Shown: positions 1-64,000, counted from the stretch's first letter. The stretch: 64,000 nt of DNA from Phormidesmis sp. (GCA_965248535.1 CBDFJR010000002.1:896001-960000), one strand, 5' to 3'. The notes: generated by a model from the sequence alone, not told the origin. Program-made: numbers and translations.

Positions 1-1985
1 TCAAAAATCAGCGAGAGCAGTTCTTCGTCACTGGCAGAGGCCAGCAGGGTGGGGTCGAGTCCCATTTGCTCGGCGCGACTGCGAATCTTCTCGATCGCAA
101 TTCCTTCGCCGTCATCTCGGACGGTAATAATCGTGCGGCTGCCTTGATGAGTAGCGCGAATCTCGATCGAGCCTTGGGCAGGTTTGCCCCGCATCTGGCG
201 CGTTTCAGCGTTCTCGATGCCGTGATCAAAGGCGTTGCGAAGCAGATGCATTAAGGGATCGTTGAGCGTTTCTAAAATATTGCGATCGATGAGGGTGCTA
301 CTGCCTGCAACTTTGAGAGCGACTTGTTTGCCATGCTGAAGCGAGAGATCTCGCAAGGCCCGCGGGAAGCGATCGACCACATCCGACAGGGGCCGCATTC
401 GCAGTTGAGAGAGTCCCGACTGGAGTTGTTTGGCGGTTTTGTTGAGCGATCGGGTGGTCTGTTCGGTGTCGTCTAAACTCAGTTCAATATCCTGGGTGAC
501 TTCTTGAATTTGCACGATCGTTTCCATCACCTGTTGCGATAGCAAGTGAAGATCACTGTAGCGGTCTAATTCTAGTGAGTCAAACTCTGATTTTGGATTT
601 TGGCTGGTGGATTTTAGATTTTTCTCTGTGTCATTGGCGTTCCCGTTGCTAGAAGTTCCCGCTAGCAGTTTTAGGGTTGATGGCGCGATCGAGAGTCCTG
701 AGTCAGAACTAGTTTTATCGTAAACGTCTCGCATTTTATCACTGACACGATCGAGGGTTTTAACCCGATCGTGCAATTGGTGATTTAACTGACGCAGACG
801 TTTGACATAGAGATCTAACCCATTGCGATCGATGGTCAATTCTCCAAACAAATCATTTAGCTGATTTAGCTGCCGCACCGGAACCCGAACGGTGGTATCT
901 AAATCTTCTTCAGGGGGCGCGATCTCGCCATCTGATAGGTTCTCTAGCACTTTGAAGTCTGAGACCTGACTTTCTCTCAGGGGAGGTTTGGACGATCGGG
1001 CAGTCGGCTGAAATTCGGTATAGCCCTGATCATCCACTGCCACCGAGTCGGTTTCTAGCGCATCTACATACCAATCGGGCAAGGTAGACGCTGCGATCTC
1101 GTCAGGTGTCTCGCTTGAGAAATCTGGCTCAGTGGCCGCGATCTCAGCCCAATTCAATTCAGCATCAGCCGCCAAGTTAAAGGCTTCGAGCGTCTGATCT
1201 TCTTGGATGCCTAAGTCGGGAGCTAGGGCGATCGCTACAGGAATTTGATCATACTGCCCGATCATGACGAGGGCTTGAGCACGTCTCCACGATTGCAGGG
1301 CTGAGTCGGCGATCGCGCTGACTTCGCTAACCTCGGCCTCTAAACACAGCGTCACCGATGCACAGAGGCTGACAAAAGCAGGCAGTTGCAGCATTTCGCC
1401 CAAACCGCCCAACTCTTGGGCCAAGATCGTCAGCTCTTCTTGCAGGCAGGGCTGATTGGGCATTGCCAACACGCCTTCTAAGCGCTGGAGACAGCCTTCG
1501 ACCTCGGTTTCAAACAGCAGCGGCACGATATCTTGCCCGTCTTCCGGTGACAGCACCGACGCAGCATTTTCATCTTGGGGATCGCCCAACTGCTCGTGAA
1601 GCTGCTCAAACAGGGGGTCAACGTCACTGCTCAACCACTGGGGATCGATCTCCGTCTGGTGGCGATCGCACTCAATCACCCGCCGCAGCACATCAACTGC
1701 CGTTAGCAAGAGAGTTTCGAGATGAAAATCGACCGCGATCGCTTTCTCGACTTTGAGGACTTTAAATGAATCTTCTAGACGATGGGCGAGATCGCTCAAC
1801 ACCGAAAATCCCATCATTCCGGCTCCGCCCTTAATCGAGTGGATGGCCCGCAGCGCTGAATTTATTTTTTGAGGATCAACCCGATTATCTGCCAGACCGA
1901 TCAAGGCGGCATCGAGCGCATCCAGATACGCCTGCGCTTCATCGAGGAACTGGCGACGAATTTCAAGTTCCTTATCGTGTGACAT
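1..1985 (-). CDS. cheA: CheA-like taxis histidine kinase (Hpt domain, linker, dimerisation/HATPase start); runs off the left window edge
   Basis: Translated by hand from ATG at 1985: MSHDKELEIRRQFLDEAQAYLDALD...ALRAIHSIKGGAGMMGF (Hpt His motif), later TVRVPVRQL and PLMHLLRNAFDHGIE. It is the last gene of a patA-cheY-cheW-MCP operon. Missing from the ORF track because the stop lies outside the window. Confidence 0.92.
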   Translation of the reverse strand, partial: MSHDKELEIRRQFLDEAQAYLDALDAALIGLADNRVDPQKINSALRAIHSIKGGAGMMGFSVLSDLAHRLEDSFKVLKVEKAIAVDFHLETLLLTAVDVLRRVIECDRHQTEIDPQWLSSDVDPLFEQLHEQLGDPQDENAASVLSPEDGQDIVPLLFETEVEGCLQRLEGVLAMPNQPCLQEELTILAQELGGLGEMLQLPAFVSLCASVTLCLEAEVSEVSAIADSALQSWRRAQALVMIGQYDQIPVAIALAPDLGIQEDQTLEAFNLAADAELNWAEIAATEPDFSSETPDEIAASTLPDWYVDALETDSVAVDDQGYTEFQPTARSSKPPLRESQVSDFKVLENLSDGEIAPPEEDLDTTVRVPVRQLNQLNDLFGELTIDRNGLDLYVKRLRQLNHQLHDRVKTLDRVSDKMRDVYDKTSSDSGLSIAPSTLKLLAGTSSNGNANDTEKNLKSTSQNPKSEFDSLELDRYSDLHLLSQQVMETIVQIQEVTQDIELSLDDTEQTTRSLNKTAKQLQSGLSQLRMRPLSDVVDRFPRALRDLSLQHGKQVALKVAGSSTLIDRNILETLNDPLMHLLRNAFDHGIENAETRQMRGKPAQGSIEIRATHQGSRTIITVRDDGEGIAIEKIRSRAEQMGLDPTLLASASDEELLSLIF

Positions 1986-2058
1986 GGGGGTTATGAGGGT
2001 GAAGGGTGAAGAATCGGGAACGAAAGATGCGGCGATCGCCGCCTTCATTGCCCAGGGT

Positions 2059-4866
2059 TTAGTTAACTTTGAAGGTGCCGACAGAGGACTGTAGCTCTTG
2101 GGCTACTTCGAGGGTTTGCCGCAGCGATCGTGACACCTGAAGCGACGAATCTGAGGTGCGCCCCGCGACTTCAACCACATCTTGCATCAAGCTCGTGACC
2201 GCTTGCGAAGTCTTAACCTGAGACACGGTTGCGTCAGAAATCGATCGCACCAGATCGTCAATCTGAACAGACACCGCTAGGATTTGCTCTAGACTTTGTT
2301 TGGCATTATCGACTAGGTGAGTGCCCTTAACCACCTGCGTAGTGCCCTCTTCCATCGCGTCTACGACTTCACTGGTTTCGCGCTGAATGGTGACCACAAT
2401 TTGCTCAATCTCTCGCGTGGCGGCCGCCGATCGCGCTGCCAACTCTCCCACTTCCTCAGCCACCACCGCAAAGCCTTGACTCTCTTCGCCCGCCCGCGCA
2501 GCCTCGATGCCAGCGTTGATGGCTAAGAGATTGGTTTGCAGCGCGATTTGATTGATCAGCGACACCACTCTCGAAATCTGCTGTGACGACTCGCCTAAGC
2601 GTTTGACCTTCTTGGCCGTGTCTCCGATCGTTTCTCGCAGGCTGAGAATATTTTGCACCGTCAGATCCATGGCGCTGCTGCCCTCTGCTGCCGTCTCAGA
2701 TGCAGTTCGGGCTACGTCTGCGGCTTGCCGAGCGCTGTCTGACACCGCCTGAATCGATCGCACCATCATCTCAACCGAGTTGAGGGTTCGGGTGGTTTCT
2801 GCGGCCTGCTGAGTTGCCTGCTCTGAGAGAGTGCGAACGGCTTGCTCATCGCTGCCCAGCGAGTCGTTGACCTGGGTGGCGGCTTGCTTCACCTGCGTCA
2901 CGACTTGCCGGAGGTTTTCGACGATCGAGTTAAAAAAGTCGGCAACGGTGCCAATGTCTCCGGCAGTCACATCAGCCCGCACGGTTAAGTCACCATGAAC
3001 GGCTCCTTCCACCTCTCCTAGCAAATTGAGCAACTGAAGCTGTAGATCTTCTTTCTGCTGACGGCGTTCTTCAGAGAGCGTTTCGGCTTGTTGACGCGAG
3101 TCGTTAGATTGTTGCAGCAGAAAAGCTTGATCAAGGGCAAACCCGATCTGAGTCGCGAGTTGAGCAAAAAAGTCAATCTCTTCGGGCGACCACTGACGAG
3201 TGTCAGAACATTGATGGGCGCAAATTAACCCAATTAATTCCTGGTTACGTAAAATCGGCGCAACGATGTTGGCTTTGACTTCTAAGCGCTCTAAAATCTC
3301 ACAGTGACAGCGGGTGAGATCAGCCGTTTGCACATTTTCAACGGCCCAAACGCGACCCGTGCGGTAGCGATCGACATCGCCCGGCCCTAAGGGATCTTCA
3401 ACAATTTTGCCCATCGCCTTGACCCAACCCGGCGCAACTGACTCAGCCGTGATCGAGCCGCTCAACCAATCGTCATGAAAGCGGTAAATCACGACGCGAT
3501 CGACTTTGAGAAACGATCGCACTTCTGAAACGCCCGTTTGCAGAATATCGTCAAAGTTAAGTGATTTTCTGACGGTGACAATCAGGTTACTGAGTAACTG
3601 AGTTCGCGTTGCATTATCCGTTTGTCGCTGCAATAAATCTTGCAGTTGCTCTGCCATGTGATTGATATTAGAACCCAGGCTGGCAATTTCATCATTTCCG
3701 ACGACATTAATGCGAGTTGTTAGCGTTCCTTGCCCTAATTTTTCGACGGCCTCGGTGGCCTCTAAAATGGGGCGAGTGGCCCGCCGAGCGATCGTGGCCG
3801 CCAAAGCACCCACCAACAGCGTGGTAAATAAAGTTCCGATCGCCAGGGTTGTTGCTAGCCCTCGTTGCGGAGCAAACGCGGTAGCGGTGTCAGAGGCTAG
3901 CATTACCTCCCAATCGAGAGAGGGCAACCCTGCTAGATTCATCGGGGGGGCATAGCTCACTAAGGCGCTAGCTTTGCTAGTCTGATCAACCGTCACAAAA
4001 CTGCCGATCGCTTTAGCCAATTGCAGTCGCTCTAAGCCCGGAAACCGCGATCGTGCCGCTTCTTTTAGCTGCTTATTTCCGGTGGCGAGAAACAGCTTTC
4101 CGGTTGAGTCGGCCACGCTATAGTCTCTGCCATAGGTCTGAAAGTCTTGAATCACATCTTCTAAGCGCTGAAGCGGAATCACCGTGCGAACGATGGCGAT
4201 CGTTTTGCCCGTGACGCTATCTCTAACAGGCGCTGCAATATAGATCGCGGCATCTTTTTCTAGCGTAGAGGCCACATTTCGCTCGATATAAGGGCCATCT
4301 CCTCTAGCAACCGCCTGAAAGTAGGCTTTATCGCGCTGGTTGGGTAGCTTTGCGCCCTTGGATTGCAGCATGGGATTGCCGTCTAGATCCAACACTGCGA
4401 CGCTCTCATAAATGTTGTAAGACTCTACAAACTGGGTCAGCACCGCTTGCTTTTCTTCAAGGGAGGTGATTTCTTTAACCTTGGCGCTACTCAGCACGGG
4501 CAGCCGGGCTAAAACTTGTGTGTCTGCATAGCGATCTAACATGAATCGATTCAGTTTGTCTGCTAGCCCAACGGCGCTGGCTTGCTGCGTCGTGATGATC
4601 TGCTCTTTGACCGCTTTGTCTGCAAAGTAGTAGGAGATTGCGCCGATGCCTAACACGGGCAGCGTTCCGATCGTCAGGGCGATCGCGGTGGCTTTAGTTC
4701 TCAACGTTGCCCGCTTAACCCTAGAGACTGAGGCATTCGACTGGCTGGGAGAAGAATGGGTCGTGTTGGCGCTCGGTGCTAAATCGAGGTTGGGGAGTTG
4801 AGAGGAATTCAACACTGGAGCCGACGCAGGAGCGCTGTTTTTTGCGGTGTTAATCTGATCAACCAT
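2059..4866 (-). CDS. Methyl-accepting taxis receptor (TM-dCache-TM-HAMP-GAF-MCP), PilJ/PixJ-like
   Basis: MCP hairpin [44 protein letters not shown]...[19 protein letters not shown]; two TM segments. Confidence 0.93.
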
Positions 4867-4916
4867 GAGATAACTCTCTTAACCGAATAATGAATTGGGT
4901 AGAACATGATGCACAC

Positions 4917-4944
4917 AACCTGATGTTGAAAACCTGATGTTGAA
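4917..4944. repeat. Perfect 14-bp tandem duplication (AACCTGATGTTGAA x2)
   Basis: Read directly in the cheW-MCP spacer. Confidence 0.8.
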
Positions 4945-4967
4945 ATTAAAACGGCAGCGTCAGAAAT

Positions 4968-5465
4968 TTAATGCCCCTGCAAAACAGGAGACTGCACAAT
5001 CGCTTCGGCATCTAACGCTAAAAGAATGTCTTGGGACTGCACAATGCAGCCGCGCAAATAAGGAACTAAATGGGTCGCCATGTGAGGCGGTGGCGGTTGC
5101 ATCCCGTCGGGGGCAACCCAGAGAATGCCTTCTACCTGCCGCACCGCCACGGCGACGCTCATGGTGTGAGTGCGAAGAATCACTAAATCGTATTGCTGAG
5201 GGCTGGGATCAAGGGCCCCGATCGCCAGCATTTTGGCCAGATCCATCACCCAAAGCACGCGGCTGCGGCGATTGGTGAGTCCTAACAGGCAGGCAGGCAT
5301 GATCGGCATGGCGGTCAATCGGTGGGGCGGCAAAACCAGCACTTCTTGCACCTGCTTCATTAAAAACGTTGCCTGAATGCCGCGACCCAACTCAAATTTG
5401 AGATGAGCCTCTCCGGTGGCTTGCTGCGATCGGGTTGACGTGAGTGTGAGAGCCGAAGAAACCAT
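4968..5465 (-). CDS. cheW: CheW-like adaptor
   Basis: LTAMPIMPACLLGLTNRRSRVLWVMDL motif; operon position. Confidence 0.9.
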   Translation of the reverse strand: MVSSALTLTSTRSQQATGEAHLKFELGRGIQATFLMKQVQEVLVLPPHRLTAMPIMPACLLGLTNRRSRVLWVMDLAKMLAIGALDPSPQQYDLVILRTHTMSVAVAVRQVEGILWVAPDGMQPPPPHMATHLVPYLRGCIVQSQDILLALDAEAIVQSPVLQGH

Positions 5466-5468
5466 TGT

Positions 5469-5846
5469 TTAGCCTCCTACTGAGCGAACGGCGCGCACCA
5501 ACTGTTCTCGCGTAAAGGGTTTGGTGATATAGACATCGGCCCCTTGCCGCATTCCCCAAAGCCGATCGATCTCTTGCCCTTTTGACGAACAAATAATGAT
5601 CGGCACTTTTTCGGTTGCGGGATGTTTTTTAAGACTGCGACATAGCTCAAAGCCACTCATGCCAGGCATTACCACATCGGTGACAATCACATCGGGTTTA
5701 AGCTCGATCGCTTTATTGAGCGCCTCTTGAGCACTAATCGCATTGATCACGGCATATCCACTTTCTCGTAGATAGTGACTGAGCAATTCCATTTCTGAAG
5801 GTGTATCTTCAACGACTAAAACAGTTCGCATTAATGTTAGGCTCAT
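5469..5846 (-). CDS. CheY/PilH-like single-domain response regulator
   Basis: VLVVEDT...DVVMPGMSGFELCR...YITKPF receiver motifs. Confidence 0.92.
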   Translation of the reverse strand: MSLTLMRTVLVVEDTPSEMELLSHYLRESGYAVINAISAQEALNKAIELKPDVIVTDVVMPGMSGFELCRSLKKHPATEKVPIIICSSKGQEIDRLWGMRQGADVYITKPFTREQLVRAVRSVGG

Positions 5847-5895
5847 GATCCTTAATCTGCGTGAAAGAGTTAGAAAAGCGTTGAGGATTGAATAG

Positions 5896-6960
5896 TCAAG
5901 TGAGATGCTTAAACACTGCCTTTAGCAATTCTGATTGTGTAAAGGGCTTGGTTAAATATCCAGAAGCTCCTGCTAATTTTGCTTTAGCGCGATCGATAAA
6001 CCCAGTGTGGCCAGTGACCATAATGATGGGCGTGTTTCTAAAGTTAGGATGCCGTCGCAGTAGAGAACACAACTCATACCCATCCAGATTTGGCATTCCG
6101 ACATCAAGCAAGATCACGTCTGGTTTACTTCGCATCACCTGCATCAGTGCCTTAACAGGATCGTTGATCATCAGCACCGAAAAACTATCGTCGTCTAAGA
6201 AGCTGCTAATAGCTTGCAAAATTGTGGGACTGTCATCAATGCAGGCGATCGTATAGGAGGTTTTTGGGGCGACCTCAGGCGCGGCAGGTTTTGATCGATT
6301 GGGGGCAACGATCGCGGCCAACTGTCTAGCCGTTTGGGATGGCTCAACGGCACTAGGGGCAAGGCGATTTGCTCCTTCTCGCAGTGAGTCAGGGCTTTGA
6401 GTTTTGGCAGCCGTTGGGTAACCCGTTGGCTGCTGCCGTCGCCGACTGTGGCAATATTCCACGATCGTACGCAAATCAAGCTGACAAAGCGCGGGATAGT
6501 CGATAAAATCCTGCGGGTCAGTGATTTCATACATCCCCTCGGTAACGTTCAAAAAAGCCTCTATGACTTCTTTTGCTAACGCCTCGATCAGTGAAGTGGC
6601 TTGCGAGCGATCGAGACCGTGGTGCTCAACCAACCAGCAAATCGCTTGATAATCAGCGCTGGGGGCAGGGTGGGTTGCCGATGTGCCTTCAAAGCGCGAT
6701 CGGGCCTCAGCCCGCATTTCATCGGTTAGAGCAGAAATCTGAGGGTGAAGTTGATGCATATGACGATCGAGACGCTCAAAGGGATCAGTCGAGCTAGTAG
6801 CAAAGCACAGCTTGCCATAGTTGAAATAGATCAACCAAGAGGTGTCTCCACTGACCACTTCTAGACATCCGTTGATGTGACGACTAATTAACTGTGCTAA
6901 CAAACTCAGGGGTTGCAAGCGTTGAAACGGTTTTGGGCTAACCATAGAAATGGTGTTCAT
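5896..6960 (-). CDS. PatA-family response regulator (PATAN + receiver)
   Basis: N-terminal GCLEVVS..W.IYFNYGKL.FA (PATAN-like); C-terminal IACIDDSPT...GYLTKPF. Likely start is the ATG at 6960; the ORF track extends to 7068. Confidence 0.88.
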   Translation of the reverse strand: MNTISMVSPKPFQRLQPLSLLAQLISRHINGCLEVVSGDTSWLIYFNYGKLCFATSSTDPFERLDRHMHQLHPQISALTDEMRAEARSRFEGTSATHPAPSADYQAICWLVEHHGLDRSQATSLIEALAKEVIEAFLNVTEGMYEITDPQDFIDYPALCQLDLRTIVEYCHSRRRQQPTGYPTAAKTQSPDSLREGANRLAPSAVEPSQTARQLAAIVAPNRSKPAAPEVAPKTSYTIACIDDSPTILQAISSFLDDDSFSVLMINDPVKALMQVMRSKPDVILLDVGMPNLDGYELCSLLRRHPNFRNTPIIMVTGHTGFIDRAKAKLAGASGYLTKPFTQSELLKAVFKHLT

Positions 6961-8109
6961 GGATGAATGGTTCTCTGGCTTAGTGCAAGCGATCATCATG
7001 AGATAGACAAAACTTTGCTGCTTAATCGACGATCGTCTGATCACAAACCAGACTGATTGAGGTAGCAAACTTTTAGTCGCCTAGCAGCAAAAAACAACCA
7101 ACACCCTGATATAAAACCTAATAGAAGTAGCTATTTAGAGCGATCGAGAGTTTTTATGGCTCGATCGTGGTCAATCTGTCAAAATCCGCCAGATTGCGAG
7201 AGTTTTTTGATTAAACCTGCTCAGACTCACCTTGCGTCATCTGATCGCTTTCTCGCTGTTTAGAACAGTTAACTTGATTAAGCACCTCCTTAAATTGCAA
7301 ATGACTCAGGTTGCTCTCAAGCTTGAAGACGCTGTTAGGTTTCGCCCCAGATCACGCCACGTCTTTTTTAGTGATCAACCTCCAACGTTTGAACTTGTGA
7401 ATAATCGCGGACAAATGCAAGTTTTGTCACAATTCACCAGTTATTAGACGGATCAGGATCTCAGTAACGAATCTCACCCCTAGGTTACTGGTTACTTCCA
7501 CAAATAACAAGCGCTTATCCTGACGACAACCCTCAAAAAATGTAGTCCATATCACTAATGTTTTATTCTTTAAGGACTTGCTTAACTTGTGGTTCTTTCT
7601 GTAAGTGACTTCTAAATTTTCTCTTGACACTAATATACTTGTTCTCACTCATCAATTGGGATGGACAACTGCTATAAAACTGCCGCAAAAAATAAGCTTC
7701 TTCAGTGTTCTGAAGTATTAAAAAGCATCCGTATTTGACAAGCAGTTTCACCAGTTCATTGAGAAAATCTCTCAAAAATCGATTTAGAAGTATCATTTTT
7801 AACATCATTCACCAACTTAATCGCTAGTCAAAAATGATACGTCACATCTGCTGAAAGGTTGGGTGTAAATCGCGTTGGGTAGGAAGAACGATCGCTCGAT
7901 CTAGCTGCCTTTGCAATCTCAGCCAATTGACCGATCATTCTCCGCAATAGTCGTAGGGTTAGTCGTGGCACGATCGCCGCAATTGTTTTTGTATCAGAAT
8001 CTGTAGAAAAATTAATTATTGCTGCGGTTTTAATCTGTTGGTTACGATTTTTTGGTAAAAAATCAGCTATCGATGCCGTCAAAATATAAACTTGCGAGGA
8101 GAAAATTCT

Positions 8110-8370
8110 ATGATTACGACCTTTTTGCTAGCTGCGGCCCCTAGAACGTTAGAGTGGACCCCGACAGTCGCGCTCGTTATGATCGCGTGCAACATTTTAG
8201 CGATCGCGTTTGCCAAATTCACCATCAACAAACCCAGCGCCCCCCCGGCCATGCCCTCTCCTAATATGTTTGGTGGATTTGGTCTGCCCGCCGTGATTGG
8301 CGCAACTTGCTTCGGTCACATTCTCGGAGCAGGGACAATCTTAGGACTGTCTAACATGGGTGTGCTCTAA
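8110..8370 (+). CDS. psaK: Photosystem I subunit PsaK
   Basis: TLEWTPTVALVMIACNILAI...FGHILGAGTILGLSNMGVL. Confidence 0.93.
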   Translation: MITTFLLAAAPRTLEWTPTVALVMIACNILAIAFAKFTINKPSAPPAMPSPNMFGGFGLPAVIGATCFGHILGAGTILGLSNMGVL

Positions 8371-8398
8371 CCCTACGCATTGCTGATCGTTTGCAACG

Positions 8399-8427
8399 AG
8401 TCAGAGAAGCCGTTCTCTGACTTTTTT
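8399..8427 (+). terminator. Intrinsic terminator of psaK
   Basis: AGTCAGAGAA-GCCG-TTCTCTGACT followed by a T run. Confidence 0.8.
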
Positions 8428-8545
8428 ACGACTCTAAATCCGTTCTAGGCTCGTTGGCGGTTGCCGTAGAATGTGGGAAAGTAAAGCCAAGCATATTCCA
8501 CAACCCCGTGGGTAAGCGGTTCCGTCGTTATCTGCTTAAAGAACC

Positions 8546-9850
8546 GTGCAATCAACCTATCTCGAAACATTGCAGCAAGCCCAAACCGCCGCCGATCGCC
8601 AAGACTGGGCAGCCTTCAACCACTATTTGCAACCCTTGCTAGGAGAAGCGTTATCTGGTTCTCCGGCTCAGGTTTCACCTGCGCTCTTGGCCCTGGCGCT
8701 GCAAAGTTTAGAGTCAGGAGACTTTCAAGACCGCTGGGATGTCGCTAAACTCTTTCCCAGCTTTGGCGATGCCGCGATCGTGCCCCTGCTCAATCTGCTT
8801 CGAGATCAAGACGCTGACTCAGAAGCGCAGTGGTTTGCGATTCGCATCTTAGGCAGCTTTGACCATCCCGAAGTCGCGACAGCGTTGGTTGATCTGCTCA
8901 AAACCTCCAATAATGAAGAACTCAATAGCATGGCAGTTACCGCCCTTGCCACGATGGGCAGCGGCGCGATCGCGATTCTCACCGAGTTGATCGATCAAGA
9001 CCAGACTCGACGATTAGCAACTCAAACGCTGGCTCAAATTCGCCGACCTGAGACGGTGCCCCTGCTGCAAAAAGTCGTCAATGACAACGATGCTCAGGTG
9101 CGGGCAACCGCGATCGAAGCTCTCAGCAGCTTTCACAACCCAGACATTTCAAACTGCTTAATTCAGTCCTTGACAGATCCCGCAGCGATGGTCAGACGAG
9201 CCGCCGTGACCGGGCTTGGCTTCTGCGGTGCTGAGGTGACAGACCTAGATTTGGTGTCTCATCTGCGCCCGCTCTTGCTCGATCTGAACTTGGAGGTGTG
9301 TAGGCAAACCGCGATCGCCCTCGGTCGATTAGGCACCCCGGCAGCCACCAGTGCGCTGTTTCAAAGCCTGCAATCACCCAACACTCCAGAGTTTTTAGCG
9401 ATCGAACTGATTAGAGCCTTGGGCTGGGTTGGCACCTCAGAAGCCCTACACTGTTTGCAGCGATCGCTGATTCAACTGCCGCTTGCCCCATCTGTTCGTC
9501 AAGAAATATTAACTGTGTTAGGGCGAGTCGAGCAGCCTGATCAAAAACATCAGGCAACCCAAATTTTGCTCGACCTGCTGCAACGAGAAGCCACGTTTGC
9601 GCGATCAGCTTCAGCCCGCCAAGCGATCGCCCTCGCCCTCGGACAGCTTGGTGATTTAGCGGCACTCAATCCTCTCATTAATCTCCTGGCAGATCCGCAG
9701 GTGAGTGTCAGATTGCATGTGATTTCTGCCCTCAAAATCCTGGCTCCCGAAGCGGCTCATCAACGCCTAGAGCAACTAGTTCAAAGTGAAAACTCCGGCT
9801 CAGAATTAGGACGCGGCGTGGCGATCGCTCTTAAAGAGTGGCAACGTTGA
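8546..9850 (+). CDS. HEAT-repeat (PBS lyase-like) protein, probably cyanobacterial NirB
   Basis: Repeated D.D..VR..A..AL HEAT units; directly upstream of an ntcB-like LysR gene, as in nirB-ntcB operons. Confidence 0.75.
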   Translation: MQSTYLETLQQAQTAADRQDWAAFNHYLQPLLGEALSGSPAQVSPALLALALQSLESGDFQDRWDVAKLFPSFGDAAIVPLLNLLRDQDADSEAQWFAIRILGSFDHPEVATALVDLLKTSNNEELNSMAVTALATMGSGAIAILTELIDQDQTRRLATQTLAQIRRPETVPLLQKVVNDNDAQVRATAIEALSSFHNPDISNCLIQSLTDPAAMVRRAAVTGLGFCGAEVTDLDLVSHLRPLLLDLNLEVCRQTAIALGRLGTPAATSALFQSLQSPNTPEFLAIELIRALGWVGTSEALHCLQRSLIQLPLAPSVRQEILTVLGRVEQPDQKHQATQILLDLLQREATFARSASARQAIALALGQLGDLAALNPLINLLADPQVSVRLHVISALKILAPEAAHQRLEQLVQSENSGSELGRGVAIALKEWQR

Positions 9851-9910
9851 CCAATCACCCCGAAAAATCAGGGTCAGGTTCAAAACTGGCCGATCCTTTA
9901 GCCGCAACCT

Positions 9911-9952
9911 GTATCAACTCTTACTAAAGTTTTCGACCAAATTAGTTAAGGT
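9911..9952 (+). promoter_or_regulatory. NtcA-activated promoter: GTA-N8-TAC, 22 nt, TAN3T -10 box
   Basis: GTATCAACTCTTAC at 9911-9924, exactly 22 nt, then TAAGGT at 9947-9952, upstream of ntcB. Confidence 0.85.
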
Positions 9953-9984
9953 CACTAAATAAGTGTCGTCTTCACTACAAATCC

Positions 9985-10953
9985 ATGCGTCTAGAGCAGT
10001 TGCAGGCATTTCTCGCCGTTGCAGAAACTGGGAGCTTTCAACAAGCTGCCCGCCACTGTAATGTGACGCAATCCACCATCAGTCGCCAAATTCAAGGGCT
10101 AGAAGCCGAGGTCGGGCTGCCCTTGCTGCATCGCTCGACTCAGGCAAAGCTGACCATTGCGGGCGATCGCTTCCTGCCCCATGCCCGCAAAATCTGGAAC
10201 GAGTGGGGCATCGCCACCCAAGAGCTAGCCGACCTGCTAGACGGCAAACAGCCAGAGCTTTGTGTTGCCGCGATTCACTCAGTCTGCGCCTTTCACCTGC
10301 CGCCCGTGCTGCAACGATTTTGCCAAGAGCACCCAGAAGTGCAGCTACGAGTCACCTCATTAGGCAGCGATCGCGCCCTCAAAGTGCTCAAAGATGGGCT
10401 AGTCGATTTAGCGATCGTGATGAATAATCGCTTTTTGACCGCTAACCCTGAGATGGTCGTCGATGTTCTCTACGACGAGCCAGTTAAGGTGTTGATGGCC
10501 GCAAGCCATCCTCTCACCCAATATACCGAGGTGCCCTGGACAGAGTTAGTCCGCTACCCGCAAGTCGTCTTTAAAGATGGGTATGGAATGCAGCGACTCG
10601 TGCAAGAACAGTTTCAGCGTCAGGGTGTCGCCCTCAATGCTGTTTTAGAACTCAATACTCTCGATGCATTTCGAGGCATTGTCCGTCAGGGTGAACTGAT
10701 TGCGCTATTGCCCCAAGGCGCGATTCACGATGTCCATCTCGACCCAACCCTAGCATCAAGAGCAACGGCTGATCCCACCCTGATTCGTCAGGTGGTGCTG
10801 GTCACCACCCAAGATCGTCTCCTGATTCCTCCGATTCAACGCTTCCGATCGCTCGTCCTCGAACTCATGCGCCAGCCCACCGCGCCAGCCGGGAGTCCAT
10901 TATCTTCGCCCGTGACGGCACAGCCAGTCGCTTCTCAAATCATGGGACGATAA
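9985..10953 (+). CDS. ntcB: LysR-type regulator of nitrate assimilation NtcB
   Basis: MRLEQLQAFLAVAETGSFQQAA...VTQSTISRQIQ HTH; NtcA promoter; HEAT-repeat and CnaT-like neighbours. Confidence 0.85.
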   Translation: MRLEQLQAFLAVAETGSFQQAARHCNVTQSTISRQIQGLEAEVGLPLLHRSTQAKLTIAGDRFLPHARKIWNEWGIATQELADLLDGKQPELCVAAIHSVCAFHLPPVLQRFCQEHPEVQLRVTSLGSDRALKVLKDGLVDLAIVMNNRFLTANPEMVVDVLYDEPVKVLMAASHPLTQYTEVPWTELVRYPQVVFKDGYGMQRLVQEQFQRQGVALNAVLELNTLDAFRGIVRQGELIALLPQGAIHDVHLDPTLASRATADPTLIRQVVLVTTQDRLLIPPIQRFRSLVLELMRQPTAPAGSPLSSPVTAQPVASQIMGR

Positions 10954-10994
10954 GCGTCTGAAATAAACTTATTAAGATTGCTTGGGCAGAAATT

Positions 10995-12050
10995 ATGAGT
11001 AACGCATTTAGAGAGTTACTGCGAAAAATCGGCAGTGGGCCTCACACCGGGGAAAATTTGAGCCGCACTGAGGCTCAAGCCGCGACTCAGATGATGCTGC
11101 TGCAAGAGGCAACCCCCGCCCAGATCGGAGCTTTTATGATTGCCCACCGCATCAAGCGCCCAACCGGGGAAGAACTGGCAGGGATGCTAGATGCCTACAA
11201 AGCCCTAGGGCCAAGTCTGCAACCGATTGAGTCTACCTACCCGGTCACAGTCATGTGTTTGCCCTATGACGGGCGATCGCGCACGGCTCCGATCAGTCCT
11301 TTAACGTCGCTGATTTTGGCTAGTGCAGGCGTGCCGATCATTTTGCACGGAGGCGATCGAATGCCGACCAAAGAAGGGGTGCCCCTAATCGAACTCTGGC
11401 AAGGGCTAGGCATCCCCTGGGAGAGACTTTCGCTCGATCAAGTTCAGCACGTCTTAGAGACTACAGGGCTAGGGTTTGTCTATTTGACCCACCATTTTCC
11501 CCTAGCAGCCGGGCTGGTGACCTATCGCGATCAAATTGGCAAACGTCCCCCGTTTTCCACGTTGGAACTGATGTGGTCTCCTTATGCAGGAGCGGCTCAT
11601 GTGGTTTGTGGCTTTGTCCACCCACCGACTGAAAATATGTTTCGCGATGCATTTGCCCGCCACGGAATCTCGAATTTCACCACTGTCAAAGGGCTAGAAG
11701 GAAGCTGTGATTTGCCCCGCGATCGCACGGTTATCATCGGCGCAAACAGGTCTGAGTTTGAACGGCTTCACCTTATCCCTCGTGACTTTGGGTTTGCAGC
11801 CAAAGAGTTGCCCCTCAGCCCCACCTCTGAATGGGTCGAAGCGGTGCAGGCAGTGTTAGCAGGCAACCCATCTGACCTAAGGCAGTCTGCTATTTGGAAC
11901 GGCGGTTTCTATCTGTGGCGCTGTGGCGTTTGCTCAGATCTGACCACAGGGTTTGTCAAAGCTGAGGCGCTGCTGACCCAGGGGGCGGCGGCTCAAAAGC
12001 TCGACGAACTCAGCAAAGCGACTCAATCACTGGCGGCGGTCAAATTTTAG
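10995..12050 (+). CDS. cnaT: Anthranilate phosphoribosyltransferase-like protein (CnaT/YbiB type)
   Basis: FRELLRKIGSG...ATPAQIGAFMIAHRIKRPTGEELAG, PYDGRSRT; follows ntcB. Confidence 0.78.
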   Translation: MSNAFRELLRKIGSGPHTGENLSRTEAQAATQMMLLQEATPAQIGAFMIAHRIKRPTGEELAGMLDAYKALGPSLQPIESTYPVTVMCLPYDGRSRTAPISPLTSLILASAGVPIILHGGDRMPTKEGVPLIELWQGLGIPWERLSLDQVQHVLETTGLGFVYLTHHFPLAAGLVTYRDQIGKRPPFSTLELMWSPYAGAAHVVCGFVHPPTENMFRDAFARHGISNFTTVKGLEGSCDLPRDRTVIIGANRSEFERLHLIPRDFGFAAKELPLSPTSEWVEAVQAVLAGNPSDLRQSAIWNGGFYLWRCGVCSDLTTGFVKAEALLTQGAAAQKLDELSKATQSLAAVKF

Positions 12051-12067
12051 CCCTGATTCACCACGAG

Positions 12068-12976
12068 TCAAACGACGGGCAAAATCATGCCTTCCCGTGC
12101 TAGCAAACTGTTGGGAAAAACGGTCTGAACTTCAGCTTCTACCTGATCGAGAAAATCATCATCGTGGTTAGGGTCATGATGAAACATTACGGCTCTTTTT
12201 ACGCCAGCCACCTGAGCGACTTTGATCGCTTCTTGCCAGGTTGAGTGCCCCCAGCCGATCTTGGGCGTTTTAACGTCGTAATATTCTTCATCGGTATAGC
12301 AGGCATCGTAGACTAAAACGTCTGCATCACGGGAGAGATAAACCAGATTTTCGTCAATGCGATCGGGGTAGTGCTCAGTGTCAGTGGCATAGACGGCCGT
12401 GCGACCTTGCCAGGTGACGCGATAGCCTAATGCCGAGTTTGGGTGATTTAACGGGCCGGTTTCGATCGTAATATCGTCTAGTTGGATCGTGTCGCCTGGC
12501 ATCAAGTCGTGAAACTTCATGTCTGACTTCATCACCTGCATCGGCACCGGAAAGTTGGGATGGTGCATTTGATCACTGAGGCGCTGCTTCATGGTGGCCC
12601 CATTGGGTGCGACCCCGCCATAGATGTGAAAGCAGTTGCCGGGCACAAAGGCAGGCACAAAAAAGGGAAATCCTTGAATGTGATCCCAGTGAGAGTGGCT
12701 GAAGAACATATGGGCCTCGACAGGCGTTTGCTTCAGCAATTGCTTGCCTAAAATCCGTAGACCTGTTCCTCCATCAAAGATCAGGCGTTTGCCGCCGACT
12801 CGAATTTCTAAACAGGAGGTGTTGCCACCATAGCGGACGGTTTCGCTACCCGGAGCGGGAATGCTGCCCCGAACGCCCCAAAATTGAATCACAAATTCTG
12901 AAGAGTTGGTCATTTCTAGGTTTGCACTTGTCTCAAGAGCAGTTAAGCTGGGTTTTGAGCGGTCTAGATGGGACAT
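12068..12976 (-). CDS. Metallo-beta-lactamase-fold hydrolase
   Basis: FWGVRGSIP, YGGNTSC, HSHWDHIQG, GWGHST, FHHDP. Confidence 0.9.
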   Translation of the reverse strand: MSHLDRSKPSLTALETSANLEMTNSSEFVIQFWGVRGSIPAPGSETVRYGGNTSCLEIRVGGKRLIFDGGTGLRILGKQLLKQTPVEAHMFFSHSHWDHIQGFPFFVPAFVPGNCFHIYGGVAPNGATMKQRLSDQMHHPNFPVPMQVMKSDMKFHDLMPGDTIQLDDITIETGPLNHPNSALGYRVTWQGRTAVYATDTEHYPDRIDENLVYLSRDADVLVYDACYTDEEYYDVKTPKIGWGHSTWQEAIKVAQVAGVKRAVMFHHDPNHDDDFLDQVEAEVQTVFPNSLLAREGMILPVV

Positions 12977-13155
12977 GTTTGTCAAGCTTGCGGGTCGGCT
13001 ATACGTTACGGCATCAGGCGTTGACGATCGGAGTCAGACTTCTAGTCACCCGGCAGCACGTTTGCCAGCGGGGCTTAGGTTGGTTATCCTTAATGCTACC
13101 CATTTCGATCCCGTTGTTACCAATTCAGGCAGAATTTAAGCTTTTTTGACAGGTT

Positions 13156-13183
13156 AAAGGCCCAGAGAACCCCTGAGCCTTTT
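13156..13183. terminator. Probable terminator hairpin after ppa
   Basis: AAAGGCCCAG...CTGAGCCTTTTT imperfect stem flanked by A/T runs. Confidence 0.5.
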
Positions 13184-13205
13184 TGCTGAATTGAGGGCTA
13201 TAAGG

Positions 13206-13715
13206 TTAGCGATAGGCTTTGATGCACTGCTCGACTAGGGGCAAAACTTTATCAACATCTTGCCAGCCAAGAATTTCGGTGACTTTTTTCTCTAGGTTTT
13301 TATAGGTTCTAAAGAATTCGGCGATCTCATCAAGCCGATGAGCCGCAAGATCGTTAAGAGATTTGACATTGACATAACGAGGGTCTTTGTCGGGCACGCA
13401 GAGAATTTTTTCGTCTCGATCGCCGCCGTCAATCATTTCTAACATTCCGATCGGGCGAGCCGCAATCACGCAGCCCGGAAACGTGGGCTGATCCATAATC
13501 ACCATGCCGTCGAGCGGGTCGCCATCATCGGCTAGGGTGTTGGGGATGAAACCATAGTCGTAGGGATATTGCACCGAGGCATAGAGAACCCGATCGAGGG
13601 CAAAGGCGTTTAGATCTTTGTCAAATTCATATTTATTTTTGCTGCCTGCGGGAATCTCAACCAAGACGTTGATCAGACCGGGCTTAGGCTGGGCGGGAAT
13701 GCGAGTTAAATCCAC
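13206..13715 (-). CDS. ppa: Inorganic pyrophosphatase
   Basis: [27 protein letters not shown]. Confidence 0.97.
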
Positions 13716-13805
13716 TGCGGTTCTCCAAACACGATAATAGGGAGCAGGGGTGAATCACCGTCTGCCCATCCTTGATTTTAGGGGAAGAAGGCAAGTAGGG
13801 TTTGG

Positions 13806-14390
13806 TTATTTTGCCTCAAAATCCACTTTGTCGTAGAGATCTGCAAGGGTGATTTCAAAGGGAACGGAGTTGAGCGAGAGGATGGCTTCTGCGCCGTCAT
13901 ACTCAGAAAAAATCCATTTGCGGGGTTCGGTTTTGTAATATTGCTCAACGTGGCGATCGTATTGATCGATTAAGATATATTCCTGAAAGGATGGAATGGT
14001 GCGATGGGCTGCGAACTTGCCGCTCCGATCATAGGCTTCTGTGGAGTTTGACAGCACTTCGACTATCATCATCGGATTGGTTAGGGTATCTCTTCGTCCT
14101 TCCTGAAGTTGCAGTTCTCCTGAAATGAGCATGACATCAGGGTAGGTGTAGATGCGCTGGCGAGGAATCCACAGCCGTTGATCGGTGATAAAGGCTCGGT
14201 AAGGTTGCCGCTTGAGAGCAAAGTTAATGGCTGCATAAAAGTTACCTGCGATCGTATTGTGATTGGGCATTCCACCAGGCATCAGAACAATGTCTCCATC
14301 AATGTATTCATGTCGCTCCTCTGCGTTGGCTTCGAGTTCTAGATACTCGTCGGGGGTGTAGTTCTTTTTCTCTTCAGCTTGCATAATCAT
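13806..14390 (-). CDS. Uma2-family (PD-(D/E)xK-like) protein
   Basis: YTPDEYLELE...RHEYIDG...YPDVM...IVEVLSNSTEAYDR..KF. Confidence 0.9.
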   Translation of the reverse strand: MIMQAEEKKNYTPDEYLELEANAEERHEYIDGDIVLMPGGMPNHNTIAGNFYAAINFALKRQPYRAFITDQRLWIPRQRIYTYPDVMLISGELQLQEGRRDTLTNPMMIVEVLSNSTEAYDRSGKFAAHRTIPSFQEYILIDQYDRHVEQYYKTEPRKWIFSEYDGAEAILSLNSVPFEITLADLYDKVDFEAK

Positions 14391-14780
14391 GAAAGTTTAA
14401 TCTCCAACTGCTTGAATAAAAATGATGGGTTTCTTTGAGGGCGACGACCACTTTTTGATAGTGCGTGATAACCCTTTGTAAGATGACCTCAAAAAGACAA
14501 CGTGGCAGTTTTGATTGCCGAACAATAGCAAAGCTCTGGCAGTTCTAAACAGATTGTCAGATTCTTTTAAATTGATTTGAGATAAGCATCAAACGAGAAA
14601 GATGGCACTATGTTTTTAGCCTTGGTGCGATCGGTGAAATGATGACCACGGACTTTCTAGTCTTCAGTGGGCGATCGTGGCGTTTTGAGTTCTGAGATCG
14701 GGATTTCAAATTTTGAGGGCGAAGTTTCGGTCATTGTAGGAGAGCGACGAAGCCAGCTTGCTCAAAGTGGCGATCGTGAG

Positions 14781-14920
14781 TCAAAGCTTCCAGAATATTT
14801 CGTTGCTGCATGATGCAGAATGAGGCACAGTCAGTCTGGCTCCAAGCTTGATCAGGGCGTTGCTGGTGCAGGATTCAGGATGGCGACCCAGTAACCCGTA
14901 TCGACAAATACGGTTCTCAT
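14781..14920 (-). pseudogene. Degraded VapC/PIN toxin
   Basis: ATG at 14920 overlaps the upstream stop (ATGA). It reads MRTVFVDTGYWVAILNP, a PIN N-terminus, and stops at 14852. LHQQ continues in another frame. Confidence 0.65.
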
Positions 14921-15222
14921 TCTTCAACCTTTGGGGAGCCGTATAGATAGTGATCGATGTTTTTAGAGAGATCGGTTGGCAGGTTTTTCCACTCTTCATC
15001 GGGCACCTGGGCGCGAATTTCGTCAATTATGCCAAGAAATGATTGAGCAGAGTCATCTTGAGAGTCAGATAACTCTGTTGGGTCGCCATTAAAACCTGCA
15101 CGGTCACCCTCTGGTAGCAAGACAATCACCCGCACTCTACCAGGATTAGTAACCTGTAGTGGCTGATCTAAAGACAGGTGTCCTTGGGCATCGATCGTTC
15201 CTGTGGCCTCAATCGCTTGCAT
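14917..15222 (-). CDS. Probable antitoxin partner of the PIN remnant
   Basis: MQAIEATGTIDAQGHLSLDQPL...LPTDLSKNIDHYLYG, a C-terminal motif typical of genes preceding PIN toxins. Confidence 0.65.
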   Translation of the reverse strand: MQAIEATGTIDAQGHLSLDQPLQVTNPGRVRVIVLLPEGDRAGFNGDPTELSDSQDDSAQSFLGIIDEIRAQVPDEEWKNLPTDLSKNIDHYLYGSPKVEE

Positions 15223-15333
15223 GATTTCAAGGCTGATAGATTCTGCTCAAATTCTAACAGGGGAAAATCGCTCTTTGAAGGGTGAAGGCTTGCGGTGAAA
15301 AGGAAGCGAGGAGACGGTGATCGCATATAAGCA

Positions 15334-15367
15334 AGATCCCCGACTTTTCTAAAAAAGTCGGGGATCT
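15334..15367. repeat. REP-like palindrome, left of RAYT
   Basis: AGATCCCCGACTTTT-CTAA-AAAAGTCGGGGATCT. Confidence 0.9.
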
Positions 15368-15414
15368 GTATAGGGCTTCGGGAAGGCTAGATTTATCTGC
15401 TTTCAAATTCCCTC

Positions 15415-15987
15415 ATGCCATACCGCACGATCGCCTTTGAACCTGGCAATTTCTATCATCTGTATAATCGGGGCAATAATCGCCAAACCATCTTCTTTGA
15501 GCGCGAGAATTATCTTCATTTCCTGCGGTTGGTACGGCGATATTTGACACCTGAGGAAGTGGAAATTTTAGCCTACTGCTTGATGCCGAATCACTACCAT
15601 CTGCTGGTGCATTTCAAAGCTGGCAATCTTAGCGAACAAATGAAGGTATTATCTCTGGCATACACTAAAGGGATGAATGTTCGCTACAACCGGGTTGGTT
15701 CGTTGTTCCAGGGGCGGTTTTGCTCGATTCAAGTCGATCGCGAGTCATATCTGGTTCATCTGGTACGCTACATTCACTTGAATCCAGTCAAGGTTGGGTT
15801 GGTGATGCATCCAAGAGAATGGGAGTTTTCGAGTTATCGGGAGTATGCGGGGCAGCGACAGGGAACGTTGCCGAAACTGGAACGGGTGCAGGCTCTAACA
15901 GTCGAGAAGGATGCCTATCAGATGTTTCTAGAAGATCAGTCGTTGCCCCAAGATGCCAAAATGCGATCGTTTATGTTAGATGAGTGA
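15415..15987 (+). mobile_element. REP-associated tyrosine transposase (RAYT, HUH/Y1 family)
   Basis: YHLYNRGNNRQTIF, YCLMPNHYHLL (HUH), LFQGRF, YIHLNPVK, W.FSSY; palindromes on both sides. Confidence 0.9.
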
Positions 15988-15998
15988 TGTGCTGCCAG

Positions 15999-16032
15999 AG
16001 ATCCCCGACTTTTTCCAAAAAGTCGGGGATCT
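15999..16032. repeat. REP-like palindrome, right of RAYT
   Basis: AGATCCCCGACTTTTT-CC-AAAAAGTCGGGGATCT. Confidence 0.9.
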
Positions 16033-16105
16033 TTCAATTCTAAAACTGGACAGAGCCGCTCTAGCTGGTGTTGCCCTGCGTCTCCGATCGGTCAGCACAG
16101 AAGAC

Positions 16106-16133
16106 AAAAAAGGGCAAACTCGAAAGCTTGCCC
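16106..16133 (-). terminator. Probable terminator of chlN
   Basis: AAAAAAGGGCAA-ACTCGAAAGC-TTGCCCT; hairpin plus U-tract on the minus strand. Confidence 0.65.
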
Positions 16134-16168
16134 TCAATACATCACAAAGAATCTTGCAGAACCTAACG

Positions 16169-17584
<1,416 letters not shown>

Positions 17585-17650
17585 TCAAAAATCGATGATT
17601 AGAAGAAACGCAGTTCGATCGAGTTGTGCAAAACGGGTCGAACAAAAGAA

Positions 17651-18034
17651 TCATTTTCGCCCTGACCCCCCACAGTCTTCGTCTCGCTTGGCATAGACGC
17701 GGCTGACGCGCCCACTCGCAGGCAACAATTTGACTTCTTCGTCAACGGTGGCATCAACTTTAGCCAGAGAGTCAAGGGCACGATCGGGGTTAAAGTTCAG
17801 CCCTAGCGCCATCACGATGCGATCGGGGTTGCTGTTGAGGTCTACGACCAAAGGCAAAAAGGAAGTCAGTTCGGGTTCTAAAACCGAAAGGGTCGCCAAA
17901 ATAAAGCTCGAAGAGGGTCGTCGCTGCCCGTTGCAGTTGACCCAGACCGCCAGACGAGCCAACCAGGGGCGGTTATCTCGATAATAGGTTAGCCATTTGT
18001 CTTTGAGAGATTGGCGGAGTTGCACGATATTCAC
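17651..18034 (-). CDS. Conserved protein between chlL and chlN (DUF5331-like)
   Basis: LRQSLKDKWLTYY..NR.W...RRPSSSFILATLS; usual position. Confidence 0.8.
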   Translation of the reverse strand: MNIVQLRQSLKDKWLTYYRDNRPWLARLAVWVNCNGQRRPSSSFILATLSVLEPELTSFLPLVVDLNSNPDRIVMALGLNFNPDRALDSLAKVDATVDEEVKLLPASGRVSRVYAKRDEDCGGSGRK

Positions 18035-18050
18035 AAGTCACCTGAGAGAG

Positions 18051-18122
18051 TTTTGAGGGTTGAATTTTGAGTTCTCAGCTATTCTCTAACAACTCAGAAC
18101 CCAAACCTCGAAACTCAAACCT
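18051..18122. repeat. Short heptamer-like tandem repeats in inverted arrangement (STRR-like)
   Basis: TTTTGAG/GGTTGAA/TTTTGAG facing AACTCAG/AACCCAA/AACTCAA. Confidence 0.5.
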
Positions 18123-18126
18123 CTCT

Positions 18127-18987
18127 TTAGACCATCATCAAATCCACTTTTTCGCCCTCGGCTTTGGGTGGGGTCGGGTTGAGATAGAAATCAGACAGCA
18201 GCGAGAACAACTCCCGATCGGGCGAGTCATTAGGCACCACCCCTTCAGGGTTGGCCAAAATCTGGTCGGCGATGTTGAGATAATAGTCACAAACATAGTT
18301 CAGCGATGGCTCTGTCTCTGCCATCTCAAACAGGGTTTTGCCTTTGACGCGCGAGACCCGGATGTCTTCAATCAACGGCAGCACTTCGAGCACAGGCATC
18401 GGCACTGAGTCAATATACTTATCGATCAGGTCGCGCTTTGAGGTGCGATTGCCGATCAATCCCGCTAGGCGCAGGGGGTGAGTCCGGGCTTTTTCGCGCA
18501 CCGAGGCCGCGATGCGGTTAGCGGCAAACAGAGCGTCAAAGCCGTTGTCAGTGACGATCAGGCAATAGTCGGCATAGTTGAGCGGAGCCGCAAAGCCACC
18601 ACACACTACGTCACCCAGCACGTCAAATAAAATCACGTCATATTCATCAAAGGCGTTTAGCTCTTTGAGTAGTTTGACGGTTTCGCCCACGACATAGCCG
18701 CCGCAGCCTGCCCCAGCCGGAGGCCCGCCTGCTTCTACGCAGTCAACGCCGCCATAGCCTTTGTAGATCACATCTTCGGGCCAGACATCTTCGTAGTGAT
18801 AGTCTTTTTCTTGCAGCGTGTCGATGATGGTCGGAATCAAGAAGCCCGTGAGGGTAAAGGTGCTGTCGTGCTTGGGGTCACAGCCAATTTGCAGCACTTT
18901 TTTGCCGCGTCGGGCCAGGGCAACCGAGATATTGCAACTGGTCGTCGATTTGCCGATGCCACCTTTTCCGTAAACTGCGAGTTTCAC
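18127..18987 (-). CDS. chlL: Dark-operative protochlorophyllide reductase Fe protein
   Basis: [36 protein letters not shown]. Confidence 0.98.
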
Positions 18988-19541
18988 TAGTTGTTTCTCC
19001 TAATCTCTTCTCAAAAGGGGTGAGCTTTGGGAGCTTAAAACAGGCAATCAGCCTTGGTTTTGTGAGGGCTAGCTGGGTCAGCCTTGTTGCTCTCGTCTCT
19101 GAATGCATTATTGACGATGTTGCAGGCGATTGGAAGAGGCATTTTTAGCCAAGAGATGCGATAAAAAGCAGTTATTCAGAGCTAGGAGAGGAATTAGTGA
19201 TTTCAGAATCTCAGAATAGCTCTCAAGCTGAAATTCAGAGTTTTTTGAGTTTTTATATTCAGCTTTTTATAGAAAGTAGAACAATAGACAAAAAAGATGA
19301 GGATCTCAGTTTGACTCAATCCTTTAGGTCTGTGCGGCGATCGCGCTCCCCACAGACTGTCAAACGAGTTCAATTCATGCAAATTTTGGATCGAACTGGT
19401 TTAAAAGCGGTGGATTCTGGCGATTAACCCCGGTTGACTCGTCGTTTAGATGCGTTTTGAAATCAGCAGGGCGATCAGCGATCGGGCCACACAACTTCTT
19501 TATTAAGAATGGTGAAACTTTTGGGGTACGCTGCTGTTCCC

Positions 19542-19569
19542 AAAAGAAAAGGCACCTCGAAAGGTGCCT
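19542..19569 (-). terminator. Intrinsic terminator
   Basis: AGGCACCT-TTCG-AGGTGCCT followed by TTTCTTTT on the minus strand. Confidence 0.75.
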
Positions 19570-19593
19570 AAGCGCGATCGTCAACCCGGTCTC

Positions 19594-20019
19594 TTATTGA
19601 GCAGGCTTCACTCGACGCTGAGATTTGTATTGCTCTCTTTGGCTGCGTTGCTCAGGAGTCAGCACAGCATCCATCTGACTGCGAGCTGCTTCTCTGATCT
19701 GCTTGATTTTGGCTTTTTGGTCGTCGCTCAAATTGAGAGACTTCCAGTTTTGACCGCGCTTCATGCCTTGACCACGCTCGGCTTGCAGTTTTGTCCGCTG
19801 CTCAGAGGTGAGCACCCCTTCAATCTGCTGACGGGTGTTGTCACGAATAGTTTTGAGTTTGGCTTTTTGATCGGCATTCAAATTTAGCCGATTTTGCATT
19901 CTCTGACCCGCTCTCGGTGCGACTGGTGCAGACGATTGAGCGTGAGCCGTTAAAACAGGCGCGGCTGAGATCAAGAGCGCGATCGCGCCGGGTAGCAGCC
20001 AAAAAAGTTTGTTCTTCAT
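19594..20019 (-). CDS. Spy/CpxP-family (LTxxQ) periplasmic protein
   Basis: Signal peptide; LNLNADQK...VLTSEQR...LNLSDDQK...VLTPEQR. Confidence 0.85.
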   Translation of the reverse strand: MKNKLFWLLPGAIALLISAAPVLTAHAQSSAPVAPRAGQRMQNRLNLNADQKAKLKTIRDNTRQQIEGVLTSEQRTKLQAERGQGMKRGQNWKSLNLSDDQKAKIKQIREAARSQMDAVLTPEQRSQREQYKSQRRVKPAQ

Positions 20020-20112
20020 AGAGATTGAGTGTCCTAAAATATCAACAAGTCAATCGATTGATTGCTTCATGACATTAGACGGTGGCTCGATTGAGAAGGT
20101 TCAACTCGGCGC

Positions 20113-20511
20113 TCAAATTGTGTCGGGCTGACTGCGATTTTTGCGGAGTTGCTCAAGCTGATCTTTGCGTAAGACGGTTTCCATCTCTTTGTTAGCGGCT
20201 GAGACGATTTTTGAGATCTTCGCTTGCTGAGTCTTGTCTAGTTTCATTGTCTTGAGCACTTGCCCCGGCTTGCCGCCTTTTTTGACCGCAGTCGTAAATT
20301 GCGTTTTTTGGTCGGGCGTGAGCACCTCGATAATTTGCTTGAGGGCACTGTCTCTAATTTTTTTGACTTTGACTTTTTGACCCGCATCGAGAGTGACTTT
20401 GGTGGCGGTTGCTTGACTCACGAGTTGAGACAGTTCAGCGCGGGCGATCAGCACCGGAGCGCCGATCAGCATCAGTGAAATAGTTGCGGAGAGCAGCAGA
20501 GAATTTTTCAT
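20113..20511 (-). CDS. Second Spy/CpxP-like LTxxQ protein (tandem paralogue)
   Basis: Signal peptide; VLTPDQK, VLRKDQL. Confidence 0.75.
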   Translation of the reverse strand: MKNSLLLSATISLMLIGAPVLIARAELSQLVSQATATKVTLDAGQKVKVKKIRDSALKQIIEVLTPDQKTQFTTAVKKGGKPGQVLKTMKLDKTQQAKISKIVSAANKEMETVLRKDQLEQLRKNRSQPDTI

Positions 20512-20620
20512 GGCAGAAAACCGCTAATTATTGGGCTATTGAGTTGACATCATACAGAAACGCTTTCGCAGAACAGAGCATCTTTAGAAATTATTTCTAG
20601 TTGACGAGAAATTTTAGGAA

Positions 20621-22249
20621 CTAGCGATCGCTACTCACTCGGTCATATTCAACGGCTCCATAATTAAGTTTGATCAAGCGATCGGCAACGTGAAAATAGT
20701 GATCGTCGTGACTGATCACAAAAACAGTTTTTCCCTGACGTTTTAGCTGCGGCAAAAACTCCGTGTAAAAAAGCTCCCGAAAGATCGGATCTTGATCAGA
20801 GGCCCATTCATCAAATAGATAAATCGGACGATCTTCTAGATAAGCCGTAAGCAGACTCAGCCGTTTGCGCTGCCCTTGAGAAAGGTCGATCGTCGAAAGT
20901 TTACCGTTGATAATGGTGACTTTATGATCGAGGTGCAACTGCTTAAGATAAGACTGCGCCTGAGCATCTAGGTTCGGCTGGTGAATGCCCAACAGCCGAT
21001 CGAACAAATAAAAATCAGCATAAATCGCCGAAAAATATTGTCGATAATCTTCTCGATTATCAGAGGTGATCGGCTGACTGTCTAACCAAATTTCGCCCCG
21101 ATCGGGACTATAAAGCCCCGTCATTAACTTCGATAAGGTAGACTTGCCGCTGCCATTGCCGCCCACAATAAACACCAGTTCTCCCCGACCGAAGGAGAGG
21201 TCGATCGGGCCTAAAACAAAGCTGCTCTCTTCGCCCGGCCGCTCATAGTGGTGAGTGATGCCCCGAAACTCTAAGCGCTGCCAGTCAGGGTTAACCGTTC
21301 TAGGGGCCAGATTGACCTCCGCTTTGCTGCGAAGCGCCAGCCCCAAGCGATCGATCTTTTGCAGAGAGACACTGGCTTGACTCAACACAGGCAGCTTGGT
21401 GATCAGCTTTTCTAAGGGCAGTGTGGCGTAGGTGAAAATCAAAACGTAGCCAGAAAGCGTTTGCAGCGACACCGATAAAATTTGGGGCAGCGCAAACAAG
21501 ACAAACCCGATCGCAAAGAAAAAGATCAGCCGCCCCCAACTGCTAGCCATTGAGAACAAAATTAAGGCGCTGGCATTATGACGGCGATAGCTTGCAGACG
21601 CAGCTTCTAAATCTTCTGATAAGAAAGTTTGACGACGATCGTAGTGCAGTTTCAGTTCTTTAATGCCATCGGTGATCGTGCGAAAGTGCTTGAACAACTG
21701 ATCTTGATCATCGCGAGCCAGCCTGAGAAATTGATAACCGCGTTTTAGCAGCAGTTGAGTCGTGACGACGGCCATCAAAAACAGCCCCATCACCATCACA
21801 AATCCTTGCCACGACAGCCAGCAAATATAGGCAAACGAACCGACGATCGTGGCCAAATCAATACACAAATAGGGAAACAGCGCCACTGCACTGGCAACCG
21901 CATTCACATCTTCGGTCAGGGTTGCCAGCATCCGAGCATTGCCCAACTGCTCTAAATGGCTCAACTCTGAAGACAGAATTTGCCGACTCAAGCTTAATCG
22001 CAGCTTAAAAACAGCATCTTGTGACAGTTGCACCAATACTACTTGAGAGATCACGCTAGTGGCCAGCGAGACGACAGCCAGCGTGATAAAAAGCACTGCG
22101 ATCGTTCCCTCGATCGCCCCCCCTGACCCAATGGCGCGACTAGCCAGCGCAATCAGCGCCGCACTGCTTGCCCCACTCAAAAGGCCAGCAAGAATAGCGA
22201 TCACCATCCTGCGGCGAGAAGACTGGAGTAAAAAGAAGAGTAATTTCAT
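20621..22249 (-). CDS. Cyclic-peptide export ABC transporter (PvdE/SyrD/YojI family)
   Basis: DGIKELKLH, GGNGSGKST, LSQGQRKRL, DEWASDQDP. Confidence 0.92.
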   Translation of the reverse strand: MKLLFFLLQSSRRRMVIAILAGLLSGASSAALIALASRAIGSGGAIEGTIAVLFITLAVVSLATSVISQVVLVQLSQDAVFKLRLSLSRQILSSELSHLEQLGNARMLATLTEDVNAVASAVALFPYLCIDLATIVGSFAYICWLSWQGFVMVMGLFLMAVVTTQLLLKRGYQFLRLARDDQDQLFKHFRTITDGIKELKLHYDRRQTFLSEDLEAASASYRRHNASALILFSMASSWGRLIFFFAIGFVLFALPQILSVSLQTLSGYVLIFTYATLPLEKLITKLPVLSQASVSLQKIDRLGLALRSKAEVNLAPRTVNPDWQRLEFRGITHHYERPGEESSFVLGPIDLSFGRGELVFIVGGNGSGKSTLSKLMTGLYSPDRGEIWLDSQPITSDNREDYRQYFSAIYADFYLFDRLLGIHQPNLDAQAQSYLKQLHLDHKVTIINGKLSTIDLSQGQRKRLSLLTAYLEDRPIYLFDEWASDQDPIFRELFYTEFLPQLKRQGKTVFVISHDDHYFHVADRLIKLNYGAVEYDRVSSDR

Positions 22250-22387
22250 TCAAAATCAGAGTCAGAGATCAGGGGCAGGGAGTCACGGCCGAAACCCAAA
22301 ACCTGTTTTAGTCTAAGGTCTAACGTCTGAGGATTGAGCAAACCTCAAAAAATTTGGGCAGTGTAGATCCAAACGATCGCAAGCTGG

Positions 22388-23793
22388 ATGAGTGCCCTTG
22401 TGTTTTCTCAAGCCGTCGATAACAGTGACCTCAATCTCACGCCGCCCCTGCTCTTTGAAGGAGGTGCTCAAGCCCTAACCCTTGAATCTAGCCTACAAGA
22501 ACTGCCGCTCTACCAGTTTCAAGCAGAGCTGAGTCGCTCAGGCCTTGAGGTTGCGCGGGTTTTTGAGCACTATCCTCGATTGCCAGGCGTGATTTTGGTC
22601 GAGCAAGGGCAATTTGTCAGCATGATCTCGCGGCAGCAGTTGCTAAACTATTTGCTGCGACCCCACGGCATTGAGTTATTTCTCAAGCACCCCTTGCAGG
22701 TTTTATCGAGCTATGCGCCCAAAGCTTGGCTGATGTTGGCGGGCGACACTCCCATTTTGAGCGCTGCACAGCAAGCCTTGCGGCGATCGCCTGACTATTT
22801 GGCAGACCCGATCGTGGTGCAGCAACCATCGGGTTATTACCTCCTAGATATTCACGCTCTCAACATTGCTTACTGGCAGATTCGAGGCATTGAGACGCAG
22901 GTTAGATATGAGCGGCTTCAGTTGCAGATGCTGCAAAGTGAGAAGATGGCGAGTCTAGGGCGGTTAGTCGATGGGGTGGCTCATGAGATTTTAGACCCAG
23001 TAAGTTTTATTTGGGGCAATCTCAGTCATGTGTCGGACTATAGTCAAAACCTATTGACGCTGGTCTCTGCCTACGAAAAAGCCCTACCGCAGCCTTCGCC
23101 AGAGATTATCCATATTCAAGAAGCGATCGAGCTTGACTATCTCAGAGAAGACCTGCCAAAAACCCTAGAGAGCATTAAAACAGGTGCAGAACGCTTATCC
23201 AAGCTGGTGAATGGGCTGCAAAACTTTTGTCACATTGATGAAGTCTATCCCAAACCTGCGGATCTACATGAATGTCTCAATGGGGTGTTGCTGCTGCTCA
23301 AAAGCCGCATCAGCACTGACATTGAGATTGTCAAAGACTACGCTCAACTGCCGCCTGTGCCCTGTTTTATCGGGCAACTGAGTCAGGTGTTTATGAATAT
23401 TATCAGTCGATCGATCGACGTTTTGCTCAATCAAGCCGTGGGCGATCGTCTTAGCTCAGAGTTAAGGCTGCCAAACTGTGAATCTAGAATTCGTCCGCGC
23501 ATCTCGATCGTGACTGATCTCTGCACCCTCAGAGAAAGCGGGACGCGATGGGTGGCGATTCGCATTGCTGACAACGGGCCCGGCATCTCTGCTGAGACTC
23601 GCCAGCAGTTGCTCGAAGCCTTTTCGACCAATCAACCCTTTGCCAAAGAAACCAGCCTCGTTAACAGCTACCGCGTGATCACCGCTAGACACGGCGGCAC
23701 GTTTAAGGTCTATTCTCGCCTTTACCCAGCGATAGCGATCGCGCAGCAGCCCAGACCAGCACCGAGTTTGAGATTTTGCTACCCGTGGCTTAA
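22388..23793 (+). CDS. Sensor histidine kinase with an apparent one-base deletion near 23720
   Basis: SEKMASLGRLVDGVAHEI H-box, IADNGPGI. The expected C-terminus ...TSTEFEILLPVA* lies in a shifted frame and ends at TAA 23793, overlapping the sipA stop. Confidence 0.8.
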
Positions 23794-24005
23794 ACCGATT
23801 CGAGATAGTCAGCGTCTAGCAGAAACGCACCGCGCGCAAATTTCACGCCCCAATAACCGCCAGGACGACGATCGAGCACAATTCCCTCTTCATCGAGGTG
23901 AATCACGTCAGGCGGGCGCAGCATGGGCATCGGGTCGGCCGTTTTGACGTAGGGCGGCAGCGAGACCACGCGAACTTTGGAGCCGATCGAAAATTCTTTA
24001 GCCAT
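23790..24005 (-). CDS. sipA: SipA (NblS-interacting protein, DUF3148)
   Basis: PPYVKTADPMPMLRPPD...DRRPGGYWGVKFARGAFLLD. Confidence 0.88.
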   Translation of the reverse strand: MAKEFSIGSKVRVVSLPPYVKTADPMPMLRPPDVIHLDEEGIVLDRRPGGYWGVKFARGAFLLDADYLESV

Positions 24006-24101
24006 TGTGGTAGAGAGTAAACGGATTTAATAGTAGGAGTGTGTCATGGGAAACGAAACCGACTCTGGTAAATTAGTGTTTGTCGATCGCAGAGACCTCT
24101 A

Positions 24102-25058
24102 CTACAGCACATCGTGAAACCGACTGAAATCGATCGCCCGTCGCCCATCTGAGGTGTAAGTTAGCATATCGGCAAACTGCGTGTCCCATAAAATCTCTTG
24201 AGTCATATAAGAATAGCGGGCATGAACCGTTTGGGCGACCGTTTCATCGACTCCGGTTAGTGACACGATAATCTCGGTTGCACAGTCTCTCAGCGATTCT
24301 GGAGTTTCGCCGTAGAGAGGGCTGTTTTCGTCGATCGGGTGCATCGCCGTCCAAGTCAGATTAAAGACTGGAGACAGGTGACGACTGAGGCTCAAATCAT
24401 AAAATCGCCGCATTGGTTGACCTTCTTGGGTGACTTCATCCCGCACCAAAAACACCCACAGCCGAGCTTCTAAGATCTGATTGCCTCGCTGGTTAGCGGC
24501 CCGAAACATCAGCGTCGGCACCCCGTTATATCGAGTGATGAGGGCAACGCGACTAAACAAAATTCGGGCTGTGGGTCGAGCTAGACGGGCAAAGGCCAAC
24601 CCAGTAATGACCGCAACCCCCAACAGACCTAGCATGGCCTCGATCGACACAATTACGTTGGCATAGAAGGTTTTGGGTGAGATGGCCCCATACCCGATCG
24701 TGCCCATCGTCTGCACGCTGAAGAAGAAAGCATCCCAAAACGAGCCAGGTTGGGCATTGGCAAGATTGTCATCGCCCACTAAGTAGAGCAGGGCAAACAG
24801 CGTATTGGATGTGGCATAGAGCAGCAGCGTCAGCCCAAAAAACCACGGCCAGGAAATGGTCAACAGCAAATAATAAAGATCATCCCATGGCGATCGCTCA
24901 ATGCCCAACCGCACGACGTTAGTGTGTCCCTTTTCATCCAACATTCGCTGGGGGGCTGGCGGCGTTGAGGCTTGAGAGGGCCGTCTGCCGAGCAACCGAC
25001 GAATAAACCGTTTGCTGGAGAGCTTCATCCTGAGTGAGCCTTGTCTAGGGTTGCCCAA
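24102..25058 (-). CDS. Inward-rectifier potassium channel (KirBac)
   Basis: AFFFSVQTMGTIGYG filter; PTLMFRAANQRGNQI. Confidence 0.93.
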   Translation of the reverse strand: MGNPRQGSLRMKLSSKRFIRRLLGRRPSQASTPPAPQRMLDEKGHTNVVRLGIERSPWDDLYYLLLTISWPWFFGLTLLLYATSNTLFALLYLVGDDNLANAQPGSFWDAFFFSVQTMGTIGYGAISPKTFYANVIVSIEAMLGLLGVAVITGLAFARLARPTARILFSRVALITRYNGVPTLMFRAANQRGNQILEARLWVFLVRDEVTQEGQPMRRFYDLSLSRHLSPVFNLTWTAMHPIDENSPLYGETPESLRDCATEIIVSLTGVDETVAQTVHARYSYMTQEILWDTQFADMLTYTSDGRRAIDFSRFHDVL

Positions 25059-25073
25059 ATCCTACCGCATTTT

Positions 25074-26706
25074 TTAATAGGCTAAGGCGATGCCGTCGGC
25101 CCGCGGCTCTGAAGCCGCCATCAAAACCTCGCCTTGCCGCAAAATAATTTGCCCTCGACCAAAGGCGCTCGGCTCGGCACTGAGTTGAATTTTGTGATGA
25201 CGATCGCTTAACCCGACTGCCACACTTTGAGGAACGGTGTGTTCTAACAGCAAGCGATTGCCTGCCATCCACTGCCAGCGAGGGGCATCTAACGCCGCCT
25301 GCGGGTTCATGCCGTAATCGACCAGATTGACCACCATCTGCAAGTGACCTTGGGGCTGCATGGGGCCGCCCATCACCCCAAAGGGCCCGATCGGGTGCCC
25401 GTCTTGGCTGAGAAACCCCGGAATGATGGTGTGAAAAGGACGCTTGCTGGCAGCGATTTGGTTGGGGTGATTGGGGTCTAGAGAGAATCCTGTGGCGCGG
25501 TTTTGCAAGGCGATGCCCGTTCCTGGGATCAGAATGCCGCTGCCAAAGCCCATAAAATTTGATTGAATGAACGACACCATAAAGTCTCGATCGGCTGCTG
25601 CCAGATAGACGGTGCCGCCTTTGGGCAACCCGGCGGGGGCGATCGCCAGGGACCGATCGCCAATCATCTGCCGCCGCTCTGCCCCATAGGATTTGCTGAG
25701 TAAATGGGGAACTTCGACTTCCATAAATCGGCTGTCAGTAACGTGCTGGTGAGCATCGGCAAATCCCAATTTCATCGCCTCGATTTGCAGATGAAAACTC
25801 TCTATTGAGTCACGCGGATAGTCAACTAGATCAAACCCCTCCAGAATATTCAGCGCCATCAACGTGGCGATGCCTTGACCATTGGGCGGCATTTCCCAAA
25901 CCGTGACTCCGCGATAATCGGTTGAAATTGGATCAACCCAATCGGCTTGATGCAGAGCCAAATCTTCTTGGGTGATCAGCCCATTTGTTTGGACGGCAAA
26001 TTGGGCGATCGCGGCTGCCAATTCGCCCCGATAAAAAGACTCACCGTGGCTGTGGGCAATGGCGCGCAACGTCTCGGCATGGGCAGGGCTGCGCCAAATC
26101 TCACCCGCCTCTGGGGCCCGTCCGTTTTGAAAAAACACCTGCTGAAAAGGCTGAAATTCTTCACCTTTTAGGGGCAAATAAACGCGCTCGGCTCGCTTCC
26201 AGGCGCGGGCGGTCTCAGGCGACACCGGGAACCCCGACTCAGCGTAGTGAATGGCAGGCTCAAACAAGCGATCGAAGGGCAACTTTCCCCAGCGTTTTGA
26301 GAGGGTTTGCCAGGCTGAGACCGCCCCCGGAACGGTCACGGTTGACCAGCCCAAGCTAGGCATCTCCAGCAGTCCAGCTAACGGATCTAGCGTTAGAGCT
26401 TGCGGACTTTTGCCCGACGCATTTAAGCCGTGCAGGGTGCCATCCCAAACGAGGGCAAAGGCATCTGAGCCAATGCCGTTAGAGGTCGGCTCAACGACGG
26501 TGAGAGCGATCGCCATTGCCAAGGCTGCGTCGATCGCGTTGCCGCCCGATCGCAGCATTTCTAGTCCCTGCTAAGGTTGCTAAGGGTTGGCTCGTTGCGA
26601 CGGCCGCTTGAGTTCCCATGATTACTCTGCGTCCAGAGCGATAAGGATAGTGATTTAAGTTTTTGTGGATTCGATTAAAAATTGATTCTCTCACGCAGTT
26701 CTTCAC
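25074..26706 (-). CDS. ggt: Gamma-glutamyltransferase family; +1 frameshift near 26567
   Basis: VATSQPLATLAG (upstream frame) joins LEMLRSGGNAIDAA; TVYL, RPFHTIIPG, GVMGG.MQPQG. Confidence 0.88.
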
Positions 26707-26782
26707 TTGCTCTAGCTAGATTTATAAATCGTCAGTTTAGCGTTAAATTTTGAATAGAGTTACCGTTAATAGTTCTAGATTC

Positions 26783-26814
26783 AGACCTCCGACTTCTTAA
26801 GAAGTCGGAGGTCT
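26783..26814. repeat. Dispersed REP-like palindrome, same family as the RAYT flanks
   Basis: Perfect 32-bp palindrome AGACCTCCGACTTCTT-AAGAAGTCGGAGGTCT. Confidence 0.85.
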
Positions 26815-26826
26815 ATGCTGTGGATT

Positions 26827-27291
26827 TTAGCGATCGCACTCAACTTCTCTCGATCGGGCAACTTCTAAAGCCTCGATCGGCTGGTTCACCAACAGCATTG
26901 TGGTTGTGGAGTTCACTTCAAACCCAATCTTCTGATAAAACGTCTGTTGATGCTTGGTCATTAAATAAACTCGCTCGACTCGACTCATGTGAGGATGACT
27001 CAGCACCGTTTCAACCAGTTTGCGACCCAACCCGGCCCCTTGATAGTCGGGGTGAATCACAACATCCCAAATCGTGGCTCGATAGATGCCATCGGAGGTT
27101 GCCCGCCCAAAGCCAACCAAGCGATCGCCATCCCACGCCGAGATCACAGGGTGGCTGTGCTTGATCGCGATCGCGAGATCCGGCAATCGGCGATCGCGGG
27201 CCCAAAACGCAGCAACCTCAAATAAGTGCTGAAGCTGCTGAAGATCGACTAACTCTGAGCGATCGCAAAACTGAATATGACGACAATCCAT
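26827..27291 (-). CDS. GNAT acetyltransferase
   Basis: LVGFGRATSDG...IWDVVIHPDYQGAGLGRKLV. Confidence 0.9.
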   Translation of the reverse strand: MDCRHIQFCDRSELVDLQQLQHLFEVAAFWARDRRLPDLAIAIKHSHPVISAWDGDRLVGFGRATSDGIYRATIWDVVIHPDYQGAGLGRKLVETVLSHPHMSRVERVYLMTKHQQTFYQKIGFEVNSTTTMLLVNQPIEALEVARSREVECDR

Positions 27292-27446
27292 GCCTACTGT
27301 TTTACCTTTATTGAACGGGTGCGCTGAGTCCGGTAAGTTGAATTCTGTCAATTCTAATGACTGAGATGACTCGGTTTTGTGAGCAAAATGGGCAAAAACC
27401 CCTTTATTCTGAATAGAGAAACATCCAGGCTAAATAGTGAGTCTAG

Positions 27447-28049
27447 ATGGCAACGGGTTCTGTAACGTTCATATCCAATTGGTTGAAACCTATGCTCCGT
27501 TTCCCGCGTCGTTCTGGCAAGCTCAACCTCTCTAAGCGCCGAAGACCTAGACGGTCTGCGATCGGGCTAGTGACGCTGCTGCTGGTGTGGAGTCTGTGTT
27601 TAGGATGGGGTCTGGCTCAAGCGATCGAGGCTCCTCAACCTTCAGCCGTGGTGGGAACGGTGGATGTTGTGCCCGATCGCTACAAATTCGGCCAAGAGCT
27701 TTATTTAGAAAACTGCGCCACTTGTCATATCGGCGTGCCTCCATCGGTGTTGCCTGCTCAGACTTGGCGCGATCTGCTGCAAGATTCTCAGCACTATGGC
27801 GTTGAGATCAAACCCTTAATCGATCCGCCCCGGCGATTAGTGTGGAACTATTTGCAGACCTTTTCTCGCCAAGTTGCGGTTGACGAAAAAGTGCCCTATC
27901 GAGTCTCTGAGTCGCAATACTTTAAAGTGCTGCACCCCAAAGTCGATCTTCCTCGCAAGCTCAACTTGGCAAGCTGTGCAACCTGCCACCCCGGAGCCAG
28001 CCAATTTAACTTCCGCAGCCTGACCCCAGAGTGGGAAAACTCGCCTTGA
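27447..28049 (+). CDS. Diheme cytochrome c-type protein
   Basis: Two CATCH (CxxCH) motifs; N-terminal hydrophobic/signal segment. Confidence 0.85.
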   Translation: MATGSVTFISNWLKPMLRFPRRSGKLNLSKRRRPRRSAIGLVTLLLVWSLCLGWGLAQAIEAPQPSAVVGTVDVVPDRYKFGQELYLENCATCHIGVPPSVLPAQTWRDLLQDSQHYGVEIKPLIDPPRRLVWNYLQTFSRQVAVDEKVPYRVSESQYFKVLHPKVDLPRKLNLASCATCHPGASQFNFRSLTPEWENSP

Positions 28050-28159
28050 CGAATGTGCTCCATTCTCCATTTGCCCATGCGGTGGGTGACTTCACGCAAA
28101 TTGGGGGCGTTGTTCACTAGACTGGAGAGGCAACCGTCTAGAACTCTACGATCGAAGAC

Positions 28160-29083
28160 ATGACCTTGAGCAGTTTGCAGACCTTTGAACTTGAGACCGC
28201 CGAAACGCTGGTGCGGCTGTCAATTTTGCTGATTTTGGTGGTAGTAGTCGGATTTTTTGTGGCAGCCGAGTTAGCGATCGTCTCCGCTTCTAAAGGCGAG
28301 ATCTACACGCTGTCTCAAAAAGTTGATGATCCCTCCAGCAAAGCGGCGGAATTGGTTCACCATGCTCAGACTCACTTAGAGCAATATCTGTCAGTTACCC
28401 AAACGGGCACGACAGCCGGAAGCCTGCTCTTAGGCTGGTTGGGCGAAGGGGCAACCGTGCATTGGATCGAGCCTTGGATCAGTCAGATTCCGATCGACCG
28501 TTTGCCTGTGATGATCACCTCTCACGCGATCGCGGCGACGGTGGCTTTTCTGTTCGTCACCTACGTCGAGATTCTCCTAGGAGAACTGGTGCCCAAGGTG
28601 CTAGCGGCAAATGCGCCTGAGCAAACCGCTCTGCTGCTGATTCGTCCGTTAGAGTTTTGCTCTCGATTATTTTTTCCGGCGCTGGTCGTGCTCAATGGCA
28701 GTGTGCGGCTGCTCACAGGAGGCATTGCTCGCAAACCCAAAACTGCGTTTTTGCCTGATTCGACGGCTCCTTTAGTGCAAAATGACGCTCACTCGGCGTT
28801 GATTGCTGGCTCTTTAGACCTGCCCACCATCAATGAGAAACTGGGGGTGAGTTTGCCGCTTCACGAGGCTTACACGACGCTAGCGGGCTTTATGATCTGT
28901 CAGTTGGGGCGAGTTCCGTCTCAGGGCGATCGCCTTCAGTGGAGCGAGTTAGAGCTAGAAGCGACGCGCGTCACCGACGATCGGGTAGAAACAATCTTGC
29001 TGCGTCAAGTCACTCGCCCGTTAATTAATCTGGCTGCCGATCCAGCGTTGATCAAAGAAGAATTGCTCACGCCCAGCCCTTGA
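28160..29083 (+). CDS. CNNM/hemolysin-family protein (DUF21 + CorC_HlyC), no CBS pair
   Basis: GFFVAAELAIVS, LGELVPKVLA, YTTLAGF...LGRVP..GD. Confidence 0.82.
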   Translation: MTLSSLQTFELETAETLVRLSILLILVVVVGFFVAAELAIVSASKGEIYTLSQKVDDPSSKAAELVHHAQTHLEQYLSVTQTGTTAGSLLLGWLGEGATVHWIEPWISQIPIDRLPVMITSHAIAATVAFLFVTYVEILLGELVPKVLAANAPEQTALLLIRPLEFCSRLFFPALVVLNGSVRLLTGGIARKPKTAFLPDSTAPLVQNDAHSALIAGSLDLPTINEKLGVSLPLHEAYTTLAGFMICQLGRVPSQGDRLQWSELELEATRVTDDRVETILLRQVTRPLINLAADPALIKEELLTPSP

Positions 29084-29088
29084 GGTTG

Positions 29089-29376
29089 TCACAATACTCC
29101 ACTTTCTATCGTTTCTAAATAGATAAACTGAGGTTCTTTAACTCCGGCTTGTTTTCTGATCTCGACGAGTTGGGGAGACTCAAAAAACGCTCTGGCATTT
29201 TCTAGCGATGACCATCTAGAAAAGTGAACAATGCTGTTAGCATCATGCTCGTAGTTTAAGAGTTGATAACTGATTTCTCCGGCATCTTTGCGGATGTTGA
29301 CGGCTTCGTCAAAAATGGCTTTCCAGGCTGAATAGTCTTCTACTTCGTGAATGATCAAAACGAAGGGGACTGTCAT
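29089..29376 (-). CDS. ABM/cyclase-like dimeric alpha-beta barrel protein
   Basis: HEVEDYSAWKAIFD...W.S.ENARAFF.S..L...AGV..P. Confidence 0.7.
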   Translation of the reverse strand: MTVPFVLIIHEVEDYSAWKAIFDEAVNIRKDAGEISYQLLNYEHDANSIVHFSRWSSLENARAFFESPQLVEIRKQAGVKEPQFIYLETIESGVL

Positions 29377-29512
29377 AAGTTTAAAACTTGGCGGATGTCT
29401 AAAGATTACCAAATTTCACCTCGACGCGTTCTGTTTCGGCTGGCAATTATTGCGGGCTAATTGAGTCCAATAAATTTTGCAGGAAGATCTTCACCCTGTT
29501 CAACAACCTGTT

Positions 29513-30012
29513 TCAACAATCAGGGGCTTCGCAGGCAGCAATGCTCACCCAACTGCTCGATAGAATTCCGTCTTGCTCTCGATAAAATTCTTTTTTCCAA
29601 ATCGGGGCGTTGTGCTTGAGGGTGTCGATCGCAAACTGACACGCCTCAAAAGCCTCCGATCGGTGGGGCACCCGACTGCAATCAGCACGCTAATTTGCCC
29701 GATCGGTAACTTGCCCACGCGATGATGAATCACCACCCGATTCACATCTGTCCAAGTTTGACGAATCTCAGCCGCAATTTGCTGGAAGACCCGCATCGCC
29801 ATTGGCTCATAGGCTTGATATTCTAGAAACTCAACCGCTTTGCCATCTGTTTTGTTGCGAACCATGCCGCTCATCACCACGATCGCTCCGTTGGCCACAT
29901 CGTCTGCCTGGGCATAAACGTCTTCAAGCGACAGAGGCGCAAAGGTGATGGCAAAGCGATCGTCCGGGTGCGGCTGAATCGGGTGAGAGATCGAGAATGT
30001 CGTAGCGATCAT
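29513..30012 (-). CDS. moaE: Molybdopterin synthase catalytic subunit; one base missing near 29666
   Basis: [28 protein letters not shown]. The shifted frame gives [27 protein letters not shown]. Confidence 0.9.
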
Positions 30013-30061
30013 AAAATCAAGCTTCAGTGCGACTGACTCTATTTTGCACCGATTTGATCGC

Positions 30062-30868
30062 CTACTGGAGTCGTTTCTTTTCGCTGCGATAGCGAATGGT
30101 TTCGGCAATCAGCGCCACCGCACCCGACGTGACCATCAAAACAACGCTCAAAGCATTAATATCAGGTTTAACGCTGGTGCGAATGCGGCTAAAAATCTCC
30201 ATCGGAAGCGTGGTCGCTCCTCCCCCGGCGGTGAAACTGGCAATCAGAAAGTCATCCATACTGAGCACAAACGCTAATAGACAACCCGAAATAATGGCCG
30301 GCATCAATTCTGGCAATAGCACCATCACGAGAGATTGGTAGGGCGTGGCTCCAAGATCTTGCGCGGCTTCTTCTAGATGAGGATTGAGATTAACCAGTCG
30401 AGTCGAGACGACAAACGCAACGTAGGATAGACAAAATACCGTATGGGCGGCAACGATCGTCCATAAGCTCAACGGTACGGCGATCACCGCTAGGAATACT
30501 AACGTTGAAACGGCGATCGCGATATCTGGAATGATCAAGGGAAGATAAGAGGCACCCTGATATAGCTGTTTACCAGGAAACTTATAGCGCGCTAGCCCCA
30601 CGGCCATGAGAGTGCCAACGATCGCAGAAATGCCCACGGCGCAGAATGCAACTTTTAAGCTATCTGACAACGCTGAAAGAATGCGACTGTCATTAAAAAA
30701 TTTGACATACCACGACAGCGTAAACCCGCCCCACTGAGCGCTATTGGGCGACAGGTTAAAACTATAAAACCCCAGCACCAAAATCGGCAGATACATAAAG
30801 CCAAACATCAACACCGAAAACAGCGCTTGCCAGGAAATAGAGGTTGGATTCTTAGAGGGAGCTTGCAT
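30062..30868 (-). CDS. potC: Polyamine ABC transporter permease
   Basis: FMYLPILVL..YSFN, LEEAAQDLGA, SMDDFLIA. Confidence 0.9.
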   Translation of the reverse strand: MQAPSKNPTSISWQALFSVLMFGFMYLPILVLGFYSFNLSPNSAQWGGFTLSWYVKFFNDSRILSALSDSLKVAFCAVGISAIVGTLMAVGLARYKFPGKQLYQGASYLPLIIPDIAIAVSTLVFLAVIAVPLSLWTIVAAHTVFCLSYVAFVVSTRLVNLNPHLEEAAQDLGATPYQSLVMVLLPELMPAIISGCLLAFVLSMDDFLIASFTAGGGATTLPMEIFSRIRTSVKPDINALSVVLMVTSGAVALIAETIRYRSEKKRLQ

Positions 30869-31743
30869 TTTTGTCGCCGTATTTGATGAGCAGTGCGATC
30901 GCTAAACTAACTGCCAAAATTAACACCATACTCAGAGCCGATCCAAAGCCCCAGTTTTGAGTGGCTCCTAAAAACTGGTTATAGATCAGTCGCGCTGCGG
31001 TCATGCTCGACGTGCCGCCCAGCAATTCGGGGTTGATAAAATCGCCTAAGCCCTGTGATAAAAACCAGCAGAGATCCGGCGGCAATGCCGGGAAGCGTTT
31101 GGGGCACCGTCACCTTCCAAAAGGCTTGGGGCGGAGTTGCGCCTAAATCGGCGGCGGCTTCTAAAAAGCGGCGATCGAGCTTTTCTAACGACGCATAGAG
31201 AATCAGCACCATGTAGGGCAGCAGGCTATAGGTCATGCCAATCAGCACAGCAGGCGTGCGGTTGAGCAGATCGAGCGGGGGCAGATTTAGACTCGTCAGC
31301 AGCGTGTTGAGCACCCCCGTCGGGCGCAAAATGCTAATCCAGGCATAAGAGCGCAGCAGTGAAGAAGTCCAGAGCGGCAGCACAAAGCCCAACAGCAGCA
31401 GGTTGCGCCAGCGTTTGGGCGACAGCAGCGCGATCCAATAAGCGACTGGGAAACCCATCAGCAGGCAAAGCAGCGTCGTTCCGGTGGCAAAGAGCAGCGA
31501 TCGCCCAATCACCAACAGCACATCTGACTGAAAGATGCGTCCGTAGTTGTCTAGCCCCGACGGGTTGACGAGATCTCCGGGCTTGATGCCAGGCACCAAA
31601 CTCAGTTCAAAAATCAGCAGCGTCGGAATCACCAACAGCAGCGCTAGCCAAACCCCTGCCGGAGCCAAAAGCAAAAGAGCTTGAAGCCATTGAGGGGTTG
31701 TTGCTTGAACCTTAGACAGAGCAGGGGGAGCTTTGGTAGACAC
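30852..31743 (-). CDS. potB: Polyamine ABC transporter permease; +1 frameshift near 31052
   Basis: LPLWTSSLLRSYAW, LEAAADLGA; LGDFINPELLGG...NWGFGSALS continues in the second ORF. Confidence 0.88.
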
Positions 31744-31795
31744 AGAAGTTAAGAGAATTTTGAACAGTAGAGAGGCAATTTTAGAAAGTCTGTGT

Positions 31796-32929
31796 TTAGC
31801 TGCTGGTCAGCTTTGTCCAATATTTTTCATAGAGTTCTAACACGGGTTTATCGAGTGGGGCTAGGGTTTCGGAGCGATCGAGAAGATTGCGCGGCGGAAA
31901 GAGCGTCACGTTATTCTTTAAGTGGCTAGGAAGCTGATTAAAAGCAGCCTCGTTGGGAGTCGCAAAAAACAGCCGTTCAGTGACTTTGGCTGCCACTTCA
32001 GGTTGCAGCATAAAACTAATCCAAGCATAGGCTGCATCTGGGTTAGGAGCCGTTTTAGGAATCACCATCGTATCGCTCCATAAAGAGGTGCCACTGGCTG
32101 GGATCACGTAGTTGAGCTTGGGATTTTGAGTCATGACGGTGACCGCATCGGCCGAATAGCCCATCGCGATCGTCAAATCGCCCGCCAATAGCTGATCGCG
32201 CCATGCGTCGGTGGTAAACGTCGTAATCGCGGGTTTAAGCTCTTGCAGCTTTTCATAGGCTCGCTTGATCTGCTGGGGATCGGTGGCGTTATAGGAATAG
32301 CCCAGCGATCGTAGCACTGCCCCCATCACCTCTCGCACATCGTCCATCAAGGTCAAGCGGCGCGTCAGTTTATCTTTGTGCTTCCAGAGATAGTCCCAAT
32401 CGGTGGGCGGCTCGGTCAATTTTTCACGGTTGTAGATTAGCCCAGTCGTGCCCCAACTCACCGGGACGCTGAAGCGATTGCCCCGATCGTGGACAGACTG
32501 CTGAAATCTCGGCAAAATGTTGCGAAGCCCATCTAGACGCGAATGGTCTAACTCGCTCAAATAGCCCAATTTCACCATCTGAGACACTTTATAATCTGAT
32601 GGGTAAATAATGCTGTAGGTTCCGGCTTTGCCCGCCTGAAAGGTCGCCAACATCGTCTCGTTAGAGTCAAACACATCCGCGATCACTTTGATGCCCGTCT
32701 GCGATCGAAATGCATCAACCAAATCTTGATCGACATAATTTGACCAAGTGTAAATATGCAGTTCGTCTGCCGCTCCACGCCGCACTTGGTCGGTTTGCAC
32801 CTTGGCCAACGTCCAGCCACAGCTTGAGAGTGCCACGCCTGACAACCCCGCGATCGAGGTCTGCAAAAACCGCCGCCTTGATTGAGAGGCATGAAGAGGG
32901 CGAGTTGAAAAATCAGGCATAAGATTCAT
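31796..32929 (-). CDS. potD: Polyamine ABC transporter substrate-binding protein (Tat signal)
   Basis: SRRRFLQ, IYTWSNYV, FDSNE, IYPSDY, WGTTG. Confidence 0.9.
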   Translation of the reverse strand: MNLMPDFSTRPLHASQSRRRFLQTSIAGLSGVALSSCGWTLAKVQTDQVRRGAADELHIYTWSNYVDQDLVDAFRSQTGIKVIADVFDSNETMLATFQAGKAGTYSIIYPSDYKVSQMVKLGYLSELDHSRLDGLRNILPRFQQSVHDRGNRFSVPVSWGTTGLIYNREKLTEPPTDWDYLWKHKDKLTRRLTLMDDVREVMGAVLRSLGYSYNATDPQQIKRAYEKLQELKPAITTFTTDAWRDQLLAGDLTIAMGYSADAVTVMTQNPKLNYVIPASGTSLWSDTMVIPKTAPNPDAAYAWISFMLQPEVAAKVTERLFFATPNEAAFNQLPSHLKNNVTLFPPRNLLDRSETLAPLDKPVLELYEKYWTKLTSS

Positions 32930-34053
32930 TCGGGTAAGGCCAGACAATCATCTGCGCCCCAGTGCAAATAAATCGGCGTATCGCTACTAGGAGCGTTAAG
33001 CGCGTTAGGTTGCCGAACAGTTAGCTGATCGCCCGATCGTAGCTGCACCACATAGTGAACATGAGTGCCCAGATACATGACGTGCTTGAGCCGCCCTTCA
33101 AAGCAGTTAATCGTGTCATCGGGGGGCGAAAAGCTGACCTGCACCTTTTCGGGGCGCACACTCACGACCACAGCCCCCGATGTGAGCGGCAACCCACTGC
33201 TGTCGGTCGGCTGCACCTTAATTTTTAACCCCTTATCGGTGATGATCCACAGCATGGTAGGGTGAGCACCCTCAATTTTGCCGCGAAATAAATTAGTGTC
33301 TCCGATAAAGTCAGCCACGAAGGGCGTTTGAGGACGATCGTAGATCTGGCTGGGCGTGCCCATTTGCTCGACTTTGCCCTCGACCATAACAGCGATGCGA
33401 TCGGACAGACTCAGCGCCTCTTCTTGATCGTGCGTCACCATCACAAAAGTCACGCCCAATTCTTGATGCAAATTTGATAACTCGACCTGCATTTCTTTGC
33501 GGAGCTTGAGATCCAGTGCTCCTAGAGGCTCGTCTAACAAGACGACAGTCGGACGGTTGACCAGCGCTCGTGCTAAGGCGACGCGCTGCTGCTGCCCCCC
33601 CGACAGTTGAGCCGGAAAGCGGTTAGAAAACCCATCCATTTTCACCAGCTTTAGCGCTTCTTTGACGCGCTCTTGCATCTCTGCCTTGCCGCGTTTTTTG
33701 ATGCGTAGCCCAAAGGCGACGTTTTCCCACACGGTCAAATGGCTAAAGAGAGCATAGTTTTGAAAAACCGTGTTAGCCGGGCGGCGATAGGGCGGCACAT
33801 TGAGCATCGACTGTCCGCGAATCAGCACATCACCAGCCGTAGGGGTTTCAAACCCGGCAATCAACCGCAGCGTGGTGGTTTTGCCACACCCAGACGGGCC
33901 GAGAATGCTAAAGAATTCGCCGCGTTGAATGCTGAGATCAACGCCTCTAACGACCGTATCTCCATTGAACACTTTGAATACTTTCCGCAGTTCAACATCA
34001 AACCCTACCTGGGTGCCTGTGGTTTGCTGATTCTGCGTTGCCGTCTGAGACAT
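32926..34053 (-). CDS. potA: Polyamine ABC transporter ATPase
   Basis: GPSGCGKTT, LSGGQQQRVALARA, LLDEPLGALD. Confidence 0.92.
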   Translation of the reverse strand: MSQTATQNQQTTGTQVGFDVELRKVFKVFNGDTVVRGVDLSIQRGEFFSILGPSGCGKTTTLRLIAGFETPTAGDVLIRGQSMLNVPPYRRPANTVFQNYALFSHLTVWENVAFGLRIKKRGKAEMQERVKEALKLVKMDGFSNRFPAQLSGGQQQRVALARALVNRPTVVLLDEPLGALDLKLRKEMQVELSNLHQELGVTFVMVTHDQEEALSLSDRIAVMVEGKVEQMGTPSQIYDRPQTPFVADFIGDTNLFRGKIEGAHPTMLWIITDKGLKIKVQPTDSSGLPLTSGAVVVSVRPEKVQVSFSPPDDTINCFEGRLKHVMYLGTHVHYVVQLRSGDQLTVRQPNALNAPSSDTPIYLHWGADDCLALPE

Positions 34054-34360
34054 AGTGACGATTTCCTACGGTAGTTCCCGGTCTGCACCGAAAGTATCTT
34101 GCCTGATCCCCGATGAAAATGTTAGATCTAACGTCTGGTCTATCTTACTCGCCTATTTTGGAGTCAGTAAGGGAGATTGTTCGCCTGTTAACGTTCAGGT
34201 AAAGTTATGCAACGAATGATCACAAAACTGTCATCATAAATGGTTAGGTTAGCCTAGATTGCCCATCTCGATCGTTGAATTCCCCACTTAGATTAATCGA
34301 TCTTTATCGCATCTGAACTTTTTTTGTTTACGCTCACCTTAGAGATGTCTGCGGTCAATT

Positions 34361-36184
34361 ATGGCTTTGATTCAATCGCCTCCCACTACGATCGCTCATC
34401 AAAAACACGCCCGTAGTGTCGGCCGCAAAAACCAGGCCCTAACGCTGATGCTAGGAGTCGCTGCCATCTTATTAGGTGGGTTAGGGGGTCGCCTGGCTTA
34501 TCTTCAGCTAATGCAGGGCACCCAAAATCGAGAACTGGCAGAAAGTAATCGGATTCGACTGCTGCCCAAACAGCCAGAGCGCGGCAAGATTCTTGATCGT
34601 AAGGGCAAAATTCTGGCGGGCAGTCGCCTGTCTCACTCGGTCTTTTTGTGGCCGCTGGCTCAAAAGAAAGCTGAGTGGAGCCGAACCCTAAAGCACGTCT
34701 CGCAAATTCTCAATATTCCCGTCGTTGACATTCAAAAGCGCCTAGAGCAAGAAGGCTATAACTCCCCCTACCGAGTGCGAATTGCCCGCAGCATCAGCCC
34801 TCAAAAGGTGACGGCTCTGGCTGAAAACATCGGCGAATTAGACGGGGTGCAGGTCGATGCAGAGGCCGTGCGGAACTATCCCAATGGTGATCTGGCCGCG
34901 CACGTCTTGGGCTACACCGGAGAACTGACCGACGAAGATTTTAAGAAATATCACAAAGACCACTATCGTCTGGGGGATGTGATCGGGCAGATGGGCATTG
35001 AGTCATCGCGTGAGCAAGAGCTTCGGGGTGAGTGGGGCGGTCAACAGGTCGAAGTGGATGGGGCTGGCAACGTCGTCAAGATTTTAGGCGAAAAGCAGAC
35101 TCACGCAGGCAAAGATGTGACACTGACGATCGACCTCGATCTGCAAAAAGCGGCTGAGACGGCCCTAGGCAATCGCAAAGGCTCGATCGTGGCGATCGAC
35201 CCCAACAATGGCGCAATTTTGGCGATGGTTAGCCGTCCGGCGTTTGACCCTAACTTATTCTCAACGCGCATCTCAGAAAAGCAGTGGGCGCAGTTGCAGA
35301 GTGAAGACCATCCCTTTGTCAATCGGGCGTTGCAGGGCTATCCGCCTGCGAGCACCTTTAAGATTGTCACCACCACCGCAGGTCTTGAGTCAGGGAAGTT
35401 TTCGCCCGACACGGTGCTAGCTACGTCGGCATCCATTCGCGTTGGCGGCATTGATTTTGGCGACTGGAATCATGCAGGCTTTGGCCCTCAAGGATTTGTG
35501 GGCGCGCTCACTTGGAGTAGCGACACTTTTTTCTACCAGATCGGCATGGGCGTGGGTGACCAAACCCTGATTCAGTGGACTCGGCGCTTTGGGTTTGGGC
35601 AAAAAACGGGCGTAGAGCTAGGCAATGAAGAAGCCGCAGGTCTAGTGCCCGACAATGAATGGAAGCAAAAAGAAGTCAAGGAAAGCTGGTTTTTGGGCGA
35701 CACGGTGAATATGTCGATCGGGCAAGGTTTTTTGCAATGCACCCCTCTCCAAGTCGCGGGAATGTTTGCCATTGCGGCCAATGGCGGCTATCGCGTCAAG
35801 CTGCATCTGCTCAAAGACAACGAGGCGGCTCAACACTGGCGCGAGTCTCTCAACCTCAAGCCCGAAACCGTGCGGATTTTGCACGAGGGGCTGCGGGGCG
35901 TGGTGAATGGGGGCACGGCAACGGCGGCGTTTAGTGGCACCGATTTGGCGATCGCTGGCAAAAGTGGCACCGCCGAAGATTTTGGACGCGAATCTCACAC
36001 CTGGTTTGGCTCGTTCTCGCCCGTCGATAAACCTCAAATTGTGGTGGTTGCCTTTGGCGAAAACTCTGGCGGCGGGGGCGGCTCGTTTGCGGCTCCGATG
36101 GTGCGACAGGTGTTAGAAGCCTATTTTCACCCTGATAAAGCGCAGAAAAAACAGTCCGACGTGGTGGCTGCACCGAGGGATTAA
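34361..36184 (+). CDS. mrdA: Penicillin-binding protein 2
   Basis: RGKILDR, STFK (SxxK), SSD, KSGT. Confidence 0.92.
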   Translation: MALIQSPPTTIAHQKHARSVGRKNQALTLMLGVAAILLGGLGGRLAYLQLMQGTQNRELAESNRIRLLPKQPERGKILDRKGKILAGSRLSHSVFLWPLAQKKAEWSRTLKHVSQILNIPVVDIQKRLEQEGYNSPYRVRIARSISPQKVTALAENIGELDGVQVDAEAVRNYPNGDLAAHVLGYTGELTDEDFKKYHKDHYRLGDVIGQMGIESSREQELRGEWGGQQVEVDGAGNVVKILGEKQTHAGKDVTLTIDLDLQKAAETALGNRKGSIVAIDPNNGAILAMVSRPAFDPNLFSTRISEKQWAQLQSEDHPFVNRALQGYPPASTFKIVTTTAGLESGKFSPDTVLATSASIRVGGIDFGDWNHAGFGPQGFVGALTWSSDTFFYQIGMGVGDQTLIQWTRRFGFGQKTGVELGNEEAAGLVPDNEWKQKEVKESWFLGDTVNMSIGQGFLQCTPLQVAGMFAIAANGGYRVKLHLLKDNEAAQHWRESLNLKPETVRILHEGLRGVVNGGTATAAFSGTDLAIAGKSGTAEDFGRESHTWFGSFSPVDKPQIVVVAFGENSGGGGGSFAAPMVRQVLEAYFHPDKAQKKQSDVVAAPRD

Positions 36185-36220
36185 AAGGATCAATCCATGC
36201 CTCTACGGAGTTCCCGGTGC

Positions 36221-36529
36221 TTATTTGACTGGGAGAAACGGAAAGAATGTCTTGACGAATTTTCTGAGACGCAGCAGCCCGATCGTCTTTCTCACTTTTG
36301 GCGAGAGTTCGGGCTGGATGGGTGGCCCTATTTGCAGTTCGGCTTGCAGGTCAGCATAGTCGGCAGCCGTTAGGGGTTTGCCATCGATCGGCGATCGGGC
36401 TTCGGTGATAATCTCCGATCTCAGCACCTCTTCGGGCGGGTCATCAGCCGGAGGCAGCGCCAAAGCCGCCAGCGAGTAGAAGGGCGACGAAAGCAGGAGC
36501 AGGCTGAGAATTTGAACCGGTTTCGTCAT
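36221..36529 (-). CDS. Conserved cyanobacterial hypothetical protein
   Basis: Signal-like N-terminus; DPPEEVLRSEIITEARSPIDGKPLTAADY. Confidence 0.7.
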   Translation of the reverse strand: MTKPVQILSLLLLSSPFYSLAALALPPADDPPEEVLRSEIITEARSPIDGKPLTAADYADLQAELQIGPPIQPELSPKVRKTIGLLRLRKFVKTFFPFLPVK

Positions 36530-36566
36530 AGACGGCTGCGGAATTCAACGTCTCTACTATACCCGT

Positions 36567-37247
36567 TCAGGCTGGCTCTAAGCCCGGTGGCAATGGCTCT
36601 TGACAGGTTTGATGGACTTCGACCAGACGTTTGAACAGCCAGGGATAATTTTTTTGATAACTGGAAATTCGGGCCAGGGGACTGAGCAACGCCGCCGCCG
36701 CAATATCTGCCACACTTAAGCGATCGCCTACCAAAAAAGGCTGATCTTGCCAGCGCAGTCTCAACGCCTCTAAGCCAGTCACTAGACGCTTTTCGGCCAA
36801 CTCAACGCTGGCTGAATTAATGCGATATTGCCGCTTCACGACTTGAATCACCATCTGACTCATCAGCGATGGATCAAGGGATTTGCCCTCGCCCGATCGG
36901 AACTGATAATAGACAAATCGAGACGCAATGCCGAGACTTTCATCAAGCCAGTCTTCGAGCAGCCAAGCCTGCGATCGCTCCTCCGCATCTTTTGGAATCA
37001 GGGGCGGCTCAGGACAATAACTCTCTAGAAAGTGAAAAATTTGGGTCGAGTCGGCGATCGCCACGGGCTGTCCTTCAATCTGCGGCATCAACACCGGAAG
37101 GGTAGTCAATCCGCCTGTGAGGGGCTTGAGTTTGAGGGCGTGCAGTCCAGGCGTGAGATTTTCGACTTGATAGGGAATTTGCTTATAGCCCAGTGCCAAT
37201 CGAGCTTTGCGACAATAGTGAGACGTGCTGAATTGCAGAAGCAGCAT
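36567..37247 (-). CDS. Glutathione S-transferase-family protein
   Basis: QFSTSHYCRKARLAL, TLPVL, DST.I, FLVGDRLSVADI. Likely start is the ATG at 37247; the longer ORF call runs into the IS remnant. Confidence 0.88.
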   Translation of the reverse strand: MLLLQFSTSHYCRKARLALGYKQIPYQVENLTPGLHALKLKPLTGGLTTLPVLMPQIEGQPVAIADSTQIFHFLESYCPEPPLIPKDAEERSQAWLLEDWLDESLGIASRFVYYQFRSGEGKSLDPSLMSQMVIQVVKRQYRINSASVELAEKRLVTGLEALRLRWQDQPFLVGDRLSVADIAAAALLSPLARISSYQKNYPWLFKRLVEVHQTCQEPLPPGLEPA

Positions 37248-37299
37248 AGGAATTAGAGATGCCAACGCGTTATTTTCTCGAAATGTCATGGAAATGGGA

Positions 37300-37757
37300 G
37301 AGCCTAAGAACCCGCAAAACCCATCGTGCTCTAGCCATGGGATGTAGCGGGTTCTCGCGCCTGCGACCGCAGGCAGAGTCAATCGTTGGTATAATCATAC
37401 TGTCAAGGTGAAACTCCTTTGCCGTCGTGAAACCGTTAAGACACACCTTCAGGCATCAAGTTAATAGGGCAAAGAGCGGCGAAAACTCTTAAAACAGTCA
37501 GGGATAGCAACGTCTTCCCAACACCAGAGAACCGAATATTGTTTGTGAGTCCGAAAACGTAAGGCGGGGCACGCCTAAACGCTAGGTTCGTATCCTAGTA
37601 CGCTTGGGGAGATCGACTCTCTGGGATTCGCTAAGTTAGACTCGTCAATTGGTGCCATGGCACGGTTGAAAGGTTTAAGCACTGCCGCAAGGATAGTGAA
37701 TTTTAAGGTCATTCGTAGAGCCAAGAATCCCACTCTCTTGAGAGGTGGGAGTGTCAA
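37300..37757 (+). mobile_element. Non-autonomous IS200/IS605-family element without tnpA/tnpB, retaining a putative omegaRNA
   Basis: Right end GAAT-CCCACTCTC-TT-GAGAGGTGGG-AGTG-TCAA follows the IS608-type guide/hairpin/cleavage layout. Left-end hairpin CCCAT...ATGGG is nested in AGAACCCGC/GCGGGTTCT. No credible ORF. Left boundary uncertain. Confidence 0.75.
37401..37757 (+). ncRNA. Putative structured RNA: TnpB omegaRNA scaffold with a 5' structured extension
   Basis: TATAAT at 37390-37395. Hairpins AGGCG-GGGCA-CGCCT, CTAGG-TTCGTAT-CCTAG and a GCAA-loop stem. The segment ACGCTTGGGGAGA...CAAGAATCCC resembles tnpB 3' ends. Confidence 0.55.
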
Positions 37758-37792
37758 TTTAAATGAGTGCCATTGAGTTGAGGGTTTTTGAC

Positions 37793-38518
37793 ATGACTCT
37801 TTCGATCGATCAACTCGATACTGAGCTTTTTTATCCTGACGCTGATGGTTTACCAATGGCAGAGAGCGACCCCGCCCGCGATTATCTCCTCTATGGGGTC
37901 GAAACTCTGAGCCTCTATTTTCAAGCCCGATCGGATGTCTATGTCTCTGGAAATCTATTTATCTACTACAAGCGAGGCGTGCCCGATGCGGTCGTTGCGC
38001 CCGATGTGTTTGTGATTTTTGGGGTCGAAAACAAAAAGCGCCGCAGCTATAAAGCCTGGGAAGAAGGCGGCAAATTGCCCGGCTTTGTGTTAGAAATCAC
38101 TTCTAAAACGACTCAAGAAAACGATGAAGTAGATAAGCCCAAAAAATATCAAAGTCTGGGAGTCACCGAATATTTTCAATATGACCCGACGGGAGATTAT
38201 TTGAGACCTCAGCTAAAAGGGGTGCGCCTGATTGAAAATCGCTATCAGCCGATCGAGGGTCATTTCTCAGATCAGACATTTTCACTGCACAGTCAAACGC
38301 TGGGGCTAGATCTGCGGCTCACCGATGGAGAACTGAGATTTTATGAGCCTGCAACCGATCGACGGCTCTTGAGTCACGCCGAGCTAGACGCAGCCCGACA
38401 GCAAGCCGAACAAGCTCAACAGCAAGCTGTTCCTCGATTGTTGGAGTTAGGGCTAACAGTAGAGCAGATTGCCGCAGCATTAAGCTTGTCTATTGAAGCA
38501 GTCAGACAAATTTCTTGA
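37793..38518 (+). CDS. Uma2-family protein
   Basis: YPDADGLPMAESD, VAPDVFV, FVLEITSKTT, EYFQYDP. Confidence 0.9.
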   Translation: MTLSIDQLDTELFYPDADGLPMAESDPARDYLLYGVETLSLYFQARSDVYVSGNLFIYYKRGVPDAVVAPDVFVIFGVENKKRRSYKAWEEGGKLPGFVLEITSKTTQENDEVDKPKKYQSLGVTEYFQYDPTGDYLRPQLKGVRLIENRYQPIEGHFSDQTFSLHSQTLGLDLRLTDGELRFYEPATDRRLLSHAELDAARQQAEQAQQQAVPRLLELGLTVEQIAAALSLSIEAVRQIS

Positions 38519-38535
38519 GCTAGATCGCTGGATAG

Positions 38536-38595
38536 TTGCATTCCAAACAATCTAACGCTATAGTCTAATCATTCGAGAATATCGAACTAACGAAT
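38536..38595 (+). promoter_or_regulatory. Sigma70-type promoter followed by an ATTCG-N15-CGAAT inverted repeat (RexT-type ArsR operator)
   Basis: TTGCAT (38536)-17 nt-TATAGT (38559); ATTCG at 38571 and CGAAT at 38591. Confidence 0.65.
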
Positions 38596-38748
38596 AACTG
38601 AGTCAAGAGCCGCCTCAACTACCCCAAAAATCGGTTCTAAGACAACTTGCTAGAAGACGGGTTTGACAGCGATCGCTACAACTTTACGTCGTGATGCCAG
38701 TCGCTCTCAGCTTCTAGCCTTCACCCCTACTTTCTCCTACAACCTTTT

Positions 38749-39837
38749 ATGGATCTCTTCACTCCCATTCAGCTAGGGCGATATACGCTCCCTAATCGCA
38801 TTATCATGGCACCTTTAACGCGTTGTCGTGCCGGAGCCGGAAATGTGCCCACGCTTTTGAACGTAGATTACTATGCTCAACGGGCATCGGCTGGGCTGAT
38901 TGTCAGCGAAGGCAGCCAGGTATCTCAGCAGGGTATGGGCTATCCGGCAACGCCAGGCATTTATTCGTCAGAGCAGATTGCTGGTTGGAAACTCGTAACC
39001 GATGCCGTGCATCAAAAGGGCGGACGAATTTTTCTGCAATTGTGGCACGTTGGCAGAAGTTCTCACTCGTCGTTTCAGCCAGGTGGCGCTTTGCCCGTTG
39101 CGCCGAGCGCGATCGCTATTGAGGGCGAGTTGCTCACCTATCAGGGCATGAAGCCCTATGAGACTCCTCGCGCCTTAGAGTTGTCTGAGATTCCTGGACT
39201 GGTTGAACAATTTCGTCAGGGGGCTGAAAACGCTCTGGCAGCAGGCTTTGACGGGGTTGAAATTCACGGGGCAAATGGCTATTTACTCGACCAGTTTTTG
39301 CGGGATGGAGCCAACAAACGCACCGATGAGTATGGAGGCGCGATCGCCAACCGCGCCCGTCTGCCGTTAGAAGTCACTGAAGCTGTGGTTGGCGTTTGGG
39401 GCAGCGATCGGGTGGGCATTCGCCTTTCGCCCAGCAGCACGTTTAACGGGATGTCTGACTCTAACCCCAAAGCGACATTTGGCTATTTGGTCGAGCAACT
39501 CAATCGCTTTAATCTGGCTTATCTGCACTTGTTAGAACCCAGCGAATCTGATTTGAGACATGGAGGAATTGCCGTTCCGACGATCTATTTCCGTCCTATT
39601 TATCAGGGAAATCTGATGGCAAATTGGGACTATGACCAGACCAAAGCCAATGACGCGATCGCCAGTGGCAACGCGGATCTAATCTCCTTCGGCAAAGCGT
39701 TTATCGCTAACCCAGATTTGCCAGAGCGCTTTAAGCTCAATGCACCCTTGAATCCGCCCAACCCAGACACGTTTTATGGCGGTGCTGAACACGGTTACAC
39801 CGATTATCCAACCCTTAAAGAACTGCAAACGGCTTAA
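38749..39837 (+). CDS. Old-yellow-enzyme alkene reductase (NemA-like)
   Basis: NRIIMAPLTRCRA, QLWHVGR, GFDGVEIHGANGYLLDQF, GYTDYP. Confidence 0.95.
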   Translation: MDLFTPIQLGRYTLPNRIIMAPLTRCRAGAGNVPTLLNVDYYAQRASAGLIVSEGSQVSQQGMGYPATPGIYSSEQIAGWKLVTDAVHQKGGRIFLQLWHVGRSSHSSFQPGGALPVAPSAIAIEGELLTYQGMKPYETPRALELSEIPGLVEQFRQGAENALAAGFDGVEIHGANGYLLDQFLRDGANKRTDEYGGAIANRARLPLEVTEAVVGVWGSDRVGIRLSPSSTFNGMSDSNPKATFGYLVEQLNRFNLAYLHLLEPSESDLRHGGIAVPTIYFRPIYQGNLMANWDYDQTKANDAIASGNADLISFGKAFIANPDLPERFKLNAPLNPPNPDTFYGGAEHGYTDYPTLKELQTA

Positions 39838-39895
39838 GTCGCCGCGTGTAGGCAACCACACTTTGTTGAACTTGTAAAATCAGGAGCACCTATCC

Positions 39896-40594
39896 ATGAT
39901 TGAACTTTATTATTGGACAACGCCCAACGGTCACAAAGTCACGATGTTTTTAGAAGAGGCTGAGTTGCCCTATACGATCGTGCCTGTCAACATCGGCGCG
40001 GGCGATCAGTTTAAGCCTGAGTTTCTCAAAATTGCGCCCAATAATCGGATTCCGGCGATCGTCGATCATGCTCCGACGGCCGGGGGCGATCCGATCTCGG
40101 TGTTTGAGTCGGGGGCAATCTTACTCTACCTGGCAGAAAAAACAGGAAAGCTGATTCCATCCGAAATCCGGGGTCGAGTTGAGGTGTTGCAGTGGTTGTT
40201 TTGGCAGATGGGCGGTTTGGGGCCGATGGCCGGACAAAACCATCACTTTAGTCAATATGCGCCCGAAAAAATTCCCTATGCGATCGAGCGCTATGTCAAA
40301 GAGACGGGACGGCTGTATGCCGTGCTCAACCAGCGATTAGCCGAGCGTGAATTTGTCGCAGGTGAGTATTCGATCGCCGACATCGCCGCCTATCCGTGGA
40401 TTGTGCCCCACAAGATTCAGGGTCAAACCTTAGACGATTTTCCCCATCTCAAGCGCTGGTTTGAGGCGATTCAGTCTCGCCCGGCAACGATACGGGCTTA
40501 TGAAAAAGCTGAAGCGTTTAAAAATCAGCAGGTAGATATGGAAAAAGCGCGATCGCTGTTGTTCAACCAATCGGCAACAACGATTCAAAAATGA
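39896..40594 (+). CDS. GST-family disulfide oxidoreductase (YfcG-like)
   Basis: TTPNGHK, PNNRIPAIVD, FESGAIL, WQMGGLGPMAGQ. Confidence 0.93.
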   Translation: MIELYYWTTPNGHKVTMFLEEAELPYTIVPVNIGAGDQFKPEFLKIAPNNRIPAIVDHAPTAGGDPISVFESGAILLYLAEKTGKLIPSEIRGRVEVLQWLFWQMGGLGPMAGQNHHFSQYAPEKIPYAIERYVKETGRLYAVLNQRLAEREFVAGEYSIADIAAYPWIVPHKIQGQTLDDFPHLKRWFEAIQSRPATIRAYEKAEAFKNQQVDMEKARSLLFNQSATTIQK

Positions 40595-40599
40595 AACAC

Positions 40600-40622
40600 G
40601 GGGGCGAATGGCATTTGCCCCC
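40600..40622. repeat. Degenerate GC-rich REP-like hairpin (second family)
   Basis: GGGGGCGAATG-G-CATTTGCCCCC immediately after the stop codon. Confidence 0.5.
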
Positions 40623-40938
40623 ATACGTTGATCATGAAGAACCGTCGCTAAAAAAACGCAAGAATCAACACAAAGCACAAGAATCTATAAGTTGACAATG
40701 CTATAGGCTGAATCTCGTGACCGCTAAAAACCTAAAAGCGGGGTTGCGAGACGTTCTGATTAACATCGCTGCATGGGTGAGGAAATAAACTCTGACTCTA
40801 TGCAAAATAAAAGACTTGATTAATCAGTTAGAAATGGGATGATAACAGTTGAGAACTCCTGCAACGAACGCTACATTCTTGCTTTTGAACACTATGGTAT
40901 CCAAGATTACACATCTTGATTTAATGGAGTGGGCAACG

Positions 40939-42288
40939 ATGATCACGCCTCGACCCGTCAACCCATTGAGCAAATTTGCCCCGATCGTGCTGACCCTCTC
41001 CCTTCTAGGTGGTTGCCGACCAGCAGAGCCACCAGCCGAGGCGGGTCAAGGGGTTCCGGTAAAAATTGCGGCGGTGGAATCGGCGATCGTAGACAACAGC
41101 GAAGGCTATGTGGCTTTTTTAGAATCGCGTCAGTCAGTTGAGCTTAAACCTCGCATTGAGGGGCAAATCTCCCGCATCTTCGTCAAAGCCGGAGACTCGG
41201 TGAAAGAAGGCGACGCGATCATGCAGATCGATCCGCGCAAACAGATTGCCTCAACTCAAGGTGTGGCCGCCTCGGCCGAGTCAGCCGCCGCGACTGTCGA
41301 AACGGCCCGATCGGGGGTTGCAACGGCTCAAGCCAATCTTGAAAACGCTAAAGCCACTCTCAAAACCTATCAAGCCGATCGCGTCGCTAGAGTTGCTGAT
41401 CTCAAGTTTAATCAAGAGCAATATCAGCGATTTAACCAACTCTATAAAGAGGGCGCTACAAATAAGCAGTTGCTCGATCAATACGGCAATTCGCTAGAGG
41501 CAGCGCAGGCTAATCTAGGCGCAGTCGATGCCCGCATTCAAGCCCAACGCGCAGAAGTGGCTTCTAAACAGTCTGAGATTGGCGCAAAACAGTCTGACAT
41601 TGCGCGCACCTCTAAGCTCTATCAGCAGGCTCAGGCAACCACTGACGAGCAAAACGTTGAACTGCAATTTTTTAAAATTTCGGCTCCTTTTGCGGGCACG
41701 ATCGGTGAAATTCCAATTAAAGAGGGTGACTTTGCCGACAAGACAACTAAATTGGCCACGCTGGCCCAAAACAGTCAGCTAGAAGCCAACATTCGCATCC
41801 CGACTGAGAAAGCCCCCCAACTGCGCGTCGGCACTCGCGTTGAGCTATTCAACGACAAAGGGCAAAAAGTGGGCAGCAGTCGCGTGTTTTTCATCTCGCC
41901 CAAAATTGACCAAGAGACGCAATCTGTGCAAATCAAAGCGCTAGTAGACAATTCGACTGAGCAACTCCGCACTAGCCAATACTACAAAGCCAAAGTCGTG
42001 TGGGAGCGCGCTCCCGGTATGCTGGTGCCGATCACGGCGATTTCTCGCATCGCTGGGCAAAACTTTGTCTATGTGGCCGAGCAGGGCGAAAAGAGTTTAG
42101 TAGCCAAACAAAAGCCGATCAAAGTTGGTGTGATTAGCGGCAACAATCAGCAGGTGACAGACGGACTCAAGCCTAGCGATAAAATCATCACGTCTGGCAT
42201 TCAAAAAATCGCCGACGGTGCCCCGATCGTGGATGAAGCCACGATCGCAGTTCCCAAAGAAAAACCGGAGGGCAAGCCTGCTTCCTAA
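40939..42288 (+). CDS. RND efflux membrane fusion protein
   Basis: Lipoprotein-like LLGGC, ELKPRIEGQI..IFVKAGD.V, ISAPFAG. Confidence 0.92.
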   Translation: MITPRPVNPLSKFAPIVLTLSLLGGCRPAEPPAEAGQGVPVKIAAVESAIVDNSEGYVAFLESRQSVELKPRIEGQISRIFVKAGDSVKEGDAIMQIDPRKQIASTQGVAASAESAAATVETARSGVATAQANLENAKATLKTYQADRVARVADLKFNQEQYQRFNQLYKEGATNKQLLDQYGNSLEAAQANLGAVDARIQAQRAEVASKQSEIGAKQSDIARTSKLYQQAQATTDEQNVELQFFKISAPFAGTIGEIPIKEGDFADKTTKLATLAQNSQLEANIRIPTEKAPQLRVGTRVELFNDKGQKVGSSRVFFISPKIDQETQSVQIKALVDNSTEQLRTSQYYKAKVVWERAPGMLVPITAISRIAGQNFVYVAEQGEKSLVAKQKPIKVGVISGNNQQVTDGLKPSDKIITSGIQKIADGAPIVDEATIAVPKEKPEGKPAS

Positions 42289-42342
42289 TCTGTCTCAAGT
42301 GTCCATCCATCAAACCTTCACCCCCTCGCTCGGAGCAATTTT

Positions 42343-43023
42343 ATGAATCTTATCAACTCAGACTCTCAATTGCAGTCAACTGTGCTGGATGTGCCCAGCG
42401 CGATCAAGCAACGGCGATCGATCAAAGCCTTTAAGCCCGATGCGATTGCCCCAGAATTGCTTAAACAGTTAGTCGATTTAACGATCGCGGCACCGAGCAG
42501 CTATAACATTCAATCTTGGCGCATTGTTTTAGTGCAGGGTGACGCACCAAAAGCAGCCCTGACCGCAGCCTGTTGGAACCAGCAGCAAATTGCCCAAGCG
42601 CCCGTCACCTTTGTGTTTGCCGCCGATGCAACTGCTGGAGAAAGCGACCTCACACCCATCTATGAGCAAGGCATCGCCACCGGAGCTTGGACTCAAGGCA
42701 CCGTCGATTACTTCAAAACTGCCATTCCTCAACACCAAATCGGACTGGGCGACAAGCGACGAGAATATGCCATCAAAGACGCGATGATTGCCGCGACTCA
42801 TCTGACGTTAGCGGCTGAAAGTTTGGGCTTATCCACCTGCATGATGAATGGCTGGCTAGAAGATCAAGTGAAAGCCGTCATCGGGGCAGAGACTAATTTG
42901 GATTTGGCGATCGCCGTCGTTGTTCCCGTCGGCTATGCCGCCGAACCCCGCAAAGATCCTGGTCGCCTTCCCTACTCAGCTAACGTGTTTGTAGACAAAA
43001 TCGGCAATCCCTACCCCGGCTAG
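42343..43023 (+). CDS. Nitroreductase-family protein
   Basis: AIKQRRSIKAF, APSSYNIQSW, LAAESLGLSTC. Confidence 0.93.
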   Translation: MNLINSDSQLQSTVLDVPSAIKQRRSIKAFKPDAIAPELLKQLVDLTIAAPSSYNIQSWRIVLVQGDAPKAALTAACWNQQQIAQAPVTFVFAADATAGESDLTPIYEQGIATGAWTQGTVDYFKTAIPQHQIGLGDKRREYAIKDAMIAATHLTLAAESLGLSTCMMNGWLEDQVKAVIGAETNLDLAIAVVVPVGYAAEPRKDPGRLPYSANVFVDKIGNPYPG

Positions 43024-43061
43024 GCTGTTAGACTCCAGCAAATTCTATTGCTCAAAACCTT

Positions 43062-46000
43062 ATGTTTGTTGATTACTTTATTAAACGCCCCGTTCTCGCC
43101 AGCGTTTGTTCGCTGATTATCGTGATTGCAGGTGCAGTGAGTTTACCGTTGCTGCCCATTGAGCAATATCCCGATATCAGTCCTGTGCAAGTTGCCGTTA
43201 GCTCTGTCTATCAAGGTGCCAGTGCTGATGTCGTTGAAAAAACCGTTACAAGCGTTTTAGAACGGCAGATTAACGGGGTAGAGGGCATGAGATATCTGAC
43301 CTCTAAGAGCAGCAATGATGGCTCTAGTCAGATCACCGTCACCTTTGAGCCAGGGCGCAACAAAGATCTGGCGGCAGTAGACGTGCAAAACCGCGTTTCT
43401 CTGGCAGAGCCACAGCTGCCCGATACAGTGCGGCAAACGGGGGTGCGAGTCAGCAAACAATCTAGCTCGATCGTCCTAGGCATGGGCGTTTATGGCGACA
43501 AAGGGCAATATGACAACATCTTTTTGAGCAACTATGCAGACTTGTATGTGCTCGATCGCTTGCGGCGCATCAAAGGGGTTGGCAACGTGCAGCCCTTTGG
43601 CGAACGCCGCTACTCAATGCGAATCTGGCTTGACCCCACCAAAATGGCGAGTCGAGGATTATCGGCGCAAGATGTCGTGTCTGCCCTCCAAGAGCAAAAC
43701 TTGCAGGTTGGTGCCGGGCAGATTGGGCAACCGCCCAGCAAAGAAACTCAGATGTATCAAATCGATTTAATCGCGATCGGGCGATTGGTCGAAAAATCAG
43801 AGTTTGAAGACATCATCATCAAAACAGGAGCCGATGGTGCCCTTGTCAAGGTCAAAGATGTCGGCCGGGCAGAACTCGGCGCAGAAAGCTACACAAGTTT
43901 TTCGCGCTATAACGGCTTACCCTGCTTTGGTATGGGCATTAATCAACTCCCCGGCAGCAACGCCCTAGAGGTTGCCCACGCCGTTAAAGAAGAGATGAAA
44001 TTGCTGTCAAAAGAATTTCCGGCGGGCATGACCTATTCCATTCCCTATGACCCGACGGTGTTTGTTGAAGAGTCTCGCAAAGAGGTGATCAAAACCCTCT
44101 ATGAAGCAATCTTGCTCGTGGTGTTTGTGATTTTCATCTTCATTCAAGATTGGCGGGCAACGCTGATTCCAGCGATTACGATTCCCGTTTCACTGATTGG
44201 CACCTTCGCATTCATGAAGGTGTTTGACTTCACATTCAACAGCCTGAGTTTGTTCGGCATCACGCTAGCCACAGGCTTAGTCGTAGACGACGCAATTATC
44301 GTGATCGAAAACATCGATCGCTTGATGAAAGAGCAGAATCTGCCTCCTCTAGAAGCCGCATCTGCTGCGATGAAAGAAGTGACGGGAGCGGTGATCGCGA
44401 CTTCGTTAGTCTTAATGGCGGTGTTTGTGCCCGTGGCGTTTTTTCCGGGCACGACAGGACAGCTTTATAAACAGTTTGCGCTGACGATCGCGTTCTCAGT
44501 TGCCATCTCTACGTTTAATGCGCTGACGTTTACGCCTGCGCTCTCGGCGCTATTGCTGCGCGGTGATGAACCTCATAATTGGTTCTTTGATGCGGTCAAC
44601 AAAGGCATCAACGCCATTCGTGCCACCTATGCGCGATTTTTATCCGTCGTGGTGAGGCTAAAGTATGTGGTGTTAGCGATATTTGTCGCCTCTTTGGGGC
44701 TGACAGGGTGGGTCTACCTGCATACACCCACTGCCTTTCTACCAGAAGAAGATCAGGGCTATTTTATTAACGTCATTCAAGGGCCAGAAGGCACATCGAT
44801 TAATTACACGCGCAACGTGATCGCTCAAGTCGAGAAAACGGTGCAGATGATCAAAGAAGAAGTCGCAGGAACTTTTGCGCTAGGCGGCTTTAGCACTGTG
44901 AGCGGCAACACGGCTAACAATGGCGTGATGTTCGTGCCGCTTAAGCCGTGGGATGAACGGCGTAAACCGGAACAAGCCTCTACTGCATTGATTTCTAAAG
45001 TGCGCGGAGCCTTACTAGGCGGCATTTCTGACGCGGTGGTCATTCCCATTAATCCACCCACGATTCAGGGGTTGGGAAGCGTCGGCGGCTTCACTTTTGA
45101 GCTTCAAGATCGGGGCAGCAATGGCATCGAAAAACTGGTCGCCGCTAAAGAAGCGTTAGTGGCTAAAGCCAATCAACAACCTCAGCTTAAAGGCGTATTC
45201 ACCACATTCTCGGCGAATATGCCCCAGTTCAAAATCGATGTCGATCGCAACAAAGCCAAAGCCCTCGACATTCCCCTATCGGAGATTTTCAACACGCTGC
45301 AAACCTTTCTGGGCGGGCGCTATGTGAACGATTTCAACCTGTTTGAGCGCAGCTATCGCGTCTATGTCCAAGCTGACGAACAGTTTCGATCGAACCCTCA
45401 AGACATCGGCTTGCTGCAAGTGCGATCGAACAAAGGACAAATGGTGCCGTTGACCAACTTAGTTACTCTCACTCCAACCACAGGCGCGCAGACGATCAAT
45501 CACTATAATCTGTTTCGCTCGATCGAGATCAACGGCGTAGCGGCTCCGGGGTTCAGTTCTGGTGAGGCGATCAAAGCGATGGAACGCGCTGCAACCGAGG
45601 CGCTACCCAAGGATATGGGCTTTGAGTGGTCAGGCATCTCACTAGAGGAGTTAACCTCTGGCGGTCAGGCTCCGATTATTTTTGGGCTGGGCTTGGTGCT
45701 GGTGTTTCTCGTGTTGGCGGCTCAATATGAGAACTATGTTGACCCGGTAGTAATTTTGCTGTCGGTGCCGCTGGCGGTTTTGGGGGCACTGGTGGCGCAG
45801 AATATTCGTGGCTTTGCCAACGATGTCTATTGTCAGATTGGGCTGGTGATGTTGATTGGTTTGGCGAGTAAAAACGCGATTCTGATTGTTGAGTTTGCTA
45901 ACCAACTGCGGGAGAAAGGATTGTCGGTGACTCAGGCAGCGATCGAGTCTTCAAAAGCCCGATTGCGCCCGATTTTGATGACCTCGTTTGCCTTTATTTT

Positions 46001-46217
46001 GGGACTGATGCCGATGGTGTTTGCGAGTGGCGCAGGTGCTGTCAGTCGTCAATCTTTGGGCACAGCAGTCAACGGCGGAATGCTAGTTTCGACCTTCTTA
46101 AGTCTGTTTATTGTTCCGGTGCTCTATATCGTGATTGTTGGGCTGCAAGAGCGAATTCAAAAGCGGCTGGGTCACGGGCGTGAGGTTAGAACAGCGATCG
46201 AGGAACCCAAACTCTGA
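43062..46217 (+). CDS. RND efflux permease (AcrB/HAE1)
   Basis: FIKRPV, GLVVDDAIIVIEN, KNAILIVEFA, RLRPILMTS. Confidence 0.96.
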   Translation: MFVDYFIKRPVLASVCSLIIVIAGAVSLPLLPIEQYPDISPVQVAVSSVYQGASADVVEKTVTSVLERQINGVEGMRYLTSKSSNDGSSQITVTFEPGRNKDLAAVDVQNRVSLAEPQLPDTVRQTGVRVSKQSSSIVLGMGVYGDKGQYDNIFLSNYADLYVLDRLRRIKGVGNVQPFGERRYSMRIWLDPTKMASRGLSAQDVVSALQEQNLQVGAGQIGQPPSKETQMYQIDLIAIGRLVEKSEFEDIIIKTGADGALVKVKDVGRAELGAESYTSFSRYNGLPCFGMGINQLPGSNALEVAHAVKEEMKLLSKEFPAGMTYSIPYDPTVFVEESRKEVIKTLYEAILLVVFVIFIFIQDWRATLIPAITIPVSLIGTFAFMKVFDFTFNSLSLFGITLATGLVVDDAIIVIENIDRLMKEQNLPPLEAASAAMKEVTGAVIATSLVLMAVFVPVAFFPGTTGQLYKQFALTIAFSVAISTFNALTFTPALSALLLRGDEPHNWFFDAVNKGINAIRATYARFLSVVVRLKYVVLAIFVASLGLTGWVYLHTPTAFLPEEDQGYFINVIQGPEGTSINYTRNVIAQVEKTVQMIKEEVAGTFALGGFSTVSGNTANNGVMFVPLKPWDERRKPEQASTALISKVRGALLGGISDAVVIPINPPTIQGLGSVGGFTFELQDRGSNGIEKLVAAKEALVAKANQQPQLKGVFTTFSANMPQFKIDVDRNKAKALDIPLSEIFNTLQTFLGGRYVNDFNLFERSYRVYVQADEQFRSNPQDIGLLQVRSNKGQMVPLTNLVTLTPTTGAQTINHYNLFRSIEINGVAAPGFSSGEAIKAMERAATEALPKDMGFEWSGISLEELTSGGQAPIIFGLGLVLVFLVLAAQYENYVDPVVILLSVPLAVLGALVAQNIRGFANDVYCQIGLVMLIGLASKNAILIVEFANQLREKGLSVTQAAIESSKARLRPILMTSFAFILGLMPMVFASGAGAVSRQSLGTAVNGGMLVSTFLSLFIVPVLYIVIVGLQERIQKRLGHGREVRTAIEEPKL

Positions 46218-46270
46218 AATCGACATAACCAAGTGCTAGGATTTCATCAACTCGATTTGGTGAAATCGTC

Positions 46271-46522
46271 ATGAAAATTCAACAAATTCTCGATCGTCAA
46301 GGGGTTGTTTACACCGATCCAGAAATTATGAGTGGAGTTCCTGTCTTCGTTGGCACACGAGTTCCTTTGCAAACGTTTTTTGATTACCTAGAAGGTGAAT
46401 CAGGTTTAGCTGAGTTTCTGGAAGATTTTCCCCATCTAAAAACACCAGCATTGCAAGTTTTGGAAGCGATCGCGAGAGCGGTGCTAAATCATAGTACTCT
46501 CTTTAACCTAAGCAATGGTTGA
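46271..46522 (+). CDS. DUF433-family antitoxin-like protein; no intact partner seen
   Basis: DPEIMSGVPVFVGTRVP...FLEDFPHL. Confidence 0.85.
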   Translation: MKIQQILDRQGVVYTDPEIMSGVPVFVGTRVPLQTFFDYLEGESGLAEFLEDFPHLKTPALQVLEAIARAVLNHSTLFNLSNG

Positions 46523-46612
46523 CTTTCATGAATCAACCAATCGAAGATCGATCACATCGATGGATGTTGGGTCTTCTCGCGTCAATCTAATCTGCGGTGC
46601 AGGGCGATCGCT

Positions 46613-48703
46613 CTACAAACAAACGCCAAAAACGCATATCTTGGGAGGCTTGATGATCTCGCCAATCGGCTTCAGGGTCGGAATCTTCAATCCTGGGAAC
46701 AGTTGCTTGACAACATCGATATAGCCGTTGACTTCTGCGGTAGCGCGAGCAAACTCAGAGAAGCCAGAGAAGCCAACATCAAAGATGCAGCCTTCCATCA
46801 AATCTTGGGTCACATTTGCCTCTGTGCAGGCATTCTGTGCTTTTTGGATCTGGTCAGCAGACAGCATATTGAGCGTTAAGTATTTGTCTGGAAAAGCAGG
46901 ATCGACATAGTTTTTGGTGGTTTTGCCTGCTGGATAATCGAACAAGGATTCTTCTTGTTTGACGCGCCAGCTATTACCAAACTCCTTGTAAAGTTGGTCG
47001 AAATAAAGCTTTTCGGCTCCACTCAGCGCCCCTGGAATTCTCAAACCAGCGAAACTTAGGACTTGCTTCACATCGCCATAAGTTGATTTGGAGTCCAAAG
47101 AGTTTTCTTTGCCGCGAATCCTTTGGTCATCATTGGGATTGCCATTGACATTTCCAAGCAAACCGTTATATTTTCCTGCTCGGTTATAGACAAAGGGTGA
47201 AACGTTAAAGTATGAATTTCCCCCAGCACTGATTGGGCTAACTATGACCTTTTCACCTGTAGAAAAATTAACCACGTAAGCATTCCCTTGTTTCAAGATC
47301 TCACCATCACCTGGCAAATCTAGTTTATTACCTTGAATTGTCGTCGGGTTACCATTCACCCGTAGAGGCGTGCTGATATCCGCATCGGGAAAATCTTTTG
47401 AATACAAAGCAACGCGGGTGCTTCCCACTCTCATCGCTACGGCACTATTGAGTGAAAGAGAAGATCTAACAGGGGCTTGTCGAGTTTGAACTTCAAATGC
47501 ACCATCGTTGGACTTTGATAAGATGAATTCTCCTACTGTTTGAAAGCTGTATCTCATGCCATCAAACGTGGCGATATGCGGGTCACCGTAGCTTTTTCCT
47601 GCTTTCAGTTTGCACTCTTCACTATTTTGATTGTTTTCGGTTTTACATGGGTCTTCCTTTTTTTTGCAAGGTGCTGACACGCCGTATTCGTCTCGAAACT
47701 TGTCTAGCTTGTCACCTAATGAAGCCTGTTTTGCTGCCGCTTCTTCTAACCTGTCGTATGATTTCTTGACAGCATCATCCAAGACACCACTTCCTCGCAT
47801 TGGCCCTAGTAATCCAAGTGCTTTCCCATACGGTTTCGATGCAGAAGGAATCACTTGAAGCCCTCCTACAAGACCGACACAAGCTGATCCATATATTAAG
47901 AAACCGAAATCAACAAGTTCCAGTACGGGTAACACTGCCGCAGTAGCAGCTAAACCCCAAGGAGTAAGGCCAGCCCAACTCATGATTGAGATTTGAGACC
48001 ATGCAAGGCTATTACTCATATCATCAACAGTTGCACAGAAGCGTCTTGCAGTTCCACAGAAACCAGATTCCGATTCTTTTTCGCTACTTTTATTACTACT
48101 TTCGCTTCTAGGATTTATATCCCTAGGCAAATCTGATTTTAGGTTATTTGGTAGATTAACTTTATGAGTTTCACTTTTTCCAGAGCCATCATCATATGTA
48201 AATTGATACTCCTCACCTGAAAAACCACCAGTATAAGTTTTAATCTTTCCACCTGGGTAAGTACTTATTATTTGTATTCCCCTTCCTGGCTTATTTTTTA
48301 CCTGATGTTTGACACTACCGTTTTTCGTGTCTTCAATAATTGTTACGCCATTCCCCTTTTCATCAATACGACTGATAAAAGAGTTGCCACAAGATTTCTT
48401 ATTGTTAGCAATATACTCAATGTTGTCAGGAAGAGGTTTTCCATCTACATTTCTCGCGTTTAGAATTATTTTGCATCCTTCTGGAGTGGTTGATGATATT
48501 GCTCCAGAGTTCAGTGCAAGCATCCGATTTGGTGGTACCGTTGCATTGACGGTTTCGCCCCAGTTTAAGAAACTATAACAACTCGCCGAGTTAAAGCTAA
48601 GAATCCCGCACAGTAGGAAAGCGATCGCTTTCCGCCAGAAAACAGCGTTCACTACAAAGAGAGACGTAATGAGCGCAATAAAAATAAATCTTAACTGTCG
48701 CAT
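46613..48703 (-). CDS. Secreted protein with a C-terminal von Willebrand factor D (VWD) domain
   Basis: Hydrophobic N-terminus; GDPHIATFDG..YSFQTVGEFIL, GLLGNVNG.P.DD, FGNSWRV....SLFDY, CIFD. Confidence 0.82.
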   Translation of the reverse strand: MRQLRFIFIALITSLFVVNAVFWRKAIAFLLCGILSFNSASCYSFLNWGETVNATVPPNRMLALNSGAISSTTPEGCKIILNARNVDGKPLPDNIEYIANNKKSCGNSFISRIDEKGNGVTIIEDTKNGSVKHQVKNKPGRGIQIISTYPGGKIKTYTGGFSGEEYQFTYDDGSGKSETHKVNLPNNLKSDLPRDINPRSESSNKSSEKESESGFCGTARRFCATVDDMSNSLAWSQISIMSWAGLTPWGLAATAAVLPVLELVDFGFLIYGSACVGLVGGLQVIPSASKPYGKALGLLGPMRGSGVLDDAVKKSYDRLEEAAAKQASLGDKLDKFRDEYGVSAPCKKKEDPCKTENNQNSEECKLKAGKSYGDPHIATFDGMRYSFQTVGEFILSKSNDGAFEVQTRQAPVRSSLSLNSAVAMRVGSTRVALYSKDFPDADISTPLRVNGNPTTIQGNKLDLPGDGEILKQGNAYVVNFSTGEKVIVSPISAGGNSYFNVSPFVYNRAGKYNGLLGNVNGNPNDDQRIRGKENSLDSKSTYGDVKQVLSFAGLRIPGALSGAEKLYFDQLYKEFGNSWRVKQEESLFDYPAGKTTKNYVDPAFPDKYLTLNMLSADQIQKAQNACTEANVTQDLMEGCIFDVGFSGFSEFARATAEVNGYIDVVKQLFPGLKIPTLKPIGEIIKPPKICVFGVCL

Positions 48704-48889
48704 AATTAGAACCTGCTGAGGCGGCACAACGAACTAACATTCAGCGATAGAATATCATGCGACTTTGGAGATAGTCAGTGATTTTACAGATTTTTTCAGA
48801 AACTTTATATATTTTTATAACGAATGGGAGTTTATTCTTACGCAAGTTCACTAGTTCGATCGGGTCTTTTTTGGGTGCCTAATTCTCGC

Positions 48890-50597
48890 TCACGGCTTGC
48901 GATTGACCTGGAGCCAGATTTCTAACGTGACCAGCAGCCAGAGTTTTAAGCCATATCGGTGCCCGTCTCGGCGATCGTCGAGCCAATCTCGAATCAAAGC
49001 CTGATTTAAGTAGGGCGCGATCGCTGCTCTCTTGTTAAGCAATAAAGCTCTAGTTCGGCGGTGCCATTGGCTGCGAAACCACTGCTGCATGGACATGATC
49101 ATGCCGCTTTTGGGACGGTTGAGGATCGCGTCAGGCAACAAATCAGCGACAGCAGACTTCAAAACGGCTTTTTCTTGCGCTCCTGAAAGCTTGTATTGAG
49201 GCGGAATTTGCAAACTCAGTTCGACCATGCGCGCATCAAAAAGCGGCGATCGTCCCTGCACTCCGGCGGCTTGAGTCAAGATTGTTGACTTTTGTGAGAA
49301 TGTAGTCTGCTCCTTTGAAGTTAATGTTGAGCAACATCAATCGATTCAGATAGGTTTGATGATCGGATTGCAGCCCGATCGTAAACACCGATGGAACGGA
49401 GGCGATCTCATGATAGATTTCTGGCTTTAACAACTGAGGCAAGTCTAAAAAACACTTTTGAAACGAAGTTAAATACGCTGAAGTAACGTCATAGTTAACG
49501 GATTCGACAACAGAACCGTAAAGATTATTTAACAGCATCGGCTTATTTTTAGGGCCCGCAAAACAGGGATCTCCGCCCTCACCGTTGAGAATCACACCCA
49601 CCGATCGGCGGGCGGCTTGTCCCAAAATTAGGTTAGGAACGGTCAATCCTTCCCCGATCGGGTCATCTAAACAAGCCAGCGTTTCGGGTAGCTGTTGCCA
49701 AATTGTTTCTGGGGAGATCTCTAAGATGTGATGCTCGGTTTGGCAGTGAGCGGCCACCAGATTAGCAAACTCTAACTCATGGGGATAGTTAGAACCAAAG
49801 TGCATCGAGTAGGTGTGAACCGGACGATCGTGCAGTTTTTTGGCCAGCGCCACAATGCAGCTAGAGTCGATGCCGCCCGATAGATAAGCGCCGACAGGCT
49901 GATCAACCGGGAGCGATTCTTGAACAATTTGTTCTAACAGCGATCGCACTTGTTTGCCATGCCATTCTAAAGATTGTTCCTCGTTGCAGATCTGTTCTTG
50001 GGGTTGCCAGTAGGTTTGTAGGTGATCATCGGGCATTCTCAAAACGGTTCCCGGACGCAGTTCTTTCACGTCTCGCCACAGGGTTTGACTGCCCGGCACA
50101 AACGCGCAGCAGAGATAATCGCGCAGAGCAACCAGATCAAGTTCATCTGATCGATAGGGGGTGAGCGATCGTAGCTTCAGCGAGATCCAGCGAGTCGTTC
50201 CATTAATAGTGTAGTAGAGAGTTTTAGACCCCACGCGATCGCGCCCTAACCAAAGTTCTTGTCGTTCTCGATCCCAGACCGCAAAAGCAAACATTCCTTG
50301 CAGCAACGTCAGCGTTTCGACCTGATAGTGCTGCCACAACTGCGCTACTAGTTCGAGGTCGGTGAGAATTGGGACTGTTCCCTCTAATTTTTTGAACAAA
50401 TCACTGCGATTGATTAACCACACATCGCCTACAATCACAAATCTCTGGTTTGGGGTCAGAGTCGGCGACCCATTGACCACCGCAAACCGAGCATCAGACC
50501 AGCTAACGGCTCCTGGCAAGTGCTCATAGTTCCACGCTATCAACCAGCCTGGGGCGGCAGCTAGGGGCGGCGAAGCGATCGGACGAGGAAATAGCAA
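48890..50597 (-). CDS. Asparagine synthetase-like amidotransferase; +1 frameshift near 49279
   Basis: GMFAFAVWD, RDRVG.K.LYY, LSGGIDSS, GEGGDP; RSPLFD...EKAVLK...RPK.G continues in the second ORF. Confidence 0.85.
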
Positions 50598-50663
50598 AGC
50601 AAGAATCGGCAGAAAGGTTTGTCTGTCATGCTACTCGCAAGCGGCAGAATCAACAACTCCTCC

Positions 50664-50696
50664 AGATTTCCGACTTCTCTGAAAAGTCGGAAATCT
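50664..50696. repeat. Dispersed REP-like palindrome, same family as the RAYT flanks
   Basis: AGATTTCCGACTT-CTCTGAA-AAGTCGGAAATCT. Confidence 0.85.
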
Positions 50697-50788
50697 TAAA
50701 CCTTTCGCGTGCAGGAAATCATTCTGTTCGTGATCCTCCGATCGTCAGTGCGGTTACAATAAATCGATAGTTTCATAGGAACTGAGTT

Positions 50789-53539
50789 TTGTCTCAGACT
50801 AAGATTCGCCGCACCTGGCTTCCTCATATTATTTTAGGAGGAACGTTATTTTTAACGCTGCTCTCTTCTAGCTATGCTGCGATCAGTGGCAGAGTGCGAG
50901 ATCAGTTGCAGTTTGAAAATGCTGTACAGCTAAGTCAAAGCGAGATTCAAAACCGTCTTGAGACCTATACGGCTCTGCTGCGGGCGGGCAGTGGCTTATT
51001 TGCAGCCAATGAGCAGGTCAGCCGATCGCAGTTTAGCGCCTATGTCAACCGCTTGAGGCTGCGCCAGCGCTATCCGGGGGTGCTGGGCATCGGCTATGCC
51101 CAGCGAATTTCATCGGCCGATTTAGAAGGGTCGGTGGCAGCGATTCGTCGAGAGATGCCAAAATTTGAGATCAGACCCGATCGTCCCCTCCGAGACGACT
51201 ATTTCCCGATCGTCTATATCGAACCCGCAGAGCCGCGCAATCAGAAAGCGATCGGCTTTGATATGTTTTCGGAGATAACCCGACAAACGGCGATGGAGCG
51301 GGCACGAGATTTAGGTGACCCCGCCGCCTCTGGGCGAGTGATCTTAGTTCAAGAAGTTGAGGCGACCAAGCAAGCCGGATTTTTGCTCTATCTGCCCGTC
51401 TATCGAGGCGGCGGCATTCCTGAGACCGTCAGCGATCGTCGGGCCGCCTTAAAAGGATTTGTCTACAGTCCCTTTAGAGCCGATGATCTGCTCAAAGGCA
51501 TCTTTGACGGCAAAGAGCCGCTGCCTATAGACTTTGAAGTTTATGATGGCACTGAGTTGCGTGCTGAAAATCTGCTGCACCGCTTTAATTCACCCAGTCA
51601 AGCGCCAAAATTCACCACGACTCGCACCTTTGAAATCGCAGGACGCAACTGGACTCTAGTCTTTGTCTCGCGCCCCGAATTGGGATCAGACTCACGATCG
51701 CAGCAAGCCCCTCTGATTTTGGGCGGCGGCGTGATTTTGAGTTTTGTGCTGTTTGGGGTGACCCGTGCCCAAGTGCAGGCAAGACTTGCGGCCGAGCGGG
51801 CGGCGGCAGATCTTCGCAAGTCAGAGGCGGCGCTGCGGCTGAGTGAGGCCCGACTGCAACGCCTCGTAGATGCCAATGGGCAAACCAATCAACGGCTGGG
51901 TTTTTTATATGCCATGTCGAGCAGTCTGCTTATTCATCAGCAGCCGAGCCAGTTTATCAGCAGCTTATTTAGTCAACTCTCGCAGCAGTTGAAGCTAGAA
52001 GTCTATATTAATCATCTGTTTGACTCCGATCGCCAAATGCTGCACCTGCATTCTCATAGCGGCATCTCTGAGGCTGACGCGTCAACCGTTGAGTGGCTAG
52101 CGTTGGGGCAGTCGATCTGTGGAGCGGTGGCTCAAACGCGATCGCCGATCGTGCTAGAGCGAGTGCAGCAAACCAAGTCTCCCCAAGCTGAGTTGGCCCG
52201 CTCGATCAGAGTCACCGCCTATGCCTGCTATCCGCTATTAGCTCGAAATCAGTTAATGGGCACGCTGGCCTTTGGCACTCGCAATCGATCTAGCTTTGAC
52301 ACTGACGAACTGGCGTTGATGCTGGTGGTCTGCGATCAGGTTGCAACCGCGCTAGAACGGGCCAAACTCTTAGCCCAATTGCAGCAGCAAACCGAAGAGC
52401 TAAAGCAAGCCAATCGCATGAAAGACGAGTTTTTGGCGATGCTGTCTCACGAGCTTCGCACCCCGCTTAACGCCATGCTGGGGTGGATCACCATGCTGCG
52501 AACTCGTCACCTTGACGCAGCCACCACTACACGAGCGTTAGAAAGCATCGATCGCAACACGAAATCCTTGGCGCAACTGATCGAAGATGTGCTAGAAGTG
52601 TCGCGAATTATCACAGGCAAACTGCGGCTAAAGTTGAGTCGGGTATCTCTCGCTCAAGTCATGGTGGGCGCGATCGAGACTGTGCGAGCTAGCGCAGAGG
52701 CTAAAGAGATTCAGATTGAGTCGTTTAGTGATGCGACAGTGCCCCCGATCGTAGGAGATGCGACCCGACTTCAGCAGGTGATTTGGAACTTGCTCTCCAA
52801 CGCGATTAAGTTTACGCCCCAAGGCGGCCGCATAGAGATGACGTTGGTCAGTGAAGACAACCACGCCAAAATTACGGTCACAGACACCGGACAGGGCATC
52901 AGCGCTGACTTTTTGCCCTATGTTTTTGATCGCTTTCGGCAGGCAGACAGTTCGACGACGCGATCGTATGGCGGGCTGGGGTTGGGGCTAGCGATCGTGC
53001 ATCACATCGTGGAACGACACAACGGCACGATCGCTGCCGACAGTCCCGGAGAAGACCAGGGAGCTACGTTTACGGTGCGGCTGCCGCTTGAGCCACCAGA
53101 CAATGCCGTTTCTGTGGCTGAAACTGCGCCTGTTGATGTTCTGCCCAACCCATCAATTCCGGGTTCGACGCTTAGAGGCGTTCGGGTTTTGTTAGTAGAT
53201 GACGAAACCGATGCCCGCGAATTGGTGACGACAGCGCTAGCGCCTTCAGGGGCGATCGTCACCGCCGTCTCTAGCGCCAAAGCGGCCCTGGCCGAGATAT
53301 CGCAGCATTTGCCCGATCTGCTGATCAGCGATATTGGGATGCCCGAAGCCGATGGCTATGCGCTGATTCGCCAACTTCGTGCTCTGAGCTACGAGATTCC
53401 GGCGATCGCCCTAACGGCCTATGCCGGGGGTGAAAATCGAGACCACGCGATCGCGGCGGGCTTTCAGCAGCATTTAGAAAAACCCTTTAACCCAGACGAA
53501 TTAGTCGCGATCGCATCCAGTCTGGTAAACAAACCTTAA
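50789..53539 (+). CDS. Hybrid histidine kinase (CHASE-GAF-HisKA-HATPase-REC)
   Basis: YIEP...N.KAIGFDM.SE..R..AM.RARD (CHASE), LSHELRTPL, GGLGLGL, receiver domain. Confidence 0.93.
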   Translation: MSQTKIRRTWLPHIILGGTLFLTLLSSSYAAISGRVRDQLQFENAVQLSQSEIQNRLETYTALLRAGSGLFAANEQVSRSQFSAYVNRLRLRQRYPGVLGIGYAQRISSADLEGSVAAIRREMPKFEIRPDRPLRDDYFPIVYIEPAEPRNQKAIGFDMFSEITRQTAMERARDLGDPAASGRVILVQEVEATKQAGFLLYLPVYRGGGIPETVSDRRAALKGFVYSPFRADDLLKGIFDGKEPLPIDFEVYDGTELRAENLLHRFNSPSQAPKFTTTRTFEIAGRNWTLVFVSRPELGSDSRSQQAPLILGGGVILSFVLFGVTRAQVQARLAAERAAADLRKSEAALRLSEARLQRLVDANGQTNQRLGFLYAMSSSLLIHQQPSQFISSLFSQLSQQLKLEVYINHLFDSDRQMLHLHSHSGISEADASTVEWLALGQSICGAVAQTRSPIVLERVQQTKSPQAELARSIRVTAYACYPLLARNQLMGTLAFGTRNRSSFDTDELALMLVVCDQVATALERAKLLAQLQQQTEELKQANRMKDEFLAMLSHELRTPLNAMLGWITMLRTRHLDAATTTRALESIDRNTKSLAQLIEDVLEVSRIITGKLRLKLSRVSLAQVMVGAIETVRASAEAKEIQIESFSDATVPPIVGDATRLQQVIWNLLSNAIKFTPQGGRIEMTLVSEDNHAKITVTDTGQGISADFLPYVFDRFRQADSSTTRSYGGLGLGLAIVHHIVERHNGTIAADSPGEDQGATFTVRLPLEPPDNAVSVAETAPVDVLPNPSIPGSTLRGVRVLLVDDETDARELVTTALAPSGAIVTAVSSAKAALAEISQHLPDLLISDIGMPEADGYALIRQLRALSYEIPAIALTAYAGGENRDHAIAAGFQQHLEKPFNPDELVAIASSLVNKP

Positions 53540-53652
53540 GCTGCGGCTCGCTCAACAAAGCTGCATCTATCGATAGAGGGTTAAATCAGAAGTCTGACCT
53601 ATCCTACAGGTAGATTTCTCACCCACGTCTACGCCGTTACGCCTTTGTTTCC

Positions 53653-56064
53653 ATGTATGAACTGGTTCACGCTGTCATTAACAGTGACGAAAAAATAGAT
53701 CTCCATCAGGTGATCGAGGCGCTCTCCACTTCAGAAAAGCGCTACTTCTTGAGAACTGAGATTCTGCAAACCTTCGCAGATTATTGCCACAAATTCCAAA
53801 AACCGGCCTACTTTTTTCATGCCTCCTCGATCGGGGAGTTGATGAACCACACCCACGAGATTATTCTTCAAGACGGTGAAACCTGGCTTTTGCTCAGACC
53901 GTGGATCGGCAGTCAACAGATTTGGCGGTTGAGCGCTGATTTTAGCCAGTTTGCAAAGATGACCCCCGAAGCGTTGTTGGAGGTGCGCGATCGCTTTGTC
54001 GATCGCGTTCAGCCTCGCATTCTAGAACTGGATCTGCGGCCGTTTTATAAAGATTCTCCTACCATTCGCGACCCTAGAAATATCGGGCAAGGGTTAGCGT
54101 TTCTCAATCGCTATCTGTGCGATGAGTTGCTCAACGATGCAGACTATTGGCTAGAGGCGTTGTTTAATGTGCTGCATCTCAGCCGTTATGACGCGATTCA
54201 GCTATTGATTAACGATCGCATTCCGTCGGGTCAAGCTATGGCAGCGCAAGTTAAGCAAGCGCTGCGGTTTTTGCGGCTGCGGGCCGAAGACGAGCCTTAT
54301 CGCGAAGTGCATCAACACCTGCAAGAGCTAGGATTTGAGCCAGGGTGGGGCAACACCGCCGGGCGCGCCTCTGACACGCTGGAACTGCTCGATCGCTTGA
54401 TCACCAGCCCTGAGCCTGCGATTTTAGAAGCGTTCGTCAGCCGCATTCCGGCTACGTTTCGGGTGGTGCTCGTCTCGATTCATGGCTGGATCGGGCAAGA
54501 AAGCGTTTTGGGTCGCCCCGAAACCACCGGACAGGTAGCCTATGTTTTAGATCAAGCCCGCAGCCTAGAAAACAGACTGCAAGACGACATCCGGCTGGCG
54601 GGGCTAGACTTGCTCAACATTCAGCCGCAGGTGGTGATTTTGACGCGCCTGATTCCCAACTGTGAGGGCACTCAGTGCGCTGTGCGGCTGGAAAAAGTGG
54701 ATGACACCGAAAACGCCTGGATTTTGCGCGTGCCGTTTAGAGAATTTAACCCCAAAGTCACTCAAAACTGGATGTCTAAATATGAGATTTGGGGCTATCT
54801 AGAAAGTTTTGCGATCGATGCCGAAGCCGAAATTCTCAAACAGTTGGGCAGCAGCCCCAATTTAATTATTGGCAACTACAGCGATGGCAATTTGGTTGCG
54901 TTTCTATTATCGCGCCGTCTCAAATCGATTTACTGCACCATTGCTCATTCTCTCGAAAAACCAAAACGGCTGTTTAGCAATCTCTATTGGCAAGATCTCG
55001 AAGATCAGTATCATTTTTCTGCCCAATTTACAGCAGATTTGATTACGATGAATGCGGCGGATTTCATTGTCACGTCTTCTTATCAAGAAATTGTAGGAAC
55101 ACCGAACGCCATGGGTCAATATGAATCCTATAAATGCTTTACGATGCCCCGGCTTTATCATGTGGTGGATGGCGTTGATCTGTTTAGCCCCAAATTTAAT
55201 CGGGTGCCGCCCGGCGTGAATGAGAAGTTTTTCTTCCCTTATAGTCAGGCAGACGATCGCTATGTGGGCTTGCAGAGCCGCATCGATCAGTTGCTGTTTG
55301 TGCGTCAAGATGCGACGGCGATCGGGGCCCTGTCCGATCCACACAAGCGCCCAATTCTCGCTCTTGCACCTCTAACGGCGCTCAAAAATCTAACGGGCTT
55401 GGCGGAAAGTTTTGGCAAAAGTCAAGACCTTCAGAACCACTGCAATCTGATCATCGTGACGAACAATCTAGACCCCAATCAGTCCAGAAATTCTCTAGAA
55501 GCTGAGGAGATCAAAAATCTACACGCCATTTTGGAGACCTATCATTTGCACGATCGGGTGCGGTTGATTGGGATGCAGTTCACGAGTTTAGAATTGGGCG
55601 AGATTTATCGCACGATCGCCGATCGCCAAGGAATCTACGTCCAGCCCGCCCATTTTGAAGCGTTTGGACGCACCATTTTAGAAGCAATGATTTCGGGGTT
55701 GCCGACCTTTGCGACTCAGTTTGGGGGCGCGTTAGAAATCATTAATGACAAAGAAAATGGGTTTCATATCAATCCCACTAATCAAGCAGAAATGGTTCAC
55801 GAAATCTTAAATTTTGTCACCCAGTGCGAAACCGACCCATCGGTTTGGAAAACGATCTCCGATCGGGCGATTAAGCGAGTGCAAGAGCAATATAGCTGGC
55901 AATTACACACCCAGCAGTTGCTTTTGTTGGCAAAAATTTATGGCTTTTGGAACTTTGTTTCTGGCGACGATCGCGAAGCCCTGCTGCGCTATCTAGACGC
56001 GCTATTCTATCTGTTGTATAAGCCAAGAGCCGACTTGATTTTAGAAGCCCACGGGCAGCGCTAA
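53653..56064 (+). CDS. Sucrose synthase-family glycosyltransferase (divergent, SusB-like)
   Basis: LGFEPGWGNTAGR, LTRLIP, GNYSDGNLVA, GQYESY, EAFG..ILEAM. Confidence 0.88.
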   Translation: MYELVHAVINSDEKIDLHQVIEALSTSEKRYFLRTEILQTFADYCHKFQKPAYFFHASSIGELMNHTHEIILQDGETWLLLRPWIGSQQIWRLSADFSQFAKMTPEALLEVRDRFVDRVQPRILELDLRPFYKDSPTIRDPRNIGQGLAFLNRYLCDELLNDADYWLEALFNVLHLSRYDAIQLLINDRIPSGQAMAAQVKQALRFLRLRAEDEPYREVHQHLQELGFEPGWGNTAGRASDTLELLDRLITSPEPAILEAFVSRIPATFRVVLVSIHGWIGQESVLGRPETTGQVAYVLDQARSLENRLQDDIRLAGLDLLNIQPQVVILTRLIPNCEGTQCAVRLEKVDDTENAWILRVPFREFNPKVTQNWMSKYEIWGYLESFAIDAEAEILKQLGSSPNLIIGNYSDGNLVAFLLSRRLKSIYCTIAHSLEKPKRLFSNLYWQDLEDQYHFSAQFTADLITMNAADFIVTSSYQEIVGTPNAMGQYESYKCFTMPRLYHVVDGVDLFSPKFNRVPPGVNEKFFFPYSQADDRYVGLQSRIDQLLFVRQDATAIGALSDPHKRPILALAPLTALKNLTGLAESFGKSQDLQNHCNLIIVTNNLDPNQSRNSLEAEEIKNLHAILETYHLHDRVRLIGMQFTSLELGEIYRTIADRQGIYVQPAHFEAFGRTILEAMISGLPTFATQFGGALEIINDKENGFHINPTNQAEMVHEILNFVTQCETDPSVWKTISDRAIKRVQEQYSWQLHTQQLLLLAKIYGFWNFVSGDDREALLRYLDALFYLLYKPRADLILEAHGQR

Positions 56065-56100
56065 TCTCTCTATAAACCTCCTCTACCCAATGTCGTGACG

Positions 56101-59058
56101 ATGGCTAACCCAGTTTCTACTTCACCTTTTATCTATAAAGATTGGCTGCTGATCGAGCCGAGCTTTGAGCCTAATCAACTCCATCATCGAGAAACGGTCT
56201 TCACGATCGGCAACGGTTATTTAGGAACACGGGGCACCTTTGAGGAGGGCTATCCCCGTGCGTCGCCATCTACTTTGATCAACGGCGTTTATGACAGCGT
56301 TCCGGTGATGTATACCGAGTTGGTCAACTGCCCCGATTGGCTGCCGCTAGTGGTGATCATCAACGGCGATCGCTTTCGGATGGATCAGGGCGAGGTGTTG
56401 AGCTATGAGCGCCGATTGGATCTACATCGGGGGCTGTTGAGTCGCTCCATCCGGTGGCGCAGTCCGGGGGGCAAAACGGTTGATTTGAATTTTGAACGGT
56501 TTGCCAGTCTCGCCGATCAGCACGTCTTAGCACTGCGATGTCAGGTTACGCCGATCGATTTTGACGGCTTTATCGAGGTGCAGGCGAGCATCAATGGCTA
56601 TCCCGAAAATCAGGGATTTAACCATTGGGAATGGCTCAATCAGGGCAAAACCGAGCACGGAGTTTGGCTGCAAGTGCGAACTCGTAGCTCTCGCATTGAG
56701 CTAGCGATGGCATCGGGCATCACGCTGTCGGGAGCCGAGGCTTCTCAGCAGGGGTCGAGCACTCCGGGCTATCCCACCTTGGCGGCTAGTTTTATGGCGA
56801 CCACGGGACAAACGGTGACGATCGAGAATCTGCTCACGGTGTTTACCTCGCGAGAAGTCGAGTCGCCCGTCACCATTGCCCAAGAAAAACTCGCGGATCT
56901 ACCCGACTATGCGACGCTGTTAGCCGCTCACGAGCAAGCCTGGAGCCAAACCTGGGAAACTAGCGATATTGTGATTGAGGGCGATGTCAGAGCGCAGCTT
57001 GCGGTGCGATATAACCTGTTTCAAATGTCGATCGCGGCTCCTCGTCACGACGATCGGGTCAGCATTCCGGCTAAAACGCTATCGGGATTTGGCTATCGCG
57101 GTCATGTTTTTTGGGACACCGAAATTTTCATTCTGCCGTTCTTTATTTACACGCAGCCCGCGATCGCCCGCAATCTGCTCAATTATCGCTATCACACGCT
57201 GCCGGGTGCTCGACGCAAAGCGGCCTACTACGGTTATAAAGGGGCAATGTTTGCCTGGGAGAGCGCTGACACGGGCGATGAAGTCACGCCACGCTGGGCC
57301 TCGCCCAATGACCCCTATGCCGAAGATATTCGGATCTGGTGTCGCGATCGGGAGATTCACATCAGCGCCGACATCGCCTATGGCGCTTGGTATTATTGGC
57401 AGGCGACGGGCGACGATGAATGGATGCGCGACTGTGGGGCAGAGTTGATTCTCGACACGGCGGTGTTTTGGCGCAGTCGAGTCGAATGGAACACCAAACA
57501 GGAACGCTATGAGATTCGCGAGGTGATTGGCGCAGACGAATATCACGAACACGATGTGCACAACAGCGCGTTCACCAACCGCATGGCCCAATGGCATCTC
57601 GAAAAGGCCCTGTTTGTGTTTGATTGGTTGTTTACTCACTATCCCGATAAAGCGATCGAGCTACAAAAAACGCTGCAACTGACATCTGAGCGGCGATCGC
57701 GCTGGCAAGACATTATCAATAATCTGTTCATTGCTTACGACTCAACAACAGGTCTGATTGAAGAGTTTGAAAACTTCTTTAAGATCGAAGATATTAATTT
57801 AGCTGACTATGAGCCGCGCACAAAATCCATGCAGTCTATTTTGGGCATTGATGGAGCCAATAAGCGGCAAGTGCTCAAGCAGCCCGATGTGCTGATGCTG
57901 ATCTATTTGATGCGTCAGTCGCGAGAGTTTCCTTACGATCCTAAAATTCTCAAAACTAATTGGGACTATTACGCCCCGCGCACCGATATTACCTATGGTT
58001 CGTCGCTGGGGCCGGCCATTCATGCGATCTTGGCCTCTGATTTAGGCGATGTGCAAGAGGCTTCCGATCGCTTCTGGCAAGCCGTTTTAGTCGATATTGA
58101 AGACACCAGAGGCAACGCTGCCGAAGGCATTCATGGCGCGTCTGCGGGGGGCATTTGGCAAGTGCTGGTCTGGGGGTTTGGCGGCGTAAAGCTGACGGAA
58201 AAGGGCCCGATCGCTCATCCTCATCTGCCGCCTCACTGGACTCGCCTAAAATTTAAGCTGCATTGGCGCGACCAATGGCACGAATTCGATCTAAAGAATG
58301 AAATTCACACCACGGATGTAACACAATCGACCATGACAGAGTTAACCAATTCTCCATCAATTTCCACAACGCAAAATGCTTCCGGCGTGCAGGGGTTTAT
58401 TTTTGACTTAGATGGCGTGCTCACCGACACCGCAGAGTTTCACTATCGGGCGTGGCAGCGATTGGCAGACGAAGAAAAGCTCCCCTTTGATCGCCAAGCC
58501 AACGAGGCGCTGAGAGGCGTGTCTCGTCGAGAATCGCTGCTTAAGATTACGGGGGACAGACCCTATTCTGAAGCCCAACTGCAAGCGATGATGGAGCGCA
58601 AAAACCATTACTACGTGGAGTCGATTCAAGATATTTCTCCGGCCGACCTGTTGCCCGGAGCGCGAGAGTTACTCACTGAATTGCGACAAGCTGGGATCAA
58701 GATTGCCCTGGGTTCAGCCAGCAAAAATGCCCGTCCGGTGATTGAGAAATTAGGCATCGCCGATTTAATGGATGCGATCGCCGATGGTCACAGCGTAGAG
58801 CGCCCAAAACCAGCCCCAGATCTTTTCCTGTTCGCCGCCGATCAGCTAGGCTTGCAGCCTGCCCAGTGTGTGGTCGTCGAAGATGCAGCCGCCGGAATCG
58901 AAGCCGCGATCGCCGCCAAAATGTTAGCGATCGGGTTAGGTCCCGTTGAGCGCGTGGGCGAGGCAGACCTCGTTTTGCCCAGTCTAGAAGGCGTTCACTG
59001 GGCAGACCTGCAAGTGAAATTAGGGGCCGTGAGACAACAGCCTGCGCCTTTTAAGTAA
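56101..59058 (+). CDS. GH65 glycoside phosphorylase fused to beta-phosphoglucomutase (HAD)
   Basis: GNGYLGTRG, GHVFWDTE, GADEYHE, KQPDV, SSL; C-terminal FDLDGVLTDTAEFHY...KPAPD. Confidence 0.92.
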   Translation: MANPVSTSPFIYKDWLLIEPSFEPNQLHHRETVFTIGNGYLGTRGTFEEGYPRASPSTLINGVYDSVPVMYTELVNCPDWLPLVVIINGDRFRMDQGEVLSYERRLDLHRGLLSRSIRWRSPGGKTVDLNFERFASLADQHVLALRCQVTPIDFDGFIEVQASINGYPENQGFNHWEWLNQGKTEHGVWLQVRTRSSRIELAMASGITLSGAEASQQGSSTPGYPTLAASFMATTGQTVTIENLLTVFTSREVESPVTIAQEKLADLPDYATLLAAHEQAWSQTWETSDIVIEGDVRAQLAVRYNLFQMSIAAPRHDDRVSIPAKTLSGFGYRGHVFWDTEIFILPFFIYTQPAIARNLLNYRYHTLPGARRKAAYYGYKGAMFAWESADTGDEVTPRWASPNDPYAEDIRIWCRDREIHISADIAYGAWYYWQATGDDEWMRDCGAELILDTAVFWRSRVEWNTKQERYEIREVIGADEYHEHDVHNSAFTNRMAQWHLEKALFVFDWLFTHYPDKAIELQKTLQLTSERRSRWQDIINNLFIAYDSTTGLIEEFENFFKIEDINLADYEPRTKSMQSILGIDGANKRQVLKQPDVLMLIYLMRQSREFPYDPKILKTNWDYYAPRTDITYGSSLGPAIHAILASDLGDVQEASDRFWQAVLVDIEDTRGNAAEGIHGASAGGIWQVLVWGFGGVKLTEKGPIAHPHLPPHWTRLKFKLHWRDQWHEFDLKNEIHTTDVTQSTMTELTNSPSISTTQNASGVQGFIFDLDGVLTDTAEFHYRAWQRLADEEKLPFDRQANEALRGVSRRESLLKITGDRPYSEAQLQAMMERKNHYYVESIQDISPADLLPGARELLTELRQAGIKIALGSASKNARPVIEKLGIADLMDAIADGHSVERPKPAPDLFLFAADQLGLQPAQCVVVEDAAAGIEAAIAAKMLAIGLGPVERVGEADLVLPSLEGVHWADLQVKLGAVRQQPAPFK

Positions 59059-59220
59059 CTTAACAGTCAAATTTAGGACTGAGTAGTGCGATCGTTTCTG
59101 AATTAAATTTCAGTAGAAGCGATCGCAAGTTGTATGAATGGCTAGTCCGTCTTTTTAATTACCAATAAACCAAAACGAACATCGATTCGATATCTCTACT
59201 CACTACAGAAAATGGTCTGA

Positions 59221-59802
59221 CTACCTCTGAACCATAGTTTCAGAATCATCAGGACGCAAATACTTAATAGCAAATTTGGTGATAAATAAATACCAACCTT
59301 TATCAGTCAATGAATGTTTTCGAGAAACGTCATCTTCTTCAATTCTTTTCTCAATTCGCTGTCTAGGCAACGTCGTCGGATGACTTAAATCAACAACCCA
59401 TTCATCTCCTGTGAGACACTTTCCCAGGAAAAGAAAGTCAAAAACAGTATTCTTAGGTATATCTTTGTATGCGCTTAATTGTTTCAAATCAGTCAGCATG
59501 ATACAAGGACAAAGAACAATGTTCTCTTTTCTATCTAAATCACATGTGCTGTTCATGATCATGCCAGGAGCATTGAAAAAAACTGGTTCTCCTTCTTCAG
59601 ACCAACTGATGAATGGAATCGGGTCAAGAATATCACCCTGCGCCCAAATCGGAAGAGGATTTCTAATCATTTGAATTGTACCACTCTCCTCGGCATAAAA
59701 CTGCCGAAGGGACTGGTCAGGCTCCCTTAAAGGAGAGCCTGGTAGAATTGGGAATGCTTCATTGAAAAGTTTGATCAGTTCTCCAAGTGAAATGCCAGCC
59801 AT
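59221..59802 (-). CDS. Hypothetical protein with PemK/MazF-like motif spacing
   Basis: QGDI...MIMNSTCD...IVLCP...VVDL..PTTL...RI...SL; AT-rich. Confidence 0.55.
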   Translation of the reverse strand: MAGISLGELIKLFNEAFPILPGSPLREPDQSLRQFYAEESGTIQMIRNPLPIWAQGDILDPIPFISWSEEGEPVFFNAPGMIMNSTCDLDRKENIVLCPCIMLTDLKQLSAYKDIPKNTVFDFLFLGKCLTGDEWVVDLSHPTTLPRQRIEKRIEEDDVSRKHSLTDKGWYLFITKFAIKYLRPDDSETMVQR

Positions 59803-59806
59803 GCTT

Positions 59807-60181
59807 CTAGAAACGTGGAATTCCAGGTTGTGATTTCGACAGGATAACCTTTCTTAAAATTTGTGCATCCTCATGGGACAAAGACATGCTTTTTCTTTGA
59901 AGCTCTGTACTAAAGGTAGTTATAGCAGTTTGCGATAAGCGCCTTGTTCTACGGAAAGAATATGCACCTATATCAGTTGAAACCGCCGAGCCAATAGAAA
60001 TTGATTGAGTGGGCAATGTTGAAGCTGAAGTCATAATAGTTGCAGCAAAAATTACTCCAGTTAACTGAAAAGATAGGTTATTATATGCGTCTGCAAGTCC
60101 TTTGCTTCCTGAAGGAACGTATTTTTCTGAAGAAGCTGAAGCTGAGTTAGTGCTTAAATTTTTGTCTGCATTAATGTTCAT
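59807..60181 (-). CDS. Small Ser/Thr-rich hypothetical protein
   Basis: ATGA overlap with the upstream gene; 4 nt before the downstream ATG. Confidence 0.65.
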   Translation of the reverse strand: MNINADKNLSTNSASASSEKYVPSGSKGLADAYNNLSFQLTGVIFAATIMTSASTLPTQSISIGSAVSTDIGAYSFRRTRRLSQTAITTFSTELQRKSMSLSHEDAQILRKVILSKSQPGIPRF

Positions 60182-60888
60182 ACTCTTACTCCTTTTTCAT
60201 GTTGAGAAATCAGGTTTTGAAAGTTCTCCCATATAACGTCATGCGCTTTATCATTCCAGTCTAATATCATTTCGATGTCCCATGATTTCTGGGAAGAATT
60301 TAAGGACACATCTATGTCTAATATTAAATCCTTTGGCTCCACTGGAAACTGCACGTTAATACTTAAGAGAGTCCCTTCATCATCAAGCTTATTAATCTCC
60401 CTAAGCTGAAGAAGTTGCGTCCTGGAAATATCAGTATTTTGAAACGGAAGGTTAATGTTCAAAATTGAGGGCGGATAGTCAACGTTGGAGAACCTATTGA
60501 TATAACGAAGCCCTAGTCTATTAAGAGTAGATAGACTGACAAATTGTTCGGTGGCAGTTAGAATTTTCCTAATATTTTCAAGGAAGCTGGAAAAGCCTCT
60601 GTAGGAAACAGCATTGATACTCAATACATCGGTGCCCGTTTGAAATAGTAACGATTTATCAGAATTAGTAAAGCGGTGTTTCACTAACCCTGCCAGTTCA
60701 ACAATTTCAGGGATCTCAGCAGTCGGAAGCTTTTGAGTGACCGGAAACTCTTTTTGCTGAGACATTGCCATTCCTCCAGCGAACAGCGCATAATCACTTA
60801 CTGTTGGAAAGCGGATCTCAAAAACTGCTTCCTGCAAGGGAGGATTACGCCAAGGTTCATGATTTTTCACAATCTTTAACCACTGCAA
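60178..60888 (-). CDS. TIGR04255-family protein
   Basis: PPLQEAVFEIRF, YRGFSSF, RLGLRYINRF, LILDIDV, H....F motifs recalled for this family. Confidence 0.75.
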   Translation of the reverse strand: MQWLKIVKNHEPWRNPPLQEAVFEIRFPTVSDYALFAGGMAMSQQKEFPVTQKLPTAEIPEIVELAGLVKHRFTNSDKSLLFQTGTDVLSINAVSYRGFSSFLENIRKILTATEQFVSLSTLNRLGLRYINRFSNVDYPPSILNINLPFQNTDISRTQLLQLREINKLDDEGTLLSINVQFPVEPKDLILDIDVSLNSSQKSWDIEMILDWNDKAHDVIWENFQNLISQHEKGVRV

Positions 60889-61063
60889 CGAAGACCATAA
60901 GTTTACAAGTCCAGCTTAATCGATTTGCAGGAGCATTATAGCCAATACAACTACTAGATTTTCAGTGCACATGAGTTGAGATTTTTGGAACCCTCGTAGC
61001 ATATACATATTGTGTAAAGTCGGCTTAGACAGACAATACACCGAAATTCCTCAATGCGACAAA

Positions 61064-61093
61064 GGCTACCCACGTCTAGAGAGTTGGGTAGCC
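61064..61093. terminator. Hairpin between the epimerase gene and the AT-rich cassette
   Basis: GGCTACCCA-N12-TGGGTAGCC with TTT on the minus strand. Confidence 0.45.
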
Positions 61094-61145
61094 AAGCGGA
61101 ACTGAGTGGGCATTAAATGCTCTTCTCTCTTACCCAAAACTTCCC

Positions 61146-62042
61146 TCATCGCTGTAGGCAAATCGTCAAAACGCGGCTCTGACGTTCATTAGGTTGCAGT
61201 TGAGCCGCCGTTTCATTTTGGCAAGCCACATCTAAATCGTAAGGAATCGTCGTGCAGGGCTGCATCACCAGCACATAGTGATCGCGCCAGCCGCCATAGC
61301 TTTGCAAAACCCAAACATAAGGAAAGTCAGCCTGATCAAAGGTCATCAGCAGGGCAGTCCCCGATCGCTGATGACGAACGCCGCACTCGCCTTTAGCCAG
61401 ATCAGAACTGTAGAAATATTCTTGCGATCGCGACGATCGCGGCAAAACTTTGCGAAGATCGACTTCTTGACCGTTGGCGGCAAACGCTTTGGGAAACCGA
61501 GTTTTTTGAGCGCGTCCGATCAGGGTGCTAAAGCCCAGCATGACTGGCTCGATCAGACAATCGGGCAGCAAAATTTCGTCTTCGGCTTCAATCGCGATCG
61601 CGGCATGGTGTTTAAACAAAAACGGAATCGTTTCGTCAGATTTATTGTGAAACTGAAACTCAATCCGAGCCTGAGGGCCGTCTAACCGAATCGTTTTTTC
61701 GACCCCGATCGGCACCGTCTCGCAAAATCGCGTCATCTTGATGCTAGAAGGCGTTGTTTCCAACACATTCCACGCCTGCGACCACAGTTCCCCGTGATCG
61801 ACCAGGTGCCGATTTTGAAATAACCCTTTGCCATCATTGGGAAACATCTCATCCCAGCCGCCTGACCAGTGTTCATCAAAGGGGGCACCTACGGGCAGCG
61901 ATCGGGGCTGACTTTCGTCATAACTAGGCGGGTGCCAAAGCCACTCACGCCCGGTTTTTTGGTCTAGGAGTTGATCAATTCGTCCGCCCAGGTCGGGGCG
62001 AATCGTCAGCTTCAGTTCAGAGTTTTCTAGAACGGTCTGCAT
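61146..62042 (-). CDS. Aldose 1-epimerase/galactose mutarotase-like protein
   Basis: LENSELKLTIRPDLGGRI, GGWDEMFP, DHGELW, FPYVW. Confidence 0.8.
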   Translation of the reverse strand: MQTVLENSELKLTIRPDLGGRIDQLLDQKTGREWLWHPPSYDESQPRSLPVGAPFDEHWSGGWDEMFPNDGKGLFQNRHLVDHGELWSQAWNVLETTPSSIKMTRFCETVPIGVEKTIRLDGPQARIEFQFHNKSDETIPFLFKHHAAIAIEAEDEILLPDCLIEPVMLGFSTLIGRAQKTRFPKAFAANGQEVDLRKVLPRSSRSQEYFYSSDLAKGECGVRHQRSGTALLMTFDQADFPYVWVLQSYGGWRDHYVLVMQPCTTIPYDLDVACQNETAAQLQPNERQSRVLTICLQR

Positions 62043-62126
62043 CAGCGTCCTCGCGTTTAGAAATCGAGCGCATTTCTGAAAATACCGGGGATGCTGCGAT
62101 CGCGATATACGTCTCTAGGAATAATT

Positions 62127-62483
62127 TTAAGCGCTAACTTGCACTTGCTGTTCGACCACTCTCACCGCAAAAGTGCGGACACTGACCGTCTCATCGTCCA
62201 GACACTGCCCCGTTTGCAAACTAAAATTTTGCTTGTAGATCGGCGAAGCGACTTTAGCAACACCGTTGCGATCGCCCACAATGCCCCGCGACAGCACAAA
62301 GGCTTTACTAAAGGGATCATAGTTGCTCAGAGCATAAACCTCGGTGCCGTCTCCGACCCGAAAGACCGCAATCTGCTGACCTCTGACCAGGGCGCAAACC
62401 CCTGTGTTGGGCAAAATTTGCTCGATCGTGCAAACAGTGACCCATTGATTAGTGAGCGGTTGAGTAGTCAAGGCTGGAATCAT
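62127..62483 (-). CDS. nirD: Nitrite reductase small subunit NirD (Rieske-like)
   Basis: W..VC....I.PNTGVCALV...QIAVF, NYDPFSKAFVLSRGIVGD, VASPIYKQNFSL.TGQCL. Confidence 0.88.
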   Translation of the reverse strand: MIPALTTQPLTNQWVTVCTIEQILPNTGVCALVRGQQIAVFRVGDGTEVYALSNYDPFSKAFVLSRGIVGDRNGVAKVASPIYKQNFSLQTGQCLDDETVSVRTFAVRVVEQQVQVSA

Positions 62484-62619
62484 AGGAGAGAAGGATTTTT
62501 GATAGTTTAGACCTTTTTTTGGAGCCGGGCAAGCTGCCCACCTTGGGGTTTCGGGCAAACGCACACGTTTCTTTACAATTTGCGGGAGGGTGTAGGCACT
62601 TGAGCCAAAATCTTGGTGA

Positions 62620-62782
62620 GATAGTGATCATCCCAACCTGCTTTGGGGCGTTTAGTGCGCGTGCTGACTTGTGGGGCATCTCTCTCGATACCTACATCAT
62701 TTTTTATCAGGTTGTTGCTGATGGCATCGTGATTGTCAGTGGATGTAGAGATCTATTTTCATTGTTTGAGGAAAGTAATTAG
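62620..62782 (+). pseudogene. C-terminal remnant of a RelE/ParE toxin
   Basis: ...LWGISLDTYIIFYQVVADGIVIVSGCRDLFSLF*; N-terminus absent. Confidence 0.55.
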
Positions 62783-62818
62783 GTCTCGATCGCTCATCTG
62801 CCAACGCCGCCAAAATTC

Positions 62819-63574
62819 TTAGGGTTGTTGTTCAATTCTAGTGCGATATTTTGGTGGCACTCTAGCGCAATGAGGATCAAGAAAATCGATCAAGTCGATG
62901 AGCTTACTGTGGATCAACACGAGTCTCTTCGCGTCAATCTTTGGCGCATTTGCCATCTCGTCAATATCGTTTTTTAGCTTTGTAAACCAGCTTGCAAACT
63001 CTGGATCGCCCATCTTTTTTATAAACGTTGCATAGCCGATGCACTCATATCCAATCACTTCACTACTAGCACGAGAAACCATCATGATTTCCCCGATCGC
63101 TCGCTGTTCGCCGTTATGAAGTTGGAAGATTTCCCCCGGTTTATAATGGGAAAATGCTTGGTTAATGTTGGTCAGTAGCTCACTCAATTGACGATTTAGT
63201 TCTAAATCACCCAAGTCTAAAAACTGAATTTCTCGACGCAAAATCTCCACCCACCCAAGATACTCCGCCACCACATAGAGCGTGTTGTGAATGGCATAGC
63301 TTTCGGCAGATGGCGATTGTTGATAAAAACGCTTTAAAAAATCTTGCTGATGAATGTTATACAGGCGGCTTTGGAGATCAATGGCCGATCGCAACAAAGG
63401 ATTGCGGTATTTAGACATCAACGCTGCCGTCTGAGCTTCTCGCGATTCGGCTTCACGCTGCTTGGTGAGTCGGTCAGTCAATCGGGCAATGCGAGTTTGA
63501 CCGTAAACACTGATGATGGCGCTAATCACCGCGATGATTGCAGCGATCGTGGCCGTGATAACTTCAGGCTTCAT
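62819..63574 (-). CDS. Hypothetical protein (N-terminal TM + coiled coil)
   Basis: TM IAAIIAVISAIISVYG; KYRNPLLRSAIDLQSRLYNI, YLGWVEILRREIQFLD, GEQRAIGE. Confidence 0.7.
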   Translation of the reverse strand: MKPEVITATIAAIIAVISAIISVYGQTRIARLTDRLTKQREAESREAQTAALMSKYRNPLLRSAIDLQSRLYNIHQQDFLKRFYQQSPSAESYAIHNTLYVVAEYLGWVEILRREIQFLDLGDLELNRQLSELLTNINQAFSHYKPGEIFQLHNGEQRAIGEIMMVSRASSEVIGYECIGYATFIKKMGDPEFASWFTKLKNDIDEMANAPKIDAKRLVLIHSKLIDLIDFLDPHCARVPPKYRTRIEQQP

Positions 63575-63641
63575 AGTAATCGCCTCTAGGGTGAAGCGTA
63601 AATGTCCGATCGCTTCCCTCAAAAACCATCAATCTCAAATA

Positions 63642-63712
63642 AGCGGGTAGCGAGAATCGAACTCGCAACTAATGCTTGGGAAGCATTCATTTTGCCACTA
63701 AACTATACCCGC
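63642..63712 (-). tRNA. trnG: tRNA-Gly(CCC)
   Basis: GCGGGTA acceptor stem; anticodon arm AATGC-TTCCCAA-GCATT; T-arm GCGAG-TTCGATT-CTCGC. Confidence 0.95.
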
Positions 63713-63737
63713 GACTAGTTATCTAGCCATCATACCG

Positions 63738-64000
63738 CTATTTGTGAGCAGAAAAACTACCCGATGGTCCATTTGCCCCGATCGTGTCTTCCGATCGCCG
63801 TTTCATCGAGCCTTTGAGCAACTTGCCAAAAATCAGCACCTGCCAGCGATCGATATAGGTAAAGATCACCGGAACCACCACCAGCGTTAGCAGCGTTGAG
63901 GTGAGCAAACCGCCGATCACGGCGATCGCCATCGGGCTTCTCGACTCAGAGCCAGCCCCAATGCCCATCGCGATCGGAATCATGCCCGCAATCATGGCGA
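63738..64000 (-). CDS. C-terminus of an RND efflux permease (gene starts outside the window)
   Basis: [43 protein letters not shown]. Confidence 0.9.

What the first reader, a model, noticed from the sequence alone, without database searches (positions are those of the whole stretch)
37300..37777. Protein-less IS605-type element that appears to express an orphan TnpB guide (omega) RNA with an extra pseudoknotted 5' module
Seen: ~460 bp between divergent GST and Uma2 genes, with an IS608-like right end (GAAT + hairpin + TCAA at 37754-37757), a left-end hairpin, a perfect TATAAT (37390) and no tnpA/tnpB. 37561-37757 resembles the omegaRNA at tnpB 3' ends. 37401-37560 holds crossing complementarities, AAGGTG(37405)/CACCTT(37444) and CTTTGCC(37417)/GGCAAAG(37468), i.e. 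a possible pseudoknot, plus several GNRA-like loops. Established: the TnpB guide is the host sequence just beyond the right end; here that is TTTAAATGAGTGCCATTGAG, the Uma2 5' region. Inference: a minimal RNA-only element that borrows TnpA/TnpB in trans, or a domesticated guide that could regulate the Uma2 gene. The 5' module is not explained by standard omegaRNA models.
Basis: partly seen in the sequence, partly recalled or inferred. Interest (0 to 1): 0.75.

Follow-up and report, generated by a model that had tools for sequence, protein, structure and literature searches.

The report
Protein-less transposon carrying a guide RNA
This is a 468-base protein-less relative of IS200/IS605 insertion sequences that carries its own promoter and a long structured TnpB-type guide RNA, a known kind of element whose conserved extra 5' RNA domain is new.

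Summary
Window 37290-37757 is a 468-bp insertion: three same-genus genomes have the intact empty site ...ATGTTAT|TTTAGACG.... Its left end is 86-90% identical to that of a complete tnpA+tnpB IS200/IS605 element in the same genome, and its right end 85%. It encodes no protein. An extended -10 box (TGGTATAAT, 37387-37395) precedes a ~356-nt RNA ending exactly at ...GAGTGTCAA (37757).

At least 55 loci in diverse cyanobacteria share this layout. On 54 aligned copies, 96% of cells pair and 44 of 77 pairs show compensatory changes. The 3' ~200 nt matches the tnpB 3' ends that encode guide (omega) RNA.

It is most likely a PATE-type non-autonomous element supplying a guide RNA to TnpB in trans, a concept already in print. 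This copy has a mutated target motif (TCAT for TTAT) and may be immobile. A dedicated role in Uma2 regulation is unlikely.

The parts
37286..37289 (+). Target or transposon-adjacent motif position, TCAT in this copy
   Evidence: Empty sites in G062, G060 and G065 read ...ATGTTAT|TTTAGACG. TTAT also precedes the same left end in 5 other copies. TTAT+C precedes 36 of 40 type-2 left ends.
37290..37381 (+). Left end (LE type 1) with subterminal hairpins at 37307-37355 and 37359-37374
   Evidence: It is 86-90% identical to the LE of the tnpA+tnpB element at G000:C2:2302805 and of three protein-less copies. Inverted repeats are listed.
37387..37395 (+). Extended -10 promoter box TGGTATAAT
   Evidence: T, A and T of TAnnnT are at least 90% conserved at this place in 54 aligned copies. 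No -35/-10 pair was found by the scan. The start near 37402 is inferred.
37402..37757 (+). Predicted ~356-nt RNA scaffold running to the right-end boundary
   Evidence: Family homology starts here and stops exactly at GTCAA. 77 pairs, 96.3% of cells paired, 44 pairs with compensatory changes, 0 of 500 shuffles as high. G-U pairs are frequent, which indicates RNA on the + strand.
37405..37455 (+). 5' domain: hairpin P1 (37405-08/37416-19) and helix P2 (37420-23/37452-55) enclosing conserved AUCGUGAAAC and AGACACAC
   Evidence: Pair 37420:37455 is U-A in 39 copies and C-G in 15, with none unpaired. Pair 37406:37418 is A-U 39, G-C 7. Part of this region was the search pattern, so its invariance is partly by construction.
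37473..37499 (+). H-type pseudoknot: S1 37473-76/37486-89, S2 37478-80/37497-99, A-rich loops
   Evidence: Both stems covary in A1. Across subfamilies there are five fully paired S1 versions (AGAG/CUCU, AGUG/CACU, CGUG/CACG, AGCG/CGCU, AGGG/CCUU) and four S2 versions.
37501..37519 (+). Variable hairpin H4
   Evidence: All 5 pairs show compensatory changes.
37558..37612 (+). Start of the part shared with tnpB-linked guide RNAs: hairpin with invariant GGGCA loop (37562-37576), a second hairpin, and the ACGCUUGGGGAGA motif (37600-37612)
   Evidence: Alignment with tnpB 3' ends. nhmmer block hits inside tnpB 3' ends at E 1.2e-5 to 9e-4. 7 of 8 hairpin pairs covary.
37611..37714 (+). Expanded middle domain closed by helix 37611-18/37707-14 (~110 nt, against ~45 nt in tnpB-linked versions)
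   Evidence: Many compensatory pairs, for example 37646:37668 is C-G in 27 copies and U-A in 26.
37723..37757 (+). Right end: AAGAAUCC, hairpin 37729-37749, GAGUGUCAA ending in TCAA
   Evidence: It is 84-85% identical to the right ends of tnpB elements at C5:1505226 and C2:2304534. The hairpin covaries. Flanks diverge immediately after it in all copies.
37758..37777 (+). Flanking host DNA that would be transcribed as the guide
   Evidence: Its position follows from the right-end boundary. It differs at 2 bases from the empty-site sequence of the congeners. Its use as a guide is inferred.

Best explanation
Window 37290-37757 is a non-autonomous, protein-less IS200/IS605 (IS608-like) element of the PATE type. 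Shown: it is a discrete insertion 3' of TTAT without target duplication. Its ends match those of an autonomous tnpA+tnpB element in the same genome. It belongs to a fixed-length family spread through cyanobacteria. That family has a conserved extended -10 box and a ~356-nt covariation-supported RNA structure on the + strand that stops at the right-end boundary. The 3' ~200 nt of this RNA is homologous to tnpB 3' ends. Inferred from the published IS200/IS605 mechanism: TnpA supplied in trans binds the end hairpins and moves the element as single-stranded DNA. The internal promoter transcribes the scaffold through the right end into flanking DNA, giving an omega-RNA whose guide is 37758 onward. 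TnpB from other elements loads it and cuts the TTAT-flanked empty site left after excision, so recombination restores the element. Each copy needs its own RNA gene because the guide is site-specific. The 5' ~150 nt (P1/P2, an H-type pseudoknot and a hairpin) is an RNA domain found here only in protein-less copies. I think it most likely acts as a structured leader that stabilises the trans-acting RNA or aids its processing or loading; this is low-confidence inference. This copy has TCAT in place of TTAT and may no longer be mobile or protected. Its promoter probably now reads into Uma2.
For: Three same-genus genomes carry the empty site, which defines 37290-37757. The LE is 86-90% and the RE 84-85% identical to elements carrying Pfam Y1_Tnp and OrfB_IS605+TNB genes. 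The genome holds 26 above-cutoff tnpB-type and 11 Y1 transposase matches. 55 loci share the 5' core, and in 48 of them the right end lies 322-347 nt downstream; 4 of the other 7 are cut by contig ends and 3 have a variant end. TnpB similarity occurs in only 2 of 62 genome loci and 1 of 80 metagenome loci, and the one examined (L173) is a nested insertion. No ORF is conserved. The structure has 96.3% of cells paired, 44 of 77 pairs compensatory, 0 of 500 shuffles as high, and slid controls at 28-44%. A profile of the 3' part hits tnpB 3' ends in two blocks. Near-identical copies with different flanks occur within one assembly (L046, L077). RNA-library contigs of relatives cover 37414-37757 and run 11-63 nt past the right end, in one study; this is a weak hint only. 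Meers et al. state that PATEs often encode omega-RNAs acted on in trans by TnpB (preprint PMC10055086, passages read).
Against: No Rfam family matches, including on 8 related loci. Single-sequence folding is not more stable than shuffles. No canonical -35 was found. The guide-adjacent pseudoknot that defines omega-RNAs cannot be verified: both candidate partners, loop GGGCA 37567-71 and GACAC 37440-44, are invariant, so neither can covary. GACAC is also missing from the tnpB-linked versions and from the G039 copy. The middle domain and the 5' module differ from the genome's tnpB-linked RNAs, so binding by those TnpBs is assumed, not shown. No transcript from this organism was seen: the RNA runs are contigs of relatives and may include DNA. 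This copy has a mutated TAM and a ~10% diverged left end.
Confidence: 0.85

Rival explanations
1. The element has been domesticated at this locus. Its RNA or its promoter exists to control the Uma2 gene immediately downstream.
For: The RNA reads toward Uma2. The insertion splits a ~75-bp divergent promoter region and leaves ~35 bp upstream of the conserved ATG at 37793. The TAM is mutated, which would freeze the element in place.
Against: The insertion is absent from 3 congeners that keep both genes. All 54 aligned copies sit in unrelated flanks. The occupied locus has TCAA, not TTAT, beside the guide match, so a TnpB-type complex should not engage it; this follows from the published TAM requirement. 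No nuclease-dead tnpB neighbour is present. Promoter read-through would be a side effect of insertion, not a dedicated function.
Confidence: 0.06
2. The RNA is not a TnpB guide. It is a cargo RNA with another role, such as a ligand-sensing or regulatory RNA, carried between IS605-type ends.
For: The 5' module has highly conserved unpaired stretches and a compact pseudoknot typical of ligand- or protein-binding RNAs. It is linked to at least two different 3' scaffolds and at least four left-end types. No Rfam match was found.
Against: The 3' half is homologous to tnpB 3' ends and always ends at the transposon boundary, as guide RNAs do. No terminator or expression platform follows the 5' module.
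Confidence: 0.05
3. It is only a decaying deletion remnant of a tnpB element, and its interior has no function.
For: The two copies in this genome are 81% alike. This one has a mutated TAM, and the other ends in TCAC rather than TCAA. A 66-nt fragment of the 5' module lies at C2:574179-574244.
Against: The family keeps a fixed length and covarying helices across several cyanobacterial orders. There is no trace of tnpB coding sequence. The promoter box is conserved. Near-identical multi-copy members exist elsewhere.
Confidence: 0.04

Closest known systems
PATEs (palindrome-associated transposable elements) of IS200/IS605 that encode omega-RNAs, as noted for Geobacillus stearothermophilus by Meers et al. 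2023 (preprint PMC10055086, passages read)
   Same: It is protein-less. It has LE and RE hairpins shared with autonomous relatives. The RNA gene abuts the right end. It must rely on TnpA and TnpB in trans.
   Different: It belongs to a cyanobacterial family with its own conserved extended -10 box. The scaffold is ~356 nt, about twice the part shared with tnpB-linked RNAs. The 5' domain with an H-type pseudoknot is not found in the tnpB-linked versions of this genome. The same RNA/right-end module is joined to at least four left-end types.
ISDra2 TnpB omega-RNA (Nakagawa et al. 2023, PMC10097598, passages read)
   Same: The guide is at the 3' end just beyond the right end. The scaffold is multi-stem. 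A segment next to the guide (UGUC, 37752-37755) is complementary to an upstream hairpin loop, as in the ISDra2 pseudoknot.
   Different: The ISDra2 functional scaffold is 116 nt and overlaps the tnpB gene, and its 5' region is disordered and dispensable. Here the 5' region is conserved and structured, and no gene is overlapped. There is no detectable sequence similarity, and the pseudoknot is untested here.
IS608 of Helicobacter pylori (recalled from the IS200/IS605 literature; mentioned passages)
   Same: Insertion is 3' of a tetranucleotide (TTAC in IS608, TTAT here). The right end finishes in TCAA. Subterminal hairpins are present and there is no target duplication.
   Different: IS608 carries tnpA and tnpB. 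This element carries neither.
IStrons and IStron-end PATEs (Zedaveinyte et al. preprint 10.1101/2023.11.20.567912, passages read)
   Same: A structured RNA at the 5' side of an IS605-type element is combined with a guide RNA at the 3' side.
   Different: No group I intron is detected. The element has its own promoter, so it does not depend on host transcription and splicing.

Membership tests
IS200/IS605 non-autonomous element (PATE) | No transposase or nuclease gene inside the element | tested here: met
   Only short ORFs with no conserved position in the family. There is no tblastx signal to tnpB beyond the right end.
IS200/IS605 non-autonomous element (PATE) | Left and right ends with subterminal hairpins, homologous to those of an autonomous element | tested here: met
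   The LE is 86% and the RE 85% identical to the tnpA+tnpB element at G000:C2:2302805-2304574. Hairpins are shown.
IS200/IS605 non-autonomous element (PATE) | Precise insertion 3' of a short target motif, without target-site duplication | tested here: met
   Empty sites in 3 of 7 same-genus genomes read ...TTAT|TTTAGACG. Two others hold only the GST flank, and two incomplete ones gave no match.
IS200/IS605 non-autonomous element (PATE) | Mobilised by TnpA in trans | not testable with these tools
   Only indirect support: near-identical copies in different flanks within one assembly, and at least 7 matches at contig ends in G088.
TnpB omega-RNA | RNA scaffold ending at the right-end boundary and homologous to tnpB-linked 3' regions | tested here: met
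   Shared hairpin, ACGCUU..GGAGA motif and right end. nhmmer gives E 1.2e-5 to 9e-4 inside tnpB 3' ends.
TnpB omega-RNA | Conserved secondary structure | tested here: met
   44 of 77 pairs have compensatory changes and 96.3% of cells pair.
TnpB omega-RNA | Pseudoknot between guide-adjacent nucleotides and an upstream segment | tested here: inconclusive
   There are two complementary candidates, both invariant. GACAC is absent from tnpB-linked copies and from G039, which favours the GGGCA loop.
TnpB omega-RNA | Transcript carrying a ~16-nt guide from the flank | tested here: inconclusive
   RNA-library contigs of relatives extend 11-63 nt past the right end. This is one study, contigs only, and DNA carry-over is possible.
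TnpB omega-RNA | Bound by TnpB and directs TAM-dependent DNA cleavage | not testable with these tools
No complex prediction was run.
Rfam-curated RNA families (including IS605-orfB motifs, HEARO, group I intron) | Match to a curated covariance model | tested here: not met
   0 matches at E <= 1 on window 36800-38300. One chance hit on 9 related loci.
Domesticated TnpB-type guide or regulator (TldR-like) | Fixed synteny with a target gene and a nuclease-dead tnpB partner | tested here: not met
   The insertion is absent in congeners. Flanks are unrelated in 54 copies. There is no tnpB neighbour.

The most novel reading that the evidence does not exclude
The conserved 5' domain is a dedicated functional RNA module of protein-less guide-RNA transposons. 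Its core is a 27-nt H-type pseudoknot with A-rich loops, placed at or near the RNA 5' end in several subfamilies. It would be a 5' cap-like structure that resists exonucleases or recruits TnpB, letting a trans-acting guide RNA compete with cis-encoded ones. Alternatively it could be a small sensor that gates guide production. It travels with different omega-RNA scaffolds and different left ends, as an independent module would.
Probability: 0.25. Interest if true: 0.7.

Novelty: new variant of a known kind. Interest (0 to 1): 0.5.

Why it matters
Most work on TnpB guide RNAs treats them as by-products of the tnpB gene. Here the guide RNA is a free-standing gene with its own promoter, released from coding constraints, and spread through many cyanobacteria in several combinations of ends. 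That supports the idea that transposase, nuclease and guide RNA are exchangeable parts. It also gives a natural set of about 70 sequence variants for defining what a TnpB scaffold needs. The unexplained 5' pseudoknot domain is a concrete, testable candidate for how a trans-acting guide RNA stays stable or gets loaded. It could be useful for engineering compact TnpB editors. At this locus, the insertion probably rewired transcription of a Uma2 endonuclease-like gene.

Tried and rejected
- **tRNA, tmRNA or a known RNA family.** ARAGORN found 0 genes and Rfam 0 matches.
- **Single-sequence folding as evidence of structure.** The z-scores were near 0, so it is uninformative.
- **Interior as decayed tnpB coding sequence.** blastn and tblastx against 27 tnpB 3' regions matched only the last ~50 nt. 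A 5' profile hit no tnpB.
One arm is not supported and the other is conserved without covariation.
- **Pairing of GACAC (37440-44) with GUGUC (37751-55) as the guide-adjacent pseudoknot.** It is invariant, so untestable. GACAC is absent within 520 nt upstream in the 5 tnpB-linked elements and is replaced by a hairpin in G039. I therefore do not adopt it.
- **A full-length covariance model.** Not attempted, because the alignment exceeds the 400-column limit. Only the 5' module was modelled (R1).
- **The metagenome pattern scan.** It was too loose: only 18 of the 80 fetched loci were real members by R1.
- **RNA runs.** No cover of 37200-37391 or beyond 37775 in X1-X4, and contig ends at 37414-37427 and 37564-37568, are not used as evidence of transcript ends.
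- **Earlier scan notes.** None applied.
- **Literature.** Searches found no description of this cyanobacterial family. Subscription journals and bioRxiv supplements were not visible.

Full report

The region lies between a glutathione S-transferase gene on the minus strand and a Uma2-family gene on the plus strand. In the GST ORF the Pfam GST_N domain begins at residue 48, so the likely start is near 37247.
- TATAAT at 37390-37395, preceded by TG, giving TGGTATAAT.
- GAAT at 37725-37728.
- An imperfect hairpin at 37729-37749.
- TCAA at 37754-37757.
- Left-end inverted repeats at 37307-37355 and 37359-37374.

Rfam gave no match at E <= 1 and ARAGORN found nothing. Folding the single sequence is no better than shuffles (z -0.30 and +0.36). 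The case therefore rests on comparison with other sequences.

**It is a discrete insertion with IS200/IS605 ends**

Within the window's genome, 37288-37381 recurs at 86-90% identity in four places:
- One copy is the left end of a complete element at G000:C2:2302805-2304574. That element has a 134-aa Y1 transposase and a TnpB (Pfam Y1_Tnp, OrfB_IS605 and TNB domain). Its right end matches 37717-37757 at 85%.
- Three copies are near-identical ~520-bp protein-less elements with the same kind of right end.

Four further tnpB genes share this right-end family. The genome holds 26 above-cutoff TnpB TNB-domain matches and 11 Y1 transposase matches.

Three of 7 same-genus genomes (G062, G060, G065) have the GST and Uma2 flanks joined directly...TTCTCGAAATGTTAT|TTTAGACGAGTGCC.... 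Two others hold only the GST flank. Two incomplete genomes gave no match. The element is therefore 37290-37757 (468 bp), inserted 3' of TTAT with no target duplication. This is the signature of IS608-like elements.

In this copy the motif now reads TCAT. The right flank differs at two bases from the empty site. One of those changes creates the ATG at 37763, which the congeners lack, so the real Uma2 start is probably the conserved ATG at 37793.

**It belongs to a large protein-less family**

The interior (37407-37730) has a second copy in the genome at 81% identity (G000:C2:598391-598718). That copy has a different left-end type, one that matches the end beside another tnpA.

BLAST over 90 genomes of the taxonomic family found long matches in six other genomes. 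These include at least 7 matches at contig ends in G088.

A pattern from the 5' core found 55 loci in GTDB species genomes. By record title they are Microcoleus, Leptolyngbyaceae, Phormidesmis, Snowella, Richelia, Chroococcales, Pseudanabaena, Scytonema and Potamolinea. In 48 of the 55, the right-end terminus lies 322-347 nt downstream of the core. Of the other 7, four are cut by contig ends and three have a variant ATGTCA terminus.

Other family-level results:
- TnpB similarity appears in only 2 of 62 of these loci and in 1 of 80 metagenome loci, a nested insertion.
- No ORF is conserved. The longest ORF is 53 aa at the median, with position and strand varying.
- Forty of 55 copies carry left-end type 2, and 36 of those 40 are preceded by TTAT+C.
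- This window and G088 carry type 1. Two more types exist.

The promoter-RNA-right-end block is thus the conserved unit, recombined with at least four left ends.

**The RNA**

I aligned 54 distinct copies (A1). Four loci cut by contig ends and two duplicates were dropped first.
- Homology starts just upstream of a TGnTAnnnT box, whose T, A and T are at least 90% conserved.
- Homology ends exactly at GAGTGTCAA. After that every flank is different.

RNAalifold predicted 68 pairs, 37 of them with compensatory changes. I refined the structure using mutual information. The refined structure has 77 pairs in 16 helices:
- 96.3% of cells pair.
- 44 pairs have changes on both sides, covering 423 cells.
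- None of 500 column shuffles reaches the observed values.
- Versions with partners slid by 1-3 columns pair in only 28-44% of cells.

Frequent G-U pairs point to RNA on the + strand rather than a DNA hairpin. One caveat applies: the 5' core was the search pattern, so its invariance is partly by construction. Also, related copies are not independent.

**Which part is a standard guide RNA?**

The segment from 37558 to 37757 aligns with the 3' ends of the genome's tnpB genes. Shared features are a hairpin with an invariant GGGCA loop, the ACGCUU..GGAGA motif, a closing helix, AAGAAUCC, the right-end hairpin and GAGUGUCAA.

A profile of this part hits inside tnpB 3' ends in two blocks, at E 1.2e-5 to 9e-4 for the first block. 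The middle domain is about 110 nt here against about 45 nt in the tnpB-linked versions.

A profile of the 5' part hits only the two protein-less copies and a 66-nt fragment at C2:574179-574244.

**The 5' module**

It contains four elements:

| Element | Window coordinates | Covariation |
|---|---|---|
| Hairpin P1 | 37405-08 / 37416-19 | one covarying pair |
| Helix P2 | 37420-23 / 37452-55 | its variable pair is U-A in 39 copies, C-G in 15, none unpaired |
| H-type pseudoknot | S1 37473-76 / 37486-89; S2 37478-80 / 37497-99; A-rich loops | both stems covary |
| Variable hairpin H4 | 37501-19 | all 5 pairs covary |

A covariance model of this module (R1) was run over the 90 family genomes. It found the known copies plus diverged ones in G039, G027 and G085. 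It also confirmed 18 of 80 metagenome loci.

G039 and G027 join a related 5' module to a different 3' scaffold and right end. In two metagenome copies (L143, L116) the RNA would begin directly at the pseudoknot. Across these subfamilies S1 occurs in five fully paired versions and S2 in four. The pseudoknot is therefore the best-supported and most widely shared piece.

AAGGT/ACCTT stays complementary but never covaries, and it competes with P1. CTTTGCC/GGCAAAG pairs in 78% of cells with no compensatory change, while its central base covaries perfectly with a different partner.

**The guide-adjacent pseudoknot**

In ISDra2, nucleotides -5 to -3 pair with a segment in the loop of stem 1 (PMC10097598, passages read). 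Here UGUC (37752-37755) is complementary to two segments:
- The GGGCA hairpin loop (37567-71), which pairs in 53 of 53 copies that have letters there; three of these show G-U replaced by A-U.
- GACAC in the P2 loop (37440-44), which pairs in 98.5% of cells.

Both are invariant, so covariation cannot decide between them. GACAC is absent within 520 nt upstream in the five tnpB-linked elements. In G039 it is replaced by a hairpin. The loop is present in all versions. I favour the loop but leave the feature as inconclusive.

**Expression**

No RNA data from the organism itself were found. Four metatranscriptome runs of one study (at most three samples) hold contigs of relatives at 85-99% identity. 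They cover 37414-37757. Two contigs of 313 and 324 nt span both the 5' module and the scaffold. Several run 11-63 nt beyond the right end into unrelated sequence. These are contigs and may include DNA. They cannot show starts, ends or strand, so this is a weak hint that family members are transcribed as one unit through the right end.

**Mechanism and what is inferred**

Shown: the insertion, the shared ends, the absence of genes, the conserved promoter box, the structure, and the homology of the 3' half to tnpB 3' ends.

- TnpA in trans moves the element.
- The RNA reads out into the flank.
- TnpB in trans uses it to cut the TTAT-flanked empty donor site, so the element is restored by recombination.

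A protein-less element gains from carrying its own RNA gene because the guide is specific to each insertion site. The occupied site is protected because TCAA, not TTAT, adjoins the guide match. The role of the 5' domain is open. I think a stabilising or loading leader most likely, at low confidence.

This particular copy has TCAT at the target motif, and its left end is about 10% diverged from the other copies. It may be immobile. Its promoter probably now supplies transcription into Uma2, whose ~75-bp divergent promoter region it split.

**Novelty**

Meers et al. already wrote that PATEs often encode omega-RNAs acted on in trans by TnpB, so the kind is known. My searches did not find three things in print:
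- This cyanobacterial family.
- Its autonomous promoter.
- The conserved 5' pseudoknot domain and its association with several scaffolds and left ends.

Those searches cover open-access text only. Rfam has no model for it.

Noticed in passing
G000:C5:1478692-1479213, C2:1965371-1965890, C2:1792740-1793261 (outside the window): Three near-identical ~520-bp protein-less elements share this left end and right-end family but have a different interior. It includes the GGGUAGGGCAUACCC hairpin and a TGTGATAAT box. In one copy the loop of the right-end hairpin is the reverse complement of that in the other two. Motif hits suggest two more copies at C2:982691 and C5:1703113.
   Followed up: partly
window 37758-37800: The ATG at 37763 that opens the listed Uma2 ORF is created by a base change specific to this genome. 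Congeners read GACG there. The conserved start is probably the ATG at 37793.
   Followed up: partly
G000:C2:574179-574244 (outside the window): A solitary fragment of the 5' module (P1/P2 region) lies in an intergenic region, with nothing recognisable of the rest of the element.
   Followed up: partly
window 37473-37499 compared with tnpB genes at G000:C5:1505269-1506459 and C2:2252xxx: The pseudoknot core (GCGGCGAAAAC) resembles the tnpB codons for the conserved NAARN motif (GCAGCGAGAAAC), which lie just upstream of the GGGCA hairpin in tnpB-linked elements. The 5' module might descend from that coding region. The similarity is short and not significant by nhmmer.
   Followed up: no
L173:440-1100; L077: Nested arrangements were seen. 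In L173 a family member sits between the left end and the start codon of a tnpB element. In L077 a member lies between N- and C-terminal fragments of a tnpB on the opposite strand.
   Followed up: partly
L012 (G040), L060/L082, L067: Insertions of 46, 39 and 16 nt occur in family members. The 46-nt and 16-nt ones fall in predicted loops (between the two pairs of helix H10, and in the P2 loop). The 39-nt one lies inside the right-end hairpin. This suggests tolerated expansion sites.
   Followed up: no
window 15454-15777: A weak Y1 transposase match (46.8 bits, 198-aa open frame) lies elsewhere in the window. It may be a REP-associated tyrosine transposase type gene.
   Followed up: no
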